Shown: positions 1 through 64,000 of the stretch, in pieces
Layout of the letters: each line of letters opens with the position of its first letter
Position numbering within the stretch: the first letter of the stretch is position 1
Source of the DNA: Promethearchaeota archaeon
GTDB lineage: Archaea > Asgardarchaeota > Lokiarchaeia > Sigyniarchaeales > SOKP01
Direction: 5' to 3'
NCBI GenBank assembly: GCA_016839705.1
Contig: JAEOTR010000048.1
Coordinates: forward strand, 24,779-88,778
Length of the DNA: 64,000 nucleotides
The notes under the pieces: model-generated
Seen by the model: the letters and a program-made list of their open reading frames with translations, nothing else
The model's database searches: none
Told to the model about the DNA's origin: nothing
Position numbers and translations under genes: made by a program

Positions 1-308
1 GCACCTGTTGGCTCAAGTAGGCGAGTTCGACGTTCAGGAGCAAAAACCTCCAATTGAGCCATATACTCACCCCATCTTTTATCTTGACTAGCATTAATCC
101 GAAAATTCTTCAAGGCTTGCATATCATCAAATTCAATAATTTGGATTGTTTGAAATGCCCATTCATAATACCCATTCCAAGCAGCTACTAAACGTGCTCC
201 AAGATCCTTACATGTAGGCACCAGCAATTCTTGAGCGATCTTAATATACTCGTCCCGAATATCAGGACTCGCCGGTGTAATATTTAAAGTTTGTTCTAAA
301 TAAATCAT
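1..308 (-). CDS. NIPSNAP-family protein (partial, runs off window start); tandem paralog of 462..1106
   Basis: Hand translation from ATG at 308 gives MIYLEQTLNITPASPDIRDEYIKIAQELLVPTCKDLGARLVAAW...WGEYMAQLEVFAPERRTRLLEPTG, colinear with the N-terminus of the neighbouring ORF. Not in the ORF track because it is truncated. Confidence 0.75.
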   Translation of the reverse strand, partial: MIYLEQTLNITPASPDIRDEYIKIAQELLVPTCKDLGARLVAAWNGYYEWAFQTIQIIEFDDMQALKNFRINASQDKRWGEYMAQLEVFAPERRTRLLEPTG

Positions 309-461
309 CTTTCAAATCTACCTTTACTTTAAGAAATTAAAAAGTATATAATTATATCTGATTCAAAGAAAGGTGATTATTAAAGTTTCTATAGATTTCA
401 TTTTTAAAAAATTAAAGGATAATCTTAAATAAAGAACAATTGAGATATTAGTTAAATAAAA

Positions 462-1106
462 CTATTTTAATGCAGAATATGGGAGAGGGAATATTTGTAC
501 TAAACGCTCTTTTGGTGCCAATTCTCGAAGCCTTCGAAACCATTCTTTCAACCCTTCAATAGCAGGTTCATATTCTTTTGGTATTAAAGATCCTTTCCAT
601 AAATCATTTACTTCATTTGGATTTCCAGCAATTGGACGCCAACTGGCAATAACAGGTTCATTTTTTGACAAATTTTTAACAAATTCAACAAATTCAGGCA
701 TTTTATTTGGAGTAACCTCAAGGGTTGCGAAACTATAAACCTTTAATGCTGTCTCCTGACTTTCCTCGATTGCTTTGTGGAGTGTTGCAGGCGGAATTGC
801 CCCTATTGGCTCAAATAATCGAGAGCGACGTTCCGGAGCGAATATTTCTAATTGTGTGATATATTCACCCCATTGCTGATCTTTATTAGATTTAATTCGG
901 AATTCTTTTAAGGCTTCGAAATCACTAAATTCAAAAACATGATTAACCTGATAGTACCATTCATAAGTACTAAACCAGGCAACTACCATTCGTACTCCTA
1001 AACGCTCACATACAGGTATTAATAGATTTTGACCAACCTCTACAAAAAAATCGAGAGTTTCTGGAGTAGCCGGTGTCAAATTCAAAATTTCTTGTAGGTA
1101 AATCAT
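462..1106 (-). CDS. NIPSNAP-like dimeric alpha/beta-barrel protein (two domains)
   Basis: Two repeated units (IYLQEILNLTP...LGVRMVVAWFS...HVFEFSDFEAL...RRSRLFEP; VYSFATLEVTPNKMPEF...IASWRPIAGNPNEVNDLW...ERLVQIFPLPYSAL) with the NIPSNAP-type PxxYSxL ending. Confidence 0.65.
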   Translation of the reverse strand: MIYLQEILNLTPATPETLDFFVEVGQNLLIPVCERLGVRMVVAWFSTYEWYYQVNHVFEFSDFEALKEFRIKSNKDQQWGEYITQLEIFAPERRSRLFEPIGAIPPATLHKAIEESQETALKVYSFATLEVTPNKMPEFVEFVKNLSKNEPVIASWRPIAGNPNEVNDLWKGSLIPKEYEPAIEGLKEWFRRLRELAPKERLVQIFPLPYSALK

Positions 1107-1237
1107 AATTCAAATCACGTTCTATTTTAATAGTCTAATTCTTTACAGCCATTTTAATATTAAGGATTTTATAGTAATTGAAAGATATAAATATCTTTAG
1201 TATCATTAAATAGTTAAATCAAATGGGAATTAATTAA

Positions 1238-1831
1238 ATGCCAGTATATAGAAATATCGGCGAATTTCTCGAGTTTATTAATATTAGTAATGATGAGTTC
1301 ACTATATTCGAATGGAAACCACCCAAATCTTTTAGAAGATTTGATCTAGATTTAAATATTGTTAAAGAAAATCCTCTTAGTGATATTTTTTTCCATAAAG
1401 ACAAGGGTAATATGAAGATTGTTCACATTAGGAATAATAACCTTATATATACTGTTGGAGCTAGTATAAAAGTACAATTCCAATTATTAGAAGCTTTATT
1501 GGAGCATGTAAGTTTTAAATTCCACGAAACTTACGATATAGATGTTATTTTATCCTACAGCAACTTTAATCCTAATATTTTTAATAATTTTAAAGAAATG
1601 ATTGAAGATATTATAAAAAATTTTGCCGATTTAGATCTAGTCAAGAGAATCCAAGTTGAGTGTAGGGTTTGTCGAACTGTTCTTCCATTATTTGTAAAAA
1701 GGAGTTTTATTCAAAACGCAGAATCTTATCCCGTTCCTATTGTATATGTTCATGAGGGTCACGCTATACTATGTTTTATCGATCAAAATTTTCAACACCG
1801 TGGCGTAGAGCTTGTGAATATAACAGGATAA
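1238..1831 (+). CDS. hypothetical protein, longin-like N-terminal part plus C-terminal CxxC/HxxH putative Zn-binding domain
   Basis: 197-aa ORF. LIYTVGA...LLEALLEHVSFKF...IFNNFKEMIEDII resembles the longin C-terminal strand-helix-FxxF pattern; C-terminus CRVC...YPVPIVYVHEGHAILCFID. Confidence 0.5.
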   Translation: MPVYRNIGEFLEFINISNDEFTIFEWKPPKSFRRFDLDLNIVKENPLSDIFFHKDKGNMKIVHIRNNNLIYTVGASIKVQFQLLEALLEHVSFKFHETYDIDVILSYSNFNPNIFNNFKEMIEDIIKNFADLDLVKRIQVECRVCRTVLPLFVKRSFIQNAESYPVPIVYVHEGHAILCFIDQNFQHRGVELVNITG

Positions 1832-1979
1832 TAATAAACTAGATAATTTCCGGAGAAAATTGGCCTAAATCTAGCTTAAATGTCAAACACTTTGTAGTTT
1901 TATTATTTTAATTATAAAAAAGTAGAATCTATCATAAAGATAAGAAACAAATATAAAATTCATACTCTTTTTAATTATT

Positions 1980-3023
1980 ATGGAAGAAGATCAGAAATCT
2001 GAGGATGGCCCTTTTTTTGAAGATATTATAAAAAAAACCAAAACAGGAATAACTTTTCCAAGAAATCTCAGAGAATTATTATTTGAGGAAGACTCGGAAG
2101 TCTTTTTTAAAATTGTTGTTCCTCCCGAAAAAGATAGAATAATTTTAGAATTTTTAAGCGAAGAACAAGTAAAAGAGCTTTCTAAAGAATTAAAAACTAG
2201 AAAACCAAAGACTGAAAAAGTCCCAAGAGCACAAAAAGAAGCTAAGCAAAAAAAACCTGCCCAAGTTAGTCCTGCATGGGGGGAGTATTTTATATATGAT
2301 TTTGAGGCTAAGAATAAGATTTTACCTATATTAGAATCAGCATTTTACAAATTTGCTGAAACTCCTGTCAATTTAGAGGATGCTATGGGAAGAGTCAAAT
2401 ATGCTCTAGTTTCTTTTCTTAGTTCAACAAAAACTGAAAACGCAAAATTATATTTTTCTGTAGAAAAGTTCTTGATTGATGTAATTGATAAATTTAACCA
2501 GCCCAATTTATTAGATTGGATTTTTGAGAAGATTATTCCCAACATTGATAGTAAGTTTCTTTATGAACAAGCTTTATTAGCACTGGTGGAAGCTAGCTTG
2601 AAATTTAGGAGATGGGAAAAAGCAGAATTATATATTTTCTATGTCTTAAAAAATATTGATAATTATTCGAAATCAGAAATGTATAATATTATGAATTCTT
2701 TTAAAATGCTTGTTAAAAGTGTAAAATGGTCTGAAAGAACAGATAAAATCGATGTTCTACTTAAGGAGAAATTGATGGAGTATGAAGCAGGACTGGAAGA
2801 AATTAGTTATAAGATTCAAATTATTGAATTTTTTGAAGATTTGCAATACATAGAATTAGCATATGAACGAGCAAAAAATATCCAATTGAACTTACCTCCA
2901 GATAGTATAAAACTTGAGGATGTCCGAAAGTTAGTTAGAAGGCTACACACAACACCCATAGGAGAGAATAAACCACAGTCAAGTATTGATTTCGATTTAG
3001 AAGATGAAAGTAAGGAAAATTAA
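1980..3023 (+). CDS. hypothetical protein, AbrB/SpoVT-like N-terminus plus all-alpha (TPR/HEAT-like) C-terminus
   Basis: GITFPRNLRELL...FFKIVV...DRIILEF matches the swapped-hairpin pattern, followed by a Lys-rich linker and helical repeats. Confidence 0.5.
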   Translation: MEEDQKSEDGPFFEDIIKKTKTGITFPRNLRELLFEEDSEVFFKIVVPPEKDRIILEFLSEEQVKELSKELKTRKPKTEKVPRAQKEAKQKKPAQVSPAWGEYFIYDFEAKNKILPILESAFYKFAETPVNLEDAMGRVKYALVSFLSSTKTENAKLYFSVEKFLIDVIDKFNQPNLLDWIFEKIIPNIDSKFLYEQALLALVEASLKFRRWEKAELYIFYVLKNIDNYSKSEMYNIMNSFKMLVKSVKWSERTDKIDVLLKEKLMEYEAGLEEISYKIQIIEFFEDLQYIELAYERAKNIQLNLPPDSIKLEDVRKLVRRLHTTPIGENKPQSSIDFDLEDESKEN

Positions 3024-4280
3024 TTATTCATCACTTTCTTTATCCTTCTTCTTATCGTTTAATTCTCTTAATTCATCATCGACTCTTTTAGCTTCCTCTT
3101 CTAAAATTTTTTGTTCCTTCTGTTTAATAACCTTTTGTTTTATTTCTAGTTCTACTTGAGATAATTCTTTTTCCTTTTCAATTAACTCTTCTTTAATTTT
3201 TAGTGTCTTTTCTTTTTCTATAATTTCTCTTTCTTCCAGTTCTTTTTCTTTCTCTTCTAATTCGAGTTTTTTCTTTTTAATTTCCAAATCTTTTTTCTGT
3301 AATTCTAATTCTTTATCTAAAATTTCAGAAGCTTCTTTCTTTAACTTCTTTGGTACTTTTTTCTTTGGGACCTTCTCTATTAATATTTCCTCTTCGGTTA
3401 GTTTTGTCTCCTCTTCAAGAAGTTCCTCCTTTAATTTTAATACTTTTTCTTTCTCCAAGATAGTTTTTTCCTCTAATTTCTTTTCTTTTTCTTCCAGCTC
3501 CAACTTTTTCTTTTTGATCTCTAACTCTTTTTTTTTTAATTCTAATTCTTTATCTGTAAGTTCAGATTCTTCTTTCTCTAAATCAGATTCCTTTTTCTCT
3601 TCTGTAGCTTCTACAATTTCCTCAATTTTATCAATCGTTACAAAAGATTTTATAATATCATCCACAGAATTCTTTAGTTCATCAATTTCTAAATATTGCG
3701 AATTCTCTTTAACAAAATCAGTCAAAATTTTTGTCACTATTGAGTGAGATTTATTTCCTATTGCTTTTAAAGTCTGGATTGCCTTTTCTACAACAAAATC
3801 TTTCTCATCTATCAATTTTTGTGCGATACTCCTAATTAAAGACTCATTATCAATAGCAATATCTCCTCCGGCCATATAGATTAAAAGTTGTAAATCTGCT
3901 TCTCGTACATTTGGGTCATCCGAGTTTAGTAAATCCTCACTATACGGGAGAAATAGATCATACTCATTTTCACACATTGTTTTTAATAATAACAGAAAAG
4001 TATATCTCAATACTGAATCTTTTTTCGAAAGGTTTTCCAAGAGTGACGGAATATCGATCACAAGATTTTCAATTAAAAACCTCAATACAATTCTTCCACC
4101 ATGAAGCGATAATAGCAGTTCAATTATATTTTCTAGCCGGTCTATATAATTTTCATCAGTAGAGTCGCCAAGATAGAGGGCTATTAATTTAACGGCATCA
4201 TCAATTCTACTATCTTTTACAAATTCTTTTATTGAATTAATTTCTATAAGTTCTTTTTCATTTTCTTCCATTTTCATCAC
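3024..4280 (-). CDS. HEAT/ARM-repeat protein with long E/K-rich coiled-coil tail
   Basis: LLNSDDPNVREA and LIDEKDFVVEKAIQTLKAIG HEAT motifs; C-terminal ~200 aa almost entirely E/K/L/I. Stop codon abuts the stop of the convergent gene (3021..3026). Confidence 0.75.
   Translation of the reverse strand: MMKMEENEKELIEINSIKEFVKDSRIDDAVKLIALYLGDSTDENYIDRLENIIELLLSLHGGRIVLRFLIENLVIDIPSLLENLSKKDSVLRYTFLLLLKTMCENEYDLFLPYSEDLLNSDDPNVREADLQLLIYMAGGDIAIDNESLIRSIAQKLIDEKDFVVEKAIQTLKAIGNKSHSIVTKILTDFVKENSQYLEIDELKNSVDDIIKSFVTIDKIEEIVEATEEKKESDLEKEESELTDKELELKKKELEIKKKKLELEEKEKKLEEKTILEKEKVLKLKEELLEEETKLTEEEILIEKVPKKKVPKKLKKEASEILDKELELQKKDLEIKKKKLELEEKEKELEEREIIEKEKTLKIKEELIEKEKELSQVELEIKQKVIKQKEQKILEEEAKRVDDELRELNDKKKDKESDE
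3160..3570 (-). repeat. intragenic duplication in the coiled-coil tail (period 237 nt / 79 aa)
   Basis: DKELELKKKELEIKKKKLELEEKEKKLEEK vs DKELELQKKDLEIKKKKLELEEKEKELEER; tctaattctttatc occurs at 3304 and 3541. Confidence 0.8.
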
Positions 4281-4292
4281 ATTTTTTCCAAA

Positions 4293-5273
4293 TCATTCAA
4301 CCCAAATTATATAAAAGTCACTATAAATCCGGATTATAAAATCTAATATTCGTCTTAAATCCCTAAACCTAAGGGGTACTCTTTTCTCATCTTCAGAATA
4401 GTTACTTGTTAGAAGTGAGATAGATAAAGCAATTTCCAAATTTTGATTTTTATCCATTTGGAGATGAATTTCATCGCAGTACTGAGTTAATGCATTTAAA
4501 TCTTCCCAAAATGTATTCCAAAAATAGACATCTGCTTTAGAGTCGTTGATTTCAGCTGCCTCACTTTTTACATTTGTTAGAACATCAAAAGGGATTTTTA
4601 CAGTTATTTCTATATGTTTAGATCCATGTAACCTTAAATTTACTTCGGGAAAATAGATACCTGCATAAAGCTTACATAGACTATACAACATCTCAAGACT
4701 AACAATATTTTCGCGATTAGCATTACAAAGAACATAACCTTCATTTAAAAAGATAACATGGATTTTATCTTCGAATTTAAAGAAGAAATAATTTTCGGTT
4801 AAAAGATATTTAAAATTTTCATTTCGATTGTTAATTCTATCATCAAAAATCTTCTTAGCTTCTGCCCAATTTTGAAAGGAAATAAACTTGTTTAATTTTC
4901 GATAATCTCCATGAAAAAAAATATCTAAAAAATCAACTAAATATAAATAAGCATCATATGGTCTATATACAACTGTTTTACTTCTAAAATGTCTCTCAAC
5001 TACGCCTTTATGAACACTGTAACAGAATTGTGGTAAATCTTCTATCGTTAAATTATTTTTAATTCTCAATCTAAGTAAGAATCTTCTTGAACACATAGGA
5101 GTTAAGGTACACACTATTCTATCGCGCTCACATTCGTCAAAACATAAATTTTTGATTCTTTTATCAAGCAAATCAAGTAATTCTGATTTATCTTTTACCT
5201 CAGCTTCACTTTCCAGAAATTTTAAATAGTGTTTTGGTTCTAGGGGCATATTAATGAATTTCTTAATTTCCAT
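4293..5273 (-). CDS. hypothetical protein with N-terminal Cys cluster
   Basis: 326-aa ORF containing CFDECERDRIVCTLTPMC...FCYSVH; ends 12 nt upstream of the HEAT/coiled-coil gene, so probably co-transcribed. Confidence 0.65.
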   Translation of the reverse strand: MEIKKFINMPLEPKHYLKFLESEAEVKDKSELLDLLDKRIKNLCFDECERDRIVCTLTPMCSRRFLLRLRIKNNLTIEDLPQFCYSVHKGVVERHFRSKTVVYRPYDAYLYLVDFLDIFFHGDYRKLNKFISFQNWAEAKKIFDDRINNRNENFKYLLTENYFFFKFEDKIHVIFLNEGYVLCNANRENIVSLEMLYSLCKLYAGIYFPEVNLRLHGSKHIEITVKIPFDVLTNVKSEAAEINDSKADVYFWNTFWEDLNALTQYCDEIHLQMDKNQNLEIALSISLLTSNYSEDEKRVPLRFRDLRRILDFIIRIYSDFYIIWVE

Positions 5274-5386
5274 TTAGTCTATCTAAATCTAAGAAGAAAA
5301 AAATTTGTAATCTAATATTTTTTGTGATTTTTTTAATTAGATAAATTCTAAAGAATTATTAATTAGTATTTCTTCTTCTTTTATTA

Positions 5387-6949
5387 ATGCTAAGGCAAAT
5401 TCATATCTTTTATAATCGCGAACATATCTTTGTTAAAGATTATGCAAAAGCTTTTGGACAAATGGAATTGAGAAATGTACAAGACACCATAGATAAATAT
5501 ATGGAAATGCCCCAACCCGGCAAAACTATTAACCGGAAAATTTCTTCATTTCAAATTTTCCATAAAGGGATAGGTGAGCTCTATTTTTTAATTGTTACTG
5601 ACTTAATTGATTCTCTTCAATACATAGAAGAATTAATGGATAAAACTATTGCTATATTTCAAAAATTATTCCCAAATCCTTTAAAGATTAAAGAAACAAG
5701 TTCTGAAAAGGATGAATTCTCAAGCTTTCTTAACCAAATTCAAAGAGATTTACATTCCAAAATTTCAATAATTGGTCCTTCTTATGCGGGAAAAACTACA
5801 CTTTATAATCTATTGAAAAGTGATGATGAAAAAATCTTTATGGATTTTGCAGCCTCAACTACTGTTCAGATTGACGGTTTAGGTTTTGAGCTTTGGAATT
5901 TTCGGGTAAAGGATAATTTCTCCACCCTTTGGTCTAAATTTGTCAGAGGTTCAGATCTAATAATTTTACTGTTTAATTTAGCAAATTACAATCTGAAAAT
6001 AATCAATCATTTTCTAAGTATACATAAACTAGAAAGTAACTATGCTAAATTATTAATAATCGGAAATAAGCGAGAACTAGTAAATGATGGGGATATAAAA
6101 AGAATTAAAAATGAAATAAATATCAATGATTTTAAAGAGATTTCCTTAAACTCTCCTGATGCTAAAACTCAGATACTAGAATTTATAAAGGAGGCATTAG
6201 GCTTAAAGGAAGGATTACCCCCTAGTTTTGAAGATTCCGTAAAAGAGGCAGAAGGTTTATATAGTATGGGAAACTCCCTTCAAGCTTTAGCAAAATACCG
6301 AGAATTAGTTAAATTATGTATCGAATACCAAGATTTTGAACATATCAAACTTTTTGAACAAAAAGTTCTTGATTTAACTGCAAAATTGAAAGAGCAGAAG
6401 CAGTTAAGAAAAGAAATTGAGAAAGAAAGAGCTTTTGAAATCCCAAAAGAACTAAAATTTAAAAAGAAAATTAAAGTTAAACCATTACCTACTTCTGCGC
6501 TTCCAACGGAAATCTTTAATAAAGAGGCGGTTGAGGAAGAATTACCACCTCCATCCAAGAGATTGACTAGTGAAATGATATCGTTTCAAAAGTTAGAAAG
6601 TAAGCCAGCTGGACTACAACTTTTAAAAACTTCAGAAACATCAGCTCTTCTTAAAAAACCGTCTATACCAATAAAAACTGTCAAGGAAAAATCAAAACAA
6701 TCAGGAGTAAAAATGCCTTTAGAGCTGTTCCCCCCCCATGAAGAACTTAGTAAAGAGATTAAAAAACCTCAAACTGCAGATTTCACTCAAGAATTACAGA
6801 AAATGATCTCAGAAAAAGGAAGCTCTCTTAGTTTAGCGTTATGTGAACATTTAATTACTGAATTGGCACAATCTTTAGGAAGAGCAGTTACAATTGATGA
6901 TGTTAAATTAGCTGCAGAATTTTTTGTAAAGCAAGAACAAATGGCCTAA
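5387..6949 (+). CDS. longin-like domain – Ras/Arf/Rab-superfamily small GTPase-like domain – helical/coiled-coil fusion
   Basis: N-terminus MLRQIHIF...LYFLIVTD...FSSF is longin-like. P-loop GPSYAGKT; G3 region FELWNFRVK; LWSKFVRGSDLIILLFN; G4 IIGNKRE. TPR/MIT-like helices and a Pro/Lys linker follow. Confidence 0.75.
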   Translation: MLRQIHIFYNREHIFVKDYAKAFGQMELRNVQDTIDKYMEMPQPGKTINRKISSFQIFHKGIGELYFLIVTDLIDSLQYIEELMDKTIAIFQKLFPNPLKIKETSSEKDEFSSFLNQIQRDLHSKISIIGPSYAGKTTLYNLLKSDDEKIFMDFAASTTVQIDGLGFELWNFRVKDNFSTLWSKFVRGSDLIILLFNLANYNLKIINHFLSIHKLESNYAKLLIIGNKRELVNDGDIKRIKNEININDFKEISLNSPDAKTQILEFIKEALGLKEGLPPSFEDSVKEAEGLYSMGNSLQALAKYRELVKLCIEYQDFEHIKLFEQKVLDLTAKLKEQKQLRKEIEKERAFEIPKELKFKKKIKVKPLPTSALPTEIFNKEAVEEELPPPSKRLTSEMISFQKLESKPAGLQLLKTSETSALLKKPSIPIKTVKEKSKQSGVKMPLELFPPHEELSKEIKKPQTADFTQELQKMISEKGSSLSLALCEHLITELAQSLGRAVTIDDVKLAAEFFVKQEQMA

Positions 6950-7104
6950 TATCACTATTTATTATTATTGTTTAGTTCAGTAAAAGTTCACAATATAGTT
7001 CTTTTAAAAGTATTGAATATTGACTTAATCAATAACAAAACTTTTTTGTTTACAATTAACTAATTTTCTTAAATCTACATTAAACGTTAAAAGAGGTTTT
7101 AAAA

Positions 7105-8595
7105 ATGAGTGAAATTAATGAACTTCGAGAGTATTTTGCTGAAATAATGAGATTGAATTATATCTCATCGCTATTGAACTGGGATCAGGAAGTCAACATG
7201 ATGAATTACAAATCTGTTGATGGGAGATCAAAACAACTATCCTTAATACGTAAGTTAATTCATCGAAGAATTACATCCGAAAAAGTAGGAAAATTAATCA
7301 AAGAAGCTGAAAAACTTTCCCTTAACGAAATCGAAAGCGCTATGTTACGCGAAATCACAAGAGAATATAACCTAGAAACTAAATTACCCGAAAAATTAGT
7401 TACTGAAATTGCAGAAACTAGTGTATTGGCTGCGAAGGATTGGCAAGAAGCCAGAGCAAAAAGCGATTTTTCTATTTTTGAAAAAATATTAGAAAAAACC
7501 GTAGATTTGCAGAAAGAAAGAGCCGAGAGACTTGGTACTCATCCTGATTTATATTCGACTCTAATAGATCTCTATGAACCGGGGGTTACTTATAATTGGA
7601 TCGCTAATATTTTTAATCCCCTTAGACCAAAACTAATTGATTTTGTTAAAAAGCTAAATTCTTCTTCAGATAAACCTGATGGTTCTATATTCAAAAAGCA
7701 CTATGATGAAGATAAACAATTTGAACTAAGTAGAAAAATTATTGAAAAATTAAATTTTGATTTTGGTTATGGAAGACAGGATAAGGTAACACATCCATTC
7801 ACAACTTCGCTTGCTGCTCTGGATGTTAGAATTACAACGAGAACGACCGAACCTTTTCCAGATTGCATTACAAGCACGATCCATGAGTATGGTCACGCTA
7901 TCTATGAGATGGGAATTAAAAAAGAGCTTCACGATACGATTTTATGTACAGGTACCTCCATGGGAATTCATGAATCTCAATCAAGGATGTGGGAAAATAC
8001 TGTTGGACGAAGTAAAGAATTTTGGATGTATTGGTATCCAACTTTTCAAGAATACTTCCCCGAAAATTTAAAAAATGTCCCTATGGAAGAATTTCATCGA
8101 GCCATTAATATTGTTGAGCCATCTTTTATTAGAGTAAATGCAGATGAAGTAACATACGGTTTGCATATTATCTTAAGATTTGAAATCGAAAAAGATCTTA
8201 TTGAGGGGAAGATTCAAGTAAATGAACTACCCGAGATATGGAATTCCAAATTTGAGGATTTATTAGGAATAGTTCCTCCAAATTATGCACAAGGAGTCTT
8301 ACAGGATGTGCACTGGTCCTCTGGATATTTAGGATACTTCCCCACGTATTTTCTTGGAAATTTATATAGCGCACAAATCTATGCAAATGCCTCAGAGAAA
8401 ATGCCAAATTTACCTGATGATTACAAAAAAGGTGAATTCTCAAATTTATTATCATATTTGAAAGAAAATATTCATCAGCATGGGGCGATCTACAGAGCTA
8501 ATAATTTAATCAAAAGGGTTACTGGAGAAGACCTGAATTCAAATTACTTTTTAAAATATATTGAAGAGAAATTTACCCCAATTTATAGATTATAA
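7105..8595 (+). CDS. carboxypeptidase M32 (Taq-type)
   Basis: HPF, DVRITTR, HEYGH, HESQSR, IRVNADE, LQDVHW and GYFPTY motifs. Confidence 0.95.
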   Translation: MSEINELREYFAEIMRLNYISSLLNWDQEVNMMNYKSVDGRSKQLSLIRKLIHRRITSEKVGKLIKEAEKLSLNEIESAMLREITREYNLETKLPEKLVTEIAETSVLAAKDWQEARAKSDFSIFEKILEKTVDLQKERAERLGTHPDLYSTLIDLYEPGVTYNWIANIFNPLRPKLIDFVKKLNSSSDKPDGSIFKKHYDEDKQFELSRKIIEKLNFDFGYGRQDKVTHPFTTSLAALDVRITTRTTEPFPDCITSTIHEYGHAIYEMGIKKELHDTILCTGTSMGIHESQSRMWENTVGRSKEFWMYWYPTFQEYFPENLKNVPMEEFHRAINIVEPSFIRVNADEVTYGLHIILRFEIEKDLIEGKIQVNELPEIWNSKFEDLLGIVPPNYAQGVLQDVHWSSGYLGYFPTYFLGNLYSAQIYANASEKMPNLPDDYKKGEFSNLLSYLKENIHQHGAIYRANNLIKRVTGEDLNSNYFLKYIEEKFTPIYRL

Positions 8596-8659
8596 TTCAT
8601 TCCTTTTTTTTCTTTTGTGAAATATTTATTGTATATAGTATTAATAAAAGTAATTTCGC

Positions 8660-9256
8660 ATGTTATTACAAGTAAAAAAGTTCTCAGAAAAACTGTTATT
8701 ACCATTAGCTCGTAAAATTAAAAGAATCCCTGCTAATTTTTTTACCTCATTAGGATTATTCTTTGCTTTATTAACTTTTTTTGCGTTCCTTTTTCACAAT
8801 TTAATTTTAATTACGATTTTTTTATTTATTACTGAATTTTTCGATCAACTTGATGGTGTTGTTGCTCGACTTCAAGGACCAACACAATTGGGAGCTTTTT
8901 TAGATTCAACATTGGATAGAATCGGAGATTTCTTTATTTTCGCAGGGATTATCCTTGGTGCTTATACTACAATTGAAATAGGCCTTTTAGTTTTGATTGG
9001 TGCTTTTTTAACATCCTATAGTAGAGCAAAGATCGAAGCTTTGGGAATTGACAATCTCTATGGGATTGGGTTGATTGAAAGAACAGACCGGGTACCTATC
9101 TTATTTTTGGGATCAATTTTTCAATTTTGGTTTCCATCAGCAATTTGGTGGACGATGATAGTTTTGGCTGTAGGAACCATTTTAACCGCAATTCAGAGAA
9201 TAGTATTTGCATTTAGAAAATTTTCTAATGTTAGGCAAATAGAAGAATCAGACTAA
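8660..9256 (+). CDS. CDP-alcohol phosphatidyltransferase (archaetidylinositol-phosphate synthase/PgsA-like)
   Basis: DQLDGVVAR...GAFLDSTLDRIGD signature; SYSRAKIEALG and GLIERTDR motifs; multiple TM helices. Confidence 0.9.
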   Translation: MLLQVKKFSEKLLLPLARKIKRIPANFFTSLGLFFALLTFFAFLFHNLILITIFLFITEFFDQLDGVVARLQGPTQLGAFLDSTLDRIGDFFIFAGIILGAYTTIEIGLLVLIGAFLTSYSRAKIEALGIDNLYGIGLIERTDRVPILFLGSIFQFWFPSAIWWTMIVLAVGTILTAIQRIVFAFRKFSNVRQIEESD

Positions 9257-9426
9257 TAGCGGGATCAAAATAGAAATTAGGAGAACAAATTTTTCCTAAA
9301 TCAAAATTTAATTTTTCAAATTCTTATCAGTAATTACTTGGTTAATAATTAATGTTAAAATTATTTGTAAACCTTATTAGTAAATATAATTAATTAAAAT
9401 TGATATATTTTCGGGGTAATGAAATT

Positions 9427-10743
9427 ATGGTAAATTGTTTAATAGTTGGTCATGGTGCGAGGGAACATGTTATTGGTGAGACTCTTGTTAGAGGAGGCGC
9501 TAATTTATTTGCTTTTATGAGTTTCAAAAATGCAGGATTAGAGGATTTGAGCAAAAATATTAAAATTCACTCAGAGACAGACTTTCAAGAAATCCTTAAC
9601 TTTTCAAGAAAAAATAAGATAGATTTTGCTGTTATTGGACCAGAAGCGCCATTAGTCGTAGGTATTGTAGATGCTTTAGAAAAGGGCGGTATTCCTTGTG
9701 TAGGACCTAAAATTGAAGCAGCACAATTAGAAGGCTCAAAGGTATTCATGAGAAGTCTCCTTGAAAAATACAAAATCCCCTCAAACTTGAAAAATAAAAT
9801 GTTTGATTCTATGGAGGGTGTTGAAAGCTATTTGAAGGATGTGGGTCAAGAAAATATTGTTGTCAAACCAGAAGGCTTAACTGGGGGAAAAGGAGTTAAA
9901 GTTTTCGGAGATCACCTTTTTTCAAAAGAGGATATCCTAGAGTATTGCAAAGAGTTATTAGATAACAAAAATAGATTTCTCTTAGAGGAAAGATGTGAGG
10001 GAGAAGAATTTACGCTCCAAGCATTTGTTGATGGAAAAGATGTAATTGGGTCACCCTTAGTTCAAGACCATAAAAGAGCATATGAAGATGATAAAGGTCC
10101 AAATACAGGCGGAATGGGTTCATACAGTATAGAAGATCACCTTATGCCCTTTATAACGCAAAATGATGTGAATGAGGCTCTTGCAGATATGAAAAAATCA
10201 GTAGCTGCAGTAAAAGCTGAAACGGGGACTGAGTATAAAGGATTTTTATATGGACAATTCATGAAAACTGCGGATGGCTTAAAATTGATAGAATTCAATT
10301 CTCGTTGGGGCGATCCCGAGGCTATGAATGTGTTACCTCTCCTTAAGGGTAATTTTGTTGAAATTTGTTGGGCAATTATTAATGGAAATTTATCTAAGAA
10401 TTTTGAATTTGAAAAAAAAGCAACGGTATGTAAATATCTCGCTCCCGAAGGATATCCTGTGAATCCAAAAAGAGACGAACTAATTACTATTGACAAAAAG
10501 AAATTAGAAAAGATTGGTGCAAATCACTATTACGCCTCAGTTTATCGAGAAGGAAATAACATATATACTACATCTTCAAGAGCAATAGGGATATTAGGGA
10601 TTGCTAATTCTCTTGAAGAGGCTGAAAAAATTGCCGAAAAGGGAGTGGGTTGCGTTGAAGGTAAATTATTTCATAGAAAAGATGTTGGAACACGAGAGAT
10701 TCTACAGAAACGAATAGATCATATGAAAACTCTTCTTAAGTGA
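9427..10743 (+). CDS. purD: phosphoribosylamine–glycine ligase
   Basis: GHGAREH, IGPEAPL, LEGSK, QDHKR, GPNTGGMG, EFNSRWGDPE. ATG at 9427 preferred over TTG at 9400. Confidence 0.95.
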   Translation: MVNCLIVGHGAREHVIGETLVRGGANLFAFMSFKNAGLEDLSKNIKIHSETDFQEILNFSRKNKIDFAVIGPEAPLVVGIVDALEKGGIPCVGPKIEAAQLEGSKVFMRSLLEKYKIPSNLKNKMFDSMEGVESYLKDVGQENIVVKPEGLTGGKGVKVFGDHLFSKEDILEYCKELLDNKNRFLLEERCEGEEFTLQAFVDGKDVIGSPLVQDHKRAYEDDKGPNTGGMGSYSIEDHLMPFITQNDVNEALADMKKSVAAVKAETGTEYKGFLYGQFMKTADGLKLIEFNSRWGDPEAMNVLPLLKGNFVEICWAIINGNLSKNFEFEKKATVCKYLAPEGYPVNPKRDELITIDKKKLEKIGANHYYASVYREGNNIYTTSSRAIGILGIANSLEEAEKIAEKGVGCVEGKLFHRKDVGTREILQKRIDHMKTLLK

Positions 10744-10844
10744 GATATAGAACGTATTAGATTTACTTTTCTTTCACAATTACTAATTTTATATTTTATA
10801 ATAATCAAATTATAATAATGTTGAAATTAAGCTTTACATGAACA

Positions 10845-11330
10845 ATGACTTGGCATGAACAGAATTTTAAATATAATGCTTTAGTAAAAAAACTTTTCCA
10901 CGATGAAAATTGGCAGCAACGGGCTGAAGCTGCAAGAGAATTAGGAATCATGCAAGAGGGAAGAGTTGTTAATTTACTCTGTCGTGCTTTGAGATCTGAA
11001 AAGGATTATCTAGTTGTCAACAAAATTATTGAAGCCCTTGGAAAAATTGGAGATGGTCGAGCAACTTTAAGGATTGTAGAAAAGCTGATTGAAGAATTGG
11101 ATAAGCCTGAAACAGATAAATTCAGAGTTATTTCCATTTTAGAAGCTTTGAAAGAAATTAAAGATAAACGAGCTTTAGTATATATAGGATTGTTTCTAGA
11201 ATCGTCCGACGAAACTTTGAAGAATCTTGCAGAAGATATTTTTGATGCCATAGAGCCAGATTGGCGGAACATTGTAAAGAAAGAAAGAAAAGAGAAATCC
11301 ATCCAAGAAATTTTCAGAACTAAAATCTAA
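10845..11330 (+). CDS. HEAT-repeat (PBS-lyase-like) protein
   Basis: WQQRAEAARELG, IIEALGKIGDGRA and ILEALKEIKDKRA repeats. Confidence 0.8.
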   Translation: MTWHEQNFKYNALVKKLFHDENWQQRAEAARELGIMQEGRVVNLLCRALRSEKDYLVVNKIIEALGKIGDGRATLRIVEKLIEELDKPETDKFRVISILEALKEIKDKRALVYIGLFLESSDETLKNLAEDIFDAIEPDWRNIVKKERKEKSIQEIFRTKI

Positions 11331-11440
11331 ATTAATTTAGATAAGTTAGTCAGTGACTCTGTTTAACAAGCTCTTAATAACATTGTTATAATAGATTTTT
11401 AATTTAATTATTGTTAAAGATTTCAATTCAAATCTAATTA

Positions 11441-12562
11441 TTGGTGAATTTAGTGTCAAGGAAGTTGGTATGTTGTTGGGATTTAGAAGGGCCAATAAGT
11501 ATAATAGATTTTGCTGCGGAGATTGGGAAGCTATTGAGCAATAGGTCCAAATTAAATCTACAAAAATACAACATGGGTGAATTTTTTCAAATGATATCCA
11601 ACTATGACGATTATCTTATTGAGGTTCCTGGCGTCAAAGAGCAATTGAATATTCCAGAATATCAACCCGGAGATACTCTTAGATTAATGGCACCATTGTA
11701 TGCAACTACCTATACCGATAAAGAATTAATTGATTTAGCTAAAAATAATCGTGGGTTATTGCCAGGATGCAAGGAATTAATGAGGAGATTACATGATGAA
11801 TGGGATATTTTTGTTATATCAACGAGTTACACACATTTTGCTAATATTGTCACAGCCGCATTAGGGATCTTTAAAGACCATGTTTATTGTACTGAATTAA
11901 ATATTCAAGAAATGAAAATGGGACTTTCTAATATTGAAAAAGATGTAGAAATTCTTCTAAAACAAATATTTCAAAAATATCTGAAAAATAATAAAGAATT
12001 GAGTATTGTGATTGAAGATCTAAATAACTTTTTCTGGAAAGAAGAACAATCAGATTATATAAAAGTTATGAACCAGGTGAAGGTTAGAGGTGGAAGAAGG
12101 AAAGAAATTGCGGTAGAGGATATATCAGAAAGAACAGGAGTATCGATTTCACAAATGATTGCTATAGGTGATTCAATCACGGATATAGATATGCTTCAAA
12201 GATTAAGTAATGAAAAAGGAATTGCCATTTCATTCAACGGAAATAGATTTAGCTTAAAAAGAGCAAATCTTGCAGCAACCACTCCTAATAGTCTAGGTAT
12301 ATTACCAATATTTCAATCACACTACGACATCACCAATTTTTTAGAGGAATGGGAATCAAATTTTGAAAGTTTTCGAAATAATCCAAAGAACATACCTAAA
12401 GGTCTGATTTCACGGGAAAGCAAAGAATTTTGCGTTAAATATAATTTTCTACCTGAATTTGATAATCTAACCAATAAAGATGAAAAACAATTAGCTGAAA
12501 TTATTTCAAAGCAAGAGACGATGAGAAAAAAAGTACGAGGATGGGCAGGGACTTTCGGATAA
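11441..12562 (+). CDS. HAD-superfamily hydrolase (EhaR/COG4030-like)
   Basis: WDLEGP motif I variant, YQPGDTL, ISTSY motif II, IGDSITDIDML motif IV, ISFNGN. Confidence 0.75.
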   Translation: MVNLVSRKLVCCWDLEGPISIIDFAAEIGKLLSNRSKLNLQKYNMGEFFQMISNYDDYLIEVPGVKEQLNIPEYQPGDTLRLMAPLYATTYTDKELIDLAKNNRGLLPGCKELMRRLHDEWDIFVISTSYTHFANIVTAALGIFKDHVYCTELNIQEMKMGLSNIEKDVEILLKQIFQKYLKNNKELSIVIEDLNNFFWKEEQSDYIKVMNQVKVRGGRRKEIAVEDISERTGVSISQMIAIGDSITDIDMLQRLSNEKGIAISFNGNRFSLKRANLAATTPNSLGILPIFQSHYDITNFLEEWESNFESFRNNPKNIPKGLISRESKEFCVKYNFLPEFDNLTNKDEKQLAEIISKQETMRKKVRGWAGTFG

Positions 12563-12693
12563 ATTGATTGAGTTGATCAATTAAGGAAAAAATTCTAAAA
12601 TTATTCATTTATAGGAACAAATATATTTTTTATTCCTCTAATTTTACATAAAGATAGAATTATTTTACACCCTTTTATGAGGTAATCTTCAAA

Positions 12694-15486
12694 ATGGCAA
12701 GTATTGTTAAGAATATCAATAAAATAAATCAACTTATTTCCGAAAATATCGAAGATATGATTTTCATATGTAATGAAAATATTGAATGTGAATACCACAA
12801 TAATAAAGAATTGCAATATAGAAAGCATTTAATTGATTTTCTACATCCCAGTGACTCGAAACTAGTAGGTAACTTTATAAGAAATGTCTTTAAAATTGGA
12901 TATGACAGAGAAGAATTTAGGATAGCAGGTGATAATAACCTTTTCAAATGGTATGATATTAAGGGGAAAAGATTTGTTGACGATCAAAACAATAAAAAAG
13001 TTATTCTGATTTGTAGAGAAATCAGCAAGTTAAAAAAACTAGAAAAAGATATTAAAGATAGTCAAATCAGATACGCTCAATTAGCAGATACTTTACCTGA
13101 AATTAATTATTGGAAACTTCTTCAATCTAAGGATAGTTTTACTGCTGTTCAAAAAGCTAGGGAAATGTTAGAAGTAATAATTAACAATATTCCTCAATTA
13201 ATTTATTGGAAAGACATAAAGTTGAAATATTTAGGGTGTAATGCCAATTTTGCAGGAATAAATGGCTTGATTAATTCTTCTTCAATAATAGGTCGATCTG
13301 ACGATGATTTAAAATGGGAAATAGACAAGATCGCTTATATCCAAGAATGTGAACACAATGTAATAAAGAATAATGAGCCGGAATATAATGTCATTGAGCT
13401 TTTAAAAACAGTTGATGGAAAACAAGCTTGGTATGAGATAAACAGAGTACCTCTACATAATATGAGTGGAAAGGTAGTAGGAATTCTTGTCACTTATGAG
13501 GATATCACAATTAGGAAGTTTTCTGAGCAAAAATTAAAAGAATCTGAAGAAAAATATAGAACTATATTCAACTCAAGTCCCGACTACATCTTCATAACCG
13601 ATGTTGAGGGAAATATATTAGACATGAACTTAGCATTATTAGATAGAATTGGGATGACATTAGAGGAGGTTCATGGAACGAATTTTGCGCAATTTTATGC
13701 TGGTGACAATCTTGACGAATTATTATTGGCCCGGGATGAAATTGGAGCAGGAAAAGAAATTAAGGGATCTGAAGTTAAAGCCAGAGCCAAAACAGGAGAG
13801 ATTTTTGAATATGAAGTAAATTCCGTACCAATTAAGGAAAATGGAAGAGTAGTAAAAGTTATTAATTTAGCCAGAGACGTTACCGATAAAAAAATTGCTG
13901 AAAAAAAATTGCAGAAATCGCAAGAAGATTTACGAGTTTTGAATAAGGAATTAGAACAAAAAATTAAAGAAAGAACTAAAGATTTAATAGAATCTGAAAG
14001 ACAATATCGCACAACCATTGATTTCTTGGGAGATCCTTTACATGTTGTAGACAGAGATCTAAGAATAATTTTGGTAAATCAACCATTCAAGAGATGGCTA
14101 AATGAACTAAATATTGAAGCCGAAATACTTAGAAAGAAAATTCCTGAGATTTTTCCATTTTTACCCCCTAAAATATATGATGAATACGCGAAAGTATTTG
14201 ATACTGGTAGTCCTCTTATTACAATGGAATCTACTTCGGTACAAGAACGTAATTTGATCACAGAAACTCGAAAAATTCCGATTTTTAGTGAAGGAAGGGT
14301 TGAACAGGTAATTACAATAATTAGAGATGTCACTGAGAGTAGGGAAATGGAACATCAATTAAAAGAATCTGAGGAAAAGTATAGAAACATGGTAAATTAC
14401 TTAGATCTAGGATTTTATAAAGGGGAATACAGAGGTAAGCTTCTAATGCATAATCAAGCATTTAATGAAATGTTAGGACTTAGACCAAATGAGAGTATCG
14501 TTGGTTTAGAATCATCTCAATTTTTTGTTAATCCAGAAGTGCAAAATAAATATTATTCAGAATTAGATGAAAAAGGAATTGTGAAACACTTCATTGCCCA
14601 AATTAAGAACTTTAATGAGGAAATTATCGTTGTAGATTTGAATGCTCATGTAATATATGATTCAGATGGAAAACCTATGGAAATTGAGGGTACATTTGCA
14701 GATATTACTGAAAAATTCAAATTGCAGCAAGATCTATTGGAATCTGAGAAAAAATTAAGAGAAAAAAATATTGAATTAATGAAGTTGGATGAAATTAAAA
14801 ATGATTTTATAACAATGGCTGCACATGAATTAAAAACACCATTAATCTCAATCTCAGGATATACTGATTATATATTAATAAAACATCGGAGTTATTTAAC
14901 CCCTGAAATTACAGAAGATTTGAAGACTGTTCAAAGAAATGTCACTAGACTTGAGGTTTTAATGGACCAGTTATTAGAGGTCATGAAGATTGATGAAAAT
15001 AAATTAAAACTCCAGAAACAAAAAGTTAACATCACAAAGATAATTAATGATTGTCTAGATGAATTAAGCTATTTGATTAATGAAAAAAATCTTGAGGTAA
15101 TATTAAATATCAATCATGAAATAATACTAAGCGTTGACCCAACTCGAATTTTCACTGTTTTTACAAATTTAATCTCTAACGCTATTAAATTTACACCAGA
15201 TTATGGATGGATTGAAATTTCGAGTAAAAAAGCTGATAAGGAGTATGTCTTTGAAGTAAAAGATAATGGAATAGGATTGGCTGAAGATGAAATATCTCGA
15301 TTATTTATAAAATTCGAAAGGATTAAACAACCAAATCTTAATGAAAGCGTTACTATAAATGATAGCGGAACGGGTTTAGGTTTATATATCACTAAAGGAA
15401 TTGTTAATTTACATAAGGGGGAGATTCGAGCAAGTTCTGATGGATTAGATAAAGGAGCTACATTTACCTTTACTTTGCCAATTTAA
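12694..15486 (+). CDS. cytoplasmic multi-PAS sensor histidine kinase
   Basis: Repeated PAS/PAC units (ESEEKYR...DIT/DVT), AAHELKTPL H-box, NLISNAIKF N-box, DNGIG, GTGLGL. No TM segments. Confidence 0.93.
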   Translation: MASIVKNINKINQLISENIEDMIFICNENIECEYHNNKELQYRKHLIDFLHPSDSKLVGNFIRNVFKIGYDREEFRIAGDNNLFKWYDIKGKRFVDDQNNKKVILICREISKLKKLEKDIKDSQIRYAQLADTLPEINYWKLLQSKDSFTAVQKAREMLEVIINNIPQLIYWKDIKLKYLGCNANFAGINGLINSSSIIGRSDDDLKWEIDKIAYIQECEHNVIKNNEPEYNVIELLKTVDGKQAWYEINRVPLHNMSGKVVGILVTYEDITIRKFSEQKLKESEEKYRTIFNSSPDYIFITDVEGNILDMNLALLDRIGMTLEEVHGTNFAQFYAGDNLDELLLARDEIGAGKEIKGSEVKARAKTGEIFEYEVNSVPIKENGRVVKVINLARDVTDKKIAEKKLQKSQEDLRVLNKELEQKIKERTKDLIESERQYRTTIDFLGDPLHVVDRDLRIILVNQPFKRWLNELNIEAEILRKKIPEIFPFLPPKIYDEYAKVFDTGSPLITMESTSVQERNLITETRKIPIFSEGRVEQVITIIRDVTESREMEHQLKESEEKYRNMVNYLDLGFYKGEYRGKLLMHNQAFNEMLGLRPNESIVGLESSQFFVNPEVQNKYYSELDEKGIVKHFIAQIKNFNEEIIVVDLNAHVIYDSDGKPMEIEGTFADITEKFKLQQDLLESEKKLREKNIELMKLDEIKNDFITMAAHELKTPLISISGYTDYILIKHRSYLTPEITEDLKTVQRNVTRLEVLMDQLLEVMKIDENKLKLQKQKVNITKIINDCLDELSYLINEKNLEVILNINHEIILSVDPTRIFTVFTNLISNAIKFTPDYGWIEISSKKADKEYVFEVKDNGIGLAEDEISRLFIKFERIKQPNLNESVTINDSGTGLGLYITKGIVNLHKGEIRASSDGLDKGATFTFTLPI

Positions 15487-15614
15487 AAATATTTCATTCG
15501 AGCGAATAATATACCAATATAGTAATTTGGATATTTTTTCTTTAATAACAAACAGAAATTTATTTATCTGTTATAATTTATTATTTGAATTTCGGAACAT
15601 ATCATACAGTCATT

Positions 15615-17765
15615 ATGTCAACATTAATAATAGCTGAGAAAAATAAAGCAGCAGAGGCTATAGCAAAAGCAATTGGGACAGTTAAAGTAATAAATAAAAC
15701 CAAATCGTTAAAGATCTACTCAATTCCATCAAAAAATATATATGTAGTTCCGTTACGTGGTCATCTTCTCGAATATAGAAATACGGATGCGTATAAAAGT
15801 TGGACAAAATCAAATCCTAGAGAAATTATCACTAATTCTAATGCAATTGAAAAAGTCCCTGTAAGTTATGCACCTCCCTATATTAGTGCTTTAAAAGAAT
15901 ATTCTAAAATTTCGGATCATTGCATTATTGGAACTGATGCTGACATTGAAGGATGTAACATTGGGTTTTTTGACGCTCTCCCTTATGTTAAGAACATAAA
16001 CCCAAATATAAAAATCTCACAAATGTGGCTTAGTTCACTCCAACCTAACGAAATTAACACTAAATTCAAAAATTTAATAACCCCAAAATACAGTTGGGGT
16101 GAATCAGGTGAGGCAAGAGCAATTATTGATGCGATTATTGGTTTTTCTGCTACTAGAGAAGTCACCAATACTCTTCGTCTTTTATTAAATAAATTTGGCG
16201 TTAAGTTTACTTCAATTGGTAGAGTTCAGACCAGTCTTCTCTATTTAATCTATTTGAAAGAAAAAGATACCGAGAACTTTGTCCCAGAACTCTATTTTTT
16301 AATAGATGCGGTTTTACATCATCAAAATGGGACATTTAAAGCACATCATTTATCAAATCCTTTTAAACATAATTTTGAATCCAAGGCACGACAAATTTTT
16401 CAAAAAATTCAAAAGGAAAAAATTGCTAAAGTTGTGGATATATCTAAAAAACCTAGAAAAAGAAAACCACCGAGTCCTTTAAATACGTCAAAAGCACTAA
16501 TCCTTCTGACTAAAAATTTAAAAATTCCCGCAAATTTTGCCTTGAAAACTATGAATGCGTTATACCTTAATAAAATAATATCCTACCCTCGGACAGATAG
16601 TGATGTCTACACACCAGAATTCAATCATACAGATATTTTAGATAAATTCACATCTCATTCTCAATTTGGCTCATATAGTATTAGTTTAATTAGAAATAAG
16701 AGAAAAACACCCACTAAGGGAAAAAAAGATGCAGGGGACCATCCACCAATTACTCCTCTTGAGAGTGTAGAAGAAAATAGTACAAAATTTGAAAATGAAT
16801 TACAGAAAAAAGTATATAATCTACTTGCACGACATTACTTAGCCTTATTTGGTGAAGACGCAACTGAGTCTACTCAAGTTTTAAATCTTCTTATTAAGGA
16901 TGAAGCTTTTAAAGCTCAGCGAGTTTCATTAATCATAAAAGGATTTTTAGAAATTGCTCCGTTTCTCACACCCAAATATGAAGAAGAAATACAAATTTCG
17001 AGAAATGAATTACCAATAGAAGAAATTACCTTCAACCAAAAAGAAACCACACCACCCCCAAGATTCAATGATACATCCTTACTAAAATTGATGGAAAAAA
17101 ATCATCTTGGAACAAAATCCACACGACCTCAAATAATTTACCTATTACAAAAGCGACAAGTGATAAAAAGAGTTAAATATCAATATTTAATAACAGATTT
17201 GGGTAAATTTATTATCGAAAGTTTGATTTCAATATGGTTACCCTTCCTTAAACCTGATTTTACAAAAATGATTGAAGAAAAGCTCGAAGATATTAAAGAA
17301 ATGAGAGAAAAAATGCACAACGTTGTGGATGAAATAAGAATAGAGTTTTTGAAACTATTCGACAAGTTTCTAGCCAAAAAACAAGAGTTAACTTCGAAAG
17401 CTAATAATTATAAAATGAACTTCACGATACCTCTGACATCAACCAATTGTCCATTTTGCCATACTAACCCTATGAAATTTATTAATTTAAAAGCTAAAAG
17501 ATTTCTAGTGTGCTCAGATGAAAGTTGTAAAAAATTTTTATCATTACCCAAGAAAGGAAAATTAGAATTATTAGATTCTGTTTGCTCGATTTGTAATTTC
17601 AATATTTTTAAAATATCCCTTCAGAAAAATCAAAAATTTTATACCTATTATCTGTGCCCTAAATGTTGGAATGATGGGTTTCAAGATAATCCTGAAAAAG
17701 GAAAAGGTTTCTGTTCTAACTGTAAAGACTTCAAAATTTCTAAAGATCAATGTATAAAAAAGTAA
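15615..17765 (+). CDS. topA: type IA DNA topoisomerase with C-terminal Zn ribbons
   Basis: Toprim IAEK and TDADIEG, SIGRVQT, active-site ISYPRTD, HPPITP, LGTKSTR; C-terminal CxxC pairs. ATG at 15615 preferred. Confidence 0.92.
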   Translation: MSTLIIAEKNKAAEAIAKAIGTVKVINKTKSLKIYSIPSKNIYVVPLRGHLLEYRNTDAYKSWTKSNPREIITNSNAIEKVPVSYAPPYISALKEYSKISDHCIIGTDADIEGCNIGFFDALPYVKNINPNIKISQMWLSSLQPNEINTKFKNLITPKYSWGESGEARAIIDAIIGFSATREVTNTLRLLLNKFGVKFTSIGRVQTSLLYLIYLKEKDTENFVPELYFLIDAVLHHQNGTFKAHHLSNPFKHNFESKARQIFQKIQKEKIAKVVDISKKPRKRKPPSPLNTSKALILLTKNLKIPANFALKTMNALYLNKIISYPRTDSDVYTPEFNHTDILDKFTSHSQFGSYSISLIRNKRKTPTKGKKDAGDHPPITPLESVEENSTKFENELQKKVYNLLARHYLALFGEDATESTQVLNLLIKDEAFKAQRVSLIIKGFLEIAPFLTPKYEEEIQISRNELPIEEITFNQKETTPPPRFNDTSLLKLMEKNHLGTKSTRPQIIYLLQKRQVIKRVKYQYLITDLGKFIIESLISIWLPFLKPDFTKMIEEKLEDIKEMREKMHNVVDEIRIEFLKLFDKFLAKKQELTSKANNYKMNFTIPLTSTNCPFCHTNPMKFINLKAKRFLVCSDESCKKFLSLPKKGKLELLDSVCSICNFNIFKISLQKNQKFYTYYLCPKCWNDGFQDNPEKGKGFCSNCKDFKISKDQCIKK

Positions 17766-17811
17766 TAATTAGTATAGAATAACCTTTTGATTTCTTTACG
17801 ATTTCATTCTC

Positions 17812-18150
17812 CTAAAAGAATTTCTTAACATCAAACCGATAAGCTGCTCTTGTTAAGCCAACATAATTGTCCGTAATCTTGTAAAACAGTTTTTCATTAA
17901 CAAGTTTTTTCTGTAAATAGTTATTTTTAATCAAATGATTTAAAGAATTAATCATGGTTCCTAACGTAACCGCGCCAACAAATCCATGTTGTTTCTTGGT
18001 AACCCTAATTAATTCAAGTTCAGAATGCCATTGTCCATCAAGAAGAGCCCTTAAAATATCATTCTTAATAGGGGTTTTTATATCTTTAATTTTATTGAAC
18101 AAAACTGAATATATAGGATTATAATATCTTTCCTGCTCTTTTTCTTCCAT
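17812..18150 (-). CDS. small winged-helix-like putative DNA-binding protein
   Basis: ILRALLDGQWHSELELIR...TLGTMINSL...YLQKK...FYKIT fits the wHTH topology. Confidence 0.55.
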   Translation of the reverse strand: MEEKEQERYYNPIYSVLFNKIKDIKTPIKNDILRALLDGQWHSELELIRVTKKQHGFVGAVTLGTMINSLNHLIKNNYLQKKLVNEKLFYKITDNYVGLTRAAYRFDVKKFF

Positions 18151-18218
18151 TCTTCAATATCACTTTGCAAAACGCTTCTAATGTGATTTTATACTTAACC
18201 TTATTATTTAACTAAATG

Positions 18219-18326
18219 TAATATCGCTGTAATACCTAATTTTTGTCTTAATATTGTAATAATGTTTTTTTATCTTGTATGTTATGATTAACTCATAACA
18301 TTTTGTACATAATATCGCTGTAATAC
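18219..18326. promoter_or_regulatory. perfect 17-bp direct repeat TAATATCGCTGTAATAC (18219..18235, 18310..18326), candidate operator
   Basis: Read directly from the sequence; lies in the 191-bp gap between the actin stop and the wHTH start. Confidence 0.5.
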
Positions 18327-18341
18327 TGATGAATGTGGTAT

Positions 18342-19463
18342 CTAAAGTAAATTAGGTGGAATCCCCTCATCAAAATATTTTACACGGGATATCCAGTTTT
18401 CTGAAAATTCCGGGATCTTTGCTAATATAGAACCTCCAATCCATACAGAAAAAGTTCTCTCTTGAGGAGCAATAATTCTTACGCTCTGGTTTTTTTTCTT
18501 CCTCCTGGCTAATTCAAGTTCTAATTCCTGATACATTCTTGATTTTAAATTAGGAAACATTGAAGAACCACCACTTAAAAAAATATTATTTAATAATTCT
18601 GGTCGAATATCCAAATCACAAGCTTCTATTACATCCAAAATTGCCACCGGTAGGGAATCCTCCTCTAATTCAGGAGATGGATTAAATAAAAGCTCTGGAA
18701 CTATAAACCGTTCATTATGCAATGAGATTGTTGAACCATCTGGTAAAGAATAGTCTTTATTATACTGTTCACTTCTTTTCAAATCCTCTTTATAATCTAA
18801 AGAAACAAAACAAGCTTTTTCTTTTAAAACTCTTACTAATTCTCTTCGAATAGAAGAATCAACCGACCAGCCAATAGATTCCAAGATTTTTTCCATATAA
18901 TGAGTCAGTACCCTACCCCCAATTTCTAGAATTCTTACCGCATGATTTAATTTATATCCTTCATAAATGGGTACAATTCTGGTATTGCTATCTCCAATTT
19001 CAATAATTAAACCTGTTTGAAATCCCCCTGAATATAAAGTAAGCATCGAATCTAAAACAGGATAAAAATTCATACACTGAAGTCTTCCTAAAAAAAGTTC
19101 AAAAATTTTTTCCAAATCCTTACGGGGGAATAAGGGATGGACGGCTAGTAGGACATTAACTAGAGAGGGATCAACTCTTAAATTATAGAAAATATAATCC
19201 ACAATGTTTTCAAAATGCTTCCAATCAATAATAATCCCTTTTTCTATTGGATGAAAAATCTTATAAAGGCCAATAGATTGGATTTCATCTCCTACATAAA
19301 GTTCATCTTCTCGACTTTTAGCAGTTGAATAATCAATGCTTACACTTTGATATTTCGGTTTCCCAACCATCGTTAAGAAAACTTGAGCTGGAGAATCCTC
19401 TCCTGCAAATCCTATTTTAGTAGAAAATTGGCCAATATCAATAACAACAGTAAGATTTACCAT
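18342..19463 (-). CDS. actin-family protein (divergent Asgard actin/Arp)
   Basis: VVIDIGQFSTKIGFAGEDSP, LYVGDE, HPIEKGIIIDW, IVPIYEG, KEKACFV, YSLPDG, ERFIVPELLF, LSGGSSMFP, SVWIGGSIL; 373 aa, colinear with actin. Confidence 0.93.
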   Translation of the reverse strand: MVNLTVVIDIGQFSTKIGFAGEDSPAQVFLTMVGKPKYQSVSIDYSTAKSREDELYVGDEIQSIGLYKIFHPIEKGIIIDWKHFENIVDYIFYNLRVDPSLVNVLLAVHPLFPRKDLEKIFELFLGRLQCMNFYPVLDSMLTLYSGGFQTGLIIEIGDSNTRIVPIYEGYKLNHAVRILEIGGRVLTHYMEKILESIGWSVDSSIRRELVRVLKEKACFVSLDYKEDLKRSEQYNKDYSLPDGSTISLHNERFIVPELLFNPSPELEEDSLPVAILDVIEACDLDIRPELLNNIFLSGGSSMFPNLKSRMYQELELELARRKKKNQSVRIIAPQERTFSVWIGGSILAKIPEFSENWISRVKYFDEGIPPNLL

Positions 19464-19799
19464 TCTTCCCTTCGAAAATTGCTTATTATTTAATTTCTAA
19501 TTAATATTATAATCCTAATTATTTTAATTAGTATTACACTACCAAAACTTTCTAGAAGACCTTTAATATAAAACTCTTTTTTTTCCTATAAAAAATCTTA
19601 TACTATCAATACGATAAATTTATCTAAAAGTACATTAAAATAATTGATATTTTTCCTTCAAAGGTTTCCCCTCAACTAAATCATAAATAACAAGCGTACT
19701 ATAATACATGTCCAAAAATGTTAAGATATATATTAAAAGGAGTTTTAAATGATATTACAACAAATGAAATTCTAATTCAAATGAATTAAATAAGTGATT

Positions 19800-20354
19800 T
19801 TAAGTATGGAAAAAAGATACATACCTCTTTTTATAATGCTGGGATTTATTATCATTCTGATTATAACCGCATTTGTCGCTGCTGTTTTTGGCGTTCCGAT
19901 CATAGCATTAGATCAGTCAGAAATCTCGATCGCATCATTTGATTATTGGTCATTAGGACATTTCCTATGGGGAGTTGGACTTTTCGTTATATTCTTCACA
20001 TTTGGTTGGATTATCAAAAATTTAACGGATAGCCCAAAAGATCCTATTAATGAACCAGAGGTTAGAAGCTTCATCATATATTGGATAATTATTCTTATTA
20101 TTGCGGGTCTTTGGGAAGTTGTTGAAAATACAATTCTTCATATGGTTAGTATCAAAGTTAAATTCGACAGTGCGGCAAATATAATAACTGATATAATTAC
20201 ATGGGGCATTGGTGGATGTGTGAGTTGGTATATGACAGATCTAATGTTTTTAAGCGACAAATATCTCAGAGCTTATTACCTCTATGGATTTATGTGCCTC
20301 GCAATGGGTATAATCATATTCGTATTCTTTGGTTTTGTTACAACTAATTACTAA
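19800..20354 (+). CDS. integral membrane protein, DUF2585-like
   Basis: DYWSLGH...WEVVEN...DSAANIITD motif series in a multi-TM protein. Start uncertain (GTG 19794 or ATG 19806). Confidence 0.55.
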   Translation, partial: LSMEKRYIPLFIMLGFIIILIITAFVAAVFGVPIIALDQSEISIASFDYWSLGHFLWGVGLFVIFFTFGWIIKNLTDSPKDPINEPEVRSFIIYWIIILIIAGLWEVVENTILHMVSIKVKFDSAANIITDIITWGIGGCVSWYMTDLMFLSDKYLRAYYLYGFMCLAMGIIIFVFFGFVTTNY

Positions 20355-20555
20355 CCTCATTTTTTTTTCTTTCGTGGTGGATTTCATTTAAAATAGGAAA
20401 ATTTATTCTTTAGTTACAAGAATGCAATTTTCAGTTTTTTCGAATAAAAAGAATAAGATTTGAAAAGCTTTTCTAATGAGTATGTTATATTTCTGTTGAT
20501 TTTATTGCTTTGGAAATATAATAGGTTGAACTAGACAGCCCATTCGATGGATTGA

Positions 20556-21287
20556 TTATTCTCCGCGCATAATCTTTTTCAAACGGTTAAGCTCATCGAG
20601 CATCTCATCACGAAGAGAGCTTAAACCACCCCCCGTTTGAGGGGCTGCTGCTGCCGGAGGTGCTCCAGGTGTTTGAGGTGGACTAGCTGGAGGTGTGGCT
20701 CGTGGACCACTTGGAGGTGCGGCTGGTGGACCACTTGGTCTTTTCGCGAACGCAGGAGTTGCTGTTGGAGGTATAGGTGGTGCACCAGAGCTTGGAGCTT
20801 TAGGTGGTGCACCAGAGCTTGGAGCTTTAGGTGGTCCCGATGGAGGTAATTTTGGAGCAGGTGGTAGACTGCCGGCTTTCGGTGGGCCGCTAGGCGGTGC
20901 ACTCGGTGGCGCACTAGGAGGCCCTGCAGGAGCCTTAGGCGGGCCACCACTAGTAGGAGGTACTGGTGCTGCGGTTAGTGATGCTGGTGCTGTTGTTGGT
21001 GCTGCTTGGCTTTCAGCACCCCCACTTAAAAGAGAAAACAAAGTACTAGCTGCTGCAGTTTTGGCGGTCCCCGATGATGAGGCAACAATCTTTTTCGAGG
21101 AAGTACTAACAGTTTGGACGTCTTCTCCAACAGTAATTTCCTTTAAGTCTTTTTGGGCTTTTGATAATGACTTGATAAAATCATTAATTCCTTTAACTGT
21201 TTCTCCTAAGTCATCAGCGAGGCTAGTTAAGCCTTTTTTCATAAAATTAATAACACGTTCGATCTTTTTTTGTTCTTTTGAAACCAC
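20556..21287 (-). CDS. coiled-coil / proline-rich / C-terminal amphipathic helix (WH2- or VASP-like) protein
   Basis: N-terminal heptad helix, a ~125-aa P/A/S/G tract, and terminal GGGLSSLRDEMLDELNRLKKIMRGE. GTG start preceded by GAGGA. Confidence 0.75.
   Translation of the reverse strand: MVSKEQKKIERVINFMKKGLTSLADDLGETVKGINDFIKSLSKAQKDLKEITVGEDVQTVSTSSKKIVASSSGTAKTAAASTLFSLLSGGAESQAAPTTAPASLTAAPVPPTSGGPPKAPAGPPSAPPSAPPSGPPKAGSLPPAPKLPPSGPPKAPSSGAPPKAPSSGAPPIPPTATPAFAKRPSGPPAAPPSGPRATPPASPPQTPGAPPAAAAPQTGGGLSSLRDEMLDELNRLKKIMRGE
20774..20835. repeat. 27-bp tandem repeat (2.3 copies) encoding PPKAPSSGA
   Basis: taggtggtgcaccagagcttggagctt twice, followed by taggtggt. Confidence 0.9.
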
Positions 21288-21710
21288 GTCTCACTCAATT
21301 CCTCTGATTATGTTGTAATTATGATTATAATTTTTATTATTAGTATTTTAATTATATTAATATCTATATATATAATAGACTTTTTCGTAATTTACTTATT
21401 GATATTTTTTTTTAAAATTTTTTTTTATAATTGCATTATAATTGTTTGATTATAAAAAATTATGTAGGTTTCGTATTGAACGTGTGATATTCATAGATAA
21501 AAAGAGAAAAAGCGATATTATTCGTAAATGATTTTTTAATCCCTCCTTAAATGATTCTTGAAACTACACAGTTTCCCAATCGTAAAAAAACGTTAATTAT
21601 TAAAAAACCTAAACTAATAATATTATATAACATATTTCATTAGTAAGTTTAAAAATTTTAAAAAATTCAATCCTCCAAAAATTCTTCAGAATTGAATAAA
21701 TATAAAATAG

Positions 21711-21986
21711 GTGTTCAAAATACCAAAACGAGAACTTTTTATTAAGCGGGTCTATGAGATCGTCAATGAGCTTAAAATCCCATTAATTGATGAGAGAGTA
21801 TATGACAAAGTAAATTTCAATACGGGAGCTTCAATCGCTAACGTAATTTTTAGATTCGAGGAAGATGAGTCAGTAATCCGAGGGTTTCTTGGTCTTGCGG
21901 AATATTTTCACACTGTGGTGATCAAGAAAAAAGACGAGTTCTATATTCCGCATGCTTCAATTTTATTTCGTTTGCTGAGCGCATGA
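21711..21986 (+). CDS. small hypothetical protein
   Basis: 91-aa ORF with GTG start after AATAG, protein-like composition, followed by a T10 tract. Confidence 0.7.
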   Translation: MFKIPKRELFIKRVYEIVNELKIPLIDERVYDKVNFNTGASIANVIFRFEEDESVIRGFLGLAEYFHTVVIKKKDEFYIPHASILFRLLSA

Positions 21987-21998
21987 GCGCACAAATCA

Positions 21999-22008
21999 TT
22001 TTTTTTTT
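21999..22008 (+). terminator. oligo-T archaeal terminator candidate
   Basis: T10 run 12 nt after the stop of 21711..21986. Confidence 0.45.
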
Positions 22009-22036
22009 ACTTTATTTTATGTTATAGCTCTTTATA

Positions 22037-22747
22037 TTATTTCATTGAAGAAATGTAGAATTTTGATTTGTTAATAATTTCTATTACTTCTGATTCTGGA
22101 ACATCATACCAATTCTTGTAGGCGTCAGCAACTGCGAACCACATTACATCTCTAATATTTGGGCAAAAAATTTCGTTTACTTTAGTCTTAATATTGTTTA
22201 TAGTTCTCAAGGGTGCTGTCGGAACCGCAATAAATATCTTAGCAGGATAATATTTTTTAATCATATTAATTGCTGCTAGCATCGTAAAACCTGAAGCTAA
22301 CCCGTCATCTAGTATAAATATATTTTTGTCCTTAATGTTCTGTATATAGAAATCTTCCAAATTATCCTTCTTTCCATAATATTTTAATCTTTCCTTAATT
22401 TCCTTCTTAGTTAACTCGATAGAATTTTGTACTGCTTGCTCTGATAAATTTAGACGCGACAGAAGTTGTTTATTAATTAAAATAGTTCCATCTGTGGTTA
22501 CTGATCCAAAGCCCGCTTCAGTATTATAAGGGATCTTTATTTTTCGAACAATAAGTATGTCATAATTCAAGTTATAACGAGAACAAAAACCTTCGCTAAC
22601 TGGTACACCACCATTTGGAATTGAGAAACAAAAACATTTATCTCTATTTTCAACAATAAAGGTATGTAATTGCTTATTTTCTTGTAAAATGAATTCTGCT
22701 AGTAATTCCCCCGCTTTAATACGCGACGAGTATTTAACAAATTTCAT
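22037..22747 (-). CDS. type I phosphoribosyltransferase family protein
   Basis: PRPP-binding ILDDGLASGFT, IPNGGVPV, VRKIKIP, AVPTAP. Confidence 0.88.
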   Translation of the reverse strand: MKFVKYSSRIKAGELLAEFILQENKQLHTFIVENRDKCFCFSIPNGGVPVSEGFCSRYNLNYDILIVRKIKIPYNTEAGFGSVTTDGTILINKQLLSRLNLSEQAVQNSIELTKKEIKERLKYYGKKDNLEDFYIQNIKDKNIFILDDGLASGFTMLAAINMIKKYYPAKIFIAVPTAPLRTINNIKTKVNEIFCPNIRDVMWFAVADAYKNWYDVPESEVIEIINKSKFYISSMK

Positions 22748-22938
22748 TCTTGCTCTTACTATAAAATATCAAAAGATCTCATATAAAAATTACAGTTTGA
22801 AGACTGTATAAAATTAGATTATCATCTTTATTAATTATTGAATCAATTGTTCAACGTAACTTTAAATATCCGAATTTGAATAATATTTATAACATTATAA
22901 TTTAATAAAATAAATCCAAAACCTTAATTGAAGGAATT

Positions 22939-24606
22939 ATGAGGAAAAATAAACGTTTAGTTGTTTTATTATTGCCTTTATTTCTATTGCTTCCTTTTAG
23001 TAATTATGCCAATGCGCAGACTCCTAGTTATGTTGGTGTTGCCGCAGGAGAACAATATACTTGGAAAGCTAGAATAAATTTTGGGAATGTTGATGAGTTA
23101 TTAACTAATGCTAGAGACGTTTTAGTTGATTGGAAAGCTAATCTGCCCTCAATTGATTTAGGTGGATTAGAATCAATGACAGTTGAGGATATATATCAAG
23201 AAATAGCAGAAGTGTATTTATCTTATGTACTTCCTACTGGTTGGGAAAGTATGAATATAACCGATTTAATTACAGCAACATTTGTGGATTACATTGAGCA
23301 ATTTAATGCAACCTTTCTTTCAGGGATGATACCCTCTAATTGGCTAACCCTAAACTTTACAGATTTTTACAATCTAGCAGTAGAAGGAATTAATGCTACA
23401 TTATATACGCCTGGTTGGCATGATAATCCGCTCCCAGAATTATATAAGTTGGCTATTAACGAACTTAACTCTACTATTTTATATGGGCTAATTCCTGCTG
23501 GTTGGGAGGCTATGACTATAGAGGACCTTATCGGAACCCTTTTGAAGGCGAATGCTCCTCCATTAGCGGAAAGTTTTGTAGTTAATATGATGATTGATGC
23601 AATGTTGTCTTTAGGCATTCCCGCTGACATGTTAGATGATACAATAAGCGATTTGATAGATCAATTAATGGCGATGTTACCTCCTATAAATGCTACTGAT
23701 TTATTTGATGGAATCTTTTTTGGAATAAATCAAACTATACCTGGTATTGAATCAGAAAATATGACATATGTTCTCGATATGCTTGGTGAAACGGTTAATA
23801 TGACAATGCCCACCGGATATGGTGCACTTAATATATCCACCTTACTCGAAACAGTAATCGAAAATGATCTTATTGAGATACTTTATCCCCCAGAATTGGC
23901 GGGTATGACATATGTAGAATTATTAAATATGTCTTATACCCAAGCTATAGATGCACTTAATACCGTTATAATACCAGAATGGATCAATATGTATACAGGG
24001 CTTCAAGGGATGGGGATGACAAGTTATGAAGTAGGATTAAGAGTAAAAATAAATACTATAGGAACGGAGATTGAGGCATACCCTGGTGGTCCAAAAGGTG
24101 TCCCTATTACCATGAATTATTCCATTTCCATGGATTTTGAAGAATGGATAGATTTATCGACATTCATCGGTTTACCTGGTGGTTTTAGCCCACTGACGAT
24201 TTTTTTCGGTTATACAATGTTTTTTCCAGGAACAATTACTTTAAATCCTTATATTGTTGATCCATCTACATATTCATTAACCCAGACAGCATTAACGGAT
24301 CAAGCAGTCTTTACTGGAGCTTTAATCGTAGCAAATAATTATGATTGGGGGACTGTTCAAACTGATATTATAATGCCAACAACTGGAAATGCTGATGCTA
24401 TTACAATGTCATCAGCTTGGAATACTAAGGGTGTTCTAAGCAGTGCTTCTGTAAAAGCAGACGGACTGGTAGTCGCATCAATTACATTAGTTGGTGCAGG
24501 GGGAGAAATCCCGGGATATGAAACTCTGATTGTTCTGGGTGTCGCCAGCATTGGATTAATCGCAATAATTTACAACATGAAAAGGAAAAAAAAATTAATT
24601 AAATAA
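22939..24606 (+). CDS. exported cell-surface protein with IPGY (Loki-CTERM-like) sorting signal and internal repeats
   Basis: Signal peptide MRKNKR-hydrophobic-ANA; many N-x-S/T sequons; C-terminal IPGYE + TM + KRKKK. Confidence 0.8.
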   Translation: MRKNKRLVVLLLPLFLLLPFSNYANAQTPSYVGVAAGEQYTWKARINFGNVDELLTNARDVLVDWKANLPSIDLGGLESMTVEDIYQEIAEVYLSYVLPTGWESMNITDLITATFVDYIEQFNATFLSGMIPSNWLTLNFTDFYNLAVEGINATLYTPGWHDNPLPELYKLAINELNSTILYGLIPAGWEAMTIEDLIGTLLKANAPPLAESFVVNMMIDAMLSLGIPADMLDDTISDLIDQLMAMLPPINATDLFDGIFFGINQTIPGIESENMTYVLDMLGETVNMTMPTGYGALNISTLLETVIENDLIEILYPPELAGMTYVELLNMSYTQAIDALNTVIIPEWINMYTGLQGMGMTSYEVGLRVKINTIGTEIEAYPGGPKGVPITMNYSISMDFEEWIDLSTFIGLPGGFSPLTIFFGYTMFFPGTITLNPYIVDPSTYSLTQTALTDQAVFTGALIVANNYDWGTVQTDIIMPTTGNADAITMSSAWNTKGVLSSASVKADGLVVASITLVGAGGEIPGYETLIVLGVASIGLIAIIYNMKRKKKLIK

Positions 24607-24609
24607 TCC

Positions 24610-24619
24610 TTTTTTTTTT
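24610..24619 (+). terminator. oligo-T terminator candidate
   Basis: T10 run 3 nt after the stop codon at 24606. Confidence 0.45.
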
Positions 24620-24673
24620 ATATTTTGTTTTATTTTTTTATGTCATTTAAAGATTTAAATTATCAGAATTCTT

Positions 24674-24946
24674 TTGTACATTATGGAGTTAGAAATAGCA
24701 GTATTGTTTATTTTTTTCATTATTCTAATTCTCTGGGAAATCAAGGCTGATTTTGTATTACTAATATTTGGATTTGCTGCCTATTTATTCCTTTTATTCT
24801 ATATCGGATCATCCGATCCTTTAGGAAGTATTATTTCAATAATAGACTTTCTTATCTTTAATCCATTGGGATTATTATTATTGATAGTTCCCTTAGGATT
24901 ATTCGGTGTATACAAATATAGTAAAAGAAAAAATAATAATGTCTGA
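24674..24946 (+). CDS. small membrane protein
   Basis: Three hydrophobic segments and a basic C-terminus; ATG at 24683 is an alternative start. Confidence 0.55.
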   Translation: MYIMELEIAVLFIFFIILILWEIKADFVLLIFGFAAYLFLLFYIGSSDPLGSIISIIDFLIFNPLGLLLLIVPLGLFGVYKYSKRKNNNV

Positions 24947-24987
24947 GAATATAATCTCTCCTTAAATTTCAGCTATTTTGTGTAAAA

Positions 24988-26619
24988 TTATTCTAGTTTT
25001 TGTATTTTCCTTAAGCCAAGAAGTATTATTAAGAATGAGAATCCTGATGTAATGGCTAAATTAATTAGGAGAATATACATTAGTCCTAAGGAATTATTCA
25101 TTGTTTCTGGAGCAAATGGTATAAAAATAATAAGTGCTAGAAAAAAAGACACTACCTGTAAAAGAATTACAAAATAGCTGATTAAATAGGCATGTTTACC
25201 CCGTTCTTCGAATAAGGGATTAAAGCATTGTACTCCAATTGCTTGTAATTGAATTACAAAACAATATACCATAAAGGTAATAAAAAAGATTAGTGAATAG
25301 ATTATTTCTAAATGAAATAGTAACGTGAAAATGAATGTAAGGAGGATATTTAAAATCAATATCAAATAAAAAACTTCATAGATATAAGAATAGACAAGTG
25401 CTTTTACTCCTCTTGGAGTACTTTTGTATTGGAATACTATTTGTTTGGAATCAATAAAAATATGTAACCCCATTAATACACCAAATAATAACCCCCCAAC
25501 CCATGATACAATAATTACGACTAATAGTTTAAGGTTTAGAATATCATAACCTGCTAAAGTAGGATTTTCAAGAGAGAAAATTATTATTACGCCAATAACA
25601 GAAATTAGTGCCCCGATATAAATTATTTTAAAAAGATTCTCTTTTTTCCTTAAAAATTGCTTAAACTGTGTAGTTATTAATCCTCTCCACTTCTGAGGAG
25701 TAATTTTTCTTATTAATTTATAGAATCTTCCTTCTTTTTTATTAATAAAAACCTCATTTTCAGTGTATCCTTCAAGAGTGTAAAACGTATCTGCCTTTTT
25801 ATACGAAAGATATAGGATTAAAAAAGGAATAATGATGCCTAAAGAAATATTCGCTATAACAAACACATAATTGGATAAAGCATTAAAAAGATTTAAGGAT
25901 GGGTCAATTCCAAACAAGATTACATTTGAATACCAAAAAGAAGGATATAACATTAACCACATTCTATATACTGGATTAGATAAAATAATATCAAAAAAAA
26001 ACCGTAACATGTAAAACAACGCAATTACGATAATTGACAATAGGAGCAAGAAAGTCTTACCTAGATCTTTAGCAACTGTACTTTTGGTCATCTTATTTTC
26101 AAGCAAATTAGCTAGAATCAACCCAATTAAGAAACTAAAAGCCAGTAGCATAAATAAACTTAAATAAATAACAATATATTGGAAAAAATTCAAAGTTTGT
26201 ATTTGGTTCAATAAACTGATAATAACAGGTCCAAATCCTAAAATAAGTAAAAAATAAAATATTAACTTTCCTAGAAATTCACCAAGAAAAATATCTCCAG
26301 GTTTGATGGGAGACGCTAATAACATCTCGCTATGCCCTATTTCTGCCTTTCTATAAAGGTTATAAAGGGGATATATCAGAATAATTAAAAAAAAGGATGT
26401 AAAAAAATATTCTATAAATTTAACTGAAATAGAGACATACTCACTTGGGATATCTTGGGCAATATTAGATATTATTATATCAAATGTACTTGGCCCTAAG
26501 TAAAATCCCCAATATAGAAAAATGGCATATATTACTACCATAAATAATGCCCGATTTTTTCGATACCGATACGTCTTTAAACGAATTTCATGTTTTACAA
26601 TTTTTTTCCAAAGGCTCAT
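24988..26619 (-). CDS. ABC-2/exporter-type permease-like polytopic membrane protein
   Basis: Two halves; LLASPIKPGDIFLGEFLGK motif typical of ABC-2 permeases; ~12–14 TM helices. Confidence 0.7.
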   Translation of the reverse strand: MSLWKKIVKHEIRLKTYRYRKNRALFMVVIYAIFLYWGFYLGPSTFDIIISNIAQDIPSEYVSISVKFIEYFFTSFFLIILIYPLYNLYRKAEIGHSEMLLASPIKPGDIFLGEFLGKLIFYFLLILGFGPVIISLLNQIQTLNFFQYIVIYLSLFMLLAFSFLIGLILANLLENKMTKSTVAKDLGKTFLLLLSIIVIALFYMLRFFFDIILSNPVYRMWLMLYPSFWYSNVILFGIDPSLNLFNALSNYVFVIANISLGIIIPFLILYLSYKKADTFYTLEGYTENEVFINKKEGRFYKLIRKITPQKWRGLITTQFKQFLRKKENLFKIIYIGALISVIGVIIIFSLENPTLAGYDILNLKLLVVIIVSWVGGLLFGVLMGLHIFIDSKQIVFQYKSTPRGVKALVYSYIYEVFYLILILNILLTFIFTLLFHLEIIYSLIFFITFMVYCFVIQLQAIGVQCFNPLFEERGKHAYLISYFVILLQVVSFFLALIIFIPFAPETMNNSLGLMYILLINLAITSGFSFLIILLGLRKIQKLE

Positions 26620-27980
26620 TGTGCTTTTTTAAATTTACCGATATGATCTCTTGAATCATAAAAACCTAATATACATATGGATATCAAACCTATTATCGTA
26701 AAAACAAAAATTATAAGAAATTCAATATCCCATCCTCTTACTGAAGTAATTAATATTTCTTTTATTACCTCTCCTGAGCCACCTTTAATTTTAACTTTTA
26801 ATATATGTTCTCCATAAAGCTGACTATCGATATCCCTTTCCCATAATGGATCACTAGCATTAATGTTTATTAATGGTGCCCATTTCGTAATTTGAGTTTC
26901 ATTATTACTACTATAGAGAGAAAATTCAACGGAATTTATCCCGTTGGGATCCCAAGCTAAAACTCGTATTTTATTTTTACTTTGAATTATGGGAATTTCA
27001 CTTGAAGGATATGTAATTATCCCTTGTGGCCATTTCCCCACATTTTCTATTGACATTGAGAGCTGGTTGTGATCTAAAGAAATTATTCTATAGGTGCCAC
27101 CATTTAGGATAAAATTACTTGTAGTAATTGTGAGAAAGTTGTCTTCTTTATGAAAAGAATTAAAGTGTACGTGCCCAGATAAATAGTACGATACATCAAA
27201 TTCTTCATTTAAATCAAAGAAGGTTTTACCGCTAGAGCTTAAGTTAGAGTTAATTAAGAAGGGTGGAGGATATTTATGAGGATGATGTCCAAAAACAAAA
27301 ATTCTATTAAAATTTCGATATTTTTCTAATTCCTTCTCATACCAATCTAATTCCGTGGTGTTTAAAAACCCAAATAAAGCAAACTCGTACAGGTTATATA
27401 AATTTTTAGCAGTATTAATTCCTATGAATGCATAATTCCCAAATGAAAAAGACTTGTTAAATGAGTATTGTAAAGTATTGTAACTGCTCCCAATCATTGA
27501 ATAGTTAAGATAATGATTATATCCGGGATCATTTGCGGCATCATGATTCCCAACGAGATCAATGTATATTGATGAATTCATATTATTATCTTTTAAAGCC
27601 TTCTCATATAATTTCCATTCTTCTACGTCTTGTTGGGCGCCATTATTAGCATCAACTAAATCTCCAGTATTGTAGATGAAAAGAGGATCAATTGCTTGAA
27701 ATGTTTCATTCAATAATTGATAAAAAAGAGCGATACTTTCATTCGCAGACCAGATAAACTGAGTGTCTGTGATATGTATAAACCAAAATAGTTCCTGCTC
27801 ACTATAATCTATACTACCTTGATTTGATGTTTTATATTTGTCAAAACTTGAATTATGGGAATTTTGTGAAATAAAATTAATATCTGAAACAAGATACGGA
27901 GATAATATCAAAAATAAATCTATTCCGTTAAATATTAAGATGAAAATTATGATAAATCTTAAATTCTTTTTCTTTTTCAT
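26616..27980 (-). CDS. membrane-anchored calcineurin-like metallophosphoesterase with Ig-like domain (TMEM62-like)
   Basis: HITDTQ, TGDLVD, GNHD, FGHH, LSGHVH motifs; YRIISLDH...GKWP...IRVLAW; N- and C-terminal TM helices. Overlaps the downstream permease by 4 nt. Confidence 0.8.
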   Translation of the reverse strand: MKKKKNLRFIIIFILIFNGIDLFLILSPYLVSDINFISQNSHNSSFDKYKTSNQGSIDYSEQELFWFIHITDTQFIWSANESIALFYQLLNETFQAIDPLFIYNTGDLVDANNGAQQDVEEWKLYEKALKDNNMNSSIYIDLVGNHDAANDPGYNHYLNYSMIGSSYNTLQYSFNKSFSFGNYAFIGINTAKNLYNLYEFALFGFLNTTELDWYEKELEKYRNFNRIFVFGHHPHKYPPPFLINSNLSSSGKTFFDLNEEFDVSYYLSGHVHFNSFHKEDNFLTITTSNFILNGGTYRIISLDHNQLSMSIENVGKWPQGIITYPSSEIPIIQSKNKIRVLAWDPNGINSVEFSLYSSNNETQITKWAPLININASDPLWERDIDSQLYGEHILKVKIKGGSGEVIKEILITSVRGWDIEFLIIFVFTIIGLISICILGFYDSRDHIGKFKKAQ

Positions 27981-28390
27981 TTTGTGGATTTATTTATATT
28001 AAGCAACTTATATCTTAAAGGCTTAATTTGAATTTTGGTATAAATAGTTAATTAATTTTTAAAAATTCTTTGTAGGCTATGTTACAAATAAAAAATTTGG
28101 TTGATGAAGAATAATAAAATGAATAAAAAGATATAGTATACATTTTAATCAAAGAAATTACCATAATATAATCCAAAATAGCTTCAATATAATTTTATTA
28201 ATAATCATCTATGCTTAGAAACTTTATTTATTGAATAAACTTATGTTCCAATTCTAATAAAAAATTTTATAAATTAGGTTTACCTAAATAAATATGTATA
28301 ATAAATTTTTAATGCATTTCACCATACAATATTATTAAAAATGTTAGAAATGAGTATTTTAAATTCAACAGAATCTGATGAGGATGGCAT

Positions 28391-28945
28391 ATGGAGTCTC
28401 AAGATTCTAAAGGAAAAATTATCAAGGAAACCTTTCCTTCAGAAATTATTTCTATCGTTGGCGATATCCTCGCAGGAATAATCCTATCCTTTTTAATAAT
28501 ACGTTTTGCTAGTTTTTTAGTTTTAATACTAATGATTCCGGCTCTATTGTCCCTAAGAGGTAATTTGAGTGGTCCGTTCATAGCTCGTACCTCTCGGGAC
28601 TTAGTTATTGGTGCATTTTCTAAAAGGACTTGGTTCGAAAATGTTCTTGCTACCTATACCCTCGCTCTAATCACCGCAGTTTTTATAGGTATTTTCTCTA
28701 TTATCTTTAATTTAACGATTTTTAAGTTAACTATTCTCCCCATTCAGTATTTCATTCTTATCCCGATAATATCAATTATTTTAACATTATCTATTTCAAT
28801 TCCTTGTTCCGTAGGATTAAATTATTTAGCTTTTAAAAAAGGATTAAATCCAAATAATGTCGTAAATCCCGTGATGACGGCTATTGACGATTTTTCTACA
28901 GTGTTATGCTTTTTTTTAACGATTATAATGTTGGGGGTGCCATGA
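28391..28945 (+). CDS. MgtE-type divalent cation transporter membrane domain (1)
   Basis: IPALLSLRGN and GLNPNNVVNPVMTAIDD motifs. Confidence 0.85.
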   Translation: MESQDSKGKIIKETFPSEIISIVGDILAGIILSFLIIRFASFLVLILMIPALLSLRGNLSGPFIARTSRDLVIGAFSKRTWFENVLATYTLALITAVFIGIFSIIFNLTIFKLTILPIQYFILIPIISIILTLSISIPCSVGLNYLAFKKGLNPNNVVNPVMTAIDDFSTVLCFFLTIIMLGVP

Positions 28946-29497
28946 TTGAAATACTTCTTAAAAATTTTCAAGGAATCGATAATAATTGTTATTATATCAT
29001 CTTTAATGGGTTTAATCTCGGGAACATTACTATCTTTTAATGAAAATCTACTTTATACAGTTCCTATAATGCTCTTGATATTGCCTGCATTGAATTCTTT
29101 AATTGGGGATATTTCTACAGTTTTAGTTTCACGGTTAACAACTCATTTATACTTAGGAACCCTTCAACCTAAAGTTCAACGATCCGAAAGATTGAAAGAA
29201 GATTTTTATGGTTTGCTAATAACTCTTTTGCTAAGCACAATAGTTTTAATTATTTTAGGATTTGTAGTCAGTCTGTCTTCAGGAATTCAAATTGTGAGCC
29301 CTTTTATAATTATCTTTATATTATGTTTTACTATACTCTTAATTTTTGCTATAATGTTTATATTATCATTTGTTAGTGCGATAGTTTTATTCAAGCGAGG
29401 GATGGATCCAAATAATTTTCTTATACCCTTTATTACATCGTTAGCTGATTTCCTTACTCCCCTTTTCTTAATTATATTCATATTAATATTTATCTAA
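28946..29497 (+). CDS. MgtE-type divalent cation transporter membrane domain (2)
   Basis: LPALNSLIGD and GMDPNNFLIPFITSLAD; TTG start directly after the upstream TGA. Confidence 0.85.
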   Translation: MKYFLKIFKESIIIVIISSLMGLISGTLLSFNENLLYTVPIMLLILPALNSLIGDISTVLVSRLTTHLYLGTLQPKVQRSERLKEDFYGLLITLLLSTIVLIILGFVVSLSSGIQIVSPFIIIFILCFTILLIFAIMFILSFVSAIVLFKRGMDPNNFLIPFITSLADFLTPLFLIIFILIFI

Positions 29498-29528
29498 AAT
29501 TTTATATAAAATCAAATTTATATGAAAC

Positions 29529-30794
29529 GTGAGTGAAGATTACAACATGACCAAGCAAAGTAAAAAATTCAAATATAAACCGCTTTCTCTAAAAGATATT
29601 ATTAGAGAAATGAAACAAAATATTGATTTAATGATTGATTTGGCATATAGCGCAATTAAATTCGGCAGCAAAGAATTAGCTGATGAAGCCTATAAAATGG
29701 AACAAAGAATTCATGAACTTACTTTTTTGTTGAATTTTCAAATAATTCAAGCACATCCAGGAGGACTAAAAGATGCTAAACAGTTGGAACCTGTAGTCGT
29801 AATGGGTTATTCTATTGATAGAATCTCTGATGCATTATCCGACATTGCAAGAACAGTTTATATCAATAGTGATATCTCATATTTTATTCAATTATTAACT
29901 GATATAAGTTATGTACCTGAACCTATAGTTAATATTGTTGTAAATAAAAACTGCGACCTTATAGATCAATCGAGGAAAGAGATACATTTCAGATCAAAAC
30001 ATGGAGTTGATTTAATAGCAATTAGAAGGAGAAATAACTGGCTTTTTGATAAAAATGAAAAAGTATTACTAAATGATATTTTAATTGTAAAAGGTGAAAT
30101 TCAACCTATCATTGATTTGAAAAGACAATGTAATGATCAAGATCCCTTCTCCTTTGATATTGGATTACAGAAAAAAGAACCGATGTTTGATCTTGACAAT
30201 CCTGATATCTGTGAAAAATTCGAAGAACTTCAGAAAAATTATGTTTTAATGACAGATATCTCAGAGACAATGATAGAATTAGCATTAGCAGCACTTTTCT
30301 TTAATAATGAAGAATTGGCAGAAGATATTTTAGAAATGGAAGAATTAATGGACGGACTAAACATAGCTTTTGAAAAAGATGTTCTAGATTTAGCGCAACT
30401 AGTTAAAATCCCTCGAAATCTTACAGGGATTATGAGGATTATTTTTTCCTGCGAATTAATCGCGGATGCAGCAGCTCATATAGCAGAAAACATAATTAGG
30501 GGATTTGAACCTCATAGTATTTTACAGCAAGCTATCCGAGAAACTGCGGAGGTTGTAGTAAGAGAAACTCTTTCTGAAGACTCATATTTTAAAGATAAAA
30601 CTTATAATGAATTACAAGATAGCCGATATAAACGAGGATTTCACATTATAGCCTTAAAAAGAGAAGATAAATGGATCTACAGTTTCAAACCAGAATTTGT
30701 ACTTGAGGAAGGAGATCTTTTAATCGGTTTAGGTCCCGAGGAAACTCTTTTAGAATGGAGAAGATGTGTCAATCCTGAGAAGTTTAAAGAATAA
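29529..30794 (+). CDS. tandem PhoU–TrkA-C (RCK_C) regulatory protein
   Basis: Two repeats of MIDLAYSA/MIELALAA (PhoU) plus LIAIRR/IIALKR...GDLLI (TrkA-C); this type usually accompanies archaeal MgtE pairs. Confidence 0.8.
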   Translation: MSEDYNMTKQSKKFKYKPLSLKDIIREMKQNIDLMIDLAYSAIKFGSKELADEAYKMEQRIHELTFLLNFQIIQAHPGGLKDAKQLEPVVVMGYSIDRISDALSDIARTVYINSDISYFIQLLTDISYVPEPIVNIVVNKNCDLIDQSRKEIHFRSKHGVDLIAIRRRNNWLFDKNEKVLLNDILIVKGEIQPIIDLKRQCNDQDPFSFDIGLQKKEPMFDLDNPDICEKFEELQKNYVLMTDISETMIELALAALFFNNEELAEDILEMEELMDGLNIAFEKDVLDLAQLVKIPRNLTGIMRIIFSCELIADAAAHIAENIIRGFEPHSILQQAIRETAEVVVRETLSEDSYFKDKTYNELQDSRYKRGFHIIALKREDKWIYSFKPEFVLEEGDLLIGLGPEETLLEWRRCVNPEKFKE

Positions 30795-30827
30795 GGCTTC
30801 TCTTGAATGTAATGAGTGATAGTATTT

Positions 30828-31223
30828 ATGAATGATTTAATAGAAGTAAGGTTTATTTCTCCTAAAAAGGGAAAGGGAGTTTTTGCTAAAGAAGAAATTA
30901 AGAAAGGAGCTATTATTGATGTAGCACACGTCATTCCTTTACCAAATAAAGATTGGAAGAAAATAAGTAAAACCATTTTGTATAACTATTGCTATATCTG
31001 GGAGGATCCTAAACATAAATCAGAATTTACTAATGCGATTTCATTAAGTATTAGTCAATTTATCAACCATTCCTATAATCCAAATATTAAATATATTTAT
31101 GATTATGATAATAACTGTATTGAATTTGAAGCATTACGTGATATTTTAGTGGGAGAAGAAATCCTTGTTAATTATAATGGGTTTGTTGATGATAAAAGTC
31201 CTGTCTGGTTTGATATAGAATGA
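30828..31223 (+). CDS. SET-domain protein-lysine methyltransferase (short prokaryotic type)
   Basis: KGKGVFA, FINHSYNPN, ALRDILVGEEILVNY. Confidence 0.9.
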   Translation: MNDLIEVRFISPKKGKGVFAKEEIKKGAIIDVAHVIPLPNKDWKKISKTILYNYCYIWEDPKHKSEFTNAISLSISQFINHSYNPNIKYIYDYDNNCIEFEALRDILVGEEILVNYNGFVDDKSPVWFDIE

Positions 31224-31227
31224 TATT

Positions 31228-32100
31228 TTAATTTTTCTTTCTTAAACTTTTTAGGGTTTTCAGATTCATTATATCTAGTTTATTATCATTTCCCTTAGGT
31301 GTTTCAAGTATACCTGGCATATTTTGAAATCTTTCGTCATTAATGAAGAAGCCAAAAGGTTCCTTCCCTATTTTCCCTTGACCAATATGGGTATGTCTAT
31401 CGACCCTAGAACCACAATCCTTATCGGTATCATTTAAATGAAAAGCAAATAGATATTTTAAACCGATTAGATCATCAAACTCATTCCACATATCCTCAAA
31501 TTTTTTCTTTGTTGTAAAATCATAACCCGCTGCAAAGGAATGGGCTGTGTCAAAACAAATTCCAATTCTATTCTTATTTTGTATTCTACCAATTAATGTT
31601 TTAAGATGATGGAATTTATTACCTAAACCTTTCCCTTGCCCTGCCGTGGTTTCAAGTAGTATAATTGCTTTTGAGGATTTAGTTGCATCCATTAATCGAT
31701 TCAATTGATCAGCAATTTGACTTAATGCTTCTTCCTTGGTGATTTCCTTCTTATTAATGATGGGAATAACTCCAAGGTGCATGTTCTCGTATTCTATATT
31801 TAATTGATCAACTTTGGTGAGTTCATCAATCATGGCATTATAGGATTTTTCCAACTTTTCTTTATCTAAGGTAGCCAAATTGACTAAATATGAATTATGA
31901 CTTATTACGGGCCAAATTTCATCCTTAAATGCTTCCTTTGTATTAATAAAATCCTCAACCTCTTTCTGTTTTAAAGGTCCCGACGACCAACCACGTACGT
32001 TTCTAACAAAAACTTGAAATGTTTCGCATCTTAATTCTCTCGCCCTCCCAAAAGCCTTATATTTACCTCCTGAAACACTCATATGTGCGCCAATTCTCAC
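31228..32100 (-). CDS. nfo: endonuclease IV (AP endonuclease)
   Basis: IGAHMS, HNSYLVNLA, LLETTAGQG, CFDTAH, HLND, DRHTHIGQG, ILETP. Confidence 0.93.
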   Translation of the reverse strand: MRIGAHMSVSGGKYKAFGRARELRCETFQVFVRNVRGWSSGPLKQKEVEDFINTKEAFKDEIWPVISHNSYLVNLATLDKEKLEKSYNAMIDELTKVDQLNIEYENMHLGVIPIINKKEITKEEALSQIADQLNRLMDATKSSKAIILLETTAGQGKGLGNKFHHLKTLIGRIQNKNRIGICFDTAHSFAAGYDFTTKKKFEDMWNEFDDLIGLKYLFAFHLNDTDKDCGSRVDRHTHIGQGKIGKEPFGFFINDERFQNMPGILETPKGNDNKLDIMNLKTLKSLRKKN

Positions 32101-32239
32101 TTTAATCTCCGAAGCAATTTTTATTTTTTTAGATCTTATATATATTATACTTTATTTTCTTTTGTATCAATTAATCATATTAAACAGTTTTAGTTTTAAC
32201 TATAGGATATATAAATGAGAAAAGAGTTATGTATGAAAT

Positions 32240-32764
32240 ATGAAAGACTTCTTAAATTATTGGAATGCATTATCTTTTGCATTTAATAAATACGGTAGTT
32301 TAAAACGAAAATCAAAAGATATTCCTTATATCATCCATCCAATTCGAATTATCACGATGTTACGTGCAGTGGGATTCAATGAATTTGACCATGAAGATCT
32401 AATGATTGCTGCCTTGTTTCATGATCTTCTTGAGGATACTGATACAGATTTAAAAGAAATTGAAGACAATTTTGGGAAAAAGGTTGGGGAAATTATTGTT
32501 GAACTCACAAAACCTGAAGGTGCAAAAGATCGCAAAAAAGATAATTGGATAAAAAATTTCGTAAATAAATCAATAGAAGCAAAAACCATCAAACTTGCTG
32601 ATAGGATTGACAATCTTATGGATATGAGAGATATTTGGGATGTAGAAAAACAGAGATCTTACATCGATCAAGCAAGAATTATACTAAAATCTTGTGGGGA
32701 TGCTAATGAACAATTAGCGCATAAATTAACTGAATTTATCAATGAAATATTAAGTAAATTGTAA
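32240..32764 (+). CDS. HD-domain protein, Mesh1/SpoT-hydrolase-like
   Basis: RKSKDIPYIIHP, AALFHDLLEDT, KLADRIDNL. Confidence 0.85.
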   Translation: MKDFLNYWNALSFAFNKYGSLKRKSKDIPYIIHPIRIITMLRAVGFNEFDHEDLMIAALFHDLLEDTDTDLKEIEDNFGKKVGEIIVELTKPEGAKDRKKDNWIKNFVNKSIEAKTIKLADRIDNLMDMRDIWDVEKQRSYIDQARIILKSCGDANEQLAHKLTEFINEILSKL

Positions 32765-32769
32765 AATAT

Positions 32770-34485
32770 TTACTCTAACTTATTCCAGAACTGGCTTAAT
32801 TCTTCTTTTGTAAATGTAAATTTCAAACCTGTAGGTATGGAGGGTTCGGTTCTTAAGAATTCTGGTATATAATTTATTTCATGTGGTATTCCTGCTTTTT
32901 CATTAAATTCTAATTCAGTCTTTATAATTCTCTTCCCAATGTTAATCACATCTTCTCTGGTTAATTTTAAATTATACATTGCGTTTAATGCTCCTTTCAC
33001 AATTTCCATATTCTCAAAACTCGGTCCTATGAAATAACAGCAGCCTAAAGAATCTAAAATAACTGTGTAAAGCTGCAATTCATATGATAAGTCTAGTTTT
33101 CCTTTATTCTCTGTGAGTTCACCATAATCTTTTGTTTGGCTTGCAACTCTCCCAGCGATAGCAGCACCTGCAGTGTGATCTGCGCCCATAGGAGTTGTAG
33201 CATATGTTATACTCATAGCTTTAAAGACTCTTGGGTCATATCCGGAAATTCCTTGCCCTTTTACATGAGGAATTCTTTTGACATTGAGATCTTCTCCTAA
33301 GTGACATACACCATTTCCATATTGCTTTCCTAGTTCAGATCCCTGTTTTATTTCTCCTAATGTTTCAAAAACTCTTTTCGCATCACCCCAGGGAACCTCA
33401 CCAGCATCCATCGCAACTCCCATAGTAACCCCCAATTCTATTGTATCAATACCTATATCATCGCATAAATGATCAATTTTTGCTATATCATCCAGATTAT
33501 TAATGAGGAGGTTAGAACCATTAGCAAAAATTGTTTCATATTCAAGACTAGACGTTAAATGAACCCCATCCTCATCAACAAATATATTAGAACATTTAAT
33601 AACACAGGTAGGACTACATGGAACGCGTTTTTTCCCACCTCTAGCAGATACAAGCTCATGAAGTCTCTCTCCGGATATATCAATAGCATCATCAAAGGAA
33701 CCCCTCTTAAAATTTTTGGTTGGCAAACCCCCATAAGCACTCATCCCCCTAACCATATTTGGAGTACCATAGATTGAAAAATTCTTCTTGGATTCTGCCA
33801 GTTCTTTGGCAAATGGTTTTGAGACTTCTCGAAATTTTTTTAAATCAAATATTCGGACTTCTGAATTTCTCCTAGGGAAAATAATGATTGCTTTAATCCT
33901 CTTTGATCCCATAACCGCACCTAGGCCCCCTCGAGCTGCATGACGACTTGGGTACCCTTCTAAATCGTTCACGGCAACACTGGCAGTCTTCATTAGATGC
34001 TCTCCAGCAGGACCAATTGAATAAATTCCTATCCTATTTCCGTATTTTCTATATAACTCCTCATGAAGCTTGTAGTTGCCTAATTTTTCATACTCTTCAG
34101 CAGAATCAAATTTAATACCATCTTCATCAACAAATATCAATTTTATTGCTGATGATTTCCCTTCTAACACCAATGCTCTTATCCCATAAGAAGCCAGCAT
34201 TATAGAAGCTCTACCACCTACGTTTGCTTCCTTTATTCCATTAGTTAACGGACTTTTTGCCCCAACTGAAGTACGACCAGAACAAGGAAAAGGACTCCCT
34301 GTTAGTAAACCATTAGCAAAAATTAATTTGTTTTTTTCACCCAAGGGATCACATAATGGGGGAACTTCATCAGCAATAATTTTAGAGGATAAACCTCGCC
34401 CACCTAATAAAAAATATTTTGAATCTTCTGAAATTTCTTCATAGATTGTTTCTTCTGTCTGTACATTAACTCGTGCGATTTTCAT
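32770..34485 (-). CDS. tungsten-containing aldehyde:ferredoxin oxidoreductase family protein
   Basis: AKSPLTNGIKEANVGG, IGPAGE, ARGGLGAVMGSK, C-x3-C-x3-C, EYET, DDIGIDTI, YDPR, GADHT. Confidence 0.92.
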   Translation of the reverse strand: MKIARVNVQTEETIYEEISEDSKYFLLGGRGLSSKIIADEVPPLCDPLGEKNKLIFANGLLTGSPFPCSGRTSVGAKSPLTNGIKEANVGGRASIMLASYGIRALVLEGKSSAIKLIFVDEDGIKFDSAEEYEKLGNYKLHEELYRKYGNRIGIYSIGPAGEHLMKTASVAVNDLEGYPSRHAARGGLGAVMGSKRIKAIIIFPRRNSEVRIFDLKKFREVSKPFAKELAESKKNFSIYGTPNMVRGMSAYGGLPTKNFKRGSFDDAIDISGERLHELVSARGGKKRVPCSPTCVIKCSNIFVDEDGVHLTSSLEYETIFANGSNLLINNLDDIAKIDHLCDDIGIDTIELGVTMGVAMDAGEVPWGDAKRVFETLGEIKQGSELGKQYGNGVCHLGEDLNVKRIPHVKGQGISGYDPRVFKAMSITYATTPMGADHTAGAAIAGRVASQTKDYGELTENKGKLDLSYELQLYTVILDSLGCCYFIGPSFENMEIVKGALNAMYNLKLTREDVINIGKRIIKTELEFNEKAGIPHEINYIPEFLRTEPSIPTGLKFTFTKEELSQFWNKLE

Positions 34486-34760
34486 GAAAATCCCTTTTAG
34501 AGAATTGATTAATTAAAAATTATTTAGAAACCTTAAAACCATTAATGAAATTATTTTACTATCATTTAATTTTGTATAGTACTGTAAAAACAAATTAATA
34601 AAATTATATTTATTCTCTGAAAATCATTATACCCAAGACATAGATTTAAATATACAACTAGACCATATATTCATATCACATCTTTTTATTAAAATCATAA
34701 TAATGTGTAATTTTTCTAAGTTGCCCTATTCTTTTGTAATTTAATATTTTGTGAACAAAT

Positions 34761-35678
34761 ATGAATCGAAACTTTGTAAGAAGTAATAACAAGAGTGAAA
34801 CAGATTTTTCTCAATCTCATTGTTGCGACAATCCCTTCATTGAATCTCGAGATGGTAATGAAATTTGTATAAATTGTGGTTTAATCTTTGAAAGGACATT
34901 CGTGGGAAATGAACGGCGCGCATATACTGTAGAGGAGATACAGACGCGCCGAAGGACTGAGCCGCGATGGAGAGATTTCGGCCCCCGAACAATGTTGCCA
35001 AACACTAAGACAGATAGCAAAGGGAAGAGTATCGGAGCTAAAGAACAAGCATTATTCTCGCGATTATCCAAAATTCAGAACTCATTAATTTCAAGTATTG
35101 AACGTAATTTCTGGGAAGCAAAGCCGAAATTAAAGATGTTAACGAGTAAATTAAATGTACCCGAATACATCTCAGAAACCGCATGGAAAATATATAGTAT
35201 TGTAGCAAAGAAAAAATTAACGATGGGGCGTTCAATTAACGGATTCATCGCAGGATCCTTATATGCAGCGATTCGCGTTCATGATTTTCCTCGTTTACTG
35301 GATGAAGTATGTGAAGCTTCTTTAACCCCAAGAAGAACCGTTCATAGAAGTCTAGCAATGATAATTAGGGAAGTATTACCTGAACTAAAACTTCGATATC
35401 AGCCAATTACTGCTGAATGTTTAGTATTTAGATTTGGTAATGAATTAAACTTACCAATTCAGATACAAAAAATTGCTATTAATATGCTAAAAGATGCTTC
35501 AAAAAATGGCTTACAGAGAACTGGAAAAGATCCTAAAGGATTAGCAGCTGCTTGTATTTACATTGCAGCAAAAAATGGATCGATTAGAAAAACTCAATCC
35601 AAGGTCGCTGACATTGCTAAGATCACAGAAGTAACTCTCCGAAGTCGTGCTAAGCAGATTAAGAATAAGCTTAGATAG
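34761..35678 (+). CDS. tfb: transcription initiation factor IIB
   Basis: Zn ribbon (CCD...CINCG), ERRAY, two cyclin repeats, GKDPKGLAAA, ITEVTLRSR. Confidence 0.92.
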   Translation: MNRNFVRSNNKSETDFSQSHCCDNPFIESRDGNEICINCGLIFERTFVGNERRAYTVEEIQTRRRTEPRWRDFGPRTMLPNTKTDSKGKSIGAKEQALFSRLSKIQNSLISSIERNFWEAKPKLKMLTSKLNVPEYISETAWKIYSIVAKKKLTMGRSINGFIAGSLYAAIRVHDFPRLLDEVCEASLTPRRTVHRSLAMIIREVLPELKLRYQPITAECLVFRFGNELNLPIQIQKIAINMLKDASKNGLQRTGKDPKGLAAACIYIAAKNGSIRKTQSKVADIAKITEVTLRSRAKQIKNKLR

Positions 35679-35807
35679 AGAAATGCATTAATCTGGGTTA
35701 AATATTTAAATCTTTTTTATTTTTCTATGTTCCCCCAAAATAGATAACCCATTAAATTTAGAGCAAATTATTAGGTTCTTTTTAAGTTAACTTCCCACTT
35801 AGTTTCT

Positions 35808-36392
35808 TTATTCTTTTTTAGTTTCTAATTCTTCAATATCTAGCGTCCATTTAACGCCAAAAGCAGTAATTATTAGTGAAATAATCATTAAAAAACAATT
35901 CACAGCAATAAAGTATGTCCAAAATATCGCAGGCATGAGAGGTGTTATATCTGAACGATATAACGCAGTTTGGAATGCTACTGATCCACTACCTGTTGAC
36001 AAAGGTGTTTTTCCTAATAGAACAAGATAATTCATTTTTATAAACGCTCCTAAAAGTATTACCATTCCAATAACAATCATTAATTTAGCTAGTGATTTAC
36101 TTTCAATCTTGTTAGTTTTAGCTGTCTTGAATATAAAGAATCCTAAAATTAAGAATAAGATCATAGAAATGATAAAAAAGAGCCATAAGACGGTTCCTGT
36201 TAATGAAATATAACTTGATCCATACATAAATTCTGATAACAGAATTAGACTACCATTAAGATTAAATTCAGTAAAATTTAATGTAATAAAAAAAGCAATT
36301 TCTATAATAGAAAGACACATAAAGATAAGGCCATTAATTTTAAGAAATTTTGTTAATTTTTTATGGTCCATATTTATCAACACAAGTAGCAA
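35808..36392 (-). CDS. four-TM membrane protein, unknown function
   Basis: Four hydrophobic segments; likely start at the MDHKK ATG (36371). Confidence 0.65.
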   Translation of the reverse strand: MLLVLINMDHKKLTKFLKINGLIFMCLSIIEIAFFITLNFTEFNLNGSLILLSEFMYGSSYISLTGTVLWLFFIISMILFLILGFFIFKTAKTNKIESKSLAKLMIVIGMVILLGAFIKMNYLVLLGKTPLSTGSGSVAFQTALYRSDITPLMPAIFWTYFIAVNCFLMIISLIITAFGVKWTLDIEELETKKE

Positions 36393-36493
36393 GAAAAATT
36401 TTTTATTCTATTATATTTTTACTTATTATTGTTTTTGAAATTTTTAACAATTTTTAATATTATTGTTTTTTTCTGCAAGTCTAATTTATTCAT

Positions 36494-37522
36494 TTGAACA
36501 AGATCGTTGATTTTTTGAAAGAAAAAAGAAACAATACAAAGGAGCAGTCGTTATGTCTTCATAAAAATATGAAGAAAGTTAAGGGACATTATCACTGTCA
36601 AGATTGTGGGAAACGATTATCTCTTAAAGAATATTACAAATTAAAAAAAACAAAAGAATCCCTTCCTGAACAAAACCTTACATTTGAAGAACCTACTAGT
36701 GATTTCTATTCAGAGTCCCAGATTGATTATGAAAGAAAGATAAAAATGAGTGATTCAAAAGCTTTACAAGACCCGGTAATTAAGGAAAAGTATGAGCGTC
36801 TGAAAACATTAGAAAAATGGTTTCGGGATTATGAAACTGATTTCACAGAACAAAAAAAAACGATCGAACTTCTAAAAAACCATGGAATAGGATTAACTAT
36901 TGATAATGTAAAATATCGAGAAATTCGAGATCTTTACCTACGCTATAATAAATATCATCGTCATAGCTACCAAAATATGGTCATTATTTTTCTCGCAATA
37001 ATATGGATGGAAATAAAGGACACCACCAATATTCGGATTGATGAATTCATTAAAGTGTCGAAAGAATTAGGTCATAAAATTAATAAGAAAATGATTACAA
37101 ATGCAATGTTAAAAGTGAAGAGAACTGAAAATTTGATACAACAGAAAAAAAGCATTCCTGAATTAGAAAAAGAAATCAAAGAAAAAATAAAATTGGTCTT
37201 TCAAAAAGACATAAATACCATTCCGTTTGAGGAAGTCAAAGAATTCTTCCAGAGCACTTCTGAATTTGAAAAGATGAAAATTACTATGCAGTTAAACGCA
37301 GATAAGATACTACAACAGATTACCTATGAAGCAATCCATAGCTTAAATTATAAAGCCTTTGTGGCAGGTTTAATTTATTATATTGGTCAAATGTTTGAAA
37401 ACCGCAAGATTTTTACGCAGAATTTAATCGAAAAATACACCAAATTCTCAAGCACAACAATAAGAAAAAAATTTCACACCCTTATAGATCTCTTAGGGGA
37501 ACCTCAAAAATTTCAACTCTAA
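36494..37522 (+). CDS. divergent TFIIB/cyclin-fold protein with N-terminal Zn ribbon
   Basis: CLH...HCQDCG; C-terminal AFVAGLIYY...FTQNLIEKYTKFSSTTIRKKF resembles the TFB second-cyclin HTH. Confidence 0.6.
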   Translation: MNKIVDFLKEKRNNTKEQSLCLHKNMKKVKGHYHCQDCGKRLSLKEYYKLKKTKESLPEQNLTFEEPTSDFYSESQIDYERKIKMSDSKALQDPVIKEKYERLKTLEKWFRDYETDFTEQKKTIELLKNHGIGLTIDNVKYREIRDLYLRYNKYHRHSYQNMVIIFLAIIWMEIKDTTNIRIDEFIKVSKELGHKINKKMITNAMLKVKRTENLIQQKKSIPELEKEIKEKIKLVFQKDINTIPFEEVKEFFQSTSEFEKMKITMQLNADKILQQITYEAIHSLNYKAFVAGLIYYIGQMFENRKIFTQNLIEKYTKFSSTTIRKKFHTLIDLLGEPQKFQL

Positions 37523-37627
37523 TTTTTTTAAAATAATAATTTTAAATGAATTCCATACCATTAAAAACCTTTAAATCTATACTATTTATTATTCTAACTA
37601 TATTTACCAGAACTAGTACCAATCAAT

Positions 37628-40483
37628 ATGTCAGAGGTAAAAACATCTAAAGGGACTTATTATCATCAACCCCTCAATGAATTACTGAGAGAATTTAAGA
37701 CTGATTTTGATCGTGGATTAAAATCGTCTGAGTTAGAGGATAGATATCTAAACTATGGTCATAATGAATTGCCAAAGATCAAGAAATCTATATGGAAAAT
37801 ATATTTTGCCCCAATTTTTAATTTCCTAATCTTAATTCTCCTTGTAACAGGAATAATCGTAGTTATCTTAGGTTCGCCCGGAGAAACCGTCATAACTTTT
37901 ACTGTTGTGTTTATAAATTCTGCAACCGTGATCATCCAGCAGTATAGAGCCCAAAAGGCGCTTGAATCTTTACGACAAATCTCCGCTTTGAAAGCGACAG
38001 TTCTGAGAGATGGAAAACAATTTGAAATACCGAACAGGGAATTAGTTCCAGGAGATATTGTAATCTTAAATCAAGGAGACAAGATTCCCGCAGATGGGAG
38101 AATTGTCGACCAAGTCAATTTAACAATAGATGAAGCTCCTTTAACTGGAGAAAGTGAACCTGTAGAAAAGAATAACAATATCCTCAGTAAAGATGATGTA
38201 TCCATCCAAAAACAGTCAAATATGATGTTTATGGGTACATATGTGCATACTGGAAGGGCAAAAGCTTTAATAACTGGTACTGCCGCAAATACTGAAATAG
38301 GAAAAATCTCTGTTACTTTGAATGAGATGGGAAGTATTGAAGAGATTCCCCTAACCCGAAAATTAAATAGATTAGGACATATTTTGGGAATAATAGTAAT
38401 AATCAATTTATTTGTATTAATAACTTATAAATTCATTCTCTTAGCTGACAATAATAATTTAATTCAATCAGAAATTACACACGCTTTAGTAAGTTCTATT
38501 ATTAGGGCAACAAATGTACTTCCAATAAATTTGCCTCTATTAAGCACTCTTGTTCTCATAACAGGCGTTTTAAGTATGGCTCAACACGGAGTAATTATTA
38601 AAAATTTATCCGCAATTGAATCACTGGGACGCGTATCCGTAATCTGTTCGGATAAAACTGGTACAATTACCAAAAACGAGATGACCGTTGAAAAGTTTTG
38701 GATAGGTGAGAAAGAGTATGATGTTAGTGGCTCCGGGTATGATGCAGAAGGTGAGATATTATTCAATGGGCAAAAATTTAATCTTAACGATAATTCTACA
38801 TTCCAAAAATTCATCGATTCAATTGTTTTGAATAATAATGCACAACTTATTTTTGAAGATGTAAAAATTCGGGTAGCTGAACGAAAAGAAATGGCAGTAA
38901 GACGTGCTTTAGGATCTCCTACCGAAGCAGCATTGCTAGTTTTAGCAGAAAAGGCAGGATATATCCCATATGATGTGAAAAAAAAGTATACTCTTTTGAC
39001 TGAATTTTCTTTTAGCTCCGAATTAAAACGTATGAGTTCGATCTATGAATTAAAGGAGAATAATAAACAGAAATTTGTATTCTCTAAAGGAGCTCCTGAA
39101 AAAATTCTAACAATCTGCTCCCAGATTGAAATAGATGGAAGTATTGAAAATCTAGATAATAACCATAAAGAAAAAGTTTTAGAAAAAATAAGAGATCGAG
39201 CAAATCAAGGTTTTAGAACATTAGCAATAGCGTATAAAATGTTAGGTGATACTAATCAATCAAAGCGCGAAAATATCGAAAAAAACCTAATATTATTAGG
39301 ATATGTTTCAATTATGGACCCACCCCGTAGTGGTGTTAAGCAATCGGTGGAAGAATGCAAATCGGGTGGTATCCAGGTAATTATGATTACAGGGGATCAT
39401 CCTGCTACAGCAAAAACTATTGCTGCGCAGATGGGTATTTATAATGAAGGAGAAATAGTGGCAGAGGGAAAACAAATCAAGGATTTTAACGACCAAGAAT
39501 TCAAAAAAATATCTGTATTTGCGCGTGTAGAGCCCTCTGACAAGGAAATCATTGTAAATCATTATCAAGATAAAAATCATGTGGTAGCAATGACGGGAGA
39601 TGGAATAAATGATTCACTTGCTTTAAAATTAGCAAACGCGGGTATCGCTATGGGAATAACTGGAACTGATGTTGCCAAAGAAACAGCAGACATGGTCATT
39701 TCAGATGATAATTTCACATCAATTGAAAAGGGTGTTAAAATCGGTCGGGGTCTCTTTTCTAAAATTAGAGTAATAATCTATTTTTTTATCTGTTTAAATA
39801 TCATGGAAGCAATTATATTCTTTACTTATGAATTTATTCCTACATTTGAGCTTTTTAGCTCTGAATGGCAACATATTTATATATTTGGAATTGTTCATTC
39901 GCTTCCTTCATTAGCGTTAGTTATAGACTCACATCCTAAAGATATTATGCTTGAACCACCCAGAGATGAGGAAGAAATCTTAAACAAAAAGATATGGGTA
40001 ATGTTATTAGCACAAGCGTTTTTGATGGGTATAGGGTTAGTCTTGGCGTTACAACTAACTTTAGGGGGTGTTAATCCATTAAATGAATGGAATCTAAACC
40101 CAAATATTAGTTATATAGTACCTGGACAAGAATTAGCTCAAAAAGCAAGAACCATGTTTATTACTACATTATTTATTGTTGAAACCAATTTCATTTGGAG
40201 TTTTAGACGACCAAACAAATCTATGTACAAAAGTATAAAGGAAGAATTTAATATTTCCTTATTTACGATTTGTTTTCTTACATTAGGATTGCATATTCTC
40301 TATATTTTATTTTCATATAGCGTTAATTATTATGTGAACATTGTTTTTGGGTTAGATTTACAGATAAACTTCATGTTCCTTAGTGGATTAGACTGGTTAA
40401 TTTGTATTTCGCTTGCATTACCAGGGATAATAGGTATAGAAATATTAAAATATTTCGCACGTAAAAGAAAAATCTACTTTTGA
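37628..40483 (+). CDS. P-type ATPase (P2-like scaffold, atypical ion-binding motifs)
   Basis: TGES, CSDKTGT, KGAPE, MITGDH, MTGDGIND; M4 reads LPINLP. Confidence 0.92.
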   Translation: MSEVKTSKGTYYHQPLNELLREFKTDFDRGLKSSELEDRYLNYGHNELPKIKKSIWKIYFAPIFNFLILILLVTGIIVVILGSPGETVITFTVVFINSATVIIQQYRAQKALESLRQISALKATVLRDGKQFEIPNRELVPGDIVILNQGDKIPADGRIVDQVNLTIDEAPLTGESEPVEKNNNILSKDDVSIQKQSNMMFMGTYVHTGRAKALITGTAANTEIGKISVTLNEMGSIEEIPLTRKLNRLGHILGIIVIINLFVLITYKFILLADNNNLIQSEITHALVSSIIRATNVLPINLPLLSTLVLITGVLSMAQHGVIIKNLSAIESLGRVSVICSDKTGTITKNEMTVEKFWIGEKEYDVSGSGYDAEGEILFNGQKFNLNDNSTFQKFIDSIVLNNNAQLIFEDVKIRVAERKEMAVRRALGSPTEAALLVLAEKAGYIPYDVKKKYTLLTEFSFSSELKRMSSIYELKENNKQKFVFSKGAPEKILTICSQIEIDGSIENLDNNHKEKVLEKIRDRANQGFRTLAIAYKMLGDTNQSKRENIEKNLILLGYVSIMDPPRSGVKQSVEECKSGGIQVIMITGDHPATAKTIAAQMGIYNEGEIVAEGKQIKDFNDQEFKKISVFARVEPSDKEIIVNHYQDKNHVVAMTGDGINDSLALKLANAGIAMGITGTDVAKETADMVISDDNFTSIEKGVKIGRGLFSKIRVIIYFFICLNIMEAIIFFTYEFIPTFELFSSEWQHIYIFGIVHSLPSLALVIDSHPKDIMLEPPRDEEEILNKKIWVMLLAQAFLMGIGLVLALQLTLGGVNPLNEWNLNPNISYIVPGQELAQKARTMFITTLFIVETNFIWSFRRPNKSMYKSIKEEFNISLFTICFLTLGLHILYILFSYSVNYYVNIVFGLDLQINFMFLSGLDWLICISLALPGIIGIEILKYFARKRKIYF

Positions 40484-40531
40484 GTTTTTATAGTTAATTT
40501 TAAATAATTTGAGCCTTCTTTAAGGTATATC

Positions 40532-41071
40532 ATGACTAATAATACTTCTACCCAAAACGATATCCGTAAGCAATTTGAAGAAAAACTGATGGAATTAAAG
40601 AATTCACTCCCACCTTTAGGAAAAAATATAGGAAATAGTTGTGCTGCTGATACTCTTAACAGTATCTTAGAAATTTTAAATTTAAAAGATATAAAAAATG
40701 ACTACTTTAACAATCTAGCGGTCCCTTTTAGTGGATTTGCTCATTTTATTGGTAAGAATGGGTGGAAAGGTCCATGTGGTGCGATTTTTGGTGCTCTTGC
40801 GGCTATTGGGATTATATCAGGAGGACAAAGTAAAATTGAAGATTTGGATGTTCCCAAAGTATATGGTAAAGCTTTAAAATTTGCTAAAAGGTTCGAAGAA
40901 GAATTTGGATCTGTAATGTGTGAAGAATTGTGTGGTTTTGATTTAAATACTGATCTTAAGCAATACGTTAAAACTAGAGCGTGGGAAAATAAATGTTGTA
41001 ATTTCATTCTTTTCGCAGTTGATCAGGTGTCGAAAATTACTCGAAAAGAACTTAGACAACTTTGGAGTTAA
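40532..41071 (+). CDS. C-GCAxxG-C-C family putative redox protein
   Basis: NSCA...GPCGAIFG...FGSVMCEEL...KCC. Confidence 0.82.
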   Translation: MTNNTSTQNDIRKQFEEKLMELKNSLPPLGKNIGNSCAADTLNSILEILNLKDIKNDYFNNLAVPFSGFAHFIGKNGWKGPCGAIFGALAAIGIISGGQSKIEDLDVPKVYGKALKFAKRFEEEFGSVMCEELCGFDLNTDLKQYVKTRAWENKCCNFILFAVDQVSKITRKELRQLWS

Positions 41072-41228
41072 ATTAGATAAATTTATCTGATTTTATCAAT
41101 TAAATGGAAATAGAGTTAAATTAATTATCCTCAAATATTAAAAGTCATGATTATTATAGGATATTTATTATATTGAATTGATTTTCAAACTCATACATAT
41201 AAAAAAAACTGTGGAAGTAAAATTCAAC

Positions 41229-44147
41229 ATGGAATCTACAGAAGATAAATATTATAATCTTGAATTGAGTCAAATCTACAAAAATCTTGAAACAAATCCT
41301 GATAATGGTTTGACTGAAAAAGAAGCTAAAAAACGATTAGAAGAAGATGGTTTAAATGAAATCCCTAAAGTGTCAAAAGGATTCATTAAAATATATCTAG
41401 CGCCATTGTTTAACTGGTTAATCGTTATTTATCTTATAGGAGCATTAATATTATTTTTAGCTTGGGTTTTAGGCGGTGAGGGACAATTAATTTTTATTAC
41501 TTTAACTTTATTTATTGTATTTTTAAATTGCTTAGTTGCTATTGTTCAACAATATAGAGCTACTAAAAAGCTTAAAGCATTACGAGAATTAACCGCACCT
41601 ACATCTACTCTTATGAGAAATGGACAAAAATTAGAAGTTCCAACTAAAGAGATAGTTAAAGGAGATCTATTGATTTTAAATCAAGGAGATAAAGTACCTG
41701 CCGATGCTAGAATAATTAAAGGGTTTAATCTTGAAGTGAATGAGGCATCATTAACAGGAGAAAGCGAACCAGTAAAGAAGGATGAAACCGGTAAAGTGAT
41801 ATCTGAAAAAGATCTTGCTATTGCTGACCGAATTAACATGATTTTTTATGGTACATTTATAACAACAGGTAATGGTAAAGCAATAGTAGTAAAAACTGGG
41901 GGGAAAACTGAAATTGGGAAAATTTCACATGGTTTAGAAGAAGCTGGAACGAGTGAGATTCCAATTCGACAAAAAATGAACAATTTTGGCAAATGGTTAG
42001 GGCTCGGAGTTTTTATATTTTGGTTTATAATTCTAATGATTTTATGGGTTTTACCCCCACACGAGCTTGATGTTGTTAAAAGCCTAAATTCTGCTCTTGA
42101 TTTAATGCCAATAAATATTCCATTATTGGTTACTATTGTTTTGATAACTGGTGTTCTTGCGATGGCTCATCATGGAGTTATAATAAGAAACCTAGCCTCA
42201 GTTGATAGTTTAGGGCGTGTAAGTGTTGTTTGTTCTGATAAAACAGGTACTTTAACCAAAAATCAGATGTCTATTCAGCACGTTTGGACAAACGGCTCAA
42301 TATTTCGAGTTACAGGAAGTGGTTATTCTCCTGATGGTGATATTGTTCTAATGGATGATCCCAAAAATCATACATATGTAAAACATATAGATGAATATCC
42401 TCATCTCAAATTACTTTTGACTTCAGGTTTTTTGAATAATAATTCTGCGTTAGTGAAACATGAAATTGAGATATCTGGGAAAACCATTTATGATTGGAGT
42501 GTGATTGGTTCTCCTACAGAAGGGGCACTTATGGTTTTATTTCAGAAAGGGATGGGAGACTACCTCCTTGATGAATTTGAGGCAATTACAGAATATCCCT
42601 TTGATAGTTCATTAAAAAGAATGACCAAACTTTATAAAAGAGATCATGTATATGTTTCCTTTACAAAAGGAGCAAGTGAAATTCTAATACCTCTGTGTAC
42701 CAAAATTATATATAATGATAAAGAAATTGAGTTTGGGCAAAGTATCAAAAATAAAGTAATGGAAATAGTTGATCTATATGCAAATCAAGGATATCGGATT
42801 CTAAGCTTATGTTATAAAGAAATGGATGATATTCCCCTGGAAGGAGAAGAGGGGAGAAAAGTTAGTGAATCAGCCTTAACATTCATTGGTTTTGTAACAA
42901 TATTAGATCCTCCTAGGGAGGGAGTAAAAGAATCAGTTGAGCAATGTCATGAAGCAGGAGTAGATGTTGTAATGATTACCGGTGATTCACCGGCTACAGC
43001 TAAAGCTATTGCTTCACAAATCTCAATTATTACTCAAGAAAGTGAAATTGTGATAGAAGGAAAAGAAGTTAAAGATATCAAATCATACGAGGATTTTTCA
43101 AAAATTAAAGTCTTTGCTCGTGTCGAACCGGCTGATAAAGAAATAATTGTACAAAAATATCAGGAACAGAAAAAAGTTGTAGCCATGACAGGTGATGGTG
43201 TAAACGACGCTTTAGCCTTAAACTTGGCTGATGCCGGGGTGGCAATGGGAATTTCGGGAACGGATGTAGCTAAAGAAGCCTCAGACATGGTAATTTCCGA
43301 CGATTCATTTAATTCGATAGTTACAGGTATCCATGAAGGGAGGGGAATCTTCGCAAGAATCCGTGCTGTCGTGATATTTTATATCTGCACTAATGTTTTT
43401 GAAGGCCTTATTCAATTCATTTTAGCAATAATTTTAAAAAAACCCTATTTTTTAGATGATCCCTTTTATTATCAATGGATTTTTCTTTCAATAACCTTAC
43501 ATATATTTCCAGGTTTAATTCTTACGTTTGACATTACATCAAAAGATGTAATGAAAGAAAAACCACGCGACTCAGAAGAAATTCTTTCGAAAAACACAAT
43601 TGTTCTTTTATTCATCTTTGGCATTTTACTCGCAGTGAGCATGGTTATAGTATATTTTATTACAATAAGCGGAATATATCCTGTTTTTCCCGAGAATATA
43701 GATATAAGTGGATTAAACTATGCATATCTCTATACTCCAGAAACTGAGCCATTTTGGGGTGATATACTTCGTGATTTCTATCCTTTGGTAACTGATCCAG
43801 AACTATTTCAATATGGGAAAGCACTCACAATGCTAATGGTGACTCTATTTTTCTGCGAATCCTTCTTAGTATTTCAGATTCGACGTCCAAATAAATCATT
43901 AATAAGAAGTTTACTTGAAGATAGTAATAGAAGAATGTACTACATCATTGGTTTTCTATTTGCGCTATTTTTAATGCTCATGTATATTCCAGGGGTACAA
44001 GTAACTCTTGCAGATTGGGGTATTAATTTCATGTTCATGTATTTAACAGGATTAGATTGGTTCGTCTGTTTCTTAATATCCCTAGTCTGTATCGTTTCCT
44101 TTGAGATTGTCAAATACGTGGCTCGTAATTATGGTATAACTTTTTAA
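41229..44147 (+). CDS. P-type ATPase (paralog; atypical ion-binding motifs)
   Basis: TGES, CSDKTGT, KGASE, MTGDGVND; M4 reads MPINIP. ATG at 41229 preferred over TTG at 41178. Confidence 0.92.
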   Translation: MESTEDKYYNLELSQIYKNLETNPDNGLTEKEAKKRLEEDGLNEIPKVSKGFIKIYLAPLFNWLIVIYLIGALILFLAWVLGGEGQLIFITLTLFIVFLNCLVAIVQQYRATKKLKALRELTAPTSTLMRNGQKLEVPTKEIVKGDLLILNQGDKVPADARIIKGFNLEVNEASLTGESEPVKKDETGKVISEKDLAIADRINMIFYGTFITTGNGKAIVVKTGGKTEIGKISHGLEEAGTSEIPIRQKMNNFGKWLGLGVFIFWFIILMILWVLPPHELDVVKSLNSALDLMPINIPLLVTIVLITGVLAMAHHGVIIRNLASVDSLGRVSVVCSDKTGTLTKNQMSIQHVWTNGSIFRVTGSGYSPDGDIVLMDDPKNHTYVKHIDEYPHLKLLLTSGFLNNNSALVKHEIEISGKTIYDWSVIGSPTEGALMVLFQKGMGDYLLDEFEAITEYPFDSSLKRMTKLYKRDHVYVSFTKGASEILIPLCTKIIYNDKEIEFGQSIKNKVMEIVDLYANQGYRILSLCYKEMDDIPLEGEEGRKVSESALTFIGFVTILDPPREGVKESVEQCHEAGVDVVMITGDSPATAKAIASQISIITQESEIVIEGKEVKDIKSYEDFSKIKVFARVEPADKEIIVQKYQEQKKVVAMTGDGVNDALALNLADAGVAMGISGTDVAKEASDMVISDDSFNSIVTGIHEGRGIFARIRAVVIFYICTNVFEGLIQFILAIILKKPYFLDDPFYYQWIFLSITLHIFPGLILTFDITSKDVMKEKPRDSEEILSKNTIVLLFIFGILLAVSMVIVYFITISGIYPVFPENIDISGLNYAYLYTPETEPFWGDILRDFYPLVTDPELFQYGKALTMLMVTLFFCESFLVFQIRRPNKSLIRSLLEDSNRRMYYIIGFLFALFLMLMYIPGVQVTLADWGINFMFMYLTGLDWFVCFLISLVCIVSFEIVKYVARNYGITF

Positions 44148-44220
44148 AGAGCTTGCCTCTAATTTTATTTTTTTAATTCATTTCATTAAATTTTTATCCA
44201 AACACTCATTTTTTTCCTTT

Positions 44221-44760
44221 ATGTTAATAGGAGAGCGAATTACTCTTGGACCTGTTAAAAGAGAATATATTGATCCTTATCTTAAGTGGTTTAATGACCC
44301 AGAGATAATCCAATATTTATCTATGTTTCGGCCAATGACTCGCATGATGGAGGAAGATTGGATTGAAAACTTAAAGAATCGAGATGATACTATTGCTTTT
44401 GCTATTCTTATTACCAATGAAAATGTAGGAGAAAAGCTTATTGGAAATTGTGGGCTCCATGCAATAGATTGGAAAAATCGAGTGGCGGAAGTAGGAATCA
44501 CTATAGGAGAAAAAGAATATCAAGGTAAAGGTTATGGAACAGAAGCTATGGAATTATTAGTAGATTATGGATTCAAATCTGTAAATTTAAACCGAATCCA
44601 GTTACGTGTTTATCAATTCAACAGTAGAGCTATAAATTCTTATAATAAAATAGGTTTTGTAGAAGAAGGCCGAATGAGAAAAGCAATTTTTATTAATGGA
44701 GAATATCACGATATTATTTTTATGAGTATTCTAAAAGAAGAGTGGTTAAAAGAAAAGTAA
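44221..44760 (+). CDS. GNAT acetyltransferase, RimJ/RimL family
   Basis: IDWKNRVAEVGITIGEKEYQGKGYGTEA, NSRAINSYNKIGFVEEG. Confidence 0.9.
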   Translation: MLIGERITLGPVKREYIDPYLKWFNDPEIIQYLSMFRPMTRMMEEDWIENLKNRDDTIAFAILITNENVGEKLIGNCGLHAIDWKNRVAEVGITIGEKEYQGKGYGTEAMELLVDYGFKSVNLNRIQLRVYQFNSRAINSYNKIGFVEEGRMRKAIFINGEYHDIIFMSILKEEWLKEK

Positions 44761-44798
44761 TAAGTACGGAAGAGGTCTTAAATTTTAAAGATAAAATC

Positions 44799-45335
44799 AT
44801 GCTGAAAGGAGTCAAAGTAAGACTGGTTCCTCCAAAAAAAGAATATATTGATCGTTTTCAAAAGTGGATGAATGACCTTGAGATTACTCAACATCTTACG
44901 GTTTTCAGGCCAATTACTAAAGAAATGCAAAAAGATTGGTATGATTCAATGATTAAGAGCGAGAATAACATTCTTTTTTCAATCGTAGTATCTGATGACG
45001 ATAATAACGAAAAACTAATAGGAAATTGTGACATTGATGTTGATTGGAAAAACAGAGTAGGATCGTGTGGAATTGTAATAGGAGAAAAGGAATATCATGG
45101 AAAAGGGTATGGAACTGAAGCTATGAAGTTACTGGTGGAATATGGCTTTACAACATTAAACCTTAATAGAATTGATCTGGAGGCACACAGTTTCAATTCT
45201 CGAGCATTACAATCATATATGAAAGTTGGATTTAAAAAAGAAGTAATTCGGCGACATGCTGTTTATATAAATGGTGTATACCACGATTCTATCGTGCTTA
45301 GCATTTTAAGGGATGAATGGCAGAGGAATAAATAA
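44799..45335 (+). CDS. GNAT acetyltransferase, RimJ/RimL family (tandem paralog)
   Basis: GIVIGEKEYHGKGYGTEA; alignment with the upstream paralog places the start at ATG 44799. Confidence 0.9.
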   Translation: MLKGVKVRLVPPKKEYIDRFQKWMNDLEITQHLTVFRPITKEMQKDWYDSMIKSENNILFSIVVSDDDNNEKLIGNCDIDVDWKNRVGSCGIVIGEKEYHGKGYGTEAMKLLVEYGFTTLNLNRIDLEAHSFNSRALQSYMKVGFKKEVIRRHAVYINGVYHDSIVLSILRDEWQRNK

Positions 45336-45550
45336 CGAATTATGTCTATAAATTATCATCCTTATTTGATGACAAAATAAAATTTAAATTACACTTTGAT
45401 GTAACTAAAATTATAAGTGAAGAAATCATCCCGATATTTAAAGATTCTAATTAATGATATCTTATTTTTTGTTTTTTCTTAATTTTGATACTAATTAATT
45501 TTTTAAGAAATATCATTGATAACACCAATGAAAAGAAAATAAAAATAGAA

Positions 45551-46597
45551 TTATTTCTCTAATTCTTTAAAATACGGTATTATTTTATCTCGAAATATCT
45601 CATATACTTTATTTATATCAGGACCTCTATTCATTACACTTATGTGGGTTATTCCCGCTTCTTTATATTTTTCTATACTTGCAATAACATCATCTGTTGT
45701 TCCTAAGCAGTTGAAATCTTGGAGAATTGTTTCAGGTAATCGATTTAAGTGACCAAGTAACTCTACTACGAGATTACCGCTCATATCAAAATCATGAACA
45801 CTAATTCCTTCTGGTAAATTTAAGTTTGGGTATGCTTCATTCGTGATCCAAGAATTTAATAAATAAGAAGACTTAAAAAATTCACATCTTTTTACAGCAT
45901 TATCAGGATTATCATCATCTATGGCTACAAAACAATCATACACATAATCAATTTCATTGGGATCTCGATCAGCCTTTTTTGCCGCTTCCCTCACTTCTTT
46001 TACGTTCCTTTTTATAACCCATGGTGGTTGATAAAGCGGGTACCACCCATCTCCTAATTCTCCTGTTATTTGACGCGTCTTTGGTCCATTAGCCGCAATA
46101 TAGATTTGTGGACTCTCCTGAACTGGTCTTATATCAATGTAAGCATTTTTCATTTCTCCCCAGAAATCACTTTTATGATTAACTTTTTTCTTAGTCCAAA
46201 ATTTTCTTAACAAGATAATATATTCGCGCAATTTTGAAATCGATCTCTTTCGATTTAACCCATACATGTCTATATTCATTGCTTCACCTGCTCCAAGTCC
46301 GATCATACCTCGACCATTAGAAATTTGATCTAGTGTTGCAACTTTATGTGCCATTAGTGCAGGATGAAAGCGATGACAATCAGATACTCCAGTGCATAAT
46401 TTGATCTTTTTGGTTATCATTGCTAAAGCTGTTAGAAAACAATAGGCATCATAACAAGTTCCTGTACGTGGTGGAAACATTGTTGTATGATCTGCATAAA
46501 AAACTCCAAAAAAACCACTTTCCTCAGCCTTTTTAGTCCCTTCGAACATATATTCAAGACGAGGGGTTGGTACAGGTATATGGAAACTAAATCTCAT
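45551..46597 (-). CDS. LLM-class (probably F420-dependent) oxidoreductase
   Basis: ADH, HPALMAHKVATLDQISNGR, GLGAGE, AANGPK, GDGW. Confidence 0.88.
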   Translation of the reverse strand: MRFSFHIPVPTPRLEYMFEGTKKAEESGFFGVFYADHTTMFPPRTGTCYDAYCFLTALAMITKKIKLCTGVSDCHRFHPALMAHKVATLDQISNGRGMIGLGAGEAMNIDMYGLNRKRSISKLREYIILLRKFWTKKKVNHKSDFWGEMKNAYIDIRPVQESPQIYIAANGPKTRQITGELGDGWYPLYQPPWVIKRNVKEVREAAKKADRDPNEIDYVYDCFVAIDDDNPDNAVKRCEFFKSSYLLNSWITNEAYPNLNLPEGISVHDFDMSGNLVVELLGHLNRLPETILQDFNCLGTTDDVIASIEKYKEAGITHISVMNRGPDINKVYEIFRDKIIPYFKELEK

Positions 46598-46746
46598 TAA
46601 ATATCAATCTCCTCTAATAAATTTTAAAAATTTTAGTTCAAAATTATTTTATATTTATTTTATTTTGATAACTGTGGAAATTCTATAGGTTTTTAAAATT
46701 TTTAGAATTTCAATATAATATTCATAAAATATAATAAAGTGATAAA

Positions 46747-47868
46747 ATGGATCTTGATATAAAAATCGGAACAGAGGGAACTTTTATACCTCCCTTTGAT
46801 AGAGGTATGGAAACTGTTAAAAGAATCGAAGCTAGCGGTTATGATTCAGTGTGGTTTGCTGATCATCTAATGGGTTGGATACCCGAATCAATATGGACTC
46901 CTGATCTCATTCAAATGTCAACAATTCAGAATAGTCCTCATGATTTTTATGATGTTTATTCTATGATGGCAATTGCTGCGTGGACTACTCAAAAAATTCA
47001 AATCGGTACTAGTGTTACTGAATCATTTAGGAGGCATCCCGCCATTCTTGCTCAAACTTTTCTAACAATGGACCATGCATCAAAAGGACGAGCCATTCTC
47101 GGCATTGGAACAGGAGAAGGGGAAAATGTTATTCCTTATGGTATAAAATGGGAAAAACCTGTTAGTAGACTAGAGGAAGCAATTAAAATAATTAAACTTC
47201 TTTGGGAAAATGAAGGTCGAGTTAGTTATAACGGTGAATTTTGGAAATTAAAAAATGCTGTTATTTCTCTAAAACCTTATAGAGAAGGAAAATTCCCTCC
47301 AATATGGGTCGCAGCACATGGACCTAAGATGTGTGAATTAACCGGTAGATTAGCAGATGGATGGTTACCTACGAACTTCAATCTTTCAACTTATAAAGAA
47401 AAGCTTGATATTATTCGAAATTCTGCTAAAAAAGCAGGGAGAAATCCAGATGATATTACTCCTGGTCTCTGGCATAATATAATTATTGATGAGGATCATA
47501 ATGAATGTGATAGATTATTAGAAACTGCATTTGTAAAAAACTATAGTCTTCTTCAATCAAATGAGTATTTTAAACAATTTGGAGTTTCGCATCCCCTTGG
47601 TGAGGATTTTTATGGTCTTCTTGAGTACATTCCTACAGAATATACCCGAGAAACAATGCTTAAGGCTTTTGAGAAAATTCCGTCAAATTTATGCGAAGAA
47701 ACATTTTTACATGGCACTCCAGATGAGATTATATCTAAAATTGAAGATTATGCTAAGATCGGTTTAAAGCACATCGTTCTTTATAATATGACCTATTCTT
47801 GTGATACAAGCAAAGTAAAAAGCTCATTCGGGTGTGTGAAGAAAGTTTTACAGTATTTTAAAGGTTAA
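46747..47868 (+). CDS. LLM-class (probably F420-dependent) oxidoreductase
   Basis: WFADHL, RRHPAILAQ...DHASKGR.LGIGTGE, AAHGPKM, ADGW; divergent from the paralog. Confidence 0.88.
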   Translation: MDLDIKIGTEGTFIPPFDRGMETVKRIEASGYDSVWFADHLMGWIPESIWTPDLIQMSTIQNSPHDFYDVYSMMAIAAWTTQKIQIGTSVTESFRRHPAILAQTFLTMDHASKGRAILGIGTGEGENVIPYGIKWEKPVSRLEEAIKIIKLLWENEGRVSYNGEFWKLKNAVISLKPYREGKFPPIWVAAHGPKMCELTGRLADGWLPTNFNLSTYKEKLDIIRNSAKKAGRNPDDITPGLWHNIIIDEDHNECDRLLETAFVKNYSLLQSNEYFKQFGVSHPLGEDFYGLLEYIPTEYTRETMLKAFEKIPSNLCEETFLHGTPDEIISKIEDYAKIGLKHIVLYNMTYSCDTSKVKSSFGCVKKVLQYFKG

Positions 47869-48033
47869 ACAATTGAAACCTTTCATTTTCATTATGAAGG
47901 GATCTACTTGTTTCAGAATTTCTTGCTGTATCATTCTTTTTTCTTTAGTTTTAACATCGGAAAAATCAGTAAAATAAACGGTAAGAAATCTTTATAAGCA
48001 TAGGTAATTTATTTAAAATTCAACATTTTAAAG

Positions 48034-49758
48034 GTGAAAATGATGAAAGATTATTCAGACTGGAAACCGGTGTTAGATTATGAGAATGAATCGCCATATA
48101 TCGAGAATCCAAATAGACCTTGGTTAAAACATCGACCGCCTACTGTACCAAAATCGATACGATTTGATCCTATACCTATCAGTGAGTTTATAAAATTATC
48201 TGCTAGAGAATTTCCTAATAATGTATGTATCATTGATAAACCAAATAATAAAAAATACACCTATCGTGAATTAATTTATTATGCGGATAAGATAGCAAAT
48301 GCCTTAGATGAATTAGGTATAGGAAAAGGGGATTTTGTTGGTTTAATGTCAATTAATTGTCCTGAATTCCTTTTTTCATGGTTAGGTATCCTTTCAACTG
48401 GGGCTGCAGTCGTACCGATAAATTCTTTACTCAATGATTCAGATGTTATCCACATTGTTCGAGAAACTGGAAATATTAATGTTATCTTTGTTCATAAAAC
48501 TAATTATAGGATAATTAAAAAGACCAGAACTCAAGTTGAAGTAAAGCATGTGATTGTATTAGGTGCTAAGGAAGCAAGAGATGATGCTATTACTCTTGAA
48601 GATTTTATAGATGGAAAAGCACCTAAATCTCCCGATGTTGAAATAGATCCAATGAACGATATTGCAGCATTAATGTTTACTGGTGGTACAACGGGACTCC
48701 CAAAAGGTGTAATGCTAACCCATAATAATTTGGTTCATGATCTGCTTATATCATTGCATAATACAGAGGATACTTATGAAGAATTTGAGGCTCGAAGGGG
48801 TAAAGAAACAAGCTTAGGAATCTTACCATTATGCCATGTTATGGGGCATGAAGCATTAATTTGGGCATTATATGGAGCAGCAACAATTATTATGTTTTCA
48901 TTCAATCCTTCCGAAGTTTTAGAAGTTATCGAGCATTACAAACCAAAAATATTTGCAGGTGTACCCGTGATGTATCAGATGATTATTAATAATCCAGATT
49001 TTACGGAGCGAGATCTTTCAAGTCTTGAAACTGCTGCGACAGGTTCAGCAGCTCTAGCCCCAGAATTATCAAAGAAATGGGAGGAAGTTGTAGGGTTTAG
49101 GGTTAGTCAAGGATTTGGTCTCACTGAAGCAACAGCATTTACTCATGGTGCAACTCTTTGGATGCCAGAAATTAAATCAGAAAGTATAGGTATTCCCGAT
49201 ATCGAAACAGATAGTATAATTGTGAATCCAGACACATTAGAAGAACTGAAACCAGGTGAAATTGGGGAAATGTTAATAAAGGGCCCCCAGATAATGAAGG
49301 GTTACTGGAAAAAACCGGAAGAGACAAAAAAAGATATCGTAAATGGTTGGCTTAGGACGGGAGATCTCGCCAGAATGGATGAAGATGGATATTTCTATAT
49401 CGAAGGACGAACAAAAGACATGATTAAATACAAAAGTTATAAAGTAATGGCAAAAGAAGTTGAAATGAAATTAATGGAACATCCGGCAATTTTAGAAGTT
49501 GGTGTGGTAGGTGTTCCAGATCCTAATATCGGCGAGACAATTAAGGCTTTTGTAGTACTTAAACCAGAATATCAAGATGGAAAGGTTACAGAAAAAGATA
49601 TTATTGAATGGGCTAAGGAACGATTAGCTGGATATAAATATCCTCGTAAGGTAGAATTCATCAAAATATTACCACGAACTACTATTGGTAAACCGTTTCG
49701 AAGAAAATTACGAGAAATGGAAGAAGAAAAGAAAGAGAAACCTATATCTCCGGTATAA
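48034..49758 (+). CDS. long-chain fatty-acid–CoA ligase (AMP-binding)
   Basis: FTGGTTGLPKG, QGFGLTE, WLRTGD, GRTKDMI, LPRTTIGK. Confidence 0.92.
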   Translation: MKMMKDYSDWKPVLDYENESPYIENPNRPWLKHRPPTVPKSIRFDPIPISEFIKLSAREFPNNVCIIDKPNNKKYTYRELIYYADKIANALDELGIGKGDFVGLMSINCPEFLFSWLGILSTGAAVVPINSLLNDSDVIHIVRETGNINVIFVHKTNYRIIKKTRTQVEVKHVIVLGAKEARDDAITLEDFIDGKAPKSPDVEIDPMNDIAALMFTGGTTGLPKGVMLTHNNLVHDLLISLHNTEDTYEEFEARRGKETSLGILPLCHVMGHEALIWALYGAATIIMFSFNPSEVLEVIEHYKPKIFAGVPVMYQMIINNPDFTERDLSSLETAATGSAALAPELSKKWEEVVGFRVSQGFGLTEATAFTHGATLWMPEIKSESIGIPDIETDSIIVNPDTLEELKPGEIGEMLIKGPQIMKGYWKKPEETKKDIVNGWLRTGDLARMDEDGYFYIEGRTKDMIKYKSYKVMAKEVEMKLMEHPAILEVGVVGVPDPNIGETIKAFVVLKPEYQDGKVTEKDIIEWAKERLAGYKYPRKVEFIKILPRTTIGKPFRRKLREMEEEKKEKPISPV

Positions 49759-49794
49759 ACTCTAAAAGGAGGTTTTAAACAACTTTTTTTTTAA

Positions 49795-49875
49795 TTATTT
49801 TTGCATTTCCAGTTAAATTTTCAAATGCATTTGATAATTCAATTGTTCTTGGATAAGCAGATTGTTAGCTTTCAT
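49795..49875 (-). pseudogene. decayed 5' remnant of a DUF362-like gene (copy A)
   Basis: 49804..49845 matches 54162..54203 at 40/42 nt; the minus frame reads IELSNAFENLTGNAK. Confidence 0.5.
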
Positions 49876-49944
49876 GCAAAAACATCGAATATAATTAGCA
49901 CATATTTTTTCGATATTTCAATACTTTTATTAGTTTATATAATT

Positions 49945-52900
49945 ATGTATAGTCATAAAAATTCCCTCAGAAATCAAATGAAATATCCTCATATTAAATC
50001 AATTGTAAAGAAAAAAAAAGGAATAGTTATTCTAGTTTCTATCTTTATTATATTATTTTTCCTTAACATACCTAATTTTTCTATGATTAGTTTTAACAAT
50101 CAAAAACTAACTACTGATAAATCAAAAAATTTTAGGAATCCTAATATCTCTTCAGACGGTACAAATTCAAGACCTTTACTAGTATATCAACATACCACCA
50201 TTTCTAACATCTATTACCCTCTTTCTTTACCTTCTGATATAAGTTTCACCTTAATAGAAGGATGGACTTCAAAAAATGTTACTATAACTTATGATGGAGT
50301 ATCACATCAAAAAGATTGGGTAATAAATGGTACATTCCCTACAGGTGAAGCCCCATGGGAATATTATGACAATAATTCGAATTTTATTAAAGAAGCTTGG
50401 CAAGTGATTGATGGTCAAGATTGTGTTGGAATCACAATAAACAAAGGTCAAAGCTTTCTCCAAGGAGATTATAGTTATTTCGAAGAAAATTTAACTATTC
50501 ATGAACCATCAGCATTAAATACGTTAGCAACCTTATCTATGGATTATTATTTTATTCACGAATTAGGAGTTTCATCTAATAATATTAGTACTTTTGTATC
50601 TATTGATATTGAAGGGGAAGAAAAAAGCACTGAAGCAAAATTTATTGATTTAGTTGAAGAATCTTGGAGTGAGATAAGTGTAACCTATGACCTTTCTGCT
50701 TACAATCAATTGATTCATGGTAATAATGAAAATATTACAATAAGAGCAGGAGTTATTACTCAAAATGATACTAGTCAAACTCCATCAAGTAAAGATCAAA
50801 GAATATTTTTTAACAATATACAATTTACCGTTTGGACTAAACCTAGCTTACCAAATTTATTAATCGCTAATGATATAGATAATAATTATAATTTCGATTT
50901 TTATAATTATACTAACAGTACTTTTGGTAAAGGGAGCGCTTTTATTAATGAATCAATTATTAAAAGCGGAAGTAGTGATATTACGTTCACAATTTTAAAA
51001 AATAATACATTTACTGAGGAATTTGAAGTCCATAACATTACCATTACATCAGAAGCAATAAAAATCTTTAATTCAACTTTAAACGGGCAAGAAGGTAGTC
51101 TCTATATTAATAATATAAATGTAGATTGGCGAACTGAATGCTCATTCTTCATCCCTTTTGGATATATAGATAATTGGGTTGAAATATTTAAACCAGATGA
51201 TTGGAATACAACTTCTATCCTAGATGGTTTTGGGGTTGATACAAAAGGAAGTTGTACTGGTATAACTCTTGGTTCAGAGAGAATAATCATACCGAATGGA
51301 GTTTTAAGCCCAGGGTTATGGACACTTGAGTTTACTAGCTCGAATTATATCGTTGAGGGAGGTATCATTGTTTGGAATGGAACTTTTTTTAATGAAGAAT
51401 CGAGTATTGCAATTGGAGATATATTTCAAATCAACGCAACGTTAAATAATACAGTCCCATTTGCTAATACGCAAGTAAATTGTACTATTAAATATCCGAA
51501 TGGTACTATTTTCTGGCAAATGAGTAAAACACTAGGATCTTACAACATTAATTTTGGTGATTTTACTGTTGGACTTAATATGTCCGTAGGAAATTATCAG
51601 ACAACATTAGTATGGACAAATAACCAATCTCAATCTGATAGGGATAAAGTTGGCTTCTTACAATTCGGATTTGAAGTGTGGCATCATACAAGTCTCACAG
51701 CCGTAAATGATCTTGAAGAGAAGGTTTCGGGAGATCCTTTTCTTATGAAAGTAAATTTCAGTGATATTGATTCAAATTCATATGTAGATTTTGCTACAGT
51801 TACCTTTAATTCCACTTTTGGAGCCTCTGGTGATATGATATACTTTGGTTCAGGAATTTACGTTGCTGATTTAGATATTAGTGGTTTATCATTGGGTAGT
51901 TATTATTTCTCATTCAATGCTTCAAAACAATATTACGAAAATCAAACTATAATGAATTTAGTTCATTTAAGAATTGTTTCACAACCATTAGCATTAGATG
52001 TTCCTCATGAAGTTATAAATGCGGATGCGAATAGCTATGCTATTTGCCAAGTAAATGTCACTGGGGCGATTTCTGGCTCTTTGATAACTGGGAGTGTTAA
52101 TGTAACTACTGATTGGCAAAAAAATTATACAATTATTGATCATCTTAATGGTTCTGTAACACTTAATTTCTCTACAAATCATCTACCACTTGAAGGTATT
52201 ATTGAAACATATACAGTGACTATATTTGCTAATAAAATCAATTATAGTATTACTTCAGGGTTCATATCTATAGCAGTACATCCTATTCCTGCTGTAGTAA
52301 ACGTCAATACATCTATAGTTGAGGTTAAATTGTATGAGAATTTCTCATTAAACTTAAATTATACTGTTGGTGAATCAGGTGAATTAATTAGTGAAGCCAT
52401 ATTAAATGTATCTTGGGTATCTTCCGTTAACATTTTCCCAAGTGGAAATAACTATATAATTAATTTTTCTACAACTGGTCTTAGTTTAGGAAATTATATT
52501 GTGTTATTGAGATTAAACCATCCCGGCTATGAAACAGCTTTCAAAAGTGTTTATGTGACCATTTTACCTCTTGAAATTAATGTAGAAACAATTGAATACA
52601 ACAATACGATTGAAGTAATCGCTGGAAGCTCTTATTTAATAAGTATACGTCTTACTGAAGAAGGTTCTGGAAATTTAATTGAAAATGCTAACATAACCTA
52701 TTCATGGAGATTTGAATTTGGAGAGGTTACGAATGTTGGAAGTGGGATTTATGAATTGATGTTACATATTCCTGAAAGTGCTGATGGTGCCTATATTATA
52801 GATATAATAATTATATCTGAAGATGTAGAGCTTAAGAATCGAAATTTTCCTCTAAATATATACGTTTTACAAAAACCGACTCCAAATTACCTGATATGGA

Positions 52901-53742
52901 TAATTTTAGGAGTTTCAATAGCCATAATCGGTGTTTTAAGTGCTTTAAGTTTAAGAAGCTATGTGATCGCCCCGCGTAAGAGAAAGAAAGAACGACTATT
53001 TATGAATACAATACAAGTTTTTAAAGATGTTAAAAATATTCAAGCGATAATGCTTATTCATAAGGAAAGTGGGATGCCATTTTTCACTAAAAATATCTCT
53101 GGATTCGATTTTGAAGATAATTTTCTAATTTCTGGTTTTATTCAGGCAATTACGTTATTTGGGAAGCAAATGATTAAAGGTGAAATAATAGATGAAAAAA
53201 AAAGTAAACATAGAGCCTCCTATTCCAAAACTATTACGGAATTGGATTTTAAATTTTTCAGAATCCTCATATGTGACTATTTATCATTAAGAACTGTATT
53301 GATTACTAAAGGTGAATCATCGGTCAGATTAAAAAAGCAATTTCATTTAATGACAGTGGAAATAGAGGCAAAATATGGAGAAAAAGTAAGTACATTCCAG
53401 GGAAAAGTCGATATAATTCAATCAAAAATTGATACACTACTAAATGAATTCTTATTTTTATATTACCAAGAACCATTTAAATTAATAGATGATGCGAGTT
53501 ACATGAGATTTCTGAAAAAAGGTGGGGAATTACAGGCAATAGAGTCCCGAATCCTTAATGTTATAATCTCTGTAACTAAATTAAATAAAGAATTTACTAT
53601 TAATAGGATAATTGAGGAAATTGATGAAAAGGACGTTGATAAAATCTATGGTGGTCTACATACGCTCATTCAAAGAAATATAATTATTCCCGCTACTCAA
53701 AAGGACGAAGATTCACATCCCTTATTAGGTGGATTGAAATAA
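49945..53742 (+). CDS. large single-pass surface protein: beta-rich/Ig-like glycosylated ectodomain, TM helix, cytoplasmic longin-like and wHTH-like domains
   Basis: N-terminal KKKK + hydrophobic anchor; many N-x-S/T sequons and GxY repeats; TM IWIILGVSIAIIGVLSAL followed by RKRKK; tail LIHKESG...LISGFIQAITLFG. Start ATG 49945 or 49978. Confidence 0.8.
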   Translation: MYSHKNSLRNQMKYPHIKSIVKKKKGIVILVSIFIILFFLNIPNFSMISFNNQKLTTDKSKNFRNPNISSDGTNSRPLLVYQHTTISNIYYPLSLPSDISFTLIEGWTSKNVTITYDGVSHQKDWVINGTFPTGEAPWEYYDNNSNFIKEAWQVIDGQDCVGITINKGQSFLQGDYSYFEENLTIHEPSALNTLATLSMDYYFIHELGVSSNNISTFVSIDIEGEEKSTEAKFIDLVEESWSEISVTYDLSAYNQLIHGNNENITIRAGVITQNDTSQTPSSKDQRIFFNNIQFTVWTKPSLPNLLIANDIDNNYNFDFYNYTNSTFGKGSAFINESIIKSGSSDITFTILKNNTFTEEFEVHNITITSEAIKIFNSTLNGQEGSLYINNINVDWRTECSFFIPFGYIDNWVEIFKPDDWNTTSILDGFGVDTKGSCTGITLGSERIIIPNGVLSPGLWTLEFTSSNYIVEGGIIVWNGTFFNEESSIAIGDIFQINATLNNTVPFANTQVNCTIKYPNGTIFWQMSKTLGSYNINFGDFTVGLNMSVGNYQTTLVWTNNQSQSDRDKVGFLQFGFEVWHHTSLTAVNDLEEKVSGDPFLMKVNFSDIDSNSYVDFATVTFNSTFGASGDMIYFGSGIYVADLDISGLSLGSYYFSFNASKQYYENQTIMNLVHLRIVSQPLALDVPHEVINADANSYAICQVNVTGAISGSLITGSVNVTTDWQKNYTIIDHLNGSVTLNFSTNHLPLEGIIETYTVTIFANKINYSITSGFISIAVHPIPAVVNVNTSIVEVKLYENFSLNLNYTVGESGELISEAILNVSWVSSVNIFPSGNNYIINFSTTGLSLGNYIVLLRLNHPGYETAFKSVYVTILPLEINVETIEYNNTIEVIAGSSYLISIRLTEEGSGNLIENANITYSWRFEFGEVTNVGSGIYELMLHIPESADGAYIIDIIIISEDVELKNRNFPLNIYVLQKPTPNYLIWIILGVSIAIIGVLSALSLRSYVIAPRKRKKERLFMNTIQVFKDVKNIQAIMLIHKESGMPFFTKNISGFDFEDNFLISGFIQAITLFGKQMIKGEIIDEKKSKHRASYSKTITELDFKFFRILICDYLSLRTVLITKGESSVRLKKQFHLMTVEIEAKYGEKVSTFQGKVDIIQSKIDTLLNEFLFLYYQEPFKLIDDASYMRFLKKGGELQAIESRILNVIISVTKLNKEFTINRIIEEIDEKDVDKIYGGLHTLIQRNIIIPATQKDEDSHPLLGGLK

Positions 53743-53777
53743 CCTGGAATTATGTTTTATGACTTTCATCAGTTTTT

Positions 53778-54125
53778 CTATCTAAATCCTTGACAGAAGG
53801 AAAAAACATTCTTAGGTAAAACGCTGTGATTGTATCCTCCCTCTAATAAAGCATATCGTCTTCCCTTGCTCAAATTTTCCGAATACTCTTTCATTAATCT
53901 GCCCAATTCAAAATAATCTTAAGGATATAAGAGATTACCCCAGTCTTCAATTCCTTGATCAAAACCCGCACTAGCAACAAAAATATCAATATCCTTTAAA
54001 TTTTGCATAGATTTTTCGACTTCTTTAATGTAATTAACATGCCCACTTGAGCTTGGATTTAGAATCTTTACTTTAAACCCATCACTTCTATTTTTCAGAA
54101 TATTGATATTACCATCACCAGTATG
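53778..54125 (-). pseudogene. 3' half of an HDAC-family deacetylase, with in-frame TAA at 53919..53921
   Basis: Hand translation HTGDGNINILKNR...SAGFDQGIEDWGNLLYP*DY...LLEGGYNH...FCQGFR*; 99/115 aa identical to the product of 56809..57156. Confidence 0.9.
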
Positions 54126-54129
54126 AATA

Positions 54130-54264
54130 ATAAACTATGTTTGGTTTAAGAAACACTTTTTCATTTCCAGTGAAATTTTCGAATGCATTTGATAATTCAA
54201 TTGCTTATTGTAAAGATTTAGTTTTCCTCCTATAGGGATTAATCGCTACTCGATACGGTTTCAT
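54130..54264 (-). pseudogene. 5' remnant of a DUF362-like gene (copy B), fused out of frame to the HDAC remnant
   Basis: MKPYRVAINPYRRKTKSLQ*AIELSNAFENFTGNEKVFLKPNIVY; KVFLKPNIV is the DUF362 N-terminal motif. Confidence 0.65.
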
Positions 54265-54554
54265 GAAAATCATCTAATTATTTAATCTTTAGAAGAAAAA
54301 TAATTCACGTAATCAATACTTTTTTTTTCTTTATATCATCTTAAAAAATTTCATCAAATGGCTGAAAAGTTTCTTCTAATAATGGTAATTATAAATTTAT
54401 TCTAAGATAAGAATAGGTTTTAGATAATATTTTTATACTTGTTCACTCTACTCATTTTCCAATTCTAAAACTTAAATTATTTTTTTTGAACAAAACTGGA
54501 AAGATTTATCAGAGTGTTTTAAGATCATTTTGATATAGAAACTCGAGAATAAAA

Positions 54555-55592
54555 ATGGGAACTTTAGATTTATTACTAGGATTATTCTTTTCATCAGAAG
54601 ACAGTATTATATATGAAAAGATTAAACTATCTAAAAAAATATCACAAACAAATAAACAACACATAAAGCAATTACCTTTGCGGTTTCTTGGACCTTTATT
54701 CATGACGTTAGCTTATGATGCTGAAAAAAAATGGAATATTAATTTTATTGAATCGACATTATCATCAAATCAGGAATATATTGTTGAAGAAACTTTTATG
54801 CAATCATTCATATGTCTTAATTCTTCAGTTGATGAAGGAGATAATATGACTTATCTCTTTGCGTTTATTGGATCTCCATATACAGAAGATCCTAAAATGA
54901 TATATGAAAAAATGAGTAAATATATTCATCAAAGTATCATTCAAGGAAGATTTGTAGCCCAAAAGACTTATGGGGTTGCGTTTAATTATGATAAATTCGT
55001 AAATGGAGAGTTAAAAAGAGGTGTAAAATTGATAAATCACTCATTAGGATCTCCAAGAAAGATGCACTGGGAAGAAAAAAAAAAATATTATTCAGTAGGA
55101 TTAATAGAGAGAAAAAAAATGGGAGATTATGTTGAATCTAACTTATATACATTTGATACTGATGATCCATTAAGAACAAGGTCTTTAAACGCTATTCCTT
55201 CCTACTATTTGATGGCAATATTACCTAATTACTTTGAAACTCGTATAGTTGAAACCTTAAAGCTATTTGAAAAAACAGAAATTTATCCTAACATTAGAAC
55301 GATAAAATTAAGTAACTCTAATAGTGAGGTTTTATATATAGAAGAATTTTTAATTGAGAATCAAATCAGAAAGAGCTATGGTTTAATACTAATTTCAACA
55401 AATGAAGAATTCTCAGAAAGTTATGATATTTCATTTTTTAAGAAAAAATTAAGGCTCCTTTTAGGTAAGAAGAAGAATTTTGAAGAAACTGTCATTGAAA
55501 TAAATTCAAGAATTAACCCGTTCTATAAATGGAGTACTAATTCTGAAGAAACACTTAGAAATATTATAGAATTACTCGATAGCAAAAATTAA
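54555..55592 (+). CDS. hypothetical protein
   Basis: 345-aa ORF, no recognised motif. Confidence 0.65.
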   Translation: MGTLDLLLGLFFSSEDSIIYEKIKLSKKISQTNKQHIKQLPLRFLGPLFMTLAYDAEKKWNINFIESTLSSNQEYIVEETFMQSFICLNSSVDEGDNMTYLFAFIGSPYTEDPKMIYEKMSKYIHQSIIQGRFVAQKTYGVAFNYDKFVNGELKRGVKLINHSLGSPRKMHWEEKKKYYSVGLIERKKMGDYVESNLYTFDTDDPLRTRSLNAIPSYYLMAILPNYFETRIVETLKLFEKTEIYPNIRTIKLSNSNSEVLYIEEFLIENQIRKSYGLILISTNEEFSESYDISFFKKKLRLLLGKKKNFEETVIEINSRINPFYKWSTNSEETLRNIIELLDSKN

Positions 55593-55618
55593 GATAACAG
55601 GGAAATGAGGTAAGTTTT

Positions 55619-56620
55619 TTGGAAAAGATCGAATTCAAGCAATTGTTTAAGATTGAAAAAGAAAGATTATTATGGAATTACCAGAGAATAAATCGTATGT
55701 TTAAAAATTTAGAACCTACAGAGATCATAGCTAAATTCTTAATAAATCAATCAGTAGAATTTTCCCCCAATAGAATGATAGATATACTCAATTATTACTC
55801 ACCTAAAATTAGGAAAGATAAAACATTATTAGATTTTGCATTTGAATGGGTTCGAGCGAATAGAATTCGATTTGATTATAAGAAATTTATAAATTTAGGG
55901 ACATATGAAGACCAAAATAGTGCCATCGATGATTCCATTTTTCTTTTCTTTTTAGATTATGATAATTATATTAGAGAATGCTTAATAGAAAATATAAGTG
56001 AACTTGAAATTTGCGCGTTATATGAAATATTCTTTAATCCTAATCAAGTAGATTCTACAAATATGGACGCTTTCTTGAAAAATAAGGAGTTAAAAGTACA
56101 CACAATTTTTAAAGGAAAAGAAAAAGTAAATACTAGTATCTTTACATTACGAGAGGGTTTATCAGCGATGATCAAGAAAGATTATAATGAATTACACTCA
56201 TCAAAAGTCAAAATAAAAAGTGATCAGCAAAAATCAGGCAATGAAGTTTTATCAACAATAACAGAGTTCGATGGGACAATGTTAGAAAGATTGGTTAAAT
56301 CATACTGCTTTAACAAACGGAAAATAGTTGATAGGGAACTTGAAAACTCAATTTCTAGGTTTTTATCTTCTTTTTTCAAATTTGGCCAATTTTATAAATA
56401 TGAAGATTTTAAAGATAAATTGATTCAAAATTTAACAGATAGTTTATATTCTGGATTAACAGAAAATCATAAGTTTATTTCATTAGATATTCTCAATTCT
56501 GATAATTTATTTAATTTTGAAAAAACTGTAGAAACACAAAAATTAGATGGTTTGGCTTGGATTAAGGATTTAATCCCAATTTTAAAAGAATTTGCTGTAA
56601 AATTCATTGATAGGTTATAA
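55619..56620 (+). CDS. hypothetical alpha-helical protein
   Basis: 333-aa ORF; TTG start preceded by GAGGT, 26 nt after the upstream ORF. Confidence 0.65.
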   Translation: MEKIEFKQLFKIEKERLLWNYQRINRMFKNLEPTEIIAKFLINQSVEFSPNRMIDILNYYSPKIRKDKTLLDFAFEWVRANRIRFDYKKFINLGTYEDQNSAIDDSIFLFFLDYDNYIRECLIENISELEICALYEIFFNPNQVDSTNMDAFLKNKELKVHTIFKGKEKVNTSIFTLREGLSAMIKKDYNELHSSKVKIKSDQQKSGNEVLSTITEFDGTMLERLVKSYCFNKRKIVDRELENSISRFLSSFFKFGQFYKYEDFKDKLIQNLTDSLYSGLTENHKFISLDILNSDNLFNFEKTVETQKLDGLAWIKDLIPILKEFAVKFIDRL

Positions 56621-56648
56621 ATCTTATTTCTACTTCTGTTGTGAAGTC

Positions 56649-56800
56649 TTATTGAGATTTTTCTATCATTACAAATAAGTGATAACTTTCTCCGAATTTG
56701 GGAGGATTCTTGTGCCAATTTTGACTAATGATTTTATACCCAACATGCTGAACCATTTTTAAATAAGTTGCTTTGTCAGATTTTTCCTCATTAATTAAAG
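56649..56800 (-). pseudogene. possible C-terminal remnant of a class I SAM methyltransferase
   Basis: SDKATYLKMVQHVGYKII...YHLFVMIEK* resembles the terminal helix–GF–strand–hairpin of Rossmann methyltransferases; no plausible start of its own. Confidence 0.3.
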
Positions 56801-56808
56801 AAATTCCT

Positions 56809-57579
56809 TTATTTAAATCCTTGACAGAATGAATCCACATTTTTAGGTAATACTTCATGGTTGTACCCTCCCTCCAGCAAAGCAAATCGTCTACCTTTAC
56901 TTAATTTTTCGGAATATTTTTTCATTAAGCTACCTAATTCATGATAATCTTCAGGATATAATTTATTACCCCAGTCTTCGATTCCTTCATCAAATCCTGC
57001 ACTAGCAACAAAAATATCAATATCTTTTAAATTTTGCATAAATTTTTCCACTTCTTTAATGTAATTGACATTCCCACTTGAGCTTGGATTTAATATTTTT
57101 ACTTTAAATCCATCGTTCCTATTTTTGAGAATGTTCAATGTCCCGTCACCAGTATGAAGATCAAAATCTAACACAAAAGCAGTGGCAATTTTTCCTTCTG
57201 AATATAATTTCAGTAAGCTTATACTTATATTGTTGAAATAACAAAATCCCCAGCATGAATCTGCTGAAGCATGGTGCCCTGGAGGACGAACTACGGCAAA
57301 GGTTGGATTTTCGTTATAACCTTCTTCAGCAGCTAAAATTGAACCCCCTGCAGCTAAAGATGCTAACTCAAACAATAGTGGTTCTCTCTTAATATAGTTA
57401 AAATGCCTTTCCGAATGAGCTCGTAGTATATCTTCTTTCTTCGCAGGCTTGGGTTTTATAAATTCATATTCTTTTCTTTTGGATAATAAATTAACAATTC
57501 CCTCTAAACGACCTGGTTCAGCCGCAGGATCCCTTGCATAATCTGAATTAAAATACCGTTCATGAAATACAATCTTCAT
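56809..57579 (-). CDS. histone deacetylase family (AcuC/AphA-like) Zn-dependent deacetylase
   Basis: RPPGHHA, GFCYFNN, DFDLHTGDGT, SAGFD, LEGGY. Confidence 0.92.
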   Translation of the reverse strand: MKIVFHERYFNSDYARDPAAEPGRLEGIVNLLSKRKEYEFIKPKPAKKEDILRAHSERHFNYIKREPLLFELASLAAGGSILAAEEGYNENPTFAVVRPPGHHASADSCWGFCYFNNISISLLKLYSEGKIATAFVLDFDLHTGDGTLNILKNRNDGFKVKILNPSSSGNVNYIKEVEKFMQNLKDIDIFVASAGFDEGIEDWGNKLYPEDYHELGSLMKKYSEKLSKGRRFALLEGGYNHEVLPKNVDSFCQGFK

Positions 57580-57581
57580 CT

Positions 57582-58526
57582 TTACAATCTCTTACTTAAT
57601 TTTTCAATCATGTCTTTTGTCATCATTTCGAGATCATAGTGAGGATTCCAACCCCAATCTTCTCTTGCGAAGGAATCATCAATTGTTTTCGGCCAAGAAT
57701 TTGCTATTTCTTGCCTAAAATCTGGTTTAAATTTAATTTTAAAATCCGGTATATGTTTTTTTATCTCAGCAGCTAATTCTCCTACAGAAAAACTCATGCT
57801 AGTAACATTATATACACGTCGCCTTAATTTTTTAGGGTCTGCTTCCAAAAGATCTATCATACATTTAATGCAATCATCTACATACATCATTGGTAAAATA
57901 GTATTTTCATCTAGAAAAGAAGTATATTCTTTTTCTCGAATGGCACCATAGAAGATTTCTACTGCGTAATCCGTGGTCCCCCCTTCTGGATAAGTCTTGC
58001 TACTAATTATTCCAGGAAGTCTCATAGACCTAGTATCAAGAGAATAATTTTTGTAATAATATTTTGCCAAGAGTTCACCTGTTACTTTTGTTATACCATA
58101 CATAGTCGTAGGAGATAAAATTGTTTCATTTGGTGTATTGGTTTGAGGTGTAGTGGGACCAAAGGCAGCAATAGAACTTGGCCAAATAATACTATCTATA
58201 TTATTCTCCTTACTTACTTCTAATACATTTATAAGGCCGTTTAAATTTACATCCCAGGCTTTTAATGGTGATTTCTCTCCACTTGCAGAGAGAATAGAAG
58301 CCATATTAAATATTGTATCTATATTAAAATCGCTAATACATTTAGATAAAGCTTCTTTATTTAAGATGTCGAGTTGTACAAACGGTGTAGAGTTAATGGC
58401 GTTTTCATGTGTGGGTATTTTTATGTCAGATGTAACTACATTCTCTTTACCGTACCTTGTTCTTAACTCTGGTACAATTTCAGAACCGAGTTGACCCGCT
58501 GAACCTATTACTAGAATCCTTCTCAT
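57582..58526 (-). CDS. L-threonine 3-dehydrogenase, SDR/epimerase type
   Basis: GSAGQLG, ILSASGE, PSSIAAFGP, YGITK, GGTTDYAV, LPMMY, RQEIANSWP; divergent from kbl. Confidence 0.85.
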   Translation of the reverse strand: MRRILVIGSAGQLGSEIVPELRTRYGKENVVTSDIKIPTHENAINSTPFVQLDILNKEALSKCISDFNIDTIFNMASILSASGEKSPLKAWDVNLNGLINVLEVSKENNIDSIIWPSSIAAFGPTTPQTNTPNETILSPTTMYGITKVTGELLAKYYYKNYSLDTRSMRLPGIISSKTYPEGGTTDYAVEIFYGAIREKEYTSFLDENTILPMMYVDDCIKCMIDLLEADPKKLRRRVYNVTSMSFSVGELAAEIKKHIPDFKIKFKPDFRQEIANSWPKTIDDSFAREDWGWNPHYDLEMMTKDMIEKLSKRL

Positions 58527-58710
58527 TGTTTTTATTCGTAAGTTGATGTATATCTAGTATAGTTCTTAATTTACTTAATTAAAAAAGGTTTATCTAGCAT
58601 ATTCCCATTTTTTGCCCCCTTCTGTCATTATAGGAAAAACTAATATATTTATGTAGATACCTTTAAAATATCAATTTTCTCATTATTAAAAAGTTTAAAG
58701 TGATGATTTA

Positions 58711-59898
58711 ATGAAAAGAGATCCAGAAGCTTTTCTCAAGGAAGAAATGAATGAATTAAGAAATAACAACCTTGAATGGATTATTCGATATCTTGAGCAA
58801 GGATCAAAACCCCATTCTGTTGTTGATGGAAAAGAAGTGCTAATGCTTAACACCAATAATTATCTTGGGTTAGCTACACATCCAAAAATAATTCAGGCTG
58901 CAATTGATGCAACAAAAAAATATGGTGCTGGAGCGGGAGCTGTACCCGTTATAGCAGGTTCCTTTGATTTAACAAAAGAATTCCAAGAAAAATTTGCTAA
59001 GTTCAAAGAAGTAGAAGCCTCAATTTTATGTCAAACAGGTTTTGCGGTCAATTCGGGACTAATACCTATGTTAGTTGGAAAACAAGATGTTGTTGTTTCT
59101 GATGAATTAAATCATGGTTCCATTATTGATGGAGTAAGATTATCAGGTGCAAACCGTGTTATCTATAAACATAACGATGTTGGAGATTTAGAAAGACAGT
59201 TAAAAGAAGTTGAAAAGAACACTCCCAGAAGAATTTGTATAATAACTGATGGTGTTTTCTCAATGGATGGGGATATGGCACCCTTACCGGGTATTGCAAA
59301 AGTAGCCGAAGATTTCGGAGCTATGATTTTTGTGGATGATTGCCATGGGGAAGGCGTGTTAGGGAGAGGTAGAGGAATTGTTGCTCATTTTAATTTACAA
59401 GGAAAAGTACATGTTGAGGGAGGATCAATGAGTAAAGGATTCGGGGTTTTTGGGGGAACTGTAGCTGGTTCACGAGATTTAATTGAATTTTGTGCAAATA
59501 AAAGTAGAACATATTTATTAAGTACTGCACACCCTCCCGGAGTCGTTGCTGCTTGCATTGCTTCTATAGACGTCGTTGAGAATGAACCAGAACATGTTGA
59601 GAGAGTTTGGGAAAATACAAACTATTTCAAGAAAGAGGTTCAAAGTATGGGCTATAATACTGGCAATTCTCAAACTCCAATAATCCCTCTAATTATTGGA
59701 GATCCAGGGAAAGCTCAAGAGCTTGCTCGAATCTTATTTGAGCAAGAAAACATATATGGCACACCAATTGTATTTCCAATGGTTGCTCGAGAATTGTCTC
59801 GAATAAGAGTTCAGATGAACGCTTTACTCACAAAAGACGACTTAAACATGGCATTAAGCGCTATAGAAAAAGTTGGTAAAAAATTAAAGGTAATTTAA
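58711..59898 (+). CDS. kbl: glycine C-acetyltransferase (alpha-oxoamine synthase family)
   Basis: NNYLGLA, SDELNHGSIIDG, TDGVFSMDGD, VDDCHGEG, PLP Lys in SMSK; paired with threonine dehydrogenase. Confidence 0.8.
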   Translation: MKRDPEAFLKEEMNELRNNNLEWIIRYLEQGSKPHSVVDGKEVLMLNTNNYLGLATHPKIIQAAIDATKKYGAGAGAVPVIAGSFDLTKEFQEKFAKFKEVEASILCQTGFAVNSGLIPMLVGKQDVVVSDELNHGSIIDGVRLSGANRVIYKHNDVGDLERQLKEVEKNTPRRICIITDGVFSMDGDMAPLPGIAKVAEDFGAMIFVDDCHGEGVLGRGRGIVAHFNLQGKVHVEGGSMSKGFGVFGGTVAGSRDLIEFCANKSRTYLLSTAHPPGVVAACIASIDVVENEPEHVERVWENTNYFKKEVQSMGYNTGNSQTPIIPLIIGDPGKAQELARILFEQENIYGTPIVFPMVARELSRIRVQMNALLTKDDLNMALSAIEKVGKKLKVI

Positions 59899-59945
59899 GG
59901 ATTAATTATAAGAAAAAAAAGATTTAGGATTTCAAATTATATCGT

Positions 59946-60293
59946 TTAGGATATATAAATAATTTGAAATGAAGCTCCTAATACCAATAGCGCTATAACT
60001 CCTATAGCTGAAGCAATAATCATTCCTGTTCTAGCTTCTTTTGAAAGTCTTTGGTCAGTAATTGCTCCTAAAAAAGTAGACAATGAAAAAAAAGTTATTC
60101 CTATATTCCGAAGAAGTACTGAACTTGTTGTAAGATTATTTATTAGTGTTACATAATCTTCGTAACCTGGATCTCCCCAATCAACACTCGGAATAAAACT
60201 GGTAATACTCAGTAAAATGGCCCCAACTATTATTAAAAGTACAAAGATTAAAAAGATAATTACATATCCTTTCTTTAAATTAGATTTACCCAT
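59946..60293 (-). CDS. small three-TM membrane protein
   Basis: Three hydrophobic segments; ATG at 60293. Confidence 0.6.
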   Translation of the reverse strand: MGKSNLKKGYVIIFLIFVLLIIVGAILLSITSFIPSVDWGDPGYEDYVTLINNLTTSSVLLRNIGITFFSLSTFLGAITDQRLSKEARTGMIIASAIGVIALLVLGASFQIIYIS

Positions 60294-60665
60294 CGATTCT
60301 CTTGATTCTAAATTGGAAATAAATCTCACCTTTGCTTTGGTAAGTAAGACTTAAGTAATAACAGAATATTTAAGTTTTTACATTTTAGTAGAATGATAAG
60401 GTAGGATTTAATGAAGGAATTAAACAAATTTAAGGTATAAAGATTTTCAACTTTCATTATCAGAAATTTATTTTTTAAAACCCTAAATTATGAGAATTCT
60501 TTAAGGTTTTATCGCTAGAGAAGTTTCGAGAAATAGAGTGCAGATGAATGTATTGTTAATAAAAGAAGATTTAAATATGTAATGATTATTGTTTTTCCAT
60601 CAACGGCAATGTTAGAACTGAAAAAGAAAATGTTTGGTGAAGAATAATAAATTATTTGTTTTTCA

Positions 60666-61250
60666 TTATAAGGGTTTTGCCAAAATTGCTTTAACTCGTA
60701 ATTTATCAAATAAACTGGTCGTTGCTGGTTTAATTAGGCACACGGTGTCTGCACCACGTCCAGTACCACCTATACAAATAATATCTTGTTCAATATCTTC
60801 TATTAGACCAGCATCCACCGCCATGATTGCAATTTCCATACAAACTTTAGTGCCTTGGCTAAAAATAGTCCTAAAATATTTAGCCATTAATTCTACAGGC
60901 CCCCATTGCTTCAAAGCGATTCTAAAACTCCTTTCTGTACCAGCAAAAGCATGAGTTCCAATTAGAAATTTAATACCTTTACTCTTAAGAGCAGTGATTT
61001 TATCTTCAGGAAATTCCTGTCTTTTGTCTGGTCCCATGAAATAATACGAATGAGTAACAACCACAAGATTATAAATTGTTGGATCAAAAATTTCGGTAGA
61101 TTTCTCAGCAGTGGTACCAGTGGTACTTGCCATAATAATATCTTTGATGCCAAACTGATCAGCATATTTTTTAGCAATTTCTAACGCTTTGTCAGTATTG
61201 TGAGGGCCACCCCTCTCAAAATAAGTCACTTCTAAATTTAAATCTCCCAT
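60666..61250 (-). CDS. pyruvate-kinase C-terminal-like alpha/beta protein (COG1751/MTH1675-like)
   Basis: YFERGGPHNT, MASTTGTTA, VVVTH, FSQGTKVCMEIAIMAVDAG, GGTGRGADT. Confidence 0.85.
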   Translation of the reverse strand: MGDLNLEVTYFERGGPHNTDKALEIAKKYADQFGIKDIIMASTTGTTAEKSTEIFDPTIYNLVVVTHSYYFMGPDKRQEFPEDKITALKSKGIKFLIGTHAFAGTERSFRIALKQWGPVELMAKYFRTIFSQGTKVCMEIAIMAVDAGLIEDIEQDIICIGGTGRGADTVCLIKPATTSLFDKLRVKAILAKPL

Positions 61251-61401
61251 ATTATGTCAGACTTTTTTCGTATAATTTTTTTTATTATTAGTATAGAATA
61301 TATTTCCAAATTAATGAAACTTATTTGATAAAATTACACTAGGCAAATTTAAAAATTCATGATCTATAGTTAATTACAGGTTTCAATTAAAATAAAAAAA
61401 G

Positions 61402-61923
61402 ATGGAGAAAATGGGAAAAGGTAGTAATATTGTTGCGGTAATTGCTCTCATCATGAGTCTTGGGTTAGGAGGTTTTATTATATATGACAATTATATTGCG
61501 ATACCTTCTACATTACCAGCAGAAAATCAATGGTATGATCCATCTACATCTGCGTTGTACATGCCAGCAAGTGAAGCTTGGGGGACTATTTCTAGTATAT
61601 CTATAATTTTTGAGGTTTTTTCAGGACAAAATGTGTATTTTTCATTTATGGCTGAATTAAATTTTGATGATAGCTCGAATCCTGGAAGTTATATTGAAAT
61701 TCATTTTGAAGTAGATGGCATTTTCTGGTCTCAACCTCGAATGTATGTAAGCAGATATAATATTCCACCTGCTTCTGCTCATGGTTTACGCATGTCTGCA
61801 TCATTACAGCATTATAACTCAACCATGACTTCAGGAAATCATACTGTTACATTAGTATACAAGGGAGATAGTACCGCTGATTCAGTTAGATCTGGTTCTT
61901 TATTTGTCCAAACTTTTAATTAA
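61402..61923 (+). CDS. membrane-anchored/secreted beta-sandwich hypothetical protein
   Basis: N-terminal TM helix; beta-rich body ending SGNHTVTLVYK...LFVQTF. Confidence 0.65.
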   Translation: MEKMGKGSNIVAVIALIMSLGLGGFIIYDNYIAIPSTLPAENQWYDPSTSALYMPASEAWGTISSISIIFEVFSGQNVYFSFMAELNFDDSSNPGSYIEIHFEVDGIFWSQPRMYVSRYNIPPASAHGLRMSASLQHYNSTMTSGNHTVTLVYKGDSTADSVRSGSLFVQTFN

Positions 61924-62086
61924 TTTTTTCTATTCTTCATATTTTAAACCGGTTGTTCTAATTAGACGTGTATTATTAAGATCGAAGTTAGTATTAATAA
62001 GTATTAATATAGTTTTAAAAAGATAAAAATCTAAATACACATAATAGCAATTTATTGCAAATTTAAACACAAATACGGGATATAAT

Positions 62087-63496
62087 ATGAGTGAAAGAGA
62101 ATTAACTTTAAAAGAAAAAGTATTATTTGGGTTAAGCGCTTTCCCAGACCAGTTGACTTATCAGGCATTCACTATTTACGTTTTTACCTTTTACTTTGCA
62201 ATTGTAGGTCTTACAGTCCTTGAAATGTGGATTGGGTTCGTTTTATGGGGTTTGTGGAACATGTTCAATGACCCTCTTTTAGGAGCATTAAGTGAAAAAA
62301 CCAAGTATAAAGGAAAATTAGGAAAACGGAAATTCTATTTAATTATTTCATTTATTCCTTTATCATTAATGATGATTTTTCTCTATACAACACCCCCCAG
62401 CTTTGAATTCTTGTATTTTATTTTTATAATTTTTACATTTGAATTCTTTTATACAATGTTCTCAGTAAATACAAATGCAGTATTTCCCGAAATGTTTCCA
62501 ACAGAAGAGCAAAGAGGGCAGGTAAATGTTTTCATAAAAGCTTTTACCATGATTGGGATCATTTTAGCTTCATTGGTTCCAACATTTATTATTGATCCTC
62601 TAGTTCCTAATAAAGAAGATGCAATACCAGATACGTTTGAAGCAGCACAGATTCATCCGAATTACATTATAGCAGGTATAATTTTATGTGTTATAGTATT
62701 GGTTATGGCAATATTATTCGTTTTTTTTGCTGTCAAGGAGAAAGAAGAAGATCAATCAGATTTTCAAAAAAGACCAGGATTTTTTGAATCCTTGAAAATA
62801 ACCTTTTCTAATAAAACCTTTATTAAATTCACATTAGGGAATATGCTTATTTGGTATTGTTTTAATGTGTTATTAACTGTTTTTCCTCTGTTTTCCGTTG
62901 AGGTTCTCGGAAGAACTCAAGGATCTCTGCTCATTGGAATAACATTGATGTTGGCATTGTTATCTGCTACTTTCTTTCTGCCACTTCAAGAGTGGATCAG
63001 AAAAAAAGTAGGTACTCGGAAAGGGCTTATGATAGGTATGGGCATATGGATTATCACCTTGTTTCCTTTAGTTTTCCTCTCAAATAATGACATAAGCAGA
63101 ATACTTTCAATGGTAATTTTTGTTACTATAGGTTTTGGATTGTCAGCGGCATTATATTTTATCGATTTAATTCATGGAGACGTAATTGATCAAGACGCTC
63201 TTAATTTTGGAGTAAAAAGAGCTGCTAGTTATTATGGAGTAAATGCATTTATTCATCGATTTTCAATGATACTTGGTATTACAACAATTTACATAATATT
63301 CACAGGCACTGGATGGGAAGGATATTCTATTAATGTAGATCCTGCTTTAATAGATTTAGGTTTGAAATTAATAATGTTTGTCTTTCCCGCAATCGCACTT
63401 GTAGGATCGATCATTATGTTTAAACTTTATGATTTACACGGGGAAAAACTCGAAAACATGAGGAATGAATTGGAAAAGCATCCTGAATTAAAGTAA
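62087..63496 (+). CDS. MFS transporter, glycoside-pentoside-hexuronide (MelB-like) family
   Basis: WNMFNDPLLGALSEKT...GKRK, FPEMFP, GDVIDQD...KRAASYYG; ~12 TM helices. Confidence 0.88.
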   Translation: MSERELTLKEKVLFGLSAFPDQLTYQAFTIYVFTFYFAIVGLTVLEMWIGFVLWGLWNMFNDPLLGALSEKTKYKGKLGKRKFYLIISFIPLSLMMIFLYTTPPSFEFLYFIFIIFTFEFFYTMFSVNTNAVFPEMFPTEEQRGQVNVFIKAFTMIGIILASLVPTFIIDPLVPNKEDAIPDTFEAAQIHPNYIIAGIILCVIVLVMAILFVFFAVKEKEEDQSDFQKRPGFFESLKITFSNKTFIKFTLGNMLIWYCFNVLLTVFPLFSVEVLGRTQGSLLIGITLMLALLSATFFLPLQEWIRKKVGTRKGLMIGMGIWIITLFPLVFLSNNDISRILSMVIFVTIGFGLSAALYFIDLIHGDVIDQDALNFGVKRAASYYGVNAFIHRFSMILGITTIYIIFTGTGWEGYSINVDPALIDLGLKLIMFVFPAIALVGSIIMFKLYDLHGEKLENMRNELEKHPELK

Positions 63497-63551
63497 AAAT
63501 AATTAATTTCATTTTTATTTTTTATTTTGAAATATATTTTTTTGTAGGGAT

Positions 63552-64000
63552 ATGAACAGTAAAGATAGAGTCTGGTCCGCATTAAATTTAGAAACTGTTG
63601 ATAGGATTCCAATACATGCTGTTGCTGTAGATGGAAATATTTGTGATGAAGTACTTGGAAAACCACCTAGGACAGCGTTCGATATCTTTGATGAATTTGA
63701 GGACCAATATCCCACTGATTGGATTGAGCGGGTTAACAATATAATAGCAGAAATAGAAATTAACGTCTTTTCACGGTCAATGGAAACTGCAGCAGCAATA
63801 GGCTATGATACGTGTGGAGTTGGGTATATCCCATTTAAATTTGAGAGTAAGGAAAAAATGACGGATATTTTTGGACGAGTTTACAAAATAATGAATGATC
63901 ATGGTCATATTTTTCCATATTATATTGATGGATTGATTAAAAATCAGCAAGATTGGGAAAACTTTCCAAAACCTGATATACCTGAAATCTACAAACGAGC
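63552..64000 (+). CDS. uroporphyrinogen decarboxylase/MtaA-like family protein (partial, runs off window end)
   Basis: Hand translation MNSKDRVWSALNLETVDRIP...DIFGRVY...YYIDGLIKNQQDWENFPKPD; frame open to the window end. Confidence 0.7.
   Translation, partial: MNSKDRVWSALNLETVDRIPIHAVAVDGNICDEVLGKPPRTAFDIFDEFEDQYPTDWIERVNNIIAEIEINVFSRSMETAAAIGYDTCGVGYIPFKFESKEKMTDIFGRVYKIMNDHGHIFPYYIDGLIKNQQDWENFPKPDIPEIYKR

Follow-up and report, generated by a model that had tools for sequence, protein, structure and literature searches.

The WH2 motif (PF02205), known from WASP/WAVE, the Ena/VASP GAB and thymosin β-4, consists of an amphipathic helix of two to three turns that stops before an extended LKKT/V, with a non-helical linker between them, and binds G-actin in the cleft between subdomains 1 and 3; it follows a Pro-rich tract and is found, as single or tandem copies, in proteins that share little else. 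Arcadin-2, the crenactin regulator of Pyrobaculum, shows that in archaea an actin cleft can be bound by a C-terminal helix; this helix is the functional end of the protein, and its gene is tightly clustered with that of the actin homologue. MIM1 tails (Vps2/CHMP1/IST1, recognized by the Vps4 MIT domain) are terminal leucine-rich helices with a basic end, borne on a flexible and often Pro-rich linker, and constitute a docking motif common to several proteins. The tethers that engage the FtsZ C-terminal tail, such as ZipA, combine a membrane anchor, a P/Q-rich linker and a docking element, which is a globular domain.

The window, which is the whole 64,000-nucleotide stretch of DNA analysed here, contains a gene, named here PRO; its product or the membrane-anchored relatives of that product share features with these systems. 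PRO is a member of an undescribed Asgard-archaeal family of putative adaptors, in which a floppy proline arm joins a coiled head to a near-invariant helix at the end; that it acts as a soluble adaptor carrying its docking helix on the flexible arm, within a family that is Asgard-wide, is given a probability of roughly 0.55.

The PRO locus

17812..18150, minus strand: 112-aa protein lying downstream of ACT, within a family-level gene block; no Pfam match
18342..19463, minus strand: ACT, divergent actin paralogue, 373 aa (Pfam Actin, 9e-89)
19794..20354, plus strand: genome-specific 186-aa membrane-protein ORF between PRO and ACT; no Pfam match
20556..21287, minus strand: PRO (Pro-rich, putative adaptor gene), 243 aa, GTG start; no Pfam family
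21711..21986, plus strand: P91, 91-aa α/β protein, divergent from PRO (AlphaFold2 pLDDT 90.7)

The initial annotation described an ORF with a heptad helix, about 125 residues of P/A/S/G and a distinctive tail, and this ORF is present as described. Its GTG start codon is preceded by GAGG 8 nt upstream, and the protein ends in GGGLSSLRDEMLDELNRLKKIMRGE, as originally given, with ...LKKIMRGE as closing residues. PRO is a real gene rather than a chance ORF: 37 of the 41 relatives carry an orthologue, with both termini kept at ~40% overall identity while the arm has diverged. A search of 1.84 billion representative proteins gave just 66 relatives. Neither whole PRO nor its N- and C-terminal pieces matched any Pfam family. 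When the PDB was searched by sequence and by profile, using PRO, the 24-column motif and the final 30 aa, only designed coiled coils and insignificant matches came up, and a search of the ESM Atlas gave nothing beyond PRO's own Promethearchaeota cluster. Neither an Asgard WH2 motif nor a PRO family was found described in the literature. PRO-type proteins are defined by an N-terminal heptad helix, an AAxxLFxLL helix, a Pro-rich arm and a terminal LRxEMLxELxRLKxIM helix, all of which PRO possesses; the four elements align across the order, and head and tail also align across classes.

ACT, one of three actins in the source genome, is ~43% identical to yeast actin. The same-strand actin gene that had been placed ~1.1 kb downstream of PRO is thus a genuine but divergent actin (the distance is 1092 bp), and the opposite-strand gene said to intervene is likewise there, as the 186-aa ORF. 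No homologue of this ORF was detected in the loci compared or elsewhere in the source genome; in most relatives (49/78 loci of family f1) its slot is filled by a PIG-L/LmbE deacetylase gene. The 112-aa protein adjoins ACT at all genus loci.

Architecture of PRO

21129..21278, minus strand: N-terminal heptad helix, residues 4–53 (AlphaFold2 and heptad score), a putative assembly coil and/or partner-binding head
21018..21068, minus strand: short conserved hydrophobic helix AAASTLFSLLSG, residues ~74–90
20631..21005, minus strand: Pro/Ala/Ser/Gly-rich disordered arm, residues ~95–219 (~125 aa; pLDDT ~45–60, no secondary structure)
20841..20867, minus strand: LPPAPKLPP motif in the arm, residues 141–149, conserved across the order
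20559..20630, minus strand: putative terminal docking helix motif GGLSSLRDEMLDELNRLKKIMRGE

An AlphaFold2 monomer run with 20 orthologues predicts a helix over residues 4–53 (pLDDT 80–91), a weak helix over residues 74–87, a disordered stretch and a final helix over residues 222–240 (pLDDT 80–94). The heptad periodicity of residues 5–53 scores 11.2, compared with 6.5 ± 0.8 in shuffled sequences, of which 0/2000 reached that value, and the heptad helix is retained out to other classes (L084, L086, L087). Within the AAASTLFSLLSG helix, residues A79, A80, L83 and L87 are invariant across the 20 orthologues. The arm is built with GPPK/APPS units and differs in length and repeat number among orthologues; embedded in it, the LPPAPKLPP motif has L141, P142, P145, K146, P148 and P149 invariant or nearly so across the order, and its local pLDDT rises to ~72. 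The three-part layout originally proposed (heptad coil, Pro-rich arm, terminal helix) is therefore upheld by the structure prediction and the heptad test.

A terminal helix reused across Asgard archaea

The terminal helix of PRO is predicted as a single, unbroken, 19-residue amphipathic helix that extends through LKKIM. When conservation is counted over 48 instances of the motif from at least five architectures, L225 and E232 are invariant, R226, E228, M229, L230, L233, R235, L236, K237 and M240 are nearly invariant, and variation is confined to one helix face (positions 227, 231, 234, 238 and 241). A hydrophobic stripe composed of L222, L225, M229, L233, L236 and M240 is bordered by the conserved E228/E232/R235 along one edge and by R226/K237 along the opposite one. 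These instances, together with the orthologue alignments, show the helix to be extremely conserved. Within LKKI, L236 (47/48), K237 (40/48) and I239 (36/48) are largely kept, but the second lysine, K238, is present in only 23/48 instances.

The motif occurs once in the source genome. Its profile matches 325/400 Asgard phylum genomes (~80%), and the strict back-translated motif is found in 140/400, with 0 matches for the reversed control. The same motif ends single-pass and polytopic membrane proteins, zinc-ribbon proteins and Ras-like GTPase fusions; it is placed terminally behind a long Pro-rich linker in three unrelated architectures, and some relatives carry two or three copies in tandem. 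The tail is a modular motif spread across Asgard archaea. This conserved, unannotated putative docking motif is present in ~80% of the sampled Asgard genomes, on flexible Pro-rich arms of soluble, membrane-anchored and GTPase-linked proteins. The genes beside membrane-anchored motif proteins encode RpiA, KH-domain proteins and one Arf GTPase, with nothing cytoskeletal among them. Five motif-less families (f21, f24, f25, f15 and f10) all keep actin and 4/5 keep Snf7, so that presence or absence of the motif names no receptor. Tandem-motif proteins were also seen in metagenomes (P0040, P0046, P0037 and P0055).

P91 and its pairing with PRO

Of the genes beside PRO, P91 rather than actin is conserved most widely. 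At least nine families, drawn from several classes, have P91 next to a PRO-type gene (f1, f3, f5, f6, f7, f2-g5, f19, f26 and f27), the two being arranged divergently, in tandem or convergently, and P91 is found at 61/64 species loci, which belong to related genomes and are not independent samples. It is not linked to PRO in most of f2 and in f4, and in f31-g76 P91 is present and PRO was not detected. P91 was not found in f11, f13, f16 and f18, the families with the membrane-anchored motif type only; it probably follows the PRO-type head and not the tail motif.

With a best Foldseek E of 0.19 and a best VIA-align Z of 4.3, P91 has no clear fold relative, nor did a sequence relative turn up. 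It has no match in Pfam and nothing in the ESM Atlas beyond its own Promethearchaeota cluster, no fused forms were found among longer proteins, and a P91 HMM did not match the C-terminal domains of tandem-motif proteins. PRO and P91 form a deeply conserved two-gene pair.

A proposed adaptor mechanism

We propose that the terminal helix of PRO fits a groove on a single, strongly conserved protein of Asgard archaea, here called the hub, the contact being made by the hydrophobic stripe and the charged residues that flank it on either side. The N-terminal coil would oligomerize and/or bind the neighbour-encoded P91. Since P91 tracks the PRO-type head while the tail helix would dock the hub, PRO may bridge a P91-containing assembly to the hub. 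The membrane-anchored relatives would tether the same hub to the membrane; they resemble the ZipA/FtsZ tethers in combining an anchor, here transmembrane, with a long and flexible Pro-rich linker and a small docking element, but belong to unrelated families and would dock through a helix borne by the tether instead of a globular domain. Counting against this adaptor mechanism, P91 and PRO are not always linked, and gene neighbourhood is a correlation.

Comparison with WH2 motifs and actin regulators

Actin, either Lokiactin or ACT, is the leading single candidate for the hub, though a rather unlikely one. The initial annotation went further and read the tail as a WH2-like G-actin-binding motif, with an arm that recruits profilin–actin and a coil that oligomerizes, so that PRO would act on ACT or Lokiactin as a minimal factor of the VASP/WASP kind, promoting elongation or nucleation. 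We consider this unlikely. The layout is indeed that of a coil and a Pro-rich arm followed by an amphipathic helix that ends in LKKI, tandem copies of the motif in relatives recall tandem-WH2 nucleators, ACT keeps most residues of the hydrophobic cleft, and the extreme conservation of the motif would fit a very conserved receptor such as actin.

Nevertheless, on sequence and predicted structure the tail is no recognizable WH2 motif or family member. Neither the last 40 aa nor whole PRO matched WH2 (PF02205) in hmmscan at E≤10, although HMMER filters drop many matches above ~0.1, and no WH2, MIM or arcadin chain resembling the PRO tail was found among PDB chains. In contrast with WH2, whose helix stops before LKKT/V, the AlphaFold2 monomer shows no Gly or Pro before LKK and no breaker through LKKIM, a feature that may differ in a bound state. 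The second lysine is variable, whereas E228, E232 and R235, which have no counterpart in WH2, are invariant or nearly so. The WH2-like character first ascribed to the tail finds no support in the Pfam search, the continuous predicted helix or the freedom of K238. Ending in LKKIMRGE, PRO lacks the Arp2/3-binding central/acidic Trp tail of WASP/WAVE, as had been correctly noted, and it lacks the EVH1 domain and the EVH2 order of Ena/VASP (G-actin site, F-actin site, C-terminal tetramer coil), having no Pfam domain and a coil that is N-terminal instead of C-terminal. The suggested role of the Pro-rich tract as a profilin recruiter is at odds with the reported failure of Loki profilins to bind polyproline (PMC8410842). 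A Lokiactin co-immunoprecipitation in L. ossiferum is reported to have enriched only profilin, gelsolins and an Arf GTPase, with no protein of the PRO type among those listed (PMC13716822). UYP44328.1, the L. ossiferum protein assigned to PRO by position, is absent among the rows listed from the co-immunoprecipitation and proteome table of the L. ossiferum preprint; these rows cover only part of the table, which makes the absence uninformative, and locus tags could be mapped only approximately.

Synteny with actin holds within family f1, where PRO lies in the same block as the actin paralogue at 73/78 species loci, usually with a PIG-L gene interposed, but not beyond it: outside f1 the two genes are 44–100 kb apart or the paralogue was not found, as in f4, which has PRO. 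Linkage of Arcadin-2 to actin is tight by comparison. Arcadin-2 is like PRO in its functional C-terminal helix and its clustering with an actin homologue, but shows no sequence similarity to it and has neither a Pro-rich arm nor modular reuse; no arcadin-2 entry came up when all PDB chains were searched by profile and by single sequence. An LKK-ending helix beside an actin gene does not establish homology with WH2 motifs or nucleation-promoting factors (NPFs). It is improbable that the tail helix is a pan-Asgard actin-binding plug; if it were, soluble PRO (with P91) and its membrane-anchored relatives would represent the first archaeal actin–membrane tethers or elongation-type factors, and would parallel, either independently or as an ancestral form, the way eukaryotes pair a polyproline tract with a WH2 motif.

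Self-association, MIM1 and membrane binding as unlikely alternatives

A distinctly unlikely alternative is that the tail is a self-associating coil, forming homo- or hetero-oligomers like the end tetramerization domain of VASP, which would make PRO a multivalent scaffold or mesh former. The placement of E228 and E232 opposite R226 and K237 would also fit a parallel self-associating coil, tandem copies could build intramolecular bundles, and the N-terminal region is itself a strong heptad coil. However, the tail helix is only ~19 residues long, its hydrophobic spacing is 3-4-4 and not heptad, and the invariant E232 falls within the hydrophobic arc. Its sequence is near-identical across classes and unrelated architectures, whereas self-pairing coils drift freely, and since the motif occurs only once in the source genome, hetero-pairing has no partner there.

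It is very unlikely that the tail is a MIM1-like motif for the Vps4 MIT domain, LPPxPKLPP then serving as a second site of MIM2 type in the manner of IST1. The C-terminal MxxxLxxLKK after a Pro-rich linker bears a loose resemblance to MIM1 tails, and the source genome's own ESCRT-III ends in KLQDEIDKLRKELES; leucine-rich MIM1-like tails have been reported for Asgard Vps2/24/46-class proteins (PMC7240154). But the tail fails the consensus (D/E)xxLxxRLxxL(K/R), with a Glu, and thus a reversed charge, at the key conserved Arg, and a regular-expression scan of the genome for this consensus did not pick up PRO. PRO has no Snf7 domain or ESCRT-III core, no ESCRT gene lies near it in any lineage looked at, and motif-less lineages keep Snf7. 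No similarity between the tail motif and the genome's own ESCRT-III tail was detected, the latter being missed by the motif HMM. Membrane binding by the tail is extremely unlikely. Amphipathic helices that lie on a membrane surface typically show a straight 3-4-4 hydrophobic stripe like that of the tail, but here the hydrophobic face includes an invariant Glu, several acidic residues are conserved, and the motif is also found at the end of proteins with transmembrane anchors of their own.

With PRO read as an adaptor, naming the reader of the helix would reveal how membranes, small GTPases and a conserved hub in the cytoplasm, which could be the cytoskeleton, are linked in Asgard cells. Both members of the gene pair have counterparts in cultured L. 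ossiferum that offer handles on the system: P91 corresponds to UYP44135.1 and PRO, assigned by position, to UYP44328.1.

Architecture and conservation of the proline-rich protein

The Pro-rich gene and the neighbours that bear on its interpretation are arranged as follows.

20556..21287, minus strand: PRO, the Pro-rich gene and proposed adaptor, an ORF of 243 residues with a GTG start and GAGG upstream
18342..19463, minus strand: ACT, a divergent actin paralogue (Pfam Actin, 9e-89), 1092 bp downstream of PRO on the same strand
19794..20354, plus strand: a 186-aa ORF for a multi-pass membrane protein, located between PRO and ACT
21711..21986, plus strand: P91, a 91-aa protein, divergent from PRO

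PRO is a genuine gene and belongs to a hitherto undescribed Asgard family. A flexible Pro-rich arm joins its coil, putatively for assembly or partner binding, to a putative docking helix. The ORF is present as initially annotated, with an identical C-terminal sequence (GGGLSSLRDEMLDELNRLKKIMRGE). The AlphaFold2 model, built with an alignment of 20 orthologues, shows a long helix (residues 4–53, pLDDT 80–91), a weak helix (residues 74–87), a disordered Pro/Ala/Ser/Gly stretch and a confident C-terminal helix (residues 222–240, pLDDT 80–94). The heptad character ascribed to the first helix is borne out by its periodicity score of 11.2, against 6.5 ± 0.8 for shuffled sequences, none of 2,000 shuffles scoring as high.

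Orthologues of PRO occur in 37 of 41 related genomes. Length and repeat number of the arm differ freely among them, and four elements are kept in the alignment: the N-terminal helix, a short AAxxLFxLLxG helix, an LPPxPK(L/M)PP motif and the tail, in which L225, R226, E228, M229, L230, E232, L233, R235, L236, K237, I239, M240 and G242 are invariant in 20 orthologues. No Pfam family is matched by PRO, and only 66 relatives come up when 1.84 billion representative proteins are searched with its profile. The organisms are known as metagenome-assembled genomes of Promethearchaeota (Loki-type Asgard). A typical PRO gene also lies on a contig labelled ‘Candidatus Nanopelagicaceae bacterium' (locus L115, DATKTW010000083.1), probably a mis-binned Asgard contig.

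The C-terminal helix

The initial annotation compared PRO with WASP and VASP, took its tail for a WH2-like motif and proposed that the protein acts on the neighbouring actin paralogue or on Lokiactin. WH2 motifs consist of a short helix that ends before a linker and an extended LKKT/V, whereas the helix of the PRO tail is predicted to run unbroken through LKKIM. Pfam WH2 matches neither the last 40 residues nor the whole of PRO, even at E≤10, and searches of PDB chains with the last 30 residues and with a 24-column motif profile return no WH2, MIM or arcadin match. Across 48 distinct motif instances, the tail is strongly kept overall; conservation does not extend to the second Lys of LKKI, which is found in 23 of the 48 and ranks among the variable positions. 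E228, E232 and R235 are essentially invariant and have no counterpart in WH2. Judged by such tests of membership as were possible, PRO does not earn the WH2/NPF label.

The variable positions (227, 231, 234, 238 and 241) all lie on one single helix face, so that about 220° of the helix circumference is constrained. The hydrophobic positions are spaced 3-4-4 and form a straight stripe, within which an invariant Glu sits. Burial of the helix in a groove of a specific protein accounts for this pattern better than membrane binding or a canonical heptad coil would. Self-association of the tail helix and a MIM1-like motif are both live alternatives. That the helix grips actin is a candidate function, but an unlikely one.

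Two MIM1- or ESCRT-related items lie outside the window in the same assembly. A 438-aa ORF (contig C83:2708-4024, minus strand) carries a Pro-rich stretch followed near its C terminus by EDPHLTLRLRELKGIV and fits the MIM1 regular expression. The sole Snf7/ESCRT-III match (C88:53715-54365, plus strand) ends in KLQDEIDKLRKELES and stands alone, without adjoining ESCRT genes. No Vps4-type MIT domain reaches the Pfam cut-off in this genome, the MIT matches lying within two very large repeat proteins.

Spread of the motif across Asgard archaea

The motif in the tail is modular and spread throughout the Asgard archaea; it ends or punctuates quite different types of protein, and the putative docking helix of PRO is thereby common to membrane-anchored and GTPase-linked proteins.

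Protein types carrying the motif (P, individual proteins; L, genomic loci)
Single-pass membrane proteins that have a Pro-rich linker and a coil next to the membrane: P0049, P0051; L044-L046; L089, L091, L092
Polytopic membrane proteins: P0058, L090
Zinc-ribbon proteins: P0055, P0062
Ras/Roc-type GTPase fusions with a Cys-rich domain: P0037, L066
Two or three tandem motif copies followed by the same Cys-rich domain: P0040, P0046, P0060, P0064

A strict back-translated pattern of the motif is found in 140 of 400 phylum genomes (reversed control, 0 matches) and the motif profile in 325 of 400, some lineages having the membrane-anchored type only; the window's own genome has a single copy. The Cys-rich domain, CPxCG...NH..YL.DFYF...GIPCCxCFKK.F, is conserved downstream of tandem motif copies (P0040, P0046, P0060, P0064, P0037; L066:1176-2369; L070:1206-1670) and has no Pfam match; some proteins have a Ras/Roc GTPase domain before it or a longin-like region after it.

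Actin persists in families that lack the motif, as does ESCRT-III in four of five; presence and absence are therefore uninformative about the receptor. The membrane-anchored type is flanked by housekeeping genes and, in one case, an Arf GTPase; in three different Asgard families (L089, L092, L088) it adjoins ribose-5-phosphate isomerase A. A Ras GTPase gene adjoins PRO in one genus, which together with the GTPase fusions makes a recurring, if weak, small-GTPase theme.

The actin neighbour

Both the same-strand actin gene about 1.1 kb from PRO and the opposite-strand gene between them are real, as first described. ACT is ∼43% identical to yeast actin and retains most of the hydrophobic-cleft residues. 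The genome has three actins including ACT, and the highest score (441 bits) belongs to one on another contig. The order PRO, ACT and a 112-aa gene is found in every locus within the genus, and the block reaches other genera of the family. In a survey of 80 species-level loci, ACT lies ≤3 kb downstream of PRO in 73 of 78, with a PIG-L/LmbE deacetylase gene in between in 49 of these. In the window this position is held by the genome-specific ORF 19794..20354, which has no homologue in related loci or elsewhere in its own genome. The gene interposed in most relatives encodes a 248-aa deacetylase and is co-stranded with PRO and ACT; the order PRO then PIG-L recurs in a different family (L032).

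Synteny with actin holds within the family and changes outside it: in the sister family both genes are present 44–100 kb apart, in one other family with PRO no ACT orthologue is detectable, and no actin gene is seen beside PRO in the loci fetched for the remaining families. The linkage thus seems to be one ancestral arrangement kept by a single family, and PRO and ACT do not form a tight pair.

Published work reports no binding between Loki profilins and the polyproline of VASP (PMC8410842). In a Lokiactin co-immunoprecipitation from L. ossiferum, the only proteins with significant enrichment were a profilin, five gelsolins and an Arf GTPase (PMC13716822). PRO of this cultured organism is UYP44328.1, assigned by its position between UYP44327.1 and UYP44329.1, and P91 is UYP44135.1.

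P91, the most widely conserved genomic partner

P91 is the most widely conserved genomic partner of PRO. Of 64 species loci whose flanks are long enough, 61 contain it, and its identity across the class is 51–93%. It adjoins a PRO-type gene in families f1 (that of the window), f3, f5, f6 and f7 and in genus g5 of f2 and, beyond the class, in the three families f19, f26 and f27, in divergent, tandem or convergent orientation depending on lineage. Exceptions are f4 and most of f2, where the two genes are unlinked, and one f31 genus that has P91 without detectable PRO. P91 is not found in f11, f13, f16 and f18, which have membrane-anchored motif proteins only; it therefore tracks the PRO-type head and not the tail motif, a distribution suggesting that P91 works with the N-terminal part of PRO. 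Fused forms were looked for and not found.

The predicted fold of P91 (pLDDT 90.7) comprises a helix followed by a β-α-β-β-β unit. It has no convincing relative in structure or sequence (best Foldseek E 0.19; best VIA-align Z 4.3), its profile has no match in the PDB, and all 495 homologues are annotated ‘hypothetical protein'. The gene is intact in the window; several genomes from its genus and from a sister genus have a version ∼30 nt longer, with an in-frame TAG, TAA or TGA (L039:6990-7300; L041:5430-5750), and in the alignment an insert of ∼30 nt directly follows the ELFI codons.

Follow-up and report, generated by a model that had tools for sequence, protein, structure and literature searches.

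Two neighbouring genes in the window (the whole stretch of 64,000 nucleotides that was analysed, from a Promethearchaeota archaeon) encode complete P-type ATPases, P0001 and P0002, which probably represent a distinct P2 subfamily, here called the His clade, and are predicted to pump a small cation through a single site. The clade is defined by a pattern of ion-site residues that is far beyond chance. The literature searched contains no description of it, and an already characterised cation-pump subfamily with the same motif, which the preliminary description had left open, was not found there either; this is apparently an undescribed archaeal P2 subfamily. Further prokaryotic families are expected according to a recent review of the field, from which the His clade is absent (Palmgren 2023, PMC10654040).

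Few pumps are understood as well as the P-type ATPases, whose M4 Glu and M6 Asp are regarded as near-universal ion ligands, yet here an old and widespread archaeal clade, annotated uniformly as Ca2+-ATPase, has both residues replaced and a His fixed in the ion pocket. If the cargo were named, the P2 family would gain a new specificity class, and the transporter inventories on which arguments for Asgard Ca2+ signalling draw would be corrected. This would also help to show in what way the membranes of Asgard cells are energised or detoxified.

Gene Structure and Catalytic Motifs

The two proteins are 41% identical, and their motifs (table 1) were all found where the preliminary description had located them, with DKTGT, TGES and GDGxND intact in both. 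The open reading frame of P0002 begins with TTG, but the true start is probably the ATG at 41229, giving about 972 amino acids. P0001 contains the Pfam domains Cation_ATPase_N, E1-E2_ATPase, Cation_ATPase, Hydrolase and Cation_ATPase_C. Membership of both proteins in the P-type ATPase superfamily (HAD-IC) is indicated by DKTGT, TGE(S) and the TGD / GDGxND hinge, and by scores of 286 and 281 bits (P0001 and P0002, respectively) with TIGR01494, the cut-off of which is 62.3. As judged from the sequences and the structural model, nothing is missing from the machinery of ATP hydrolysis and phosphorylation or from the 10-helix P2 fold.

Table 1. Features of the Two Pump Genes and Their Neighbours (positions in the window)
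Feature	Position	Strand	Remark
342-aa ORF	36494..37522	+	no Pfam match; directly upstream of P0001-type pump, kept in family f1 only
P0001, P-type ATPase ORF, 951 aa	37628..40483	+	frame open, complete
P0001 TGES	38144-38155	+	motif search
P0001 M4 motif PINLP	38522-38536	+	I300 = SERCA E309 position, N301 = G310
P0001 DKTGT phosphorylation motif	38651-38665	+	
P0001 GDGIND	39596-39613	+	
P0001 M5 LNIME	39794-39808	+	
P0001 M5 N724-x-x-E727	39797..39808	+	SERCA N768/E771, kept
P0001 M6 FGIVHSLP	39884-39907	+	
P0001 His757 codon	39896-39898	+	M6, SERCA D800 position
P0001 M8 IVETN	40175-40189	+	
P0001 M8 Glu852	40181..40183	+	inferred SERCA E908 position, MAFFT only
C_GCAxxG_C_C gene (putative redox)	40532..41071	+	Pfam; between the pump genes
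P0002, P-type ATPase ORF, 989 aa from TTG	41178..44147	+	frame open, complete
P0002 TGES	41754-41765	+	
P0002 M4 motif PINIP	42108-42122	+	
P0002 DKTGT	42237-42251	+	
P0002 GDGVND	43191-43208	+	
P0002 M5 TNVFE	43389-43403	+	
P0002 M6 SITLHIFP	43488-43511	+	
P0002 His775 codon	43500..43502	+	M6
P0002 M8 FCESF	43851-43865	+	contains M8 Glu

Conserved Residues of the Ion Site

The ion ligands of SERCA are E309 in M4 (PEGLP), N796 and D800 in M6, N768 and E771 in M5, and E908 in M8. When P0001 is aligned by HMMER to the Listeria Ca2+-ATPase LMCA1, the M4 Glu (AIPEAL) corresponds to I300, the first Asn of INLVNDSLP to F753 and its Asp to H757, and the M5 N..(A/E) stretch is matched by LNIME. None of the three side-chain ligands of Ca2+ site II (E309, N796, D800) remains in either paralogue, which bears out the earlier proposal that this site is lost. 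Three of the five SERCA site-I ligands are kept in the clade, whereas the bridging Asp is always His. The M5 N..E pair and the M8 Glu are retained, as previously noted, and M5 has no Lys; the equivalence of the M8 Glu in P0001 and P0002 comes only from a MAFFT alignment to canonical P2A pumps, where this position is Glu in 97% of the His clade and Q/E in the canonical pumps. The C-terminal 172 residues, searched alone against the PDB, gave no relative, so the M8 equivalence stays alignment-based. Two buried Glu are kept in the canonical ion pocket, which is a typical trait of cation pumps.

The signature of the clade consists of P-hydrophobic-N/S-hydrophobic-P in M4, N-x-x-E in M5, an invariant His in M6 and Glu in M8. 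The His is present in 30 Asgard clade loci, in 23 Thermoplasmatota relatives and in 34/34 His-type cluster representatives, the last set being defined by the M6 His column itself; none of the cluster representatives combines another non-Asp residue in M6 with P-hydrophobic-N in M4. P[IF]NLP occurs in 120/120 close orthologues. Across deep divergence, with terminal branches mostly of 0.2-1.1 substitutions per site, the site residues vary little or not at all. The view that the change is maintained rather than a sign of decay is upheld, the signature being kept by selection across a large, old clade.

Placement within the P2 Class

The NCBIfam models that best match the clade are IIA2, IIA1, IIB and IID, with P2A models reaching 420-514 bits, all below their cut-offs. 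The PMR1/SERCA-type P2A equivalog TIGR01522 gives 462 and 490 bits for P0001 and P0002 (cut-off 798) and the P2A equivalog TIGR01116 gives 456 and 429 bits (cut-off 703); four other clade members also miss the P2A equivalog cut-offs. The residues that characterise site II of P2A pumps, the Glu of PEGLP in M4 and N-x-x-(T)-D in M6, read I, F/variable and H. Scores with TIGR01647 (P3A H+-ATPase) are 311-365 bits against a cut-off of 615.5, and those with TIGR01523 (P2D, ENA-type Na+/K+ efflux) are 369-429 bits against 645, the latter being the second-best model for P0002 and P0131 (405-429 bits).

The closest PDB sequences are LMCA1, SPCA1 and SERCA. A structural model, as the preliminary description had recommended, was made for P0001 with AF2 (pLDDT 87.4, pTM 0.83), and all of its 50 top Foldseek matches are P2 pumps, with TM scores up to 0.80-0.84 to E2P-like SPCA1 and SERCA2b. 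In the model the M4 helix is unwound over 296-301 and the M6 helix breaks at His757. The Cation_ATPase_N, A, N and P domains, 10 TM helices with Cation_ATPase_C and a SERCA/Na,K-ATPase-like fold all agree with the P2 class. The His clade is monophyletic both in a FastTree phylogeny of 85 sequences (SH-like support 98) and in an IQ-TREE phylogeny of 54 sequences (SH-aLRT 99). A phylogeny had been recommended earlier; in these trees, which do not include eukaryotic P4, P5 and P2B-D references, the clade falls within the P2 radiation, with P2A-like and P2C-like groups as its neighbours and with P3A and P1B at a distance.

Distribution and Genomic Context

A search for the motif across archaea, also proposed earlier, found the signature in Thermoplasmatota, where M4 of a basal branch reads PWSFP, and in about 90 of 151 sampled Asgard genomes (about 60%), which come from about 12 of 27 families and have 2-5 copies each. 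P0001 belongs to a subclade of the Loki/Hel lineage, and the P0002 subclade is spread across Asgard families; tandem copies are kept across a whole family. Canonical pumps (PEGLP/NLVTDGLP) coexist with the His clade in congeners and in most carrying Asgard genomes, and it follows that the clade has a separate job and does not replace the calcium pump. A profile search of genome contigs with the alignment of basal members, which was dominated by canonical pumps and is uninformative on the spread of the clade outside Asgard, gave 80 loci with 77 of 82 pump ORFs of the canonical PEGLP type and two of the His type, both on one Promethearchaeota locus.

The C_GCAxxG_C_C gene is not a conserved partner, and in related genomes the pump genes are mostly directly adjacent. 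Clustering of the neighbourhoods of 15 loci revealed lineage-local synteny only (a Zn-ribbon ORF in family f1, subtilase and panB in family f7) and no accessory subunit or conserved partner gene. No regulator, chaperone or terminal metal-binding domain pointing to any ion was found, and an Rfam scan of 35500-45500 gave no riboswitch.

Comparison with Known Pumps

The P2A Ca2+-ATPases (Listeria LMCA1, SPCA1/PMR1, SERCA) provide the best sequence, profile and structure matches and share with the clade the domain order, the 10-helix fold, TGES/DKTGT/GDGxND, the N..E of M5 and an unwound M4 with two prolines. In contrast to them, the clade has I/V/L/F/W instead of Glu and Asn/Ser instead of Gly in M4, a variable residue instead of Asn and His instead of Asp in M6, Pro instead of Q56 in M1, and Gln instead of E109 and E113 in M2; it also forms a separate group, coexists with the canonical pumps and misses the equivalog cut-offs. 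A genuine P3A pump (Methanobacterium sp. L131:3146-5221; TIGR01647 920 bits) is presumably also a single-site pump and is likewise hydrophobic at the E309 position, with P-hydrophobic-x-x-P (PVAQP); M4 of plant AHA2 reads PIAMP. Unlike the clade, which branches with P2, the P3A pump keeps the M6 Asp (LLDD) and has Arg in M5.

With the P2D Na+ pumps (ENA/ATP4) the clade shares a plausible monovalent-cation function and the second-best profile mentioned above, but it remains below the cut-off of that model. Fungal ENA1 is not known to have the M4 Glu. PfATP4 keeps the equivalents of E309, E771, D800 and E908 (PMC11745376). P6 ATPases (CtpE-type) are also P2-like pumps in which the TM6 Asp is replaced, but they have PEGL in TM4 and Ile in TM6 where the clade has PINLP and His (Palmgren 2023, PMC10654040), and they are bacterial and reported to be absent from archaea (PMC5615198).

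Alternative Explanations

The preliminary description regarded the M4 Ile as flippase-like, and it proposed a non-standard substrate, conceivably a lipid, and a P2-to-P4-like intermediate. A non-standard substrate is likely, since site II is erased under selection, whereas no test provided a P4 link for the lipid. P4 flippases (ATP8A1/2, Drs2) resemble the clade in having lost the cation ligands and in the M4 Ile followed by a small polar residue (PISL in P4, PINL here, and P-W-S-F in the Thermoplasmatota branch). A convergent flippase-like transporter would move a lipid, amphipathic or organic substrate via an M1-M2-M4-M6 groove, with the Ile as a P4-like hydrophobic gate and the Glu/His cluster only as a structural built-in counter-ion; the flanking GT4 glycosyltransferase and sugar epimerase genes of Thermoplasmatota-type contigs, an envelope-glycan context, would suit it. 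We consider this quite unlikely. The P4 model TIGR01652, which has a cut-off of 431, gives 86-123 bits, the A domain is of the TGE type across the clade and never DGET, M5 has N..E instead of the P4 Lys, the membrane core strictly retains two charged Glu, and the glycan context is no more than local synteny, seen in a few related contigs. A hydrophobic M4 residue is not diagnostic of lipid transport, because the genuine P3A proton pump has one at the same position. P4 pumps also have a CDC50 subunit, although some P4B pumps work without it; a PF03381 (CDC50/LEM3) search of this genome, run without a positive control, gave no match, and the neighbourhoods show no conserved partner gene. A line of descent from P2 pumps through the clade to eukaryotic P4 flippases is extremely improbable. 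The occurrence in Asgard archaea, the closest known relatives of eukaryotes, and the shared M4 Ile would speak for it, but the clade branches within prokaryotic P2 groups in trees without eukaryotic P4, is present in Thermoplasmatota too and shares no P4 signature beyond one or two M4 residues; the top 50 structural matches of P0001 are all P2 pumps, P4 pumps are eukaryotic in distribution, and a P4 search of the 151 Asgard genomes, again without a positive control, gave no match.

That the proteins are Ca2+ (or Mg2+) efflux pumps, as annotated, carrying one ion at a modified site I, is very unlikely. On the one hand, the equivalents of N768, E771 and E908 are kept, this assembly, which is 93% complete, yielded no canonical pump, the source annotation is Ca2+-transporting ATPase, and Asgard homologues have been given as putative Ca2+-ATPases (Russum et al. 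2021, PMC7997004). On the other hand, congeners and the majority of the other Asgard genomes have canonical PEGLP pumps beside the clade, this genome has a CaCA exchanger, every P2A equivalog cut-off is missed, His is a poor Ca2+/Mg2+ ligand, and Ca2+ efflux pumps without exception have the TM6 Asp, according to Palmgren 2023 (PMC10654040). Hardly any weight is given to non-transporting or degenerating ATPases (a sensor or a relic): the classical ion ligands are indeed lost, but no catalytic motif is damaged, the identity of close orthologues is 68-87%, and both the site residues, invariant across phyla, and the tandem copies have been preserved.

Proposed Mechanism and Cargo

The small-cation pump that we favour would run through the ordinary E1-E1P-E2P-E2 cycle and bind one substrate in a site-I pocket formed by E727, E852, N724, H757 and N301 (P0001 numbering), a geometry predicted by homology. 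The bulky M4 residue (I/V/L/F/W) could act as a hydrophobic plug or gate in place of E309, and the His could be a ligand or a proton-carrying built-in counter-charge that permits TGES-driven dephosphorylation. P0001 and P0002 have identical first-shell residues, and therefore the difference between these old tandem paralogues probably lies not in chemistry but in regulation, kinetics or second-shell selectivity.

To go by the sequences, a small inorganic cation, though not Ca2+, is the most likely cargo. Within this reading a monovalent cation comes close to an even chance, H+ being a tentative candidate and Na+/K+ a doubtful one, while a borderline divalent transition metal (Mn2+/Fe2+/Zn2+ class) is about as tentative as H+. 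Against a metal can be set the single soft ligand, the 2 P1B pumps and 5 CDF transporters already in the genome, and the first shell common to the paralogues. Against H+, genuine P3A pumps retain the M6 Asp, and a proton would need less of site I than the clade has kept. His is an unusual ligand for Na+, and the phyletic pattern of CPA Na+/H+ exchangers does not cleanly anticorrelate with that of the clade. A new subfamily with chemistry unprecedented on the P2 scaffold, either a His-based proton or transition-metal pump or, more radically, an archaeal lipid/amphipath transporter, is unlikely; the radical version would be a P4-like hydrophobic-gate mechanism reached independently, in the lineage closest to eukaryotes.

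A de-acidified Ca2+ funnel, read from the loss of acidic residues in M1/M2, was also considered and is weakened, since P3A and P2C references retain the M2 QE Glu as well. The loss remains a signature of the clade, although not a Ca-specific one.

A new clade of P2-type ATPases

P0001 and P0002, the two P-type ATPases of the window, are members of a new, uncharacterised P2-type ATPase variant (the His clade, named after a His in M6 in the position of SERCA Asp800) with a predicted transport function. Both contain the complete P2-type set of Pfam domains (Cation_ATPase_N, E1-E2_ATPase, Cation_ATPase, Hydrolase, Cation_ATPase_C), and every motif named in the preliminary description was recovered where it had been reported. 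P[IF]NLP is present in all 120 closest relatives (68-87% identity), and the named ones among them are all Loki-, Thor-, Hod-, Hermod- or Promethearchaeota. When 1.84 billion cluster representatives were searched exhaustively, full-length matches above ~545 bits have P-[IVLFW]-N/S-x-x in M4, N-x-x-E in M5 and His in M6 throughout, apart from two variant clusters, P0144 (PIMIP), which differs at the M4 N/S position, and P0154 (PVSIP), which differs there and at the M6 His. Lower-scoring matches are mostly canonical PEGLP/NLVTDGLP pumps; a small number of divergent His-type clusters extend down to 474 bits.

Monophyly of the His-type sequences is supported by FastTree (SH-like 98; 85 sequences, rooted with the P1B pumps of this genome) and by IQ-TREE (SH-aLRT 99; 54 sequences, including Asgard canonical, named bacterial SERCA-/PMR1-type and P2C-like pumps and one P3A pump). 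In the IQ-TREE phylogeny the clade lies within the P2 radiation and ranks equally with the P2A-like and P2C-like groups. The trees and the cluster search, in which the signature marks a monophyletic clade, bear out the earlier view that the altered site does not reflect decay. P0001 and P0002 share 41% identity and, because they fall in different subclades, their duplication is old.

No paper describing the clade was found in the literature searched. Asgard homologues are entered as putative Ca2+-ATPase (TC 3.A.3.2.21; Russum et al. 2021, PMC7997004), and a review covering P1-P6, in which the TM6 Asp is "omnipresent" in Ca2+ efflux pumps, expects further prokaryotic P-type families (Palmgren 2023, PMC10654040).

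Matches of at least 590 bits occur in ~90 of 151 sampled Asgard genomes, spanning ~12 of 27 family-level groups, usually in 2-5 copies; all 20 lower-scoring matches that were fetched are canonical pumps. Outside the Loki group, named members come from Hel-, Odin- and 'Kor'-archaeota MAGs, and Thermoplasmatota form a basal subclade (PWSFP, STH[LI]FP); therefore, the clade is archaeal and not strictly Asgard. In a Thermoplasmatota-type metagenome contig (L158) the pump is flanked by a GT4 glycosyltransferase gene on one side and by genes for an Sm_multidrug_ex-like membrane protein and an NAD-dependent sugar epimerase on the other; GT4 is again upstream in L160 and the epimerase again downstream in L159. 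The setting is one of envelope-glycan genes.

Residues of the transport site

In a HMMER alignment with the Listeria Ca2+-ATPase LMCA1, Ile300 of P0001 corresponds to the M4 Glu, Phe753 to the first M6 Asn, His757 to the M6 Asp, and LNIME to the N..E stretch in M5. For the Glu in M8, a multiple alignment indicates probable equivalence to a Q/E column of canonical pumps; the C-terminal part of P0001 searched alone gave no solved relative. All three side-chain ligands of Ca2+ site II are gone, as had been proposed, and in site I the equivalents of N768, E771 and E908 are retained and the invariant His and an M4 Asn gained.

Fixed differences between canonical pumps (SERCA numbering) and the His clade
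Region	Canonical	His clade
M1	Q56	Pro
M1	D59	Asn
M2	E109, E113	Gln
M4	E309	hydrophobic residue
M4	G310	Asn/Ser
M6	D800	His (100%)
M8	Q/E	Glu (97%)
P domain	GDGxNDxPAL	xLAL / AAL

With a canonical Asgard pump as query, canonical pumps were detected in nearly all of the same genomes, including 4/4 congeners (motifs checked in ten ORFs from eight loci); the exception is this 93%-complete assembly, in which only two P1B and three His-type pumps were found. This coexistence argues for a function of the His clade distinct from that of the canonical pump, which presumably handles Ca2+. Canonical PEGL pumps also form tandem pairs in some genomes of the same family (L150, L154). Rare M4 variants of otherwise canonical pumps (L111 and L127) are PQALP, with M6 Glu for Asp, in a Halanaerobium MAG and PNALP in a Nanoarchaeota MAG.

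Relationship to flippases and possible cargo

From the flippase-like M4 Ile and the loss of Ca site II, the preliminary description considered a lipid cargo conceivable and a P2-to-P4-like intermediate possible. However, PVAQP is the M4 reading of a true P3A-type proton pump from an archaeon (920 bits with TIGR01647), so a hydrophobic residue there is not peculiar to flippases. When six members were scanned, P2A models scored highest (420-514 bits, below cut-offs), followed by IIB, IIC and IID, then by P3 and after that by P5, whereas the P4 model, with a cut-off of 431, gave scores of 86-123 bits. In the AlphaFold model (pLDDT 87.4, pTM 0.83) the M4 helix unwinds over residues 296-301 and M6 has a break at His757, and all 50 top Foldseek matches are P2 pumps. 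Unlike P4 flippases, the clade has a TGE-type A-domain motif, never DGET, and no Lys in M5. Searches run without a positive control gave no CDC50 match in this genome and no P4 match in 151 Asgard genomes. Together with the tree, the profile scores, structure matches and motifs speak against the proposal, and flippase identity by descent is not supported. A Na,K-ATPase-like P2C-type pump (PEGLL, DLGTD) adjoins a P3A H+-ATPase-type pump (PVAQP, LLDD) in a Methanobacterium contig (L131).

The proteins may be single-site pumps in which the bulky M4 residue acts as a gate, the cargo would sit in a Glu/Glu/Asn/Asn/His pocket, and the His could be a ligand or else a protonatable built-in counter-charge; built-in counter-ions are described in other P-type families (Palmgren 2023, PMC10654040). 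A small cation other than Ca2+ is the favoured cargo. H+ or Na+/K+, taken jointly, have a nearly even chance; the M6 Asp retained in true P3A pumps argues against a simple P3A-like proton mechanism. A metal of the Mn2+/Fe2+/Zn2+ class is a weaker candidate; the identical first shell of P0001 and P0002 argues against differing metal specificities. A lipid or organic molecule is improbable, and Ca2+/Mg2+ slightly more so. Neighbourhoods, upstream RNA and termini hold nothing further that discriminates among cargos. No CPA-type Na+/H+ exchanger (PF00999) was detected in this genome or, within its family, in 21 of 25 genomes, whereas most other Asgard families have one; a single CaCA exchanger is present in this genome, along with five CDF genes.

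Genomic surroundings

The contig, from an Asgard (Promethearchaeota/Lokiarchaeota-type) MAG, has a low GC content (~31%). An ATG at 41229 is a more likely start of P0002 than the TTG. The tandem pair is kept throughout the window's own family, directly adjacent in most genomes and with a gap of ~1 kb in four; the gene separating the pumps here is found only in this window among 15 loci compared. The Zn-ribbon-like ORF, which has no Pfam match, is kept directly upstream of the P0001-type pump in the family, and was duplicated along with a third, partial P0001-type copy on contig C95 of this genome.

Coordinates of the pump genes and other features (in the window unless a locus is named)
Feature	Coordinates	Description	Length
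Aldehyde:ferredoxin oxidoreductase gene	32770-34485		
TFIIB gene	34761-35678	true TFIIB, near Zn-ribbon-like ORF	
Zn-ribbon-like ORF	36494-37522	Zn-ribbon-like N-terminus	340 aa
P0001	37628-40483	long ORF, same strand as P0002	951 aa
C_GCAxxG_C_C protein gene	40532-41071	putative redox protein, between the pumps	
P0002	41178-44147	long ORF, same strand as P0001	989 aa from TTG
GNAT acetyltransferase genes	44221-45335	two, tandem, overlapping, downstream of pumps	
Luciferase-like monooxygenase genes	45551-47868	divergent pair, downstream of pumps	
Second Zn-ribbon-like ORF	G000:C95 (L005:26-1048)	this genome	
Canonical PEGL pair	G040:C25:147454-153403 (L150)	Asgard genome	
Canonical PEGL pair	G135:C185 (L154)	Asgard genome	
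P2C-type and P3A-type pumps	L131:100-5221	Methanobacterium contig	
PWSFP/His pump and neighbours	L158:6683-13390	Thermoplasmatota-type metagenome contig
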